DNA of 32,873 nucleotides from IMG/VR virus record IMGVR_UViG_3300049167_000224, positions 1 through 32,873 of that record; one strand, 5' to 3'. The translations under genes were made by a program, and so were the position numbers. The DNA comes from a virus. Taxonomy: Duplodnaviria > Caudoviricetes. Within the stretch, counting starts at the first letter, position 1; each line of letters opens with the position of its first letter. This document shows, piece after piece, positions 1 to 32,873 of this stretch. The notes under the pieces are model-generated. The model saw nothing but the letters and a program-made list of their open reading frames with translations, was not told the DNA's origin and made no database searches.

Positions 1-711
1 TTACTCAATATCTTCTGGATACATCTCATTCAAAGTCTTTTGTAGCAATTGCAAATCAAAACCCCGCTTTATCAACAAGACACAATTCGCATTAGCCTCC
101 ATATAGTCCGCTACTTTTTCACAAATCTCATCTGTATGCTTGCTGGATCGAATGCCAAGCAATTTATAATCCTTCATGTAAGAGAGATCATACATATTTG
201 CTACTGTTTTCGATGCTGCCACAGCTATAGCACCTCCAGCTTTGATTTGGTTGATGAATTCATTCCATCCACTCTTACGGAGATTTCTGGGGCAATTTTT
301 TCCCGTCCATTTATTGTGTTGAACTACATTGCTAATAGGAATGCTGTATTTCTTCATAAGGAATTGTACAAGCCAGACAGCATTTTGTTTGGTCTTCTCG
401 AAATCGCCATCTGCATTTACACACAACTCAATAGAAATACTTTCTCTATTACCTTCCCCTTTTGATCCATCACCGTTCGCCCAAGCAACCTCATTTGTGG
501 GTATGCTCTGCCAGATTTCGCTTTGATCCACGGAAAAATGCCAACTAGCGGTTCTGACATTTCCTGATGCCTGTAATCTTGCATGAGCTTCTGCATCTGC
601 ACCATTTTTTATATTGTCTGTTTCGTGTATTGTGATCCAATTTGGCTTCATCGCTATCTTTGGTCTTGTCTTTGTCAGTGTTGCTGGTATTAATTTCTGT
701 TTTATTTCCAT
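1..711 (-). CDS. Endolysin, N-acetylmuramoyl-L-alanine amidase (Amidase_2, XlyA/CwlA-like) with unrecognised C-terminal domain
   Basis: Motifs ITIHET, ASWHFSVD, SISIELC, VVQH..W.GKNCP; SD AGGAG; end of late operon. Confidence 0.93.
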   Translation of the reverse strand: MEIKQKLIPATLTKTRPKIAMKPNWITIHETDNIKNGADAEAHARLQASGNVRTASWHFSVDQSEIWQSIPTNEVAWANGDGSKGEGNRESISIELCVNADGDFEKTKQNAVWLVQFLMKKYSIPISNVVQHNKWTGKNCPRNLRKSGWNEFINQIKAGGAIAVAASKTVANMYDLSYMKDYKLLGIRSSKHTDEICEKVADYMEANANCVLLIKRGFDLQLLQKTLNEMYPEDIE

Positions 712-1270
712 TGGTGTTCTCTCCTACTTGAATTGAAATAAGCGACTCCTCAGAGGGAATCGCTTTTACTTCTGTTATCGGTGAACTTATTGAAACGAAA
801 TAAACCGGATCAGAGGGTTTGGTAGGTTCCTCTGGTTCCGGTTCACTCGGTTCATTCGGTTTAGATGGCTCTGTGGGCTTCTGTGGTGTTGCTGATGAGC
901 CTTCATCCTGTTCTATAGGCTTTGGTTTTGATGGCTGTTTTCGTTCTTTTGTTGGCTTTGTGGTGGAGGTAGAAACACTCCCAAGATTGCGATTGCTAAT
1001 CCGATTAGATATAGTATTTGTTCCTGATAGTGACCCACTACCTCCTCGATCTGATACCCGAACAAACTTGCTATCTTTATCACGAATAAGGATACTACTG
1101 ATAGTACCGATACCCAAAACGCTCGATCTCTCCATTCGGGGTGCTTGTTCAGCCATTTGATGATCACTTTGCTTTCCTCCCTGCGGATAATTTGCGCCTA
1201 AAACGAGTAATAGGACCACCATCATCAACGGGATTAGGTGGAATCTTATCTTCTCCATTGTCCGATTCAA
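545..1270 (-). CDS. Overprinted 241-aa protein with N-terminal signal/anchor and Pro/Glu/Lys-rich linker
   Basis: SD GGAGG (1282-1278) 7 nt before TTG; KIR plus hydrophobic LIPLMMVVLLLVLGA; KPTEPSKPNEPSEPEPEEP repeats fill the 712-912 gap between holin and endolysin. Confidence 0.6.
   Translation of the reverse strand: MNRTMEKIRFHLIPLMMVVLLLVLGANYPQGGKQSDHQMAEQAPRMERSSVLGIGTISSILIRDKDSKFVRVSDRGGSGSLSGTNTISNRISNRNLGSVSTSTTKPTKERKQPSKPKPIEQDEGSSATPQKPTEPSKPNEPSEPEPEEPTKPSDPVYFVSISSPITEVKAIPSEESLISIQVGENTNGNKTEINTSNTDKDKTKDSDEAKLDHNTRNRQYKKWCRCRSSCKITGIRKCQNR
913..1167 (-). CDS. Putative holin, 84 aa, two TM segments
   Basis: Two hydrophobic helices, polar C-tail, GGAGG SD, GTGA overlap with upstream gene, upstream of endolysin. 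Confidence 0.75.
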   Translation of the reverse strand: MIIKWLNKHPEWRDRAFWVSVLSVVSLFVIKIASLFGYQIEEVVGHYQEQILYLIGLAIAILGVFLPPPQSQQKNENSHQNQSL

Positions 1271-1574
1271 AGTGTTCCCTCCCTTCTATCAAGAGAGTTT
1301 CTGCTTTTTTAAGACTTCTTTTATCTATTACTTGGTCATTTTCCGATTCAAAAATCCATTTAAACCAATCAATCAAAGTATGATAGAATGTTTCTCGCTT
1401 CTCATATTTCGCTGCATCTTCTTCGAAATGTTCCTTCATTTTTTGATACATTTCTTTGATATCATTGTCTTTTCGTTTAATTGCATCAGCAGCCCACCAT
1501 ACCACAATGATTAAAAAGGTAGGTAAGCTATACGGGGATTGTGAAATTAACTCCGATAATTGAACGAGATCCAT
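1164..1574 (-). CDS. Lysis-cassette membrane protein (one N-terminal TM plus coiled coil; holin/antiholin-like)
   Basis: TM LPTFLIIVVWWAA followed by charged helix; position; SD GAGGAG. Confidence 0.6.
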   Translation of the reverse strand: MDLVQLSELISQSPYSLPTFLIIVVWWAADAIKRKDNDIKEMYQKMKEHFEEDAAKYEKRETFYHTLIDWFKWIFESENDQVIDKRSLKKAETLLIEGREHFESDNGEDKIPPNPVDDGGPITRFRRKLSAGRKAK

Positions 1575-1618
1575 TTGCCTTCTCCTCTCTTCATCCCCAA
1601 AACAAAAACAAGTACCCT

Positions 1619-1669
1619 CTACACAGTTGGTAGTGGCACATAATAAATCGCAGGATTTGTTATAGACAT
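1619..1669 (-). pseudogene. 16-aa micro-ORF MSITNPAIYYVPLPTV, possible 5' remnant of a PIG-L-family gene
   Basis: SD GAGGAG 7 nt upstream; NPAIYYVP resembles GPAIFFIP at start of the PIG-L protein at 16216-16938. Confidence 0.35.
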
Positions 1670-1681
1670 TGTTTCTCTCCT

Positions 1682-2584
1682 CTATCCTGTTATTGGAGAA
1701 TCATAACGAGCACCTAATTCTGCCAAGGAGCATGTTGCAGTTGCTCCAGATTGTGTAGATTGATAAGCCTGTAGTTGGATGTAATCTCCTTGAACACAAC
1801 GCCAAAAACCCATTGTGGATAATTCCAAGGCTTGCGTTCGATTTGGGAAAAGCATAACAGTGATGGCCTGTGTTCCATTTAACCAAATTCGAATACCACG
1901 CCGATCATTCGCATTATCCGCTGTTGATCCAGAGACGGTAACTCGTCCTTGGAAAGTGTAAAAACCATCCTGAGGAATAATAATCTTGGTTGCATCTGTT
2001 CCTGGATATAATTTTGAATCAGTAATCCAGAAGCTTCCTGCATTAAGATTAAGCGATGTCCAAGCACCTGAACTCATCGTTTGGCTTGCATTGCTGTAAA
2101 CACGTACAGAAGGAACCAAACTTGGATCACAAGCAAACAATCGTCTATCTGTAATAGTGAAACTTGCTGCATCGGTTGCATTGTTTAGAATAGTTACATT
2201 AGCCAAGGGTAAATCCCAGATATTTGCGTTCTGAACGGGAATAGTAGTTCCCGACAATACAACATAGCTGATCGTATTACTAACAAAATCCACACGTAAC
2301 ACAACCAAATCGGTTCTTGTAGAACCGGAAGTATTCGAATTAATCGCCAATGCCACAGGATCTCCTGTGTGTTTAAACATATGACCTTTAATCCAAGCCT
2401 TCCCCGTTTGTACTTCTACTTGAAGACCTGTACCAGCTTCTACTGCACAATTTCCTCCGAACTCATCCAGCTCTGTCCCTTGAACAATAACACCTGTACT
2501 TATAAAATGTTGTCCCATGTCTCTCCATTGAGCCTCGTAACTCGGTTGATTGTCAAAAGGAAAATACTCCAATACGGCTGCCAT
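1682..2584 (-). CDS. Minor tail / putative receptor-binding protein
   Basis: Beta-rich; N-terminal baseplate-type region (G.AWIKGH, R.DLVVLR, W.LPLA.V); follows Gp37-like gene. Confidence 0.75.
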   Translation of the reverse strand: MAAVLEYFPFDNQPSYEAQWRDMGQHFISTGVIVQGTELDEFGGNCAVEAGTGLQVEVQTGKAWIKGHMFKHTGDPVALAINSNTSGSTRTDLVVLRVDFVSNTISYVVLSGTTIPVQNANIWDLPLANVTILNNATDAASFTITDRRLFACDPSLVPSVRVYSNASQTMSSGAWTSLNLNAGSFWITDSKLYPGTDATKIIIPQDGFYTFQGRVTVSGSTADNANDRRGIRIWLNGTQAITVMLFPNRTQALELSTMGFWRCVQGDYIQLQAYQSTQSGATATCSLAELGARYDSPITG

Positions 2585-2588
2585 GACC

Positions 2589-3761
2589 TCACCTCTTTTC
2601 TATTTTTCCAACTCTACCTTGCAGACGTCTATAATCACCGAACAATCGAAAGGTAGTACCAACGCCAGGCGTTCCAATTGTTGGTATAATGGTTTCCCCT
2701 TTTTCATCGAGCACGATCTGAACGGAACGAATCACATCTTGTAAGATTTCCCCGTTTACTTCTGCAGTAGCTCTATCACCAAGTTTATAATCGATCATAA
2801 ATTGAGATCCCTCTACATCAAGTGGGTAAAGCTCAAACTCTGCTTTTTCGGTTCGTTCCTCCAATTCGTTGTAAAGTGCTTGGAGCAGTTCGCTTTCAAC
2901 GCTGGTCTGTCTCTGATCCAAGAAATATTCGATGGTGCCATACAGCAAACGACTAGGCTCGTCACCAGTACCTACAAAGTAGCGAGCTTCTTCTTCACCG
3001 CCACCACCACAAAGGATATAGTTTCCCTCTGGAGCTTCTACATAATATCGATAGCCTGCTAGATTACGTCTTTCTTTGGAAAATACAACGGTAGATGTCA
3101 GGTCTTCTGGTTCGTAAACTTCAAATAGCAGAACAGGGATGCCAAAAAACTCATCATAGGATTGGATCACTCGAAATCCTAACCCAGAAGACAAAGCAGC
3201 TTCTTGCAACTTCTCAATCAAGTTGTTATATCGGCTTCGCACGGTAATGTTTTGACCCTTTTCTCCATCTACAGTAGTCGCTAATAGAGGGATTGCACGA
3301 GAAGGAACCGCCAAGTATCCTGCATTGTTTTCAACGAGATGAAGCATGCATGTCTCTGCTGCTCCTGTGAAAACATCGTATCCGACACCAATCCCTCGGT
3401 GAAAGTTGTACACTCCATCGGGGTTGGGAGGTATAGCCATTCTAGTTGCTAAAAGTCCTGTATCATCTATGCCACCTGTTGTAAAATTGCCGTCTTCGCT
3501 GATCCAATCCTCGTCCATGTCTATGCTCCGAATCGGACCGCTGAAGATGATTTCCCCATCCTTGGTAACAATAATGCCACCAAGCCCGTTTCCCTCCCTT
3601 CGGACTTGTAGAAGAGTGCGAATTGTTTCGGTTTCTTCTGGTGGTATTTCTAACAACCATTTGCTTACATCATTAAAGTTCATATTGATGGTTAACTTTG
3701 TAAAATTGATTATTGGAGCAATCCTATCGAGTGCAGTATCCCGAATCCATATTTCATACAT
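2589..3761 (-). CDS. Siphovirus Gp37-like (ReqiPepy6-type) minor tail/hub protein
   Basis: Motifs FNDVSKW.L, GGGGEEEAR, E.FLDQR, DYKLGD; follows Dit. Confidence 0.8.
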   Translation of the reverse strand: MYEIWIRDTALDRIAPIINFTKLTINMNFNDVSKWLLEIPPEETETIRTLLQVRREGNGLGGIIVTKDGEIIFSGPIRSIDMDEDWISEDGNFTTGGIDDTGLLATRMAIPPNPDGVYNFHRGIGVGYDVFTGAAETCMLHLVENNAGYLAVPSRAIPLLATTVDGEKGQNITVRSRYNNLIEKLQEAALSSGLGFRVIQSYDEFFGIPVLLFEVYEPEDLTSTVVFSKERRNLAGYRYYVEAPEGNYILCGGGGEEEARYFVGTGDEPSRLLYGTIEYFLDQRQTSVESELLQALYNELEERTEKAEFELYPLDVEGSQFMIDYKLGDRATAEVNGEILQDVIRSVQIVLDEKGETIIPTIGTPGVGTTFRLFGDYRRLQGRVGKIEKR

Positions 3762-3763
3762 AT

Positions 3764-4621
3764 TTAAACCCCCAAATATCTTGGAGAATAAGCAAGCTGA
3801 ATAGACGAATCAGAGGTAGCATTCGCCATTTCAATTTTCACGCTATTCTGTCCAGAATCCAGCGTCCAGAAGGTGGAACCATAAGTTAATAAAGGCAAGA
3901 GGTTGATATTATCATCTAAGGTAATCTGCCTATTTTTTGTATCAATAGTGATGGTCTGATTTTCATCCAAGGTTACATTGCTAATGGACAATGTTTTTCC
4001 AGTAGTTTGATTACTGAGTTTAGGATCGTTGCCAGGTCCATGAACAGTCCAAGTGGGATAGGTTTTGACATCACCCTCATAATTGATATTGATTTGAGAG
4101 CTAACCGCATCCCCTCCCAGATTCAAAGGGAAAATAGGGAACCACAACGGCGGATTTTCATCGAGTTGAAAGACTTCTGTTGTTTCGCTTCCATAAAAGA
4201 ATGGATCGAAAGCCCGAAACGTAAGGGTGAGCTTCCTCCAATAAACGCCGTCTTTCCCTTCCTCGCCCTGCAAACCATCCTTATAAAGACAATTTATATA
4301 TCTGTCCATTCCATCAGGTGAGATAACTCGAATTCTCCCCATACCTTTGTAAACGTTCAAGGACTGAGTAAGGGATCGTATTCGTTGGAATAGCTCCGCT
4401 CGACTTGTACCCCGAACTTTCATATTGAGATCCAAATCCCTTGGTAGTGTTTTGGATCGGCGATAATGCGAACCATCCTCGAATGGTATCGGATCTTCAA
4501 AGTGCTCAATATCAGCCATGTCAAAGCCAGACCAACCAGAAACATTCACCCAATCTTGACTGGAGAAGATAGTTTCTACTCCTAATGGCGAAATCCACGA
4601 AATGATTTCATAATCAGCCAT
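3764..4621 (-). CDS. Distal tail protein (Dit, Sipho_tail family)
   Basis: Directly after tape measure; LTFRAFDPFFY, N.EGDV.TYP, L..G.N motifs. Confidence 0.85.
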   Translation of the reverse strand: MADYEIISWISPLGVETIFSSQDWVNVSGWSGFDMADIEHFEDPIPFEDGSHYRRSKTLPRDLDLNMKVRGTSRAELFQRIRSLTQSLNVYKGMGRIRVISPDGMDRYINCLYKDGLQGEEGKDGVYWRKLTLTFRAFDPFFYGSETTEVFQLDENPPLWFPIFPLNLGGDAVSSQININYEGDVKTYPTWTVHGPGNDPKLSNQTTGKTLSISNVTLDENQTITIDTKNRQITLDDNINLLPLLTYGSTFWTLDSGQNSVKIEMANATSDSSIQLAYSPRYLGV

Positions 4622-6824
4622 GTAACCACGCCTCTCTCCGCAACGTGTTCATGATGATTTTGTCCGTTGGTTTATCTGGTGCGTTGTTGACCGTAACGTT
4701 GTACGTATCCCCTGCTTGGACGGGCGGTGTACTTGTTTGACTAGGAGTGACAAACCCTTGATTAGGATATGCAAATTGTCCCACTTGGCTTAGTCTCGCT
4801 TGGATTTGACCTAATCCCAAATCCACCTTTGAAATCGCATCATTCATCCCTTGATTCATTTTGCTGGCAAAGGTAGGAAAGAATGATTCCCCTGATTTAT
4901 CGAGATCAGAGAGAGGCCCCACTTTTGCAGGAGAAAAAGGAAGGTAACTCCTGATTGTCGCCATTCCATCTTTTACTGCTCCCACTGCTTTTTTTAACCC
5001 AGATGAAATACCTTTGGCCAACGAATCCAATAATGCTTTTCCTGCACTCATGAAATCAGAAGCATATCCTTTAACCGTGTTATACGCAGAGCGAATTCCA
5101 TTGGATATGGTGCTCTTGATAGAGTTCCAAGCATTCGATGCAGTTGATTTAATGGAGTTCCATACATTGGACACAGTACTTTTGATGCTGTTCCATGTAT
5201 TAGACATGGTACTCCTGATACTGTTGATGATGGAACTAAGACTGCTTTTTATCCCATTCCATACGGAGCTTGCAGTTGATTTAATGGAGTTCCATGTGCT
5301 TGATAAAAAGCTTTTGATGGAGTTCCATACAGAAGTAGCTTTTGATTTGACCGTTGCCCATGTACTGGAAAGGAAGTTTGTTAACCAACCCCATACAGCT
5401 ATACCAGCAGCTTTAATGGCATTCCATGCAGCTATTAAATATACCTTTACTGTGTCCCAGTTTTGGTATAACCAAATACCAGCAGCCACCAATGCAGTGA
5501 TAGCGAGAATGAGTATTCCAAAAGGATTGGTAAAGAGAAACACACCTACGATACGTAATACATTCAGGAATCCCATAAATAATTGACCAATCCGAGGTAA
5601 TAGTGTGACGAATCTCCCAAAAGCGGAAGCTATTTTTGTAACTGCGTTCCCCAAGAAAGTTAAAGCTCCACGTAATGCAGTCATGATCGTTGTTCCAAAT
5701 GTTTTGAGCTGTGTTCCTAGCTTCGTAAAGAATGGTCCAATCTTTTGGATCGCTGGTCCCAGACGGCTAAAAAACCCAATAACACTACCCACAGCAGGTG
5801 CAAGTGCTTTGATTGCCAATCCTAGCCCTGCCATACTCAATATCGTTGGTCCTACTGCTGGATGCAACTGGAGCAGCCAATTGACAAACTGTAGAATTGC
5901 ATTTACAGCTACTAATACAGGTGGAGCAATAACCGCAAGTGCAACCGCAAATTGTTTTAAGATGGAAATTAATTGACTAAGTACAGATCGCAATAATGGA
6001 CCATTCTCTTTTGCATAGTTAACAAAATCTTGAAATCCTTTTGAGTTGGATAAACCTGCTGACCAATCTGCAAACCTCTGAGAGAGTGACACCAGATCAT
6101 TTTCCATTCCAGCAGACAACGGACTAAATGCCCTCATCAAGTTCATGACTCCTTCTAGAACATTCCCCATAACTGTCCCGAAGTTGGAAATGGATCTCCC
6201 CGCATTGCTAGCCATCCAGTCGATAAAAGGCTTGAATGCTCCATTCTTTACCGCATTATCTAACCGCTCAAATAACCCTTGTATGGCAGGAATGGATGCA
6301 TCGAATAGCGGTTTTAATTGCGTGATTAAGCTTTTCAACGTACCTAGAGAGGAAATAAAGATATCCAAAATCGGCTCTTTAAATTGTCCGGCAAATCCTG
6401 ACCAGAAGGTTTTGAAATCCTGTAATGCCGACAGTGCTTCCCTTTCCTTTGCTGTAAGTCCACTCATGACCATCTGCAATTCTTTCAGAGCTGCTGTTCT
6501 TTCTTTTGCTGTATCTGCTTTTGCTATTTTTTCGTTGATTTTCTCAATTTCTTCTGACGCTTCAAAAACCCCATTCAAAGCAGGAATTGCCACAGCAGCG
6601 AATGCAAGAACACCAGCTCCAGCAGAAGCAAATGATGCTGTCAAAGCACCCATTGCAACTAACCCTGTTGATAAAATTGGCGCTGTCAGTGAAGATCCAA
6701 GCAATAACCCAAGTCCTCGGAAAGCTCCGGCTGATCCCCGCAATTTATCTTGAAATCGATCAAAGTCACGTTCTGCTTTGTCGGTGTCAAGATCTGTATC
6801 AATAACGATCCTACCGTCTGACAT
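4614..6824 (-). CDS. Tape measure protein
   Basis: 736 aa, Ala/Gly/Leu-rich helical, 11-residue W-N-x-I-K-S repeats, PFSPAKVGPLSDL motif. Confidence 0.92.
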   Translation of the reverse strand: MSDGRIVIDTDLDTDKAERDFDRFQDKLRGSAGAFRGLGLLLGSSLTAPILSTGLVAMGALTASFASAGAGVLAFAAVAIPALNGVFEASEEIEKINEKIAKADTAKERTAALKELQMVMSGLTAKEREALSALQDFKTFWSGFAGQFKEPILDIFISSLGTLKSLITQLKPLFDASIPAIQGLFERLDNAVKNGAFKPFIDWMASNAGRSISNFGTVMGNVLEGVMNLMRAFSPLSAGMENDLVSLSQRFADWSAGLSNSKGFQDFVNYAKENGPLLRSVLSQLISILKQFAVALAVIAPPVLVAVNAILQFVNWLLQLHPAVGPTILSMAGLGLAIKALAPAVGSVIGFFSRLGPAIQKIGPFFTKLGTQLKTFGTTIMTALRGALTFLGNAVTKIASAFGRFVTLLPRIGQLFMGFLNVLRIVGVFLFTNPFGILILAITALVAAGIWLYQNWDTVKVYLIAAWNAIKAAGIAVWGWLTNFLSSTWATVKSKATSVWNSIKSFLSSTWNSIKSTASSVWNGIKSSLSSIINSIRSTMSNTWNSIKSTVSNVWNSIKSTASNAWNSIKSTISNGIRSAYNTVKGYASDFMSAGKALLDSLAKGISSGLKKAVGAVKDGMATIRSYLPFSPAKVGPLSDLDKSGESFFPTFASKMNQGMNDAISKVDLGLGQIQARLSQVGQFAYPNQGFVTPSQTSTPPVQAGDTYNVTVNNAPDKPTDKIIMNTLRREAWLHG

Positions 6825-7458
6825 TGGTTGTACCTCCTCTCTTGGTTAATCGGTTTGCAAAAGCACTCATCTTATCATCTAAAGCTTTAATTTGTTGATC
6901 ACGTGTTTTAGGTTTTAACGCATACAATCGCTTCAATTCCTGCAATCGTGATCGCTCTTCGACATTTTCTTTGGTACGCTTTGGCAGTTTAGCTGTTCGA
7001 ATTCCAATGATCTTTCCTAATGGAGATTTCTCGCTAAGGGAGGATAACAATGCCAAAAACTTTTTCCAATGAAGCTTTCCTTGTTGTTCATAGAGATCAA
7101 TTCCATAGTCATACAAAAAAGACGCATAAATGATCTCTGCGTCTTGGTCAAAATCGAAAACGGGTTCACTTCGTTTTTTGCTATTCTCTTTATTTTCGTC
7201 CTCATCATCGTTGACATCATCGATAAAGCTCTTGTATATCGCTTGTACTATCTCTGATTTTATTTCGATGTCGAATTCTTTGATTGCATCGTAATTCATC
7301 ACATACATTTCACACAGAATATCAACCTTTTCCCATTGAGAAAAAGCATTGTCATCTTGTAACTCTCTTGCACGCAACACGATATCAAACGCAAGATTTA
7401 GTACTAGCTGCATTCCTTGGAAGATCAAAGCATCTTGTAGATCATCCGTCAGCTTCAT
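6811..7458 (-). CDS. Gp15-family tail assembly protein (A118 gp15-like)
   Basis: FDFDQDAEIIYASF..DYGIDL, LHWKKF.ALL motifs; precedes TMP. Confidence 0.85.
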   Translation of the reverse strand: MKLTDDLQDALIFQGMQLVLNLAFDIVLRARELQDDNAFSQWEKVDILCEMYVMNYDAIKEFDIEIKSEIVQAIYKSFIDDVNDDEDENKENSKKRSEPVFDFDQDAEIIYASFLYDYGIDLYEQQGKLHWKKFLALLSSLSEKSPLGKIIGIRTAKLPKRTKENVEERSRLQELKRLYALKPKTRDQQIKALDDKMSAFANRLTKRGGTTNVRR

Positions 7459-7841
7459 TTTTTCGTATATTTTTGACGTGCTTCTTGTTGCTTCACTTGC
7501 AACTTATCCCCAAGGAATGAAAACACGACACGTAGCACCTCACCAATATTGGCCATGCTTTTATGGACATCTTCATAGATTACTGCATAACTTCCAGCTC
7601 CAAAAACAGTATCAATGATGGATTCCATTGCGTTTAATTGTTCTTGCTTGGCTGTTTCTTGTTCTTCTGGAGTTAACTTTGCCAGATCCATTTCTTGTGC
7701 TTTTAATAGTAAATCCTGATACTTATTCATGATGTTTCGGTAAGCATCCAGAGCTTGATCATCCCAAGAAACAGTATAGACTTTGCTTGCTATTTCAAAT
7801 TCCTGTGATGGTTTCTCGATTTCAATTTTAATTGTACCCAT
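7455..7841 (-). CDS. Tail assembly chaperone
   Basis: Between major tail and gp15-like genes; start moved to MGTIKIE (SD AAGGAGG). Confidence 0.7.
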   Translation of the reverse strand: MGTIKIEIEKPSQEFEIASKVYTVSWDDQALDAYRNIMNKYQDLLLKAQEMDLAKLTPEEQETAKQEQLNAMESIIDTVFGAGSYAVIYEDVHKSMANIGEVLRVVFSFLGDKLQVKQQEARQKYTKK

Positions 7842-7859
7842 TTGTTTCCCTCCTTCTAT

Positions 7860-7888
7860 AAAAAAAGAGGAGGTATTCAACCTCCCCC
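7860..7888 (-). terminator. Intrinsic terminator after major tail gene
   Basis: GGGGAGGT-TGAAT-ACCTCCTC then T7 on minus strand. Confidence 0.75.
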
Positions 7889-7891
7889 AAA

Positions 7892-8629
7892 CTAAGCTGC
7901 TATTGTAGTGGCAGTTTCGATTTCCGATGGAGCAGATGTAACCGTTATACCTGTTCCCGTAAATTGTGCTACTGCTACCACATAATATTGATACTCCGTT
8001 GATGCGGTTAATCCGGTTGCACTATAGGTCGGTGTGGCTACATTAGATGCTACCTGTAACCCGTTTTGATATACATTATAGGAGACGGTCGCTCCTGTAA
8101 TGGTTACTGCATCCCAATCTAATTCAAGTCCAGTAGCGGTTATACTGGATGCCTCTAGCCCTGTTGGAGCTGAAACTTTACTCAAGATAGGTTCTCCATT
8201 AAAATGAACTTCTACCTCAATTTCCCCTTTGGAATTGGCATCCCCACTTGGACCATTGATGACAGCCAGAGTAATAGCACCACTAATCATTTCTCCAGTA
8301 GGCTGTATCCAGATAAAATCAGTTTCTCGGTTGTTTCCAATTGAAATCATATGCTCAAAAATCCAATCTTGCACCAGATCACCATAATAACGGTGACCAC
8401 TAAAGGAAATAGTAGCTTGACCACCCATCACTGTAGTAGTGGCGAAACCTCCACCATCTAGATATGCAGTCTGATCAGTTTCTTCGTTCATCTCCGGCTC
8501 AAAACTGCTGAACCCTCGTGCCAATCGCTCATAGTGGTTGGTGCTGTCTCCTGGTTGTTTTAAGTTCAAGTAGAAGAGATGTTTGGATTCTGTTAAGAAT
8601 CCCTCTAACTGTGCAGAACCATGCGGCAT
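7892..8629 (-). CDS. Major tail tube protein with in-frame C-terminal fibronectin type III domain
   Basis: N-terminal A118-type tube region (YLDGGG, SGHRYYGD, VHFNGEP); C-terminal APTGL..W.A..YNVYQNG..GL..ST.Y.Y.V FN3 pattern. Confidence 0.88.
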   Translation of the reverse strand: MPHGSAQLEGFLTESKHLFYLNLKQPGDSTNHYERLARGFSSFEPEMNEETDQTAYLDGGGFATTTVMGGQATISFSGHRYYGDLVQDWIFEHMISIGNNRETDFIWIQPTGEMISGAITLAVINGPSGDANSKGEIEVEVHFNGEPILSKVSAPTGLEASSITATGLELDWDAVTITGATVSYNVYQNGLQVASNVATPTYSATGLTASTEYQYYVVAVAQFTGTGITVTSAPSEIETATTIAA

Positions 8630-8641
8630 TGTATAACCTCC

Positions 8642-9037
8642 TTATATAAATAACTCTGCATCAAATAGAGCTGTATAAGCGTAACCTTCGCTTGTTTGCT
8701 CCACAAAGTTGGTTGTCGTCGTGCAATCGATCTTGATGAGGTCAAAGGATGCATTAGTGGATAAAATTGCATTGTTTTGTTGTCCGTCTAAAAGTAGTTC
8801 GATTGTTTGGCATGTCTCGATTACTCTCTTTTGATCCTGATGACGTGCATAGATTTGAAAGCCAAAAAAATAAACCCTTGTTAAATCCAAGAGTTTTTCT
8901 GGAGACATATTAGGAGCAGGGACAATAGCTATATCATTGGGACTTTTCAACAATCCTACAGATAAAGTAGGTTTATCAAAGGAAGATAAATCCATGTTGG
9001 CTTCGATATATGATTTTACTCTGTCTAGAAAATCCAT
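8642..9037 (-). CDS. Tail terminator / minor capsid protein
   Basis: Neck-module position, 131 aa, SD GGAGG. Confidence 0.7.
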   Translation of the reverse strand: MDFLDRVKSYIEANMDLSSFDKPTLSVGLLKSPNDIAIVPAPNMSPEKLLDLTRVYFFGFQIYARHQDQKRVIETCQTIELLLDGQQNNAILSTNASFDLIKIDCTTTTNFVEQTSEGYAYTALFDAELFI

Positions 9038-9049
9038 CTGCTCCCCTCC

Positions 9050-9391
9050 TTAAATGGTGCGATCTTTCAGCTTCTCTAATTGATGAATCCATTTCTGTAG
9101 TTTGTAGGATTTCGCACGTCGAAACCAGAGACCACCAGCGTTAGGATTTCTATCTTTGCTAAAGTTGTACTGTGGGTTGTAGTAAAGCCTACGGGCATAA
9201 ACGGTATCCCAGATCACTTTTCCGCTGCCAAAAACGGTGTTACGAATCCCAGATTGTATGAGGTTTCCTGTGTCTTCTGGAGCATAATAGTTACTATCTT
9301 TCAACACCTCTTGATCCAATAATTCCTGACCTTCCTTGCCAAGCTTCCGGATTTTGGGAGCAATCTTGCCCAGTTCCAATCGAATTCTCAC
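9050..9391 (-). CDS. Neck protein (minor capsid family)
   Basis: P.DTGNL, YARRLYY, NPNAGGLWF motifs. Confidence 0.8.
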   Translation of the reverse strand: MRIRLELGKIAPKIRKLGKEGQELLDQEVLKDSNYYAPEDTGNLIQSGIRNTVFGSGKVIWDTVYARRLYYNPQYNFSKDRNPNAGGLWFRRAKSYKLQKWIHQLEKLKDRTI

Positions 9392-9717
9392 TTTATTTCC
9401 ACCTCAATATGATGGATCGTGGATTCATCTGCCCAAAATTCGTTTACTTTTGTAACTTCGTAGCTTTTATCATTACACGAAATCCTTGAACGCTCTACAG
9501 GTCGAATGAATGGAGTGGTGTAGCGATAATCGATGAATAGGATGGTGCTCCCCTCGTCATCATCCCGTATATTGGATCGAGCAATGGCGTTCTTTGGTTC
9601 TACCCTGACATATCGAATCGTTTGAGGTGGGAGAAATTTACTCCCATAGTCATCCTGAACGAATTCCTCATACGTAACAGCATGTAACAATAATTTTTTT
9701 GGTATCGGTTGAACCAT
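9388..9717 (-). CDS. Head-closure / minor capsid protein
   Basis: Neck-module position; C-terminal HHIEVEIK; ATG coupled to upstream stop. Confidence 0.72.
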   Translation of the reverse strand: MVQPIPKKLLLHAVTYEEFVQDDYGSKFLPPQTIRYVRVEPKNAIARSNIRDDDEGSTILFIDYRYTTPFIRPVERSRISCNDKSYEVTKVNEFWADESTIHHIEVEIK

Positions 9718-10133
9718 CAGCAATCACACCCCCGACCAGCAACCGTTATTCCTTGATACAGCAGACCTGTATTTTTTAAGTAATCCAAAGTTGTTGGACT
9801 AACTCTGTCTATATCTCGATTGTTAGAACTTGAACCACGACTGTAGCTGAATGATCCAACTGTCACGCTGTTATAGTCTCCTGATGTTCCTGCATTCAGT
9901 TCAGCAGTACCACCTTTCAGGATGTAATATTCCACTTGTGCAGCAGTTGCGTTTTTGATTAAATCCTGAACCAATGAAGGAAGGTTATCAAATCCTTTGC
10001 ATTGAATCTGATAACCTGTCAGCATGTCGATAAGATCAGAAGCACGTGAAATGTATTTATTTAAATCATCTGCACTAGCAGCAGACTCACCCATATAGAC
10101 ATTGTTGTAGTAGTCAGCGTCAATATAAGGCAT
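9717..10133 (-). CDS. Head-tail adaptor (A118 gp8-like)
   Basis: MPYID..YY, RASD.ID, ATAAQVEY, L..TGLLYQG motifs. Confidence 0.8.
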   Translation of the reverse strand: MPYIDADYYNNVYMGESAASADDLNKYISRASDLIDMLTGYQIQCKGFDNLPSLVQDLIKNATAAQVEYYILKGGTAELNAGTSGDYNSVTVGSFSYSRGSSSNNRDIDRVSPTTLDYLKNTGLLYQGITVAGRGCDC

Positions 10134-10134
10134 G

Positions 10135-10269
10135 TTAGGACTCCTTTTTGCTCGCTTTCTTTGGTTTCTCCTGCTCTTCTACCCGTTCATAGCCTTGGAG
10201 TTCTAATTCTTTGGCTAGGCTTTCTTCCACTCGTACAATCACATTCTCTTTTTTCATCATGACTAGCAT
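10135..10269 (-). CDS. 44-aa protein after capsid gene (MLVMMKKENVIVRVEESLAKELELQGYERVEEQEKPKKASKKES), not in ORF track
   Basis: SD AAAGGAGG; exactly fills capsid-adaptor gap. Confidence 0.75.
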   Translation of the reverse strand: MLVMMKKENVIVRVEESLAKELELQGYERVEEQEKPKKASKKES

Positions 10270-10284
10270 GGAATCCCTCCTTTA

Positions 10285-11172
10285 TTAAGGTGTAGCAGGT
10301 TTGGTATGAACAAAGATACCGTCTTTTTGATGCTCCAACACAAACAGATCATGATAGATACGATTTTGATACAGATATCCATCACCTTCGGTATGTTGTC
10401 CTGGTTGGAACAGATAGATAGCAGACAATTTTGCTTTTGCGATGATGGATGGCTTCGCAACAATCAAAAAGTTAATATCTAAGGCTCCAGCAGCAGGAAC
10501 AAACCCAGTTGTAAAATCAAAAGCAGTTTTGAAACGAGCATCATCCCATACTTCCACAATTTGAACGCCGTCAATGCTAGTAACACGAGATTCCAAACCA
10601 CTTGGTCCAATCGCCTGCATGTTGATGTTACGAGTGAAATCCTCCGCTCTTTCCAAGAGATCCATTACCTCAGAAGATACATATACGATGAGATTCCCTG
10701 GTCCATATTTCCGACGAGGTAAAATGTGCTGCTTCAATGTGCTGTATACATTTGCAGTTGTTAGTGCAGCAGATGCGGTATATGTTTCGGTAATCGCACG
10801 AGTAGCAATTTTAGAAAAACGATAAGCATCCATTTCAGGAGTAGCATGTTCGTTGGTAAATACTCGTGTGATATTTGCTGCACTCGCTGCCTGATTACTT
10901 TCGTCGACATCCGCACGATCTACAAAGAACTCCACATCTCGGTCAAAGCTGAGGGTGTAAGGCTCATGAGTAACTGTTACATCGCCTCTGTTAAATCCAC
11001 CATTACGAGAGTGCGTTTTATAACCAGACACAGCCACGTGAGGAACATGGAATGTTTTTGCATCCAACCAATTGACCTGTGGTGTTTCTAATGGTGCAGT
11101 TAATAATCCTTGCGTTAAAATTTGATCCAATTCTCTTTGATACTTTTCAGCATAGTTAATTGCGTTTGCCAT
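10285..11172 (-). CDS. Major capsid protein
   Basis: 295 aa after scaffold; DRDVEFFVD..DVDE, PEMDAYRFSK, YQNR.YHDLFV motifs. Confidence 0.9.
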   Translation of the reverse strand: MANAINYAEKYQRELDQILTQGLLTAPLETPQVNWLDAKTFHVPHVAVSGYKTHSRNGGFNRGDVTVTHEPYTLSFDRDVEFFVDRADVDESNQAASAANITRVFTNEHATPEMDAYRFSKIATRAITETYTASAALTTANVYSTLKQHILPRRKYGPGNLIVYVSSEVMDLLERAEDFTRNINMQAIGPSGLESRVTSIDGVQIVEVWDDARFKTAFDFTTGFVPAAGALDINFLIVAKPSIIAKAKLSAIYLFQPGQHTEGDGYLYQNRIYHDLFVLEHQKDGIFVHTKPATP

Positions 11173-11187
11173 TTATAAACCTCCTAA

Positions 11188-11763
11188 TTATTTCTTACCT
11201 AGCAAGGCACTGACAAAAGAATCGCCTTCGCTGGTACTCTTGGAATGCTGACCAGTGGTAAAAGTGGGCTTCTTTTCTTCCATTGCTTCTTGTTGTTGTT
11301 TGAAGTGAGGATATTTTTCTACTACCTTCTCGATAGCTTGGTTGATATCCATTTCATCGTTTACAAGCGATTTCGCAAGCGTTACAACATCGCTCACATA
11401 GTCGCTGTTTACTCCTGCTTGCATAGCTGTAATCTGTGCCTTGAGAGTGGCATTTTCATCGCTGGTCATAGTGTAATCATTCTGTAACTTCTGGAGCTGC
11501 TCTGTTTGCTTCTCCGCCTCTGTCTTCTGCGAATCCTGCCATTCTTTGTACTTCGCAATACCTTCTTTGACATTGGAAAAATTGTCAAATCCAAGGGACT
11601 TTAAAAACTTCTCTTGAGCTTTCTTTGCTTCTTTAGCAGCAATGGAATTGACTTCATCTTGTGTAAATGTTTTTACTTCCACTTGTTCAGTGGATTCATT
11701 TTGTGGAACTTCAGGAGTAACCGCCTGATCGGTTGTAGTTTGTGGGTTTACTTCTTCATTCAT
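11188..11763 (-). CDS. Capsid scaffolding protein
   Basis: Acidic coiled coil, KTFTQDEVN motif, upstream of capsid gene. Confidence 0.85.
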   Translation of the reverse strand: MNEEVNPQTTTDQAVTPEVPQNESTEQVEVKTFTQDEVNSIAAKEAKKAQEKFLKSLGFDNFSNVKEGIAKYKEWQDSQKTEAEKQTEQLQKLQNDYTMTSDENATLKAQITAMQAGVNSDYVSDVVTLAKSLVNDEMDINQAIEKVVEKYPHFKQQQEAMEEKKPTFTTGQHSKSTSEGDSFVSALLGKK

Positions 11764-11843
11764 CGTTAAATCCTCCCAAATGGGTAATCACTTCTGTTTT
11801 GTTTATGGCGCCCACTACAGATAACGGGCATAATAAATAGCCA

Positions 11844-12950
11844 CTATGGAGTGACTATTTGCTCTCTGTTTCGGCGACGTGTACGACCAGATTCATTTAT
11901 AAATTGACGCATTTTCGATTGTCGCTGTCTTACCTTTGATTTTGATTGATCAATGCCTTCTTGATCTCCTAGCTCTTCCATCATGAGCAACTCTGTTTTT
12001 GCTTTGCGAATATCCCTTTCCAGTTTCCGTTGCACCTGCGACTGCTGGTATATCTCATCGTTTTCTTTTTTTGGATATATGTTGTATGTTTCTCTAGAAA
12101 TGCCTTGAATATAGGGATACTGAACATGACCACAATTGATACCAAACAAACCTGCAGGTTGACCGATACTCGTAGAAGACAATGCTGGAAATCTGCCATG
12201 CTGACCGCTACGACTAAATATTTTCCCCTGGTAGGGTGCACACAGCGGACGAGAACCAATATGGCTGCTGATTTCTACCAGATCCACATCCCATGAATCA
12301 AAGCGAGTATCTTGCATCTCGTTGGTCACTTGGTTGCTGGTTGTACGAATCACCATTCCAACATAAGCTTCCGTGGACCATCTTCTCCCTCTTCGATCAA
12401 TCAAAGCTGGAATTCCATGATCTGCCCATTGTTTGATTGTCGATCGTAGTGCCTGATGTGGTGTCATATTACCAGCCAGTATCTCGGATACTGTCTTAGT
12501 GATGATATCTCGGTAAATTTGCTCTGTCTGTTGGAGTATGGTTGCATGTGTTAGTTTCAAAATCTCAGAAACTCGCTGATCCGTAACAGATAGTAGATTA
12601 TTGATAATCGGATCACTAGGAGGTATTGTTGGTTCGGTAAGCGTTGCACCTTGTTCCAAAGCATCGTTTAATATTGCCTCATTTTCTTCGATACCTTTGA
12701 ATCCAATCTTCTTGATTGCTTCTAATGCTCTTGCTACAGCAGTTGCAGCATTCAGGGTAATAATTCGGTTACTTGCTTGGCTCAGTCGTTGGATTTGACT
12801 TAGTTTCTTCTGCTGCCACTCCAATATATTTGCCTCGAGTAAATCCTCATCGCCTTTTAGCAACTTGGCGATATATTCAAGCAGTCTGTTTTGGATATCC
12901 AGATAAATATCAACAACCCATTGCACCAATCGTTGGATGAATTCATTCAT
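11844..12950 (-). CDS. Phage minor capsid protein (Phage_min_cap2-like)
   Basis: DRRGRRW, SSH.GSRPLCAPYQGK, GLFGINCGH, QRKLERDIRK motifs. Confidence 0.88.
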   Translation of the reverse strand: MNEFIQRLVQWVVDIYLDIQNRLLEYIAKLLKGDEDLLEANILEWQQKKLSQIQRLSQASNRIITLNAATAVARALEAIKKIGFKGIEENEAILNDALEQGATLTEPTIPPSDPIINNLLSVTDQRVSEILKLTHATILQQTEQIYRDIITKTVSEILAGNMTPHQALRSTIKQWADHGIPALIDRRGRRWSTEAYVGMVIRTTSNQVTNEMQDTRFDSWDVDLVEISSHIGSRPLCAPYQGKIFSRSGQHGRFPALSSTSIGQPAGLFGINCGHVQYPYIQGISRETYNIYPKKENDEIYQQSQVQRKLERDIRKAKTELLMMEELGDQEGIDQSKSKVRQRQSKMRQFINESGRTRRRNREQIVTP

Positions 12951-14440
12951 TAGCCACCAACACCAAACATCTCGACATCATCGGGATTCATCGATTTATC
13001 CTCTTCGGTTCTCTCTGCAATCATCTCTGTTGCCTGTTCTTCTGTAAGTCCCAGTGTTTTCATGAGCGTAAATACTTTGGAAGTTAATCCCGTGTTATAG
13101 AAAGTAAGATAATAGCTTTGCTCCTCTTTTTTATCGACGGTGATAGAGTCATCGAATTCAATGCTAACTTCCACATCGGGAGGAACGACAAATAAGTTAT
13201 ACAGCTGTGCCACTTCTCCGATCGTAGTGATCAGTTGCTTGATTCCTTCTTCTACGATGATCTCATGACTGGTGACAGTGCGAAATGTCTTGGAGTTTTC
13301 ACTCACAACTTCCGTAGCTGTTTTTAACCCCTGCGAATCAAAGGTAAACGAACCAGAGCTAAAGCCTAACTGCATCGCCAATATTTCCAGCAATGCATTG
13401 ATACCTGCAATGTGCTCCTCTACTCGAAGTTCCACACTGTTATCGATAATCTTTTGATTATCCACCGTATCGAATTTAAATGCTTGGTAGACTTCATCAG
13501 AAGGATCGAAGTATCGTTTCACACATCCATCATTCGGATCCACAACTGTCTTGATTGCAGTATCCGGAACAATGATTCGTTTCTTCCCTAATTTGAATTC
13601 GTTTATTAGGGAATCAAACGCAACATCCAATGCCTTTAACGTATCCATCGCATTGGCAAAGATCGAAATTCCTAATGGGCTTTGCATATCAAAGTTATTT
13701 GCTAGATTCGGCTTAAAATAAATAAACAACGGTCTACTTAAACCGCTGATAGTTGTTACTTCTTCTACATCTGGATAAAGGATAGATAAAGCTACTTTGA
13801 CACCTAGCTCATGAGAAGTATCGGATTCATACAGCTCATTGGTAATGGTGTAATTCAATCCGCTCCATGTATGCCATTCCAGATGCGTATAATATTTGTC
13901 TCGTTTTCTGGATGTATGGACAAAGATACCTTCTGTAATATGACCATTGGAATAGCTCAATGGAATGAAACAATCAGCTGTAACGTAACTCAATTTGATT
14001 TGTGGTGTACCTTGCTGGTCTATCTCGGCAAATACTTTGACCACCATACCGCCCATGGAAAACATGTACTCCAAGTAATCCTGAAACTGCTTATAAAAGT
14101 CGTTTCGTTTGAATACATGGTGAATTTCCTCTTGATAAGCATCAGGGGAGGTATTGATATTCACCTTCTCGTTAAATACCAAACGGGCTAATTCTTCGGA
14201 TACATTCTTCGCCATTCGCAATGTGTTCATTTTGCGTTTCTTTTGCCCTTCAATGGTCACATAATGGACATCATGCCAATCTTTGTAATAGCCCTGATAG
14301 ATGCATTTCCACACTTCGATGAGCGAGTAGAACTCATCATCCATGAGAATATCATCCAAAGAACTAACCGATTTTATATTCTGGATCAGTCCCATCTTTT
14401 GAAACCACCTCCTCACAGCAGCTCGTATTTTGCTCCACAT
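12950..14440 (-). CDS. Portal protein (A118/SPP1-like)
   Basis: SPLGISIFANA, KTATEVVSENS, FDDSI motifs; start may be GTG 14449 or ATG 14440. Confidence 0.92.
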   Translation of the reverse strand: MWSKIRAAVRRWFQKMGLIQNIKSVSSLDDILMDDEFYSLIEVWKCIYQGYYKDWHDVHYVTIEGQKKRKMNTLRMAKNVSEELARLVFNEKVNINTSPDAYQEEIHHVFKRNDFYKQFQDYLEYMFSMGGMVVKVFAEIDQQGTPQIKLSYVTADCFIPLSYSNGHITEGIFVHTSRKRDKYYTHLEWHTWSGLNYTITNELYESDTSHELGVKVALSILYPDVEEVTTISGLSRPLFIYFKPNLANNFDMQSPLGISIFANAMDTLKALDVAFDSLINEFKLGKKRIIVPDTAIKTVVDPNDGCVKRYFDPSDEVYQAFKFDTVDNQKIIDNSVELRVEEHIAGINALLEILAMQLGFSSGSFTFDSQGLKTATEVVSENSKTFRTVTSHEIIVEEGIKQLITTIGEVAQLYNLFVVPPDVEVSIEFDDSITVDKKEEQSYYLTFYNTGLTSKVFTLMKTLGLTEEQATEMIAERTEEDKSMNPDDVEMFGVGG

Positions 14441-14450
14441 GATCCACACC

Positions 14451-15719
14451 TCAAATCTTATATCGTCTCACAAAGTAATTGACTGCATAGCGGAATTCAT
14501 CCATCGAGTGGTTCCAATCGTCCACGGGCTTTCCTGTTGTCTCGTTACGACAATACATCCCCACTTCTTTGATAAAGTCGTAGTGATCAAATTTATCTGT
14601 TTCGATGAGAAAGAACTGTCCATCATTTAACATACTCTGTGCCCGTTCGATCCCCACCTCGATACCCTTCACGCTGCCTTTGATATCATGAGCATTGTTA
14701 TCTGCTGTTCGAGTATCAATGCCGATCAGATGCAGCTCTTCCCGTAAAGATTTACAAGCAGGATCTACAAAAAATTCACTGTACATCATCTCGTATTTCT
14801 TCCTGCACCACTTTACAAAGGATTGGATTTCCCTGGCATAAATACTCATCGCTTTTGTTTGTCCCGTTTCCTTCCCACTGTGATAATAATGTGCAACTCG
14901 ATTCAAACGAAACTTCCCCTCATAACGAGTGACAATGTTACAACTCACGCTGGTAGCATCTGATTGTCCACCATCTGCACTGAAATACATCTCATAGGGT
15001 TTACCCAGTAAAGAAGGTGCAATATGTGTATCCATATCAAACATGCTGTATATAACCCCTTCAGGCATCACACGCTGACCCAACCAATCCCGTTTATACA
15101 AATAGGGATTCTTTTCTAGTGTTGATTTGATCTCCGCTTTCCGTTCTTCACTGATAATGGGATTGTCTCGGATGCTCCAATGTTTCCATCGTGTGTATTG
15201 CACCTCGAACACTTCTTTGATGACCGGATGATTGGGAGCAGGTGGGTTGAGATCCGCAAGGTGATAACGCATTTTGGCTGCAAAGGTACGACGAAAACAT
15301 TCTTGCACCATATCAGGATGAAGGAGATTAATCTCACAAAAAACCACACTTCCTAATGACATCCCTGTGATAGCTTTGACACTATCTACTTTGCCCCCGC
15401 CTTTGTAATAGACCTTCTTTAATCCGGTTGGGGTATGGATCTCCAAGTGATCCCCTAGTCGATCGCTTTTTGGCTTAGCGAGATCCCCGAAGATATGCAG
15501 TAACCCAGTTCCATCACCATCCACAAACAGGCGGTAGGATTGTTCTTGGTTATATGCAACGATCAAGTGATTCTCATCTGGTGTAACCGTCAAATAATAA
15601 GCAAATCGAAAATGACCTGCAGTTGTCTTTCCAGATCGTGGAGTTCCTTCGTTCACTTCCAAAGTGTGACTGAATGGAGCTCGAATAATTTCCTTTTGCT
15701 TTGGTGAAAACTCAATCAT
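14451..15719 (-). CDS. terL: Terminase large subunit
   Basis: Walker A GTPRSGKT, Walker B VVFCE, nuclease DGG and H.MDE.RY motifs. Confidence 0.93.
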   Translation of the reverse strand: MIEFSPKQKEIIRAPFSHTLEVNEGTPRSGKTTAGHFRFAYYLTVTPDENHLIVAYNQEQSYRLFVDGDGTGLLHIFGDLAKPKSDRLGDHLEIHTPTGLKKVYYKGGGKVDSVKAITGMSLGSVVFCEINLLHPDMVQECFRRTFAAKMRYHLADLNPPAPNHPVIKEVFEVQYTRWKHWSIRDNPIISEERKAEIKSTLEKNPYLYKRDWLGQRVMPEGVIYSMFDMDTHIAPSLLGKPYEMYFSADGGQSDATSVSCNIVTRYEGKFRLNRVAHYYHSGKETGQTKAMSIYAREIQSFVKWCRKKYEMMYSEFFVDPACKSLREELHLIGIDTRTADNNAHDIKGSVKGIEVGIERAQSMLNDGQFFLIETDKFDHYDFIKEVGMYCRNETTGKPVDDWNHSMDEFRYAVNYFVRRYKI

Positions 15720-16188
15720 CCTCTTTCACCGCTTTGATCAATGCTTCCATGAGAGAAGTGTCCTTCGACACACCTTGGAGAAGTTTGGTCTTCTCCTTGA
15801 TATGCTCGGTCTCTGCCCTGGTCTTATCCAGACTAGCAACAACGTTGAATCGTTTCATCAAACTATCAATAGCCTTTATCCTCTGGTTGATGTCTGCCTC
15901 TTTGGTTTCCTTCTTGCCTGAAGGAGTTACTACGGTTTCCGTAGCTTCACCACGAGCAATACTGGTCAATAACTCCAATGCTTCGTCTGCGTCCATGATA
16001 CGCCTATCTTCATTTGATTTCAGACGCTCGTTTATATATGTTTTAATACTAAGTTTTTCTAAGTTTTGACTACCTTGCACATTCGGTTTTTTATAACCAG
16101 CACGCTTCGCTGCATCTGAAGCATTACCAGTCTCAATATAGTAATCACAAAAAGCCTTCTGTTTTGGTGTCAGTTTCACATGAATCAC
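15712..16188 (-). CDS. terS: Terminase small subunit
   Basis: LTPKQKAFCDYYIETGNA..AA.RAGY Terminase_2 signature; start may be GTG 16179. Confidence 0.93.
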   Translation of the reverse strand: MIHVKLTPKQKAFCDYYIETGNASDAAKRAGYKKPNVQGSQNLEKLSIKTYINERLKSNEDRRIMDADEALELLTSIARGEATETVVTPSGKKETKEADINQRIKAIDSLMKRFNVVASLDKTRAETEHIKEKTKLLQGVSKDTSLMEALIKAVKEDD

Positions 16189-16215
16189 CCACCTCCGATT
16201 GCAAAATAAAAAAGT

Positions 16216-16938
16216 CTACTCATTTGGCTTATGAATCTTGTTTTGTGGATTCGCTAAGTATGCATTGAATTGAGCATATACAGAATGATAACCAATTGCG
16301 TAAGCTCCACTTACAGGATTCCATGCTTCGTAACATCTGGCTGCTCTTTTAATCTTATCTTTCTGTGCTGTTGTAGCTGTATAAATGCTACCTGGTCGAC
16401 TTAGAGCCCAATCAGATCGAGCAATATAGAATCTCGCATCGGTCACAATTCCAGCGTTGTACAACTCTAATAATGCCTGTCCGCTATATTTATGAGAATC
16501 GCTTGTATCGTGATAACTCATTGCTTTGTAAGATACTCCTGCTGTTCCATATTCATTTACATATTCCATCATGAGCGCTTTTACTGAATCTTTTGTAACT
16601 GGATCACCTTCTGAATCTATAGCCCGTAAATGTATATTCTCCGGTGGAACTCCTAGTTGCCCTAATGCGGATTGAAATTCTCTATTTCTAGCTGCAGAAA
16701 AATCATCATCGGTTAATTCTGTATATCCTTCTAAATATGGGTTATGTGCTGTTCCCCAATATGCGGATGTTCCGTCACCAATGAGTACATCTTGGACAAA
16801 AGAACCTTTCCCAGAAGTGTAGAGAACTACTATTACCTCTCGTCCTGCTACTAGGTGATTCAAAATATCAATAGCTGCCTGTAGGGTTTCATCATCTTGA
16901 TGAGGTATAAAGAATATTGCTGGACCTAACATCAACAT
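16216..16938 (-). CDS. PIG-L/LmbE-family deacetylase
   Basis: PHQDDE metal-binding motif, R..EF..AL..LGV, H....SH. Confidence 0.85.
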   Translation of the reverse strand: MLMLGPAIFFIPHQDDETLQAAIDILNHLVAGREVIVVLYTSGKGSFVQDVLIGDGTSAYWGTAHNPYLEGYTELTDDDFSAARNREFQSALGQLGVPPENIHLRAIDSEGDPVTKDSVKALMMEYVNEYGTAGVSYKAMSYHDTSDSHKYSGQALLELYNAGIVTDARFYIARSDWALSRPGSIYTATTAQKDKIKRAARCYEAWNPVSGAYAIGYHSVYAQFNAYLANPQNKIHKPNE

Positions 16939-16960
16939 CGTCCTTTCGGATTTTGAGTAT

Positions 16961-16992
16961 AAAAAAACACCACTCAGTATTTGAGAGGCGTT
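16961..16992 (-). terminator. Intrinsic terminator after 229-aa moron gene
   Basis: AACGCCTCTCA-AATAC-TGAGTGGTGTT then T-run. Confidence 0.65.
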
Positions 16993-17035
16993 TGAAAATC
17001 ACTTTCATAAATTGTCCCTAAAAACTATACATTTA

Positions 17036-17725
17036 TTATTGAACTCTTTTAAATGTAAATTTTCTTCGACCATCATCTACTTTTTCCACTAAACCTGATT
17101 GTAATAAGAATGTTCCTATACCTCGTATGACACTTAACTCTACTTTTGTTACATCCAAATAGATTTTAGATAATAAATCTATTAAAGAAAATTGGTCTCC
17201 TATTTTATAATCAATTTGCACCAATTTCTTTATCCTATACAAGGAATTTGGATTAGCAAAAATCTTGCTATTTAACACATTTATTTCACGATCTAACTGT
17301 TCTTGTGCATTTTTCAATTTCCTTTGTACTGTCTCAGGAACATCTTTTTCATCGCTAATTGAGTCAATTGATATTGAGATGGAATTCAATGTACTTAGCA
17401 TCGATTCTTGACTAGATTTAAACTCTGAAATATCTCCTCTTATCGCCATCAATTCATCTACTCTTTGACTAATTTTATGTAATGTTTCTTGAACAATAAC
17501 ATTTTGAGACGAAGATTCTTTAGTTTGAAAAAATGCATATATCATAGCCACTACAGCTAGAATAATTGAAGCAATACTTGAAGCAAATGATATTTGGTCA
17601 ACTAAAATTTTAGAATCTGAGTACTTCCATACAATAACAGCCACTAAGATAGAAACTAAGTAAATAATTGAGAACCCATAGTATAAATCCTTCTTTTCTA
17701 ACTTTTTATTATTATCTTTATTCAC
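17036..17725 (-). CDS. AT-rich moron membrane protein (2 TM, coiled coil, possible C-terminal winged helix)
   Basis: Two hydrophobic helices at residues ~15-66; own SD GGGAGG, promoter and terminator. Confidence 0.75.
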   Translation of the reverse strand: MNKDNNKKLEKKDLYYGFSIIYLVSILVAVIVWKYSDSKILVDQISFASSIASIILAVVAMIYAFFQTKESSSQNVIVQETLHKISQRVDELMAIRGDISEFKSSQESMLSTLNSISISIDSISDEKDVPETVQRKLKNAQEQLDREINVLNSKIFANPNSLYRIKKLVQIDYKIGDQFSLIDLLSKIYLDVTKVELSVIRGIGTFLLQSGLVEKVDDGRRKFTFKRVQ

Positions 17726-17751
17726 TTTGTAAAACCTCCCACCTACTACTT

Positions 17752-17778
17752 ATTCGGCAAAAGGTTTTATTTCCCTAC
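17752..17778 (-). promoter_or_regulatory. SigH-like promoter for the 229-aa moron
   Basis: GTAGGGAAA-N11-GCCGAAT versus SigH consensus RnAGGAwWW-N11-12-RnnGAAT. Confidence 0.5.
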
Positions 17779-17940
17779 ACAACAGATATCTACAATTTAG
17801 TAAACCACTCTAACAAGTGGCAATTACTATGTATTTAATATCTGAGCTATCCAGTAAGATTAAACCATGAATACCAAATGCCCAATACAGGTTATTCAGA
17901 TAATTAAGTAGAATCTAGTAATATAACAGGAGGTGTGCAC

Positions 17941-17973
17941 ATGGATTTAATTTTTAGTGATTTAATCAAATAA
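17941..17973 (+). CDS. 10-aa micro-ORF MDLIFSDLIK
   Basis: AGGAGGT SD 6 nt upstream; 35 nt before the DUF6173-like gene. Confidence 0.35.
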   Translation: MDLIFSDLIK

Positions 17974-18008
17974 AAACTCAATATATTTCAAATCAAGGAG
18001 AGGAACAA

Positions 18009-18380
18009 ATGTCAGATTCATTTAATTTTTCAGTACCTAATTTACCGATAGAGAAACTTAAAACCATAAATCAACAAAATTTAGCAGACCAATTTCAAAA
18101 AAGACTGCTAGAAATGGTATATGACTTTGAGTCAAATCTCGACCAAGAACATGAGGTAGGAATGAGACTTGTTTCATTTGGTCAGACTGTATCTTTTCAT
18201 GTAAATGATATCGGATACTATAACCCTAGTCTAATTACCTTCTCAGGAATTCTTGAAAACGGCAGTCCAGTAGAACTTATACAACACGTTAGCCAAATTA
18301 GTTTTCTATTAATGTCTGTTCCTAAATTAGATCCTGAGAAACCACCTAAAAGAATAGGTTTTGTTCAAAAAGAAGACTAG
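18009..18380 (+). CDS. DUF6173-like hypothetical protein
   Basis: EVGMRLVSFG, IGYYNPSLITF.G, ELIQHVSQISFLL, C-terminal RIGF; SD GAGG. Confidence 0.78.
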   Translation: MSDSFNFSVPNLPIEKLKTINQQNLADQFQKRLLEMVYDFESNLDQEHEVGMRLVSFGQTVSFHVNDIGYYNPSLITFSGILENGSPVELIQHVSQISFLLMSVPKLDPEKPPKRIGFVQKED

Positions 18381-18416
18381 CACTTCGAATTATATCTCCA
18401 GATATGATGTTTTATC

Positions 18417-18466
18417 AAAAAAAGTAGCAAGAGCGACTAGGTTTTTATCCCTAATCGCCCCTGCTA
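18417..18466 (-). terminator. Strong intrinsic terminator just downstream of late promoter copy 1
   Basis: 17-bp stem TAGCAGGGGCGATTAGG/CCTAGTCGCTCTTGCTA (G-U pairs valid only on minus strand) then C-T7. Confidence 0.8.
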
Positions 18467-18501
18467 TACCGAGGAGTTAAATGTTAAATCTGCTTGATAC
18501 C

Positions 18502-18551
18502 ATCATAACATGGATAAATCAAGACGTTAGTGTACTCTTAGTGTACTGTTT
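18502..18551 (-). promoter_or_regulatory. Putative late promoter: AGTACAC direct repeats (11-bp period) plus extended -10 TG-T-TATGAT
   Basis: AGTACACTAAG-AGTACACTAAC replacing a -35, as in RinA/Ltr-type activated late promoters. Confidence 0.65.
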
Positions 18552-18636
18552 GCCCTCTTAAACAAACCATGTTTTCTAACACTATATATAAATATGACGA
18601 CATTTAAGACATGCTTTCCTTTTATAGAATGATCTA

Positions 18637-18744
18637 GCCATTATTTCAAGAAGTACCTTTATAGCGATTAGGTTGTGACTGACCGAATCATCATTGAGTG
18701 AATCCGGTCAGTCATTGCCTGATGACTAGACGTCAGGGCTTTTT
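18637..18744 (+). ncRNA. Candidate structured small RNA (boundaries approximate)
   Basis: Stem TGACTGACCG/CGGTCAGTCA (18676-18714), hairpin CCTGATG/CGTCAGG plus T5 (18718-18744), -10-like TAGAAT at 18625. Confidence 0.35.
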
Positions 18745-18766
18745 ATGAGGATCGAGCCGACGAGGC

Positions 18767-18847
18767 TTACTCTTCCTTCTTCTGTTCATCGTCCTTCTTG
18801 TCTTTTTTCTTCTCCGGCCAAGTGCTGTTGAAAAGAAGAAATGTCAT
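18767..18847 (-). CDS. Small peptide MTFLLFNSTWPEKKKDKKDDEQKKEE (26 aa; alternative TTG start at 18967 gives 66 aa)
   Basis: AAAAGGGT SD-like sequence 4 nt upstream; TG-T-TAAGAT extended -10 upstream. Confidence 0.4.
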   Translation of the reverse strand: MTFLLFNSTWPEKKKDKKDDEQKKEE

Positions 18848-19022
18848 CGTTACCCTTTTGTTGAGGTAGGTATGGCACATCAATCTTAACATAAAACATA
18901 TTTTTATAGAAGTTACTCTATTGGATAAAAATAGAATGGTTAGAATAGAAAGATAAAAACACAACAACTCACCGGATGCTGACTACATATAGTTTTAACT
19001 GTTGTCAGGATAATTGGATAAA

Positions 19023-19427
19023 TCAAGATGTCAGTGTACTCTTGGTGTACTGTTTTCTTATCCTCATGCTTATCCGTTTAATCCAATCATAGGAATAACC
19101 TAAATCTGCAGCTATCTCTGGTAACGTCATCCCCTTTGCATGTCGCATATAAGCTACTTTATATTCAAGACCCTCAAACGCAGACATCCGCTGTTCTATT
19201 TCTTTTCTGGTACTCTCTTTTTCTTCTAGTAGATTTGTATATTCTTCAACTAAATCACATATCTTTTGCATCCGATTCAAGCATGTGTCTAGTGGAAAAG
19301 CTTTGTTAATAGTAGATTTAAAGGATGCTTCTAACCAGTAATTATATTCGTTCTCTAAGTTCTTAATTCTAATCGTGATAATATCTATTTCAATGCAGAG
19401 ATCATGATACAATTCCATGCTATTCAC
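19023..19427 (-). CDS. Late transcriptional activator (RinA/ArpU-like, sigma region 4-type HTH)
   Basis: C-terminal GMTLPEIAADLGYSYDWIKRIS HTH; position between replication and packaging modules. Confidence 0.8.
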   Translation of the reverse strand: MNSMELYHDLCIEIDIITIRIKNLENEYNYWLEASFKSTINKAFPLDTCLNRMQKICDLVEEYTNLLEEKESTRKEIEQRMSAFEGLEYKVAYMRHAKGMTLPEIAADLGYSYDWIKRISMRIRKQYTKSTLTS

Positions 19428-19477
19428 TCCTTTGGTATAATAGCGGTATGTAGTTCCATCTATTGTTCGAAGGAGTT

Positions 19478-19508
19478 TCCCTAGATCATGATCCGATCTA
19501 GGGATTTT
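19478..19508. terminator. Hairpin after cytosine MTase gene
   Basis: TCCCTAGATC-N7-GATCTAGGGA; T4 only on plus strand so direction uncertain. Confidence 0.5.
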
Positions 19509-19509
19509 C

Positions 19510-20586
19510 TTATATCAGACGCTTTGCAATCTCATAAATAACAGTTGTAGTAACTGAATTCCCAGCTTGTTTATAAAGTTGCGAATCCTTCAAACCTGTT
19601 TCTTTTGCCTTATAAAATGCCCAATCTGGAAATGCCTGTAGCCTCCAACATTCCAACGGTGTGAGCTTCCTTACACGATAACCATCATATACCCCATGAG
19701 TATCCTGTGCTGTCAGAGTAAACATTGGTTCACCATCTGTTTTCATCCTCCGACCGTTTTGTCTCTTTTTTTCTCTTTCAGGTGTAAGCACTGCAATATG
19801 TGTTCTTTTGGCTTTTTTCAGTGAACTTATCCCTTTGCTATAATTCGCATCTAAACAATATGCTAAACCTTCACCAGTAGATAATTGAGTAGGTACAAGG
19901 TATAGCCCAGTTTTTGCTCCTCCACCTCCAGCTTCCGCTTTCAATGTCCTTGCTAATCCCTTTGAATCGTAAACCCGAAATGCATCTGCAGCTGGACCGT
20001 TTATTTGTTGGAGAGCAACCGTTCCGCCTTTTCCTGTGATAGGAAATACTTGTCGGGTACGGTGTCTTCTAGAATGTCCGATAATGAAGACCCTCTTCCT
20101 TCGTTGTGGAACTCCTCCATGAATCGAGCTGTCAAGCACTTGCCATTCCGCATCATACCCCAATTCATCCAACGTTCGGAGGATAACCTCAAACGTAGAG
20201 CCTTCGTCGTGATCAAGCAATCCTTTGACGTTCTCAAGGAGTAGATACTTGGGTTGGAGAATAGAGGCAAACCTTGCAATTTCAAAAAAGAGTGTACCTC
20301 TAACATCACTGAAACCTCCCCGTTTTCCCGCCACTGAGAAAGCTTGGCATGGAAATCCTCCACAGATAATGTTAATTGGTCCTCGCTCTCTTCCAAGTAA
20401 TCGAATATCGTCATCTGTGACGCTGGTAATGTCATGAGCTGTCCACTCTCCCTCTGGTTGATGTATGGCTTTATATGCTTGTCTTGCGTATTTGTCTATT
20501 TCTACCCATCCGGCTGTTTGATTCCCGGCAGCTTCCATACCAAAGCGAAAACCGCCGATTCCTGAGAAGAGATCAAGCACTCTCAT
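19510..20586 (-). CDS. dcm: DNA (cytosine-5) methyltransferase, orphan
   Basis: Motifs I DLFSGIGG, IV GGFPCQAFS, VI ENVKG, VIII Q.RKRVF, IX RKLTPLECWRLQ.FP, X GNSV. Confidence 0.96.
   Translation of the reverse strand: MRVLDLFSGIGGFRFGMEAAGNQTAGWVEIDKYARQAYKAIHQPEGEWTAHDITSVTDDDIRLLGRERGPINIICGGFPCQAFSVAGKRGGFSDVRGTLFFEIARFASILQPKYLLLENVKGLLDHDEGSTFEVILRTLDELGYDAEWQVLDSSIHGGVPQRRKRVFIIGHSRRHRTRQVFPITGKGGTVALQQINGPAADAFRVYDSKGLARTLKAEAGGGGAKTGLYLVPTQLSTGEGLAYCLDANYSKGISSLKKAKRTHIAVLTPEREKKRQNGRRMKTDGEPMFTLTAQDTHGVYDGYRVRKLTPLECWRLQAFPDWAFYKAKETGLKDSQLYKQAGNSVTTTVIYEIAKRLI
20001..20435 (-). CDS. Nested out-of-frame 144-aa protein, putative second subunit of the cytosine MTase
   Basis: Same strand, different frame, fully inside dcm; ends SLSDILEDTVPDKYFLSQEKAERLL, a segment I recognise from phage C5 MTases. 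Confidence 0.65.
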   Translation of the reverse strand: MTLPASQMTIFDYLEESEDQLTLSVEDFHAKLSQWRENGEVSVMLEVHSFLKLQGLPLFSNPSIYSLRTSKDCLITTKALRLRLSSERWMNWGMMRNGKCLTARFMEEFHNEGRGSSLSDILEDTVPDKYFLSQEKAERLLSNK

Positions 20587-20794
20587 AATGATCGTCCTCT
20601 TCTAAGGGAAAAGAATATTTTTCTAACTCACCATCTGTCATTTTCTTGGCTTGAAAGGTTACAAAGATAACGCTGTTATGTTCCCTAACTTGAAGGATAT
20701 CTATTATCTTGTAACCTTCATCACCAGCACGAAACACATCGCCCTTTGCTATGACATAACCCCTTTCCAGATTCCAAACAAAAGTTTCAATCAT
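20573..20794 (-). CDS. Hypothetical protein (73 aa)
   Basis: ATGA coupling with adenine MTase stop; SD GGAGG. Confidence 0.7.
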   Translation of the reverse strand: MIETFVWNLERGYVIAKGDVFRAGDEGYKIIDILQVREHNSVIFVTFQAKKMTDGELEKYSFPLEEDDHYESA

Positions 20795-21612
20795 TGCTGC
20801 CCCTCCCAATCGAATAAACTTGGTTGTAAATCGAAATTCATTAAAAGTAATTCCTCTGCCTTACAACTGGTCCCGTTAACAACTTGCTTTGTGGTCACAT
20901 ATGTTTCTTGCCTCCAGCTCGAGTAAAGCTCATCCAAAATAGGTTCATAATAATAGGAGACTATTGCCTTTCCTTGGATTCTGTTTAATAAAAATGCTAA
21001 TTCTCTATGATCTTGATCTGTAAATCCACCTGCATAATATTTTTCTCTTCCTATGTAAGGAGGATCAATATAGAACAAGGTATCAGGCGAATCATACTTT
21101 TCAATGATCTTCTTAAAATCATCGTGTTCAATCATTACGTTCTGGATCCGCTTTGAAAACATTTTTATCAACTGGCAAGCATTGCTGTATCCTTTCGCTG
21201 GGTTTTGACTTGCCGTGGTGCTGTGTCTCCAACCTGTCCGAGCTTTATCTGGGTTATTTCCTCCCGATATACCTGATCGATTGAGATAAAAGAACCGAAT
21301 CGCCCGGTCAAAATCATTCAATCCTTCTAGTCCCTCTCTTTTCCATCTCTCATAAAGTTGCCGACTATAGGGCAGGCTTTCTGCAGCTACAATAAATTTT
21401 TCTGTATCTGCTCTAGCTACAAGAAGAAAATTAACAAGGTCGCCGTCAATATCGTTGTACACATCTGTTTTAGCTTCTGGTTTCTGGGCTATCACATGAG
21501 CAGCACCACCAAAAGGCTCTACATATACCTTGTGATCAGGCATTCGATTGATGATCTCATTGGCCACTTTTGATTTACCACCGAACCATATAAGCGGTGA
21601 TCTTGTTTTCAT
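20791..21612 (-). CDS. DNA N6-adenine methyltransferase (Dam/D12 family), orphan
   Basis: Start MKTRSPLIWFGGK (SD AAGGGGG); YVEPFGG, NDID, FYIDPPY motifs. Confidence 0.95.
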   Translation of the reverse strand: MKTRSPLIWFGGKSKVANEIINRMPDHKVYVEPFGGAAHVIAQKPEAKTDVYNDIDGDLVNFLLVARADTEKFIVAAESLPYSRQLYERWKREGLEGLNDFDRAIRFFYLNRSGISGGNNPDKARTGWRHSTTASQNPAKGYSNACQLIKMFSKRIQNVMIEHDDFKKIIEKYDSPDTLFYIDPPYIGREKYYAGGFTDQDHRELAFLLNRIQGKAIVSYYYEPILDELYSSWRQETYVTTKQVVNGTSCKAEELLLMNFDLQPSLFDWEGQQ

Positions 21613-21713
21613 GTTGCTCCCCCTTGATTTCGCCCATCGTTTTTCGTACAATAGGCAATGTTGATAATTATCTAACTTCTGTGTCCAGCTAACCTCTGCG
21701 AAAGGTTGGCTTT

Positions 21714-21968
21714 TTATTTTTGTCCTCGATTTCCCATGATGCCACCCTCGCGAGAATCGATGTAACCTTTCTCTGCTTGATCCATCACCAAGCACATAAT
21801 CTCTATTGCATGTCTGTCCAACTCCCTCCCGATGAAATCAATTCCAAATCCCTTTCTCCAAAGCTTGCGAAACTCACGCAGCTGTTGATCCGTCCAAGTA
21901 AAGTTGTAATCATGCAAAGCTGTGTACTCGTATTGATGCCGTATCAGTGGTAGTACCTTCGCCATCAT
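21714..21968 (-). CDS. Small HTH-like phage protein
   Basis: F.W...Q...F..LW..G......EL.R...EI..L..D pattern common after phage loaders. Confidence 0.7.
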   Translation of the reverse strand: MMAKVLPLIRHQYEYTALHDYNFTWTDQQLREFRKLWRKGFGIDFIGRELDRHAIEIMCLVMDQAEKGYIDSREGGIMGNRGQK

Positions 21969-22786
21969 ACCGCCTCCTCTTCATCTAACAAGCGATGATT
22001 AAGATTCTCTTCGCCTTCTAGTACAACGGTGAAACCTTTGGACATCTGATACAAACGAGATCCTATCCCTTCATCCTCGGCAATAATTCGATCAATGTTC
22101 CATTCTGAAGAAAGCAGTATGGGAAGATGATTTAAATAGCGATAGTTGATAATTTCAAACAAGGATTCTTTTTGCCAATCTGTAGGCTTGTTTCTCCCTT
22201 TGAATAAATCATCAATAAATAACACTTCAACTTCCTTTAGTTGCTCTACTTTCTCATTCGTTTTTGAAAAATCACCCTTTAAATCATTTACTCCCTCCAC
22301 CCAAGGAAAATAAATTACTCCTACTCCCTGATCCAACAAAGCATTTGCAATAGAAGTGAGAAGATGTGTTTTTCCACTTCCAGGAGCACCGAGCAAAACA
22401 ATGCTATTTTGTCTTTCTCCTCGGATATCAGGAAAGTAATCGAGATAAGCAGAAGCACATTCATATGCATCCTGTACAATGGGTGGACGCTCATCCAAAT
22501 CAAAGCTTGCAAAGGTCATCTTTCTGAATTTCTCTGTAATCTGGCTCGATTTAAATAACCGCTCTACACGCTTGGCAAGCATCTTTTTCTCATAACACTC
22601 GCAGTATCTCCAGACATCAGTCCGATCCTCCAGACGAACAATGAACCCCTCTAAATCTTTGCATTTGGAACACTCATACTCGGTATTTTTTTGGTCGGTT
22701 GATCCACCCTGTTCTTCCTTTCGTAATTGGTTTCGCTGCTGGAGCTTGGTTAGAATGTCTGCTATGCTTGTTGTCATAGTTTGCAC
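21965..22786 (-). CDS. DnaC/IstB-like helicase loader ATPase
   Basis: Zn motif CSKC...CEC, Walker A GAPGSGKT, Walker B LFIDD, SRLYQM. Confidence 0.92.
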   Translation of the reverse strand: MQTMTTSIADILTKLQQRNQLRKEEQGGSTDQKNTEYECSKCKDLEGFIVRLEDRTDVWRYCECYEKKMLAKRVERLFKSSQITEKFRKMTFASFDLDERPPIVQDAYECASAYLDYFPDIRGERQNSIVLLGAPGSGKTHLLTSIANALLDQGVGVIYFPWVEGVNDLKGDFSKTNEKVEQLKEVEVLFIDDLFKGRNKPTDWQKESLFEIINYRYLNHLPILLSSEWNIDRIIAEDEGIGSRLYQMSKGFTVVLEGEENLNHRLLDEEEAV

Positions 22787-23660
22787 CTGCTTTCAAAGGA
22801 ATTACTTTCTGTTGTTGCGGTTTCGGTTGATAATTCATCCACTCTTCTACTTTTCCGGCATTACGGCAGATAAAGGTGATATCAGCGTGAATCTTACCAG
22901 TATCATTATCACCACAGTGAAAGGGAGACTGCCTTATATTACTGATTGCTAGTTTTATATCATCCACAGAAAAGAGTAATTCCCCTTTCTTCTCTGGGTG
23001 TTTATCTCCTAATCTTGTCCTGATTGCCTTCTTTCTGTTCTCGGTTAAAGTAGGTCTTCTAGTAAATACGCCTTCAAAGGTTTTTAAATAATGATTCCAA
23101 ATATCTTGAATGGATTGAGAAAGAATACTAGAAGCTTCAGCTTCACCTTTATTCTTTTTATTTTCATTCTTGTCATTATTAACGTTCTTTACATTCTTGT
23201 TTATATTGTTGGGTGTTCGTTGCTCTCGTGTTGCTTTCGTGTCCGTTTCATTGTTGCTCTCATCGTTGCTTTCGTAGTTTTTGGATGTCTGATAAAAGCA
23301 GTAATTCTCTATGGTTATGACCATACCTTGCGTTGCTTTCGTTGTTGCTATCATCGTTGCTTTCGTGTCGGTTTCGTCGTTGCTTTCAGAGCGTTTACGT
23401 AACCAATCAATAACTTGATAGATTTGATCTTTTGTTGGAACAACTTTTCTATAGCCAACATGCCAGCTACAGGCTTCTCGTATCTCTGGAATTGATGTTC
23501 TCACTTGACCACGTTTCAACTTCTTAAAATCAGAATGCTGAGCACTCAGCAATAGATACATCCAAACTTTTAAATATAGGGGTGGTTTGTCCCAAATCTC
23601 ACTTTCTATTATTTTTCTAGCAACAATGATGTAACCGTTTGGAATTGCTGGATCATTCAT
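22674..23660 (-). CDS. Phage replication initiator
   Basis: N-terminal GYI.VARKI..S.IW, LKRGQ.RTS, low-complexity linker with iterons; upstream of loader. Confidence 0.88.
   Translation of the reverse strand: MNDPAIPNGYIIVARKIIESEIWDKPPLYLKVWMYLLLSAQHSDFKKLKRGQVRTSIPEIREACSWHVGYRKVVPTKDQIYQVIDWLRKRSESNDETDTKATMIATTKATQGMVITIENYCFYQTSKNYESNDESNNETDTKATREQRTPNNINKNVKNVNNDKNENKKNKGEAEASSILSQSIQDIWNHYLKTFEGVFTRRPTLTENRKKAIRTRLGDKHPEKKGELLFSVDDIKLAISNIRQSPFHCGDNDTGKIHADITFICRNAGKVEEWMNYQPKPQQQKVIPLKAGANYDNKHSRHSNQAPAAKPITKGRTGWINRPKKYRV
23140..23388. repeat. Replication origin: 8 iterons GTTGCT(T/C/A)TC plus AT-rich flank
   Basis: Copies at 23219, 23230, 23253, 23265, 23332, 23344, 23356, 23379; AT-rich tract ~23140-23210. 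Confidence 0.8.
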
Positions 23661-23724
23661 TTACTCCGCCCCTTATTTCTATATGTTGGGTGACCGAAGC
23701 CACCCATTTATCTATTGCAATGTC

Positions 23725-24126
23725 TTAAATATCGAAAGGCAAATCCAAATCGTCCAGATCAATCGGCTTTCCAGCAGCAGCAAGTGGATCGTTGCCGTTA
23801 TCCTGATGTTGATCCTTGCTTCTAAAATCCAAGAAGCGTACATCATCCGCTACCACTTCTGTTTTCCATACCTTGTTGCCGTCTTGATTCTCGTAGGAGC
23901 TAACCTGTAAGCGTCCTTCTATGGCAATCAACGATCCTTTTCCTATATACTTGTGGCAATTTTCCGCTTGATCTCTCCATACAACCACTTTGATAAAATC
24001 CGTTTCCTCTTTGTTATACTTTCGAACACACGCTACAGTTAGATTAGTAACTGCTACTCCGCTACTCGTGAACCGAACCTCTATGTCATTACACACTCTT
24101 CCAACTAAGGTAACTGAGTTAATCAT
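23725..24126 (-). CDS. ssb: Single-stranded DNA-binding protein
   Basis: MINSVTLVGR, ETDFI.VVVW, KGSLIAIEGRLQ, acidic tail DDLDLPF. Confidence 0.95.
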   Translation of the reverse strand: MINSVTLVGRVCNDIEVRFTSSGVAVTNLTVACVRKYNKEETDFIKVVVWRDQAENCHKYIGKGSLIAIEGRLQVSSYENQDGNKVWKTEVVADDVRFLDFRSKDQHQDNGNDPLAAAGKPIDLDDLDLPFDI

Positions 24127-24341
24127 GCTGTTTTCCTCCCATTTTCTATATGAACACCTACTAGATTCACCGTTACATGTCCGATCAGATCTTCTTTTAG
24201 GAGCCATTCAGGCCAATTCTTATCAATAAGATGTACTGATTTCTCTGTTGCTTCCTTTAGGCTTTCCGCTTGAACATCAAACTTGGTAACAAACTCTCCA
24301 CCTTCAAGGGGAATACTCCGATCAAATGTGAAAATCATCAT
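24123..24341 (-). CDS. Hypothetical protein (72 aa)
   Basis: ATGA overlaps on both sides; SD GAGGTG. Confidence 0.7.
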   Translation of the reverse strand: MMIFTFDRSIPLEGGEFVTKFDVQAESLKEATEKSVHLIDKNWPEWLLKEDLIGHVTVNLVGVHIENGRKTA

Positions 24342-24847
24342 GCGATATGCACCTCTTTTTCTAGTCCTTGGGCTATAAGCTGTTTCAAACGTGGTAAAAC
24401 TCTTTCTACAAATGCCACTGCACCAGATGAATATCGACGTTGCATAAGATCTGTTGCATCTTCCCAGTCAATAGTGGTATCACCTAGCCAATAATGAAAT
24501 CCAATCTCATGATCAATGTCGTAATCCTCTATTAAATCCCATTCTTTACGGGCTTCCTCTCTGTTCAATCCACCATCATATCTAGCATCTAAAATGTAGC
24601 GTTTGATTTTATCTTTCGTGTCATCTCCATCGTAAATATCTTGCTTTGCAATCCGATCTAAAAGATAATCCTTGTCAATTCCCAAGAGAAATTCACGAAA
24701 ATCTTTCTCATAATAGAAACGAGCTACATATTTACCGTTATCACCAGAGATAAAAAGTGTGCAGTTACTTCCTGATTGATCCAAGATAATAAGGTTCCAG
24801 TCCATTCCGTTTTGACGATCTAAAAAATACCGATGTGTTGTAATCAC
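24338..24847 (-). CDS. Hypothetical protein (169 aa)
   Basis: GTG start (MITTHRY) coupled to upstream stop; SD GAGGG. Confidence 0.75.
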   Translation of the reverse strand: MITTHRYFLDRQNGMDWNLIILDQSGSNCTLFISGDNGKYVARFYYEKDFREFLLGIDKDYLLDRIAKQDIYDGDDTKDKIKRYILDARYDGGLNREEARKEWDLIEDYDIDHEIGFHYWLGDTTIDWEDATDLMQRRYSSGAVAFVERVLPRLKQLIAQGLEKEVHIA

Positions 24848-25008
24848 GCTACATGCACCCTCTCTTTTTTGTCCTCGCAGCTCTCTATCTCTTCCGCTCC
24901 CTCTTTTATCGTGGACTCTTGGCGAATACATACAGATTCGTTGTAACCAAAGGGGATGTTATATCTACATCCTTTGCACAAAAGGAAAGTCTCTTTTGTT
25001 AGCTTCAT
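24844..25008 (-). CDS. Small Cys-containing hypothetical protein (54 aa)
   Basis: Start MKLTKE with SD GGAGG; CKGC...C...C. Confidence 0.65.
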   Translation of the reverse strand: MKLTKETFLLCKGCRYNIPFGYNESVCIRQESTIKEGAEEIESCEDKKERVHVA

Positions 25009-25235
25009 TTCTCTTCCTCCAGTTGATACCAAGTAGTGATTTCTTGACATTTGGTGATTTTGACCGTATCCCAACCATGTATCTTTGCATGACGCTTAAT
25101 TTTCTCTGGATCGAATTGAGAGAAAGTAAGCATCATTTCTTCTCTCTCTGCATCTTCTCCATGTTCTGCAACTTCTGTGGAGCTCCAAAACTCCACTTGG
25201 TAATAACCTGTATCTTGCTCATGAAACTTTTTCAC
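25005..25235 (-). CDS. Hypothetical protein (76 aa)
   Basis: GTG start, SD GAGGAGG, coupled overlaps. Confidence 0.65.
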   Translation of the reverse strand: MKKFHEQDTGYYQVEFWSSTEVAEHGEDAEREEMMLTFSQFDPEKIKRHAKIHGWDTVKITKCQEITTWYQLEEEK

Positions 25236-25417
25236 TCTGATTCCTCCTCTAACACTTCCCAATTCGGATCAATGTAATCGAACGCCCATTCCATATACTT
25301 TTGATTGATTAGCTCTTGAACCTCAATGGAATCCAAGCCTTCCAACTCTTCTTCTGGAATATCAAGTGTTTTAAAAGCTGAGGTTTTATTTGGTTCCAAA
25401 CTGAAAATTACTTTCAT
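25232..25417 (-). CDS. Small acidic hypothetical protein (61 aa)
   Basis: SD GAGGTG, ATGA overlap. Confidence 0.7.
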   Translation of the reverse strand: MKVIFSLEPNKTSAFKTLDIPEEELEGLDSIEVQELINQKYMEWAFDYIDPNWEVLEEESE

Positions 25418-25698
25418 GCACTCTCACCTCTCATGTGATTTAGCTGGTGCCTCACATATCCAGCAGGTGGCAACTCTATATCCGATCCATAATGGAGAAT
25501 GTAGTAGTAAGCTTGATCCGCATTGTCATATCTTCTACCACTCGGCTCCAATAATTGATGCCGTTCCACCCATACTTGCAGAGCCATGGTGAGGCGTTCT
25601 GGAACATTCAGAGATAGAAAATGATCCATGTGACGTGGCTCCAGTTCGTGTAGCAACTCATTGATCAAATAGCGTTCCTTCGGCTTTAAATTTCTCAT
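25414..25698 (-). CDS. Hypothetical protein (94 aa)
   Basis: SD AGGAGG, operon context. Confidence 0.72.
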   Translation of the reverse strand: MRNLKPKERYLINELLHELEPRHMDHFLSLNVPERLTMALQVWVERHQLLEPSGRRYDNADQAYYYILHYGSDIELPPAGYVRHQLNHMRGESA

Positions 25699-25708
25699 GA
25701 TGTTCCTC

Positions 25709-25924
25709 CTATAGGATTGGATGATAGTGGTCTAACTCGTCCTGTATCTGATCACTTAGATCCCTACGATCTGTGTAAATAATTGCTGTACCACATGCAC
25801 AAGAAAACGAATTTTTGTTAAAAAAATCAAAGCGTAGTCGATCATCATCAAAGTGCATTTTCTCCCCACAATTCGGGCAAAAGTTTGGTGTTTCTGTTCC
25901 TCTCGATTCGAAATAAACTCCCAT
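25709..25924 (-). CDS. Small zinc-ribbon protein
   Basis: CPNCG and CACG pairs; SD AAGGAGG. Confidence 0.75.
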   Translation of the reverse strand: MGVYFESRGTETPNFCPNCGEKMHFDDDRLRFDFFNKNSFSCACGTAIIYTDRRDLSDQIQDELDHYHPIL

Positions 25925-25965
25925 TCGTATACCTCCTTGTAATTGGAGAGGGAGAAAAACTCCCT

Positions 25966-26808
25966 CTATGATGCTTTTTTATCGGTTGTTTCCGACTTTA
26001 CTTCCGTTGGTAACGCTGTTTTATCATGATCCTCTGTAGGTTTTTTCTCTTTCTTTGGTTGCTTTCGTTCCATCAATGTTTCTGCCATCTCTAGGAGCTT
26101 CTCTTTCGACATGCTCGGCATTTCCTCATTGATCTGCTTGTATTCTTCTTCGGTAACGTCCGCTCGACTTAGCTTCTCTGTGTAGAACTCCACAATCATC
26201 TTCTGTACTTTCTCGCTTAACTTGCGTTCTCCACAAAGAGCAAAGAATCGTTTGCGGTTGTTATCTTTCTCCATTGTTTCTGGTTTGCTTGAATCAACCG
26301 CCTGTGGAGGCTTATTCTGTGAAGCAGTTTTTGGCTTCTGGCTTTGTGTTGTCGATGTACTTCTTTGTTTTTTGTCACTGGTTGTATAACGTTCATTCTT
26401 ATTAGGCTGTTCTTCTGTTTGTCTTCCATCTGTATCTTCATCCGCTGCTATTCCCATCAACGCACACAACGAGTACCGTTTCCCATATGTGAGCAATTTT
26501 CCTTGCTCTTTCTCGTTGGAGACGTTGCCTTTCAGCACTAGGGAACCTGATTCCACCCATTCTCCGCTCTTATGTCTCAACAGAGTGGAAACTTTTATCC
26601 AATTGTCTCCAACTTCGAATGGATGTGAGATGAACAAACTATGTTTAAAAAACAATGGCTGTACAATTTCCATAATGTCGGAAAGATCTGCGTACTTGTA
26701 TTTTTGATTGCCAGTTTGCCCTGTTCTGCTTTTTTTGGGGGTCGTCATTGATCCTTGTACCTCAATAAGTGCAGGAAGCAAACTCTCTACGCTTTCACTG
26801 AATTTCAT
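25966..26808 (-). CDS. ERF-family single-strand annealing recombinase
   Basis: YKYADL..I, G..LTYGKRYSL.A..GI..DEDTDG ERF signature. Confidence 0.9.
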   Translation of the reverse strand: MKFSESVESLLPALIEVQGSMTTPKKSRTGQTGNQKYKYADLSDIMEIVQPLFFKHSLFISHPFEVGDNWIKVSTLLRHKSGEWVESGSLVLKGNVSNEKEQGKLLTYGKRYSLCALMGIAADEDTDGRQTEEQPNKNERYTTSDKKQRSTSTTQSQKPKTASQNKPPQAVDSSKPETMEKDNNRKRFFALCGERKLSEKVQKMIVEFYTEKLSRADVTEEEYKQINEEMPSMSKEKLLEMAETLMERKQPKKEKKPTEDHDKTALPTEVKSETTDKKAS

Positions 26809-26990
26809 TTGTAATCTCCTCTCTTACCATGCAAGGATTTTAAAAACTGGATGCCTGCGACAATGTAACCTAAGCTGTTCGGTCTAGCTCCTAGATTTCG
26901 AAACTTAATCGTCTTTTGTTCCGGTTTATAATTAATCTCCAGCTTTGGAGCGATGGTTAAAGCTGTGTTTCTATCGATGATCGGTTTCAT
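26805..26990 (-). CDS. Hypothetical protein (61 aa)
   Basis: SD AGGAGG, ATGA coupling to ERF. Confidence 0.7.
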   Translation of the reverse strand: MKPIIDRNTALTIAPKLEINYKPEQKTIKFRNLGARPNSLGYIVAGIQFLKSLHGKRGDYK

Positions 26991-27024
26991 GTGGTACCTC
27001 CTGTATGGGAAGGAGCCGAAGCTC

Positions 27025-27501
27025 CTATACGATTTCCTTTTGCTCTACTGGTGAAAGAAGTTCATCCATTTTCCTCTGACGGTACAACAGCAACTCTGCC
27101 TGCTTCACGACGCCGATATCCGATGACAAGTGAATCCCACTTTCTGCAAACAGTTCATTGTTATCGATAAACCAGTAAGTCCAACGGTACGAATCTTTTT
27201 TGATGTGCCCCAGCGTGCAAATGGTGATGTATTGGTCGTTCATCTTCTCAGCCAGCTCATTGGCTTCCACATGCTCCATAACATCGAAGTAGACAATGGC
27301 ATCTCGTGGAACCATGCGACGAGCCTCGCCCACCTCAAACTCGATATAAGCGATATCCTCATCACCCAAGACGAAGTTGTATAAGTGTGTTGCTTCTTCT
27401 CCTGTGACTTCCATTAGAGTCCCGTCTATTAGACGGAACACGATCTTTTTGATGTATGTGTAAACTCTTTCTTCACCTTTGATATCCATGTACATGTTCA
27501 T
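27025..27501 (-). CDS. Hypothetical protein (158 aa)
   Basis: Long ORF in early operon, SD AAAGGGAG. Confidence 0.75.
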   Translation of the reverse strand: MNMYMDIKGEERVYTYIKKIVFRLIDGTLMEVTGEEATHLYNFVLGDEDIAYIEFEVGEARRMVPRDAIVYFDVMEHVEANELAEKMNDQYITICTLGHIKKDSYRWTYWFIDNNELFAESGIHLSSDIGVVKQAELLLYRQRKMDELLSPVEQKEIV

Positions 27502-27618
27502 TCTCCCTTTCGATCTAGCTCCAACTGTGGTAAACTAGATCTGCTTGTATTTTTCTCAGGCTTGGTGGTGTGTCAGCACTTCCAAACCGGAGTCTAGGGC
27601 TTACTCTTGCAGTAGGCT

Positions 27619-27732
27619 CTATTCTTCATCTCGAACCACTTCTAATGCTGCGTTATCTTCCTCCAAGTCCACTATCCACAACTGGCCATCTGTTAATTCA
27701 AACGTTACGGTTTCTTTCTCATATCTAGGCAT
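27619..27732 (-). CDS. 37-aa acidic protein MPRYEKETVTFELTDGQLWIVDLEEDNAALEVVRDEE, not in ORF track
   Basis: SD AAGGGGG; TGATG coupling with upstream ORF. Confidence 0.6.
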   Translation of the reverse strand: MPRYEKETVTFELTDGQLWIVDLEEDNAALEVVRDEE

Positions 27733-27857
27733 CACTTAACCCCCTTCTTCTTCTTTTGTTCCTCCAGAGCAACATCACGTAAATTCTTGATGCTGCCCTT
27801 TTGGATTTCCTTCACTTTCGGTGTGCTGTTATACACTTTGCCGATCCGTCTGAACAC
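27732..27857 (-). CDS. 41-aa basic protein MFRRIGKVYNSTPKVKEIQKGSIKNLRDVALEEQKKKKGVK, not in ORF track
   Basis: SD GGGAGGTG before GTG start. Confidence 0.6.
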   Translation of the reverse strand: MFRRIGKVYNSTPKVKEIQKGSIKNLRDVALEEQKKKKGVK

Positions 27858-28002
27858 TTGGTTCACCTCCCTTCACTAGTTCGCTTGCCAAATGACTTAT
27901 CCAAAGTTCCTTAGCAACAGATTTGATACGCTCTATCCGTTTCTCTCGTTCTTCATCTGTAAGAACTGGTGGTATAACTCGGACAACTGATTTATAATGC
28001 AC
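27829..28002 (-). CDS. 57-aa protein, paralog of 30914-31108; candidate recombination directionality factor; not in ORF track
   Basis: SD GGAGGGG; core SVVRVIPPVLTDEEREKRIERIKSVAKELW. Confidence 0.7.
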   Translation of the reverse strand: MHYKSVVRVIPPVLTDEEREKRIERIKSVAKELWISHLASELVKGGEPSVQTDRQSV

Positions 28003-28095
28003 GTCTTCCCCTCCAAATAGAACGAATTTTCTGTCTTGTGCATAAATGCATTCTCATGCAAAATGTTACAGAGTTGTTAAATCATGCTCCTTTTA

Positions 28096-28332
28096 TCAGC
28101 TCCCTGTTAGTGATAGTTCAATGGACGATTCGTCCAATTGATTTTCAAAAAAAAGCTCATCGATAGAAAGTTTGTAAAAATCCGCCAATATTTTTGCTTC
28201 TTCGATAGAGAAAGATTTGCGATTACCTTTTTCTCTTTTGTAGTAATACGATTCAGATATGTCTAACATCCTAGCTAATACAGCAACTTTTACTTTCCTT
28301 TTTTTTCTAAGCTCTTTTAGCTTGTTATTCAT
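28096..28332 (-). CDS. Cro-like XRE HTH regulator
   Basis: LKELRKKR...LA.ML.IS.SYY...EKG, SIDELFF; divergent from cI-like gene. Confidence 0.9.
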   Translation of the reverse strand: MNNKLKELRKKRKVKVAVLARMLDISESYYYKREKGNRKSFSIEEAKILADFYKLSIDELFFENQLDESSIELSLTGS

Positions 28333-28458
28333 GGTGTCACCTCAAATCCGCTTTTTCTTTTGGACGTTTCGTCCTATAGGTAAATATTAATGGACAAAAC
28401 GTCCAAAGTCAATATTTAATTTCCCGATTCGTCCAATTATTTTTGGACATATTGTACT
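28122..28458. promoter_or_regulatory. Five 15-bp operators, consensus TGGACr-N3-yGTCCA
   Basis: Sites at 28122, 28361, 28391, 28421, 28444. Confidence 0.8.
28384..28412 (-). promoter_or_regulatory. Lytic (cro) SigA promoter TTGACT-N17-TAATAT
   Basis: Near-consensus hexamers with operator 28391-28405 in the spacer. Confidence 0.75.
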
Positions 28459-28497
28459 ATAATCAATTTAAATGGTTTATACAAAGGAGTTTTCAAA

Positions 28498-28827
28498 ATG
28501 ACTATTGGAGAACAAATAGTAAAATTACGAGAAAGAGAAAACATAAAGAGAGAAGATTTGGCGAAATCATTAGGCATTTCTTATTGGGCACTATCAAAAT
28601 ATGAAACAAATGCAAGAACACCAGATCCTGAAACTATGGGAGTAATAGCTGATTATTTCGGAGTTAGTGTGGATTACTTGCATGGTAGGTCAGAAGTGGA
28701 TGGAATTCTAAATATTTGGAGACAAAGGATTCGAAACGGGGAAAAAATTATCTTAAAAGACATTGTACTAACAGAGAAACATATTGATAACATGGAAAAT
28801 GCTCTAAATGAAAAAGACGACCAATAA
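28498..28827 (+). CDS. CI-like XRE repressor (no autocleavage domain)
   Basis: LRE...I.REDLA..LGIS...LSKYE...R.P, ADYFGVSVDYL.GR; 109 aa. Confidence 0.9.
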   Translation: MTIGEQIVKLRERENIKREDLAKSLGISYWALSKYETNARTPDPETMGVIADYFGVSVDYLHGRSEVDGILNIWRQRIRNGEKIILKDIVLTEKHIDNMENALNEKDDQ

Positions 28828-28832
28828 GCCGT

Positions 28833-29207
28833 CTAGTGCTTTAATTTCAAAATTTCTTGTAAGGGTTTTTCTATCCATCTATCGAAAAAATTAGTTACGA
28901 TCTGAACTTCCTCTTCAATTGAAGCAATTATACTTTTTACTTCTACATATGTAGTAACACCCACGCTATCCGGTTCGGGATGGCTTTTTGTGTTGCTTTC
29001 AACCTTCGCAAATGCACTGCTCAATCTATCCAAGAATTTCCTCACTCCATCCTCCACATTTCCTTTAGCCATGCGACTGTATTCATTTCGATTAAGGGAT
29101 GTAGCTTTTTTGGAAACTTCGGAACTAAATCTCATGAAGGAATTACTTACATCATTCAAAAATTGATTCACTTGTTCTTTCCTTATACTACTGTTTTCTG
29201 CTTGCAT
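28833..29207 (-). CDS. 124-aa helical hypothetical protein, divergent from HTH-TPR gene and convergent on cI
   Basis: SD AAAGAGGTG 6 nt before ATG 29207. Confidence 0.72.
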   Translation of the reverse strand: MQAENSSIRKEQVNQFLNDVSNSFMRFSSEVSKKATSLNRNEYSRMAKGNVEDGVRKFLDRLSSAFAKVESNTKSHPEPDSVGVTTYVEVKSIIASIEEEVQIVTNFFDRWIEKPLQEILKLKH

Positions 29208-29399
29208 GATATTCACCTCTTTGTATGCGGTTGCACTATAAGTTGGAAGGTTATATATGCTAGATATTTCTTTCTATGGAGTATTTATCTATTTAACTGT
29301 TTCATTTATAATGTTATTTATCTTCACTATTTTTGTATTTTTTAATTTACTGTGAATATATCACAGAAAAAATTCGTTGTCTAAGAGCAAAAATTCCAA

Positions 29400-29498
29400 T
29401 TTGGTGCATGGTTTCGTGCACCAAAACCGCTTTTTTATACGTTTTGGTCAAAATAAGGCATTTTGGTGCATGATCTCGTGCACCAAAACGGCTTTTTT
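29400..29498. promoter_or_regulatory. Two 37-bp direct repeats (62-bp period) each containing palindrome TTTGGTGCA-N8-TGCACCAAA; putative operators
   Basis: 29400-29436 and 29462-29498, 34/37 identical; upstream of -10 TACAAT (29527). Confidence 0.8.
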
Positions 29499-29551
29499 GC
29501 CATTTTTCTATTAATTTATTTTTTAGTACAATATTTTACGAAAGGTGAACA

Positions 29552-30763
29552 GTGATGGAAATAGATAATTTTGTTGAAATTATCCAAAAAGTCCGTATAA
29601 AAAAAGGATTAACTTTACGTGATCTAGCTGATCAAATCGGTTGTAACCACACTACCCTATCTAGATTTGAACAAGGAAAAACCAAACTTAATGATGATAC
29701 ATTAGAGCTGCTACTAACTGCATTAGACATCCAGCAAGACGATTTGCCTACCCTTCAACTAACCTTTCAGTACGAAGATACGATTGACCTATTTGCTTTT
29801 CAGTCAGTTGAAGCACAAGTAAAGCTTGGTGTATTGAAACAACATCAGCTCAACAAAAAACTGGAATACATCAACGGCGAAATCACTCAATGTTACCTGA
29901 GAGCCAAAAGATGCCTTGTGGATGGTAATCATGAAGAAGCAACAGAAATATATGAACTCATCCTTAATGCCGATGAAAAAAAATACGATCCGAAATCCAA
30001 CTTAAAATCTGCATCACTCAGTGATTTGGCTGTCATGAGGTATAAAGAAAACGACCATAAAAGTGCTCTGCTCTATCTGGATAAAGCAATAAAAGTATAT
30101 ACTCAAAAAGGACAAAGACTCAGCACTTGGCACAATATCCACTACAACAAAGCTCTTATATACTACGAGCTAGGGAATATAGACGAAGCAGAAAAGTGGT
30201 TGAATATCATTTGGCCTAATAGGTCACATATTACTGGGCGACTAAAAATACAGGTATATGAGTTAAAAGCATCTATTTATCAAGTAAAGGGACTAACAGA
30301 CAATGCAGTGAATGTGCTTCGTAAGGCAATGGAAATTGCTTCTGCTCAAGAAAATGCAGACGCCATATTCTATATTCTTATGGTTCTTGGGAATCTCTCC
30401 CTTGATCATAAATTATACGTCAATGCAGAAAGATGCTTCCAATCCGCAATAGACATCCAAGGCGCACTACAAAAAACTACACCAGGTATTGCATATGTAG
30501 AAATTTCGAATGTATTTCTTATACAGAGCAAACTAGATAAAGCAAAAGAGCACATCGCAGAAGCAATCAAATGTGCGAAGAAGTCTAAAGACATGCATGA
30601 TCTCATTAAAGCATATATTGTTGAAGGGAAGATATATGAAGCAGAAGGCAACCGATATGATGCTCACAACAGTTACAAAGAGGCTCAACGATTAGCTGAA
30701 AAATACCAATACGATCTTTACAAACCTACTTTATCTGAACATATCTTTCGATGTACCAACTAA
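29552..30763 (+). CDS. XRE-HTH plus TPR regulator (RRNPP-like peptide receptor)
   Basis: N-terminal KGLTLRDLADQIG...TTLSRFEQG; multiple TPRs (YNKALIYYELGNIDEA, LGNL......NAERCFQSA, EGKIYEAEGN..DA). Confidence 0.9.
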   Translation: MMEIDNFVEIIQKVRIKKGLTLRDLADQIGCNHTTLSRFEQGKTKLNDDTLELLLTALDIQQDDLPTLQLTFQYEDTIDLFAFQSVEAQVKLGVLKQHQLNKKLEYINGEITQCYLRAKRCLVDGNHEEATEIYELILNADEKKYDPKSNLKSASLSDLAVMRYKENDHKSALLYLDKAIKVYTQKGQRLSTWHNIHYNKALIYYELGNIDEAEKWLNIIWPNRSHITGRLKIQVYELKASIYQVKGLTDNAVNVLRKAMEIASAQENADAIFYILMVLGNLSLDHKLYVNAERCFQSAIDIQGALQKTTPGIAYVEISNVFLIQSKLDKAKEHIAEAIKCAKKSKDMHDLIKAYIVEGKIYEAEGNRYDAHNSYKEAQRLAEKYQYDLYKPTLSEHIFRCTN

Positions 30764-30802
30764 CACTTCAATTTCTTACACTAGCTATAAGGAGGTCATT
30801 CC

Positions 30803-30829
30803 ATGAAAGGCGATCCAATAGATGGTTAG
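30803..30829 (+). CDS. Leaderless 8-aa peptide MKGDPIDG, putative cognate signal
   Basis: TAAGGAGGT SD 6 nt before ATG; in-frame upstream TAA; tandem TAG-TAA stops; terminator immediately after. Confidence 0.7.
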   Translation: MKGDPIDG

Positions 30830-30836
30830 TAACAGC

Positions 30837-30866
30837 AGCGGTCTAGGAAACTAGACCGCTTTTTTT
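30837..30866 (+). terminator. Intrinsic terminator
   Basis: AGCGGTCTAG-GAAA-CTAGACCGCT then T6. Confidence 0.92.
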
Positions 30867-30884
30867 CAAGTTGTCAAAACGCAC

Positions 30885-30906
30885 AAAAGAGACCATCATG
30901 GTCTCT
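30885..30906 (-). terminator. Terminator for the 30914-31108 gene
   Basis: AGAGACCA-N3-TGGTCTCT with short T-run on minus strand. Confidence 0.6.
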
Positions 30907-30913
30907 CTTTCCA

Positions 30914-31108
30914 CTAACTGTCATATCTTGCTTCACCTTTCAGCCATAATATACGTGCTACTTTGCGTATTCTTTCTATTATCATATCTCTTTCCTCTTT
31001 AGAAATATCTGGTGCGATTATATGGACAGAAGTCCCTCCCATTTGATAAGTTTTTGTATAATGTGTATATGGATTTAAGCTATTATCGGGCTTTTTTATA
31101 AAAATCAC
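30914..31108 (-). CDS. Small protein divergent from integrase; candidate recombination directionality factor
   Basis: Core TSVHIIAPDISKEERDMIIERIRKVARILW; own terminator; start codon uncertain. Confidence 0.65.
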   Translation of the reverse strand: MIFIKKPDNSLNPYTHYTKTYQMGGTSVHIIAPDISKEERDMIIERIRKVARILWLKGEARYDS

Positions 31109-31163
31109 CCCTTAGAATAACCGCCTTATTAATCAAGTTATTCGGGCGAATAGGAGTTATCAC

Positions 31164-32717
31164 ATGGACAGGGTAGCAATGTATTTAAGAAAATCACGTG
31201 CCGATCTAGATGCAGAAACACATGGTGAAGGGGAAACCCTCGAAAAACATCGAAAAATGCTGGTTGAATTGTCTAAAGAAAAGAATTACAACATTATCAA
31301 GACATATGAAGAAATTGCATCAGGAGAAAGCGTTGATCAACGCCCAGAAATGATTAAGCTATTGGATAATGTACAACGTGGATTGTATGATGCTGTTTTG
31401 GTAATTGACATAGATCGGCTTGGTAGAGGAAGAATGCAAGACCAAGGATTAATACTTGATACCTTTAAGGAATCCAAAACCAAGATCATAACCCCAAGGA
31501 AGGTATATGACCTACAGGATGAATTTGATGAAGAATACTCGGAATTTGAAGCCTTTCTAGCAAGAAAAGAGTACAAGCTCATTCGTCGTCGTATGGAGCG
31601 TGGGATGATTCGTGCATTGAAAGATGGATATTATCTTGGAGCACGACCACCATATGGATACCGCAAAATCAAAAATAACCGAATCGCTACATTAGAAATA
31701 GATCCAGAGCAATCAAAGATCGTACAAATGATATTTGATTGGTACACCTCACATGATCCCAACAAAAGAGCTGGTGCATCTAACATTGCTAAACGTCTTA
31801 CTGAAATGGGAATCAAATCTTATAATGGCGTAGCATGGAATGCACATGTTGTGCTGCGAATACTTTCCAACCCTGTCTATATAGGTAAAATCATTTGGAA
31901 ACAAAGAGATCGAAAAAAACTAAATAAACCGAATCATAAATCTACTAGTCAATTTCGACCTGAATCGGAACAAATAATAGTAGATGGTCACCATCCAGCA
32001 ATAATAAGTATCGAACAATTTGAGCAGGTACAAACGATCCGAAACTCCCGATATCACCCCAGTTTCTCCGAAAAACGACCTTTGCAAAATCCCTTATCAG
32101 GATTGATCATTTGTGGTTTTTGTGGTGGTAAAATGAGTACTTATCGTGCAGGAAAACACAAATATACATACATCCGTTGTGCTAAAAAAGGGCGTGGTGG
32201 GGGATGCAATCGAGTCTCAAGGCTGGAATATGTGGAAAATCGTACGATTGAAGGATTGAAAGATTGGCTTCATCAGTATGAACAAGCATTACAAGTTGAC
32301 AATGCAGGTGAAGCAGATGATAGCCATCTGGAAGTATTCGAATTAACAATCCAGTCATTACAAGATGAACTAAAGAAACTAGAAAAACAAAAGGATAAGC
32401 TACACGATTTTCTTGAACGTGGCATCTACGATGATGAAACTTTCTTGGAACGCTCAAAAAAAATCAGCAGTCGAATTAAAGACTTACAACAGCAGCTGCA
32501 TAGGGTTACTGAAGACTATGAGATCGAAAAACAAAGGATAGCATCTCGTGTGGACACTATCCCTCGTGTCAAAAGAGTATTGGATATATACAGCGAATTA
32601 GAATCGCCTCAAGAAAAAAACATCCTGCTTCGAGAAATCATTGAAAAATGTGTTTACAGAAAAACAAAAGATCAGCGAAATGATGAATTTTCATTGGAAA
32701 TATATCCGAGAATTTGA
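31164..32717 (+). CDS. Large serine recombinase (integrase)
   Basis: Catalytic YLRKS, DRLGR, PPYGY, LSNPVYIG, Zn ribbon CGFCG...C...C, coiled coil. Confidence 0.97.
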   Translation: MDRVAMYLRKSRADLDAETHGEGETLEKHRKMLVELSKEKNYNIIKTYEEIASGESVDQRPEMIKLLDNVQRGLYDAVLVIDIDRLGRGRMQDQGLILDTFKESKTKIITPRKVYDLQDEFDEEYSEFEAFLARKEYKLIRRRMERGMIRALKDGYYLGARPPYGYRKIKNNRIATLEIDPEQSKIVQMIFDWYTSHDPNKRAGASNIAKRLTEMGIKSYNGVAWNAHVVLRILSNPVYIGKIIWKQRDRKKLNKPNHKSTSQFRPESEQIIVDGHHPAIISIEQFEQVQTIRNSRYHPSFSEKRPLQNPLSGLIICGFCGGKMSTYRAGKHKYTYIRCAKKGRGGGCNRVSRLEYVENRTIEGLKDWLHQYEQALQVDNAGEADDSHLEVFELTIQSLQDELKKLEKQKDKLHDFLERGIYDDETFLERSKKISSRIKDLQQQLHRVTEDYEIEKQRIASRVDTIPRVKRVLDIYSELESPQEKNILLREIIEKCVYRKTKDQRNDEFSLEIYPRI

Positions 32718-32727
32718 TATATTTCCA

Positions 32728-32775
32728 TTAGTGATAATTATGTGGTTTTATCTAGTACCATATATTTATCACTAA
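32728..32775. other. Putative attP (48-bp imperfect inverted repeat)
   Basis: Arms TTAGTGATAATTATGTGGT / ACCATATATTTATCACTAA, 17/19 complementary, 10-bp centre, 10 bp after integrase stop. Confidence 0.7.
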
Positions 32776-32804
32776 CAAAGAGATCACCGAGGAGAAAGAT
32801 AAAA

Positions 32805-32873
32805 ATGAAAAAGGAAAACGGATTAGCATGGTTTAACATCATCTTTGGTGCGTTGCTATACATAGGTGCATTT
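32805..32873 (+). CDS. Partial membrane/secreted protein (MKKENGLAWFNIIFGALLYIGAF...), runs off window
   Basis: SD GAGGAG; basic N-terminus plus hydrophobic stretch. Confidence 0.55.
   Translation, partial: MKKENGLAWFNIIFGALLYIGAF

Follow-up and report, generated by a model that had tools for sequence, protein, structure and literature searches.

A holin and an endolysin are usually taken as sufficient for lysis by Firmicute phages. In Staphylococcus phage 187 the holin is reportedly embedded out of frame in the endolysin gene. Lactococcus phiVML3 is mentioned as an embedded-holin case in the accessible part of PMC3111421, and the lysis cassettes of SPbeta (BhlA-BhlB-BlyA) and PBSX (XepA-XhlA-XhlB-XlyA) are set out in the available text of PMC6834076. 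A further lysis-cassette protein, LysZ, has a single transmembrane (TM) segment and a Pro-rich linker and is needed for lysis; in the accessible sections of that report its authors propose that lipoteichoic acids may be a similar barrier in Firmicutes, and no factor is given (10.1101/2025.06.24.661397). Judged by its homologues and by database comparisons, the gene analyzed here encodes a member of a new protein family, and its overlap layout is one that we have not found described. Our full-text literature search, whose limited coverage does not establish absence from print, returned neither a holin nested in an accessory membrane gene nor this family, and the available portions of PMC12294143 and PMC9327680 contain no similar arrangement.

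Layout of the lysis region and of the overprinted frame

The window, by which we mean the whole stretch of DNA analyzed (32,873 nucleotides), is a 32.9-kb temperate siphophage-type record with its late genes on the minus strand, ending with the lysis genes. Three Shimazuella genomes carry copies of the C-terminal domain of its amidase at 64-69% identity, and from these amidase relatives the host of this soil-bacterium virus is probably Shimazuella-like (Bacillota/Firmicutes). The Shimazuella-type envelope is monoderm. On the minus strand, a 136-aa single-TM protein is encoded at 1164..1574, an 84-aa holin of the Phage_holin_1/phiLC3-like type at 913..1167, and, at 1..711, a 236-aa Amidase_2 endolysin whose C-terminal domain is unclassified. 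The holin scores 21.9 bits against Pfam PF04531, just under the cut-off of 22, which the holins of two relatives, L003 and L009, pass with 26.6 and 25.1 bits; it scores 0.91 to PF04531 clusters in the Atlas and does not reach the TIGR01598 cut-off of 39.7. The 136-aa protein is likely a BhlA-type second holin component; four of its six homologues match phrog_1625 (best E 5.8e-5), which we take to be BhlA/UviB, and three of the six match phrog_2429. The window's own copy matches neither of these PHROGs nor any Pfam family. A 10-bp hairpin (740..765, minus) immediately precedes the amidase ribosome-binding site and falls within the DNA that encodes the conserved motif described below; it is the same in L009 and is replaced by a different hairpin at a similar place in L003.

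The overprinted gene occupies 545..1270 of the minus strand and encodes 241 aa from a TTG start. An earlier note on this DNA had described it as a same-strand frame lying over three lysis genes with a strong Shine-Dalgarno (SD) signal, and this description was borne out. GGGAGG stands upstream of the TTG at 1270 with a spacing of 7 nt, and the ribosome-binding site (1278..1285, minus) sits within the 136-aa gene, where it is read as E-G-R. Its duplex energy of -12.1 kcal/mol, computed like the others against a general anti-SD motif, is the second strongest among the 17 starts tested (holin -10.9, amidase -7.3, major capsid -10.9 kcal/mol). In-frame stops bound the ORF at 1288 and 547. The gene starts inside the 136-aa gene, overlaps it by 107 nt and has the last 35 codons of that gene in common with it; it then contains the entire holin gene (913-1167), which is read in its +1 frame, spans the 201-bp gap after the holin, where the remaining two frames have 4 and 5 stops, and ends 167 nt within the amidase.

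An assembly slip is unlikely because a Logan contig (run X1, depth 243, possibly from the same sample) shows no differences over positions 1-2600, and on the strength of this identical deep contig and two relatives we reject an assembly error as the source of the frame. We also reject a frameshifted holin tail as the source of the gap sequence, since the frame opens at a conserved start of its own and encodes, before the holin is reached, a helix under selection. Gene callers miss or shorten the overprinted gene, and holin-endolysin "gaps" in other Gram-positive phages therefore deserve re-examination; its concealment in a second frame over the holin suggests that other genes of this kind may be going unnoticed in the lysis cassettes of Gram-positive phages.

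Relatives, chance tests and selection by segment

Single-sequence searches with the 241-aa frame left none of 758 candidates standing and gave nothing in viral contigs and no usable Atlas match. Relatives with DNA were reached through a profile of the amidase C-terminal domain, by which seven loci were fetched. Two of them, L003 (249 aa, 39% identical to the window protein) and L009 (251 aa, 49%), have the open overprinted frame with the same TTG, ribosome-binding site, frames and 201-bp gap; the earlier note had proposed looking for interruption of the frame in close relatives, and it is uninterrupted in both relatives with DNA. The phage cassette L004 has an XhlA-like gene (weak Pfam match) and a different holin, with neither the gap nor the overprinted frame, and the other four loci are chromosomal amidases without a lysis cassette. 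Two further candidates, L001 and L002, were found to be unrelated.

A profile of the three proteins, searched with a cut-off of E up to 0.001 among 1.84 billion representatives, recovered nine further homologues (E 4e-75 to 4e-21) that are 26-66% identical to the window protein. Most of the nine start within the hydrophobic stretch, which would follow from gene callers having picked a start codon inside the gene; all nine sit in databases as automatic gene calls. The holin's W..R..W signature can be encoded in register by 11 of the 12 family members. In the neighboring gene, the residues whose codons form the ribosome-binding site (E-G-R) and the TTG (F-E) are invariant in all six homologues of the 136-aa protein, three of them known as proteins alone. 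At the sites where T-ending codons are needed for the overprinted helix, these three have K/E/Q/M/W at only 1 of 18 residues, against 34-39% in the body of the protein.

Other searches added no member. The 136-aa profile gave no confirmed locus in viral, genome and metagenome scans, with none in 53 order-level genomes. Profiles of the overprinted protein matched 6 of 29 and 5 of 53 genomes, in every case in the C-terminal part and with internal stops; matches overlapping L005-L008 were off-frame reads of amidases. A DNA pattern of the start site returned four loci (L003 again and three unrelated), and alignment of runs X1 and X2 to L009 yielded no further cassette; no RNA dataset was listed among the sequencing runs containing the sequence. 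No match was obtained in PDB sequences, plasmids, Rfam or 50,697 phage records, and Pfam, PHROGs and NCBIfam gave sub-threshold, composition-type matches only, with no PHROG match under E 0.004. The earlier proposal of a conserved gene without a known family is thus upheld by the 11 homologues, by the selection tests and by the absence of any Pfam, PHROG, NCBIfam or PDB match above cut-off.

Synonymous recoding gives probabilities of no stop of 0.005, 0.0014 and 0.0002 over the three holins and of 0.0006, 0.0003 and 0.0003 over the first 54 codons of the three amidases (the window's values, 0.005 and 0.0006, stand first); the three tests are not independent, the DNA coming from only two relatives that are 72% identical to each other. 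Stops in the overprint frame number 0 in all three cassette holins against 7 in a control holin, and 0 in all three sets of first 54 amidase codons against 6, 6 and 7 in three controls, a set that excludes L007 and L008 because the N-terminus of the amidase is broken or replaced in them. Within 22 other window genes, no alternative frame on the same strand stays free of stops for more than 164 codons. T-ending codons are scarce in the cassette holins (7-12%) compared with the control holin (37%) and with seven other window genes (30-41%); in the cassette amidases they account for 15-17% of the first 54 codons and for 29-35% farther along. With the holin sequence fixed and stops excluded, the spacer over the holin would be expected to hold about 7.5 aromatic residues and 3.4-3.8 Cys; it holds 1 and 0, respectively. 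Since the stop, codon and composition measures overlap, the cassettes share ancestry and the null uses window codon usage, these P values are not to be multiplied.

Selection was assessed in the three pairwise comparisons among the window, L003 and L009, given below as triplets of which the second is the window-L009 pair. In the gap, substitutions by codon position 1/2/3 of the overprint frame are 31/8/37, 15/6/15 and 23/6/36, and dN/dS is 0.42 (p=0.003), 0.84 (p=0.46) and 0.24 (p=1e-5), with 0.40, 1.11 and 0.20 in the motif; in the helix region it is 0.31 (p=0.015), 0.25 (p=0.004) and 0.49 (p=0.37). Helix and gap taken together, dN/dS lies at 0.24-0.49 in five of six comparisons, four of them significant. 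The window-L009 pair shows no selection signal in the gap, the motif included, and has few synonymous differences there (pS 0.22), a low figure probably explained by a tract that the two came to share recently and by the hairpin they have in common. The tail of the 136-aa gene has pN/pS of 1.52, 1.25 and 0.08 in its own frame; set against the dN/dS of the helix, these values indicate that the overprinted helix dominates in the distant pairs and that the host tail is constrained in the close pair. Over the holin, dN/dS in the overprint frame is about 1, with holin-frame pN/pS of 0.67, 0.66 and 0.12; over the amidase it is 1.2-4.5, with 0.22, 0.25 and 0.09 in the amidase frame. By these ratios the host genes dominate over both the holin and the amidase, yet stops and T-ending codons are purged there. 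The dominant constraint, so measured, shifts segment by segment along the overprinted gene, and one frame overlapping three genes is an unusually clear case of gene overprinting. As a matter of sequence evolution, the overprinted frame is confirmed as a selected coding frame.

The predicted protein and its possible role

Residues 8-26 (1193..1249, minus) form a hydrophobic helix that is predicted to be a signal-anchor (N-in/C-out). Its 19-residue mean hydropathy is 2.27-2.43 in three proteins, the next-best segment reaching 0.70-0.86, and the flanks carry net charges of +1/+2 on the N-side (residues 1-9) and -1/-1/0 on the C-side. The hydrophobic stretch is only 16-19 residues long and ends Gly-Ala, a form compatible with cleavage as a signal peptide, and it is followed by no lipobox Cys in any of the 12 members, the Cys of the window protein lying only at 224-238. 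Two low-confidence AF2 models (mean pLDDT 39.7 and 46.9) both predict residues 3-26 as the sole helix, with neither a folded domain nor a long helix. A hydrophilic, Ser/Thr/Pro-rich spacer (residues 36-119) is encoded by the same DNA as the holin and is followed by a Pro-rich segment (residues 120-153; 812..913, minus) whose length varies by in-frame indels; the 45 residues preceding the motif contain 8-17 Pro in all 11 motif-bearing members. The motif itself, of about 30 residues with alternating hydrophobic residues (154-183, beginning DPVYFVSISSPITEVKAIP; 722..811, minus), is found in 11 of the 12 family members, always 99-128 residues from the helix, and the twelfth member ends before it. 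V156 is conserved in 11 of 11, and P155, Y157, T163, V168 and P172 in 10 of 11 each; the motif is likely the functional head of the protein. The earlier account of the gap therefore needs amending: its Pro/Glu repeats are there, but in the first half only, the Ser/Thr-rich stretch lies mostly over the holin, and the second half encodes the protein's most conserved motif, which that account had missed.

Positions 545..711 (minus) encode a hydrophilic, mostly basic tail that overprints the first 55 amidase codons, with stops purged and the sequence not conserved. In the three cassettes the frame continues without a stop over 54-72 codons of the amidase. Across the family the tail is net positive and 16-78 aa long, though some records may be cut short, and this range speaks against its full length being essential. 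The tail fits the start of this amidase type in seven of 12 members and neither type in three; one more presumably fits a different amidase type, to judge by a sequence motif. With one tail fitting the other type and three fitting neither, we reject a role as a partner specific to this amidase.

Besides the four lysis-region proteins, the complete 39-kb L003 record and the window have in common a PIG-L-like protein, two regulators and part of the tape measure; the capsid, distal-tail and two minor-tail proteins are not shared. L004, in turn, has distal-tail and two minor-tail proteins 47-77% identical to the window's and is without the overprinted gene. A cassette in common with L003 but not the tail, and a tail in common with L004 but not the gene, point to membership of a mobile lysis cassette. 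Its lack of association with head or tail genes led us to reject a virion structural role.

An accessory lysis role is favored by this linkage to the lysis cassette rather than to tail genes. Our leading reading, to which we give a little less than an even chance, is that the product is a membrane-anchored (N-in/C-out) accessory lysis factor of the late cassette, removing non-peptidoglycan support. It would be co-translated with the holins and the amidase from the late mRNA and inserted by Sec through residues 8-26, with the charge bias placing the C-terminus outside. The anchor is moderately likely to be retained rather than cleaved, because the long unconstrained spacer would be useful only if tethered and no typical cleavage site is visible by eye in the family alignment. 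The aromatic-poor, Cys-free spacer (99-128 residues) and the Pro-rich rod would extend as a disordered tether of about 30-45 nm if fully stretched, as calculated from general per-residue lengths, similar to the Firmicute wall, and could thus enter or cross that wall. More speculatively, the tip motif may bind, or self-assemble on, a wall or membrane polymer (teichoic or lipoteichoic acid, or a surface layer) and weaken this non-peptidoglycan support after the holin and amidase have fired, as LysZ does for corynebacterial lipoglycans. Since the holin belongs to an old family, the spacer would be the overprint, laid on the older holin because only length and hydrophilicity are needed there. The full form of this proposal, namely a new Firmicute-phage lysis class in which a wall-spanning tether was born on an old holin and its tip takes apart a teichoic-acid or surface-layer barrier left standing after peptidoglycan digestion, is possible but doubtful. 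The tail-related L004 has a lysis cassette without the overprinted gene, which counts against a universal need for it.

A lysis-timing regulator is the least unlikely alternative: as an antiholin or sensor resembling T4 RI, the protein would bind the BhlA-type protein or the holin through its helix, and the external arm would sense a cue that delays or releases triggering. This would explain purifying selection on the helix region and why the gene accompanies the 136-aa-type partner, with a start signal invariant in six of six such proteins, while the sole cassette seen with an XhlA-like partner (weak Pfam match) is without it; nesting would also fix the ratio to the holin, and RI is a precedent in the available text of PMC6116005. 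However, the small two-helix holin has little outside surface, and the most conserved motif lies about 100-130 residues from the membrane, far from the holin loops. Signal-anchor-release segments are weakly hydrophobic, unlike the overprinted helix, which is strongly so.

Two readings are improbable, and to the same degree. In the first, the arm masks the receptor of the phage or stops DNA from entering the dying cell, sparing progeny from loss on debris or excluding competing phages. Such masking would suit a tether that reaches the surface and has a small conserved tip, late expression suits progeny protection, and T5 Llp offers a parallel for late receptor masking; yet the gene does not track with tail genes, being present where tail and capsid differ and absent beside close tail genes. 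A consensus scan of positions 1-2000 found no sigma-70-like promoter on the gene's strand, which is consistent with late-operon expression and argues against exclusion in a lysogen. The earlier note had offered an accessory lysis or a superinfection factor; cassette linkage favors the former, while superinfection exclusion of the lysogen type is disfavored by the late operon and the lack of a promoter-like site. In the second reading, residues 1-25/26 serve as a Sec signal peptide; after cleavage the rest of the protein works in the wall or the medium, its targets being, for example, the matrix or adjacent cells of a filament. The basic n-region, the 14-16-residue core and the invariant Gly25 resemble a signal peptide, but by the -3/-1 rule used in judging cleavage there is no Ala-X-Ala site, a polar c-region is missing and Val stands at position 26 in two of 12 members. 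Moreover, a long unconstrained N-terminal spacer would be of no evident use once freed, and the invariance of L24-Y28 may come from the overlapping gene and the holin ribosome-binding site.

Less probable still is a translational device, in which ribosomes on the frame unwind the hairpin or partly block the amidase start and so set the holin-to-amidase ratio, the protein being incidental. All three cassettes do have a hairpin preceding the amidase ribosome-binding site, and the frame's extension into the amidase persists though the sequence there is unconstrained. A ribosome track, however, needs neither amino-acid selection on helix and gap nor a biased spacer composition, and a motif that 11 of 12 proteins retain, at overall identities as low as 26%, would be needless for it. 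A silent frame open by chance is very improbable: the frames of the window, L003 and L009 are absent from the protein collection (at full length and, for the window, also from shorter starts), but all conservation and selection tests contradict it.

Comparison with described lysis systems

With T4 RI the overprinted protein, as predicted, shares being an exported, N-anchored protein linked to lysis; in the available text on RI, its periplasmic domain binds the periplasmic domain of holin T, and neither domain has a counterpart here (PMC6116005). With phage 187 and phiVML3, so far as accessible accounts describe them, it shares a Gram-positive phage setting and a holin-like product inside another lysis gene. 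There the outer gene is the endolysin, whereas here it encodes a fourth, uncharacterized membrane protein and also overlaps both flanking genes. The SPbeta and PBSX cassettes likewise combine two holin-like genes with an N-acetylmuramoyl-L-alanine amidase, and PBSX adds a fourth accessory gene; XepA and YomS, however, are soluble pentamers on separate genes, and no overprinted anchored protein is described in the available text of PMC6834076.

The nesting recalls lambda Rz/Rz1, where, according to the accessible parts of PMC6116005 and PMC3111421, two lysis genes use the same DNA and one is embedded in the +1 frame of the gene for a membrane-anchored protein. In all three cassettes studied here a +1-frame gene lies wholly inside the overprinted gene; this inner gene is the holin, whereas in Rz/Rz1, as the available text has it, the embedded gene encodes an outer-membrane lipoprotein. 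Unlike spanins, the overprinted protein lacks a lipobox and a second anchor and is not predicted to form a coiled coil; its host is probably monoderm.

Likeness to LysZ, as far as the available text describes that protein, extends to an additional predicted single-TM protein, N-terminally anchored, in a holin-amidase cassette, with a Pro-rich linker before a small C-terminal element. The same text gives LysZ a long alpha-helical body and a C-terminal helix and draws it as a gene of its own in phages of Actinomycetota (coryne- and mycobacteriophages) (10.1101/2025.06.24.661397). The overprinted protein, in contrast, has no predicted helix after residue 26 (two AF2 runs), is predicted to be disordered and to end in a beta-like motif; it is overprinted on the holin and has a probable Firmicute host, the comparison being with the published description of LysZ. 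By analogy, our best reading is that it works most like LysZ, yet is probably neither a LysZ family member nor a spanin. A conserved, probably exported fourth lysis-cassette protein makes the question of an extra Firmicute barrier testable, and, if the proposal were true, the tether would stand as the monoderm equivalent of LysZ and the spanins.

Neighbours of the cassette and other overlapping frames

A gene for a PIG-L-like deacetylase precedes the terminase genes in the window (16216-16938, minus strand), but immediately precedes the lysis cassette in L003 (1944-2702, plus strand) and L009, the two related cassettes that carry the overprinted gene. Downstream of the amidase, both loci hold a membrane-anchored gene with weak matches to BLIP/DUF3862 (L003:4392-4769; L009:1982-2359). 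Close by, L009 also carries a gene that is ParA-like by its sequence (L009:2920-3690), which suggests a plasmid-like prophage.

In L004, a tail-related phage whose cassette lacks the overprinted gene, the holin (3343-3597, plus strand) extends into the amidase by about 10 codons, in the relative frame used by the overprinted tail. The window's longest other stop-free overlap (164 codons) is found inside a DNA methyltransferase-like gene, where a 144-aa alternative frame runs on the same strand (20001-20435, minus strand).

Altered Shimazuella amidase copies

In the pair of chromosomal loci L007 and L008, two Shimazuella amidase copies are altered (L007:4758-5261; L008:4254-5252): in one, a start like that of a terminase small subunit, similar to window positions 15712-16188, stands in place of the N-terminus, and the other is interrupted by an insertion.

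Organization of the amidase gene

Immediately 5' of the amidase ribosome-binding site lies a hairpin (window 740-765, minus strand), present in all three cassettes (window, L003 and L009) with a differing sequence in L003. Its role may be to shield the amidase mRNA or to control access to it. The C-terminal domain of about 65 aa (window 1-240, minus strand), with no match of its own in Pfam, PHROG or NCBIfam, is conserved across some 20 proteins, among them stand-alone amidases encoded on Shimazuella chromosomes, and is a candidate new wall-binding domain. In the linker preceding it, GGAGGT precedes, at 9 nt spacing, an in-frame GTG at 222 (window 1-237, minus strand). Such signals are weaker in the L003 and L009 amidases, and inspection of those of L004-L008 revealed no obvious one. 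Initiation at this GTG could yield a separate 73-aa product, in the manner of two-polypeptide endolysins (PMC9430671).

Follow-up and report, generated by a model that had tools for sequence, protein, structure and literature searches.

Can a phage regulator of the RRNPP type take as its ligand a peptide that is made ready for use and never secreted? This question is raised by a Caudoviricetes virus (IMG/VR record IMGVR_UViG_3300049167_000224, positions 1 to 32,873; this whole stretch of 32,873 nucleotides is referred to here as the window), in which a gene for an HTH-TPR protein is followed by an open reading frame (ORF) for the eight residues MKGDPIDG. By definition, RRNPP systems export their peptide and take it up again; an earlier note on this DNA had proposed that the two genes form a new lysis-lysogeny signalling system built on a peptide without a leader.

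The Receptor-Peptide Unit

The unit consists of four features:

29552..30763, + strand: HTH-TPR receptor of 402/403 aa, NprR/Rap-like (Pfam, model of its homolog P0006, tree)
30788..30796, + strand: Shine-Dalgarno (SD) sequence TAAGGAGGT, identical in phage records L255 and L002, its TAA forming an in-frame stop
30803..30829, + strand: leaderless peptide ORF MKGDPIDG, with homologous ORFs in other phage records
30837..30867, + strand: intrinsic terminator closing the receptor-peptide unit, a hairpin plus T run

The HTH-TPR gene, TAAGGAGGT, the MKGDPIDG frame 39 nt past the receptor stop and the terminator are all present as the earlier note had described them. A GTG at 29552 opens the 403-aa receptor frame, and the ATG at 29555 (402 aa) is the likelier start, because AAAGGTGA precedes it by 6 nt and P0002, the protein in the database, has 402 residues. 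Pfam finds an N-terminal HTH_3 followed by TPR_12 (E 6e-22) and TPR_MalT (E 1e-19), and the length of 403 aa with TPRs lies inside the 250-500 aa range of the RRNPP_detector signature, as does the 39-nt distance from the receptor stop to the peptide ATG within its range of -60 to 400 nt. From 30803 the peptide frame reads ATG AAA GGC GAT CCA ATA GAT GGT TAG TAA and ends in two stops. Since the in-frame TAA at 30788 lies inside the SD, no N-terminal leader can be added to MKGDPIDG; the peptide thus has no signal peptide, as had been claimed, and is hydrophilic and acidic (GRAVY -0.86). The terminator is a 10-bp hairpin (30837-30860) with a T run after it (-18.3 kcal/mol).

An SD and a short ORF are by themselves not rare in the window: where a start codon is preceded by at least 7 nt of SD match (21 cases), the frame is no longer than 30 aa in five. 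The micro-ORF is therefore taken as real because it is conserved in all four other phage records, and not because of its SD; it is very likely translated. Elsewhere in the window, a 10-codon ORF, MDLIFSDLIK, with the SD AGGAGGTG (17941-17973, + strand), stands just 5' of a DUF6173 gene (18009-18380).

Conservation of the Peptide ORF among Phages

The expectation that a micro-ORF would also follow homologs of the receptor is borne out. Leaderless ORFs of 7-9 aa with the pattern M-x-G[DG]PxD[GS] are found in 4/4 other phage records with a receptor 3' end, a set obtained by searching viral contigs at the protein level (L256 was initially met via a peptide-biased pattern and afterwards also recovered by protein search), a count that leaves out P0004, P0005, P0008, P0009, P0011 and P0013, which are proteins only. 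Each has an SD and a downstream hairpin:

L255: receptor 72% identical, peptide MLMGDPTDG
L002: receptor 76% identical (C-terminal part only), peptide MFMGDPTDG
L256: receptor 35% identical, peptide MGDPRDG
L257: receptor 37% identical, peptide MGGPSDS

Synonymous variation is seen in these ORFs, both in the Pro codon (CCA/CCT/CCC) and in the stop (TAG/TAA). Among the window, L255 and L002, the SD is identical at 9/9 positions and the GDPxDG core with its stop at 18-19/21, compared with 17-18/25 for the spacer. The notion of a chance ORF is rejected, as the motif is conserved across records with synonymous changes. P0006, a receptor 50% identical to that of the window, continues in frame into KGGIQMGDPHDG and thus has the same motif as its C-terminal end. 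Contigs from two other studies (runs X2 and X3) list no change within the peptide ORF; the allele in run X4 is of the L002 type, with 3 nt inserted in frame, and is not treated as independent evidence.

Two of these records have features of their own. In L256 there is a further peptide gene (L256:5672-5701; L091:3240-3300), distinct from the first, which encodes MLLGDPSDA and has an SD and a terminator to itself; it lies ~500 nt past the first and 3' of a membrane-protein gene, and may represent a second code or a signal aimed at the receptors of other phages. In L002 (2900-3351), the first two thirds of the receptor gene are missing and the remainder adjoins replication genes, while the peptide and the integrase, the latter 98% identical to the window integrase, are intact; the loss may be a deletion or an assembly join.

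No match to the receptor was present among 50,697 phage records. A pattern scan of metagenomes gave eight matches, none with a receptor, and the viral run of the same pattern gave four records, all already known. Of 84 matches in a peptide-based viral scan, a receptor was present in three records; two further short ORFs from the viral scan (L020, L032) are without a receptor. A genome scan with A1 gave 60 stretches, none of them related. HTH-only matches (L004, L005, L095, L096) were left out.

Receptor Family, Host and Peptide Forms

Profile searches recovered 401 proteins at E 1e-10, and all 79 genome loci of a related clade that have a taxon in their titles are from Thermoactinomycetaceae. 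The window integrase shares 59% identity with one from G007 (Seinonella), and at most 47% with those of phage records; a G028 terminase is 77% identical to that of the window. The phage host therefore likely belongs to the Thermoactinomycetaceae, probably as a soil bacterium of this family. Genomes of this group hold 6 to 30 receptor paralogs each, and the receptor belongs to an NprR/Rap-like family of the Thermoactinomycetaceae that likely corresponds to RRNPP_detector's subfam_17. Neither a phage-clade receptor (best match 243 bits) nor X, a gene of the phage module described below, was found in 53 genomes of the order.

When 212 distinct receptor 3' ends were sorted by fixed rules, with the signal class defined by our own hydrophobicity rule and not by SignalP, three peptide forms emerged. 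Classical secreted propeptides follow 60/212 ends; these overlap the receptor gene, are ~34-86 aa long with a basic N-terminus and a hydrophobic stretch, and mostly end in (D/E/Q/N)PG(G/S)x. Leaderless peptides follow 45/212, the five phage ones included, and mostly end in DPP(D/G/E); those with an SD of 5+ (n=38) have a median length of 12 aa and a mean GRAVY of -0.84. The motif is carried on an in-frame tail in 20/212, and no peptide was found under these rules in 87/212. These counts come from a biased sample, as 79 loci came from a signal-peptide-clade query, and from a classification that errs both ways, with doubtful entries (MKPGNQ, MNPKS, L147, L317) and evident peptides that were missed (L099, L197, L236). 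In genomes G006-G010 (n=44), there are 15 leaderless, 8 tail and 2 signal forms and 19 with none; in G049 (Shimazuella soli, n=27), the corresponding numbers are 13, 4, 1 and 9. The earlier reading of the pair as a stand-alone phage invention thus gives way to that of one branch within a host family in which many members are leaderless: judged from these loci, the leaderless form is not phage-specific, and many examples lie on host chromosomes.

Secreted, leaderless and in-frame-tail peptides have a C-terminal (D/E)P motif in common; the leaderless forms show no common N-terminal feature. An SD of 6+ nt with an ORF of 5-30 aa ending in [DE]P plus 1-5 residues follows 28/152 non-signal receptor ends as compared with 1/386 other ORF ends (36/152 and 6/386 with an SD of 4+), with the motif chosen post hoc from the data and shadow ORFs included among the control ORF ends. 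An internal in-frame SD and start are kept in 20/22 receptors that end in the motif, and therefore a free peptide is likely made from the tail receptors too.

Several variants of this arrangement occur. Receptors with the peptide as their C-terminus are possible tethered ligands (P0006; L189, L195, L196, L243, L274, L281, L283 and others). In the chromosomal loci L190, L198, L218, L244 and L248, the receptor is followed by two tandem leaderless genes, or its tail by a free copy. Acidic GDDD-type cores replace DPP in a leaderless subclass (L094, L188, L194, L249, L310, L316, L327), of which L094 is a viral record.

The Receptor Tree

Trees were made from 207 rows (FastTree) and from 58 rows (IQ-TREE); the receptor tree is unrooted, and the order of the peptide forms is not given by it. 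The eight phage-clade receptors form one branch (support 99). Their sister group (support 99) includes G049 chromosomal receptors, one of them with the leaderless MIMKGEPRTDILGEPDHF, and the nearest sisters, L206 and L234, are chromosomal and without phage genes nearby. The signal-peptide receptors lie mostly on one separate branch (7 changes vs 41 when shuffled). A clade joining the 8 phage-clade rows with 21 signal-clade rows is rejected (p-AU 0.0006), in an AU test that used 58 of 209 rows and a grouping picked after the trees were seen. The phage-clade receptors end ~35-40 residues before their relatives do, without the last helix, and close in a conserved CxN (window 30640-30763).

These results bear on the possibility, raised in the earlier note, that relatives carry a full signal-peptide gene and that the copy in the window is a deletion scar. 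Relatives do carry such genes, as the secreted class demonstrates. The scar itself is contradicted: a single, recent and private deletion is rejected, since leaderless peptides occur throughout the phage clade and also in its chromosomal sisters, and since the clade of phage and signal-peptide receptors is itself rejected.

Receptor Structure and Candidate Peptide Groove

The AlphaFold model of P0006 (pLDDT 94.7) shows an HTH followed by an all-helical TPR superhelix. Its best matches are NprR (Z 24.4, rmsd 5.2, 328 residues aligned), LGN (Z 24.2) and peptide-bound Rap (Z 24.1). Because the NprR and Rap scores tie with that of the eukaryotic LGN, this predicted fold match identifies a TPR superhelix and not a family. 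AimR, PlcR and RopB are absent among the 50 structural matches listed for this model, and the RNPP_C profile reaches 18 bits on the receptor vs a cut-off of 26.5. The earlier description of the receptor as RRNPP-like is in keeping with the nine-TPR proteins NprR and Rap being among these tied matches.

Peptides are anchored by Asn residues in RRNPP grooves. Across 105 receptors, conserved Asn columns are kept at N150, N167 and N199, the fourth position being Q266. The best peptide-pocket covariation among 105 pairs, confounded by clades, is that of P+1 with Y198 (z 4.6), which adjoins N199. Docking of the fused tail is not seen in either AlphaFold tail model: the tail of P0006 has pLDDT 54 and 43 with no placement, and that of P0147 climbs from 37 to 64 across its last 8 residues, which is at most a hint. 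The peptide very probably binds the TPR groove via its GDPxDG core.

The cro/cI/X Module

The pair lies next to a set of genes and sites that resemble the control region of a temperate phage:

28096..28332, - strand: cro-like HTH gene (HTH_3), 78 aa, heading the early lytic operon
28498..28827, + strand: short cI-like repressor, 109 aa, HTH only, its putative repressor role suggested by position
28833..29207, - strand: gene X, 124 aa, convergent with cI and divergent from the receptor, SD GAGGTG
29355..29383, - strand: promoter-like site of X, TAGACA-17-TG-TATATT, with TTTACA-17-TATATT at the same place in L001/L255
29404..29421, no strand: palindrome GTGCA-N8-TGCAC, copy 1, a candidate receptor operator, kept in L255 with a different N8
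29466..29483, no strand: palindrome GTGCA-N8-TGCAC, copy 2, 62 bp from copy 1 (63 bp in L255)
31164..32717, + strand: large serine integrase, a temperate-phage context

The receptor does lie between cI and the integrase, as the earlier note had it, except that X and 340 nt of regulatory DNA separate it from cI. The lysis-lysogeny setting is supported by the position of the pair in the control region of several phages. No autocleavage or peptidase domain was detected in the 109-aa repressor. X matches no Pfam, NCBIfam or PHROG family and gave no usable lead in the ESM Atlas; its place suggests that it is a candidate output gene, perhaps an antirepressor.

Both palindromes sit just upstream of the predicted -35 of X, within the X-receptor interval, and they are the only GTGCA-N8-TGCAC matches in the window, even with one mismatch allowed. 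Since shuffled sequences give two matches at one mismatch in 19/100, the case for them rests on their position and conservation. The boxes are absent from L256 and L257, and they could instead be RNA hairpins, being terminator-like in the hairpin listing. Between the window and L255, the boxes are kept where the receptors are 72% and the repressors (cI) only 27% identical, and the receptor is therefore favoured as their binder. It is reasonably likely, on these comparisons, that the receptor binds the boxes and drives X.

The layout of cro, short repressor, convergent X, receptor and peptide is found in six elements (the window, L255, L256, L257, L354 and L355), their receptors drawn from three separate branches of the tree. 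L355, a phage-like region of G047, has the leaderless MYNIPDPEES. L354 (6591-9436), a prophage of G010 (Thermoflavimicrobium), has a classical secreted propeptide ending in DPIGP, and is a candidate arbitrium-like system unrelated to AimR. The left part of the module is absent from L002.

X homologs are 63-65% identical in L255 and marginal in L256 (E 0.002-0.006 among four sequences); X has no detectable relation to the counterparts in L354 or L355, and the gene at the X position in L257 is short with a weak SD. From the window to L255, X is more conserved than cI, the reverse of the AimX/AimC pattern. Prediction of a cI-X complex gave a score of 0.00 in two runs, in which the fold of the partner is uncertain and the controls were not folded, and it counts neither for nor against an interaction. 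By analogy, X may inhibit the short cI as AimX inhibits AimC, a suggestion with somewhat less than an even chance of being right.

Other features surround the module. TGGACG/CGTCCA inverted repeats at 28122-28136, 28359-28407 and 28412-28444, between or within cro and cI, are candidate repressor operators. At 27829-28002 and 30914-31108 (- strand) lie two small genes that are alike in make-up and whose positions are xis/RDF-like; one follows cro and the other faces away from the integrase, and a similar 66-aa gene is present in L354. Past the integrase, a membrane-protein-like ORF begins (32805-32873), possibly on the host side of the attachment site; this flank has just one 32-nt match, in 1/53 genomes. 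Farther off, adjacent C5-cytosine and D12-class adenine methyltransferase genes (19510-21795, - strand) and a PIG-L-family deacetylase gene directly 5' of the packaging genes (16216-16938, - strand) are present.

A Proposed Intracellular Switch and Its Alternatives

The reading preferred here, tentatively, is that MKGDPIDG is a ready-made ligand of the HTH-TPR regulator, the pair forming an intracellular lysis-lysogeny switch that controls X, a likely antirepressor. The setting makes it probable that the pair acts on the choice between lysis and lysogeny, and action of the peptide without active export is mildly favoured. By analogy with arbitrium, the free receptor would turn X on, X would relieve repression by cI, and lysis would be favoured. 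From the receptor-peptide co-transcript, the peptide would accumulate with phage copy number and time, bind the receptor and turn X off, favouring lysogeny; should translation falter, the short-lived peptide would decay ahead of the receptor, permitting induction. The sign of this switch is taken from arbitrium, and the reverse is possible. For a leaderless, polar and co-transcribed peptide, the simplest action would be in the producing cell, reporting phage copies, infection time or translation rate. Thermoactinomycetaceae grow as hyphae, and in a filamentous host the peptide could spread via the shared cytoplasm. Intracellular action is favoured because there is no signal sequence, the peptide is acidic and hydrophilic, and the leaderless forms share no N-terminal feature.

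The strongest form of this notion is an independent second phage lysis/lysogeny peptide switch whose signal is never secreted, a cytoplasmic counter of phage genomes or translation capacity, either within single cells or through the cytoplasm that a filamentous host has in common along its hyphae. This form is possible, if doubtful. If true, the phages would carry one branch of a large unrecognised class of intracellular or self-tethered RRNPP ligands, used by up to about half of the host's receptors.

The strongest rival keeps the same receptor-peptide switch and lets the peptide exit intact cells by a non-Sec route, or at lysis, and be re-imported, yielding a communication signal convergent with arbitrium. 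Counting for this, and against action inside the cell alone, SIP and LCPss were tested and are secreted and re-imported although they have no leaders (PMC10518010), and the corresponding slot of prophage L354 holds a secreted propeptide. That peptides of close phages differ (I vs T at 72% receptor identity), and that L256 has its second peptide gene, would also suit a communication code, although divergence would equally be needed against cross-talk with up to 30 host paralogs in one cell. Against export, the LCPs described are mostly hydrophobic, whereas MKGDPIDG is acidic and polar; no transporter gene is seen in the module of any phage locus, and in-frame tails are not exportable while fused. 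Export appears possible but less likely than action inside the cell.

More improbable still is a real ligand-receptor unit, derived from the host family, whose output is not lysis-lysogeny but self-regulation, some other job of X, or host development such as sporulation. Spo0F is the target of Rap and NprR relatives, the nearest sisters of the phage receptors are chromosomal without phage genes nearby, and X is without a known family and not homologous across all loci. Against this, in six elements from three receptor branches the pair has cI and cro as neighbours, with one small convergent gene in the interval, and the only two box copies of the window fall in the X-receptor interval.

That the ORF is what remains of a signal-peptide gene, or is translated only to tune the mRNA (coupling, stability or terminator control), its product being no ligand, is very improbable: relatives with full propeptides exist (60/212), and one deletion could have removed both the propeptide gene and the last helix, which it overlaps in relatives, but the amino-acid motif is kept with synonymous changes among receptors 35-76% identical, the sister chromosomal receptor L206 keeps the last helix and is also leaderless, the grouping of phage and signal-peptide receptors is rejected, and leaderless genes are duplicated with their own SD at several loci.

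Comparison with Known Systems

The preferred intracellular switch can be set beside four described systems. The nearest in host and receptor is subfam_17 of RRNPP_detector (PMC10075063), which, in the rows of its tables that are considered here, comes from the same host family and has ~440-aa HTH-TPR receptors with overlapping Sec propeptides. Among its 'loose' rows are some 39-nt (12-codon) ORFs with AGGAGG, in the geometry of L277 and L291, two relatives in the receptor tree (1320 nt, +38; 1326/1431 nt, -4), a match made by gene length, spacing and ORF length (Tables S3 and S5) and not by sequence. The leaderless form, a trait of the host family, is thus partly present in that published table; among the rows listed, all are labelled chromosome with no prophage call, whereas the pair here is phage-borne. 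A leaderless or in-frame-tail class is not described in the main-text passages considered here. RRNPP_detector takes a Sec signal/SHP propeptide of 10-100 aa (PMC10075063), so that the 8-aa MKGDPIDG lies outside it and the 7-9-aa phage peptides are excluded by its 10-aa floor. Tools that set such a minimum of 10 aa and give preference to signal peptides have a blind spot here.

The RopB-SIP and LCP pairs (PMC10518010) resemble the window in having a leaderless ORF of 8-10 codons with a strong RBS that adjoins an intracellular TPR regulator. LCPs are mostly hydrophobic, aliphatic or aromatic, in contrast to the acidic, Pro-containing window peptide, and the window receptor differs from that of RopB-SIP in being ~400 aa and NprR/Rap-like, in a same-strand operon, and phage-borne. 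At E 0.01 the receptor has 20 NCBIfam and 17 Pfam matches, none of them to an Rgg family, and no RopB/Rgg PDB chain is matched by sequence. Membership of the RopB clan is rejected, as the receptor lies outside the RopB/Rgg clan and the peptide is not hydrophobic; the leaderless peptide here would have arisen independently of RopB-clan LCPs. Opp was dispensable for the streptococcal LCP tested, and the LCP survey reports no leaderless pairs in phages (PMC10518010), although RopB/LCP is the sole leaderless class with tested members. In the accessible part of a further source, leaderless peptides are mentioned solely for the five-TPR PrgX-TraA-ComR-Rgg clade (PMC12700828). No description of a phage-borne leaderless pair or of a three-form family was found in literature in which subscription journals are thinly covered, and such a pair is apparently undescribed in phages.

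NprR-NprX and Rap-Phr are the top structural matches of the TPR region, and the NprR-like HTH with Rap-like TPR architecture and length is shared with the window receptor. The receptors are 9-13% identical, NprX and Phr are Sec-exported and processed, and the fold match is tied with LGN.

The extended arbitrium module aimR-aimP-aimX-aimC-aimL, as far as its available description goes (10.1101/2025.11.23.689978), likewise combines a cro-like gene with a repressor that is short and has no autocleavage domain, and with a small convergent gene; in arbitrium the repressor is an HTH protein of 80-140 aa whose gene stands back to back with the cro-like one, an arrangement matched by the 109-aa and 78-aa genes here. 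DP-containing arbitrium peptides exist (DPPVGM in phi106; a DPG motif is also described). AimP is secreted, whereas the window peptide is leaderless; aimX, in the same available description, is downstream of aimP on the same strand, 29-80 aa long and under antitermination control, whereas X, at 124 aa, is longer, stands upstream in divergent orientation to the receptor and lies behind palindromic boxes. Membership of arbitrium is rejected: no AimR family model or PDB chain is matched by sequence, no secreted AimP is present, and X lies upstream.

Judged from gene order and homology, the pair would work like an RRNPP switch that is arbitrium-like in layout and lies outside arbitrium, the RopB clan and the classical propeptide systems. 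Within one receptor family, a single motif recurs in ligands that are secreted, leaderless or carried as in-frame tails, and as secreted and leaderless forms occur in the same phage switch layout, what export adds (a quorum signal as opposed to a timer or copy counter) becomes testable. These comparisons point to a phage decision system that is unrelated to AimR and has converged on the arbitrium layout.
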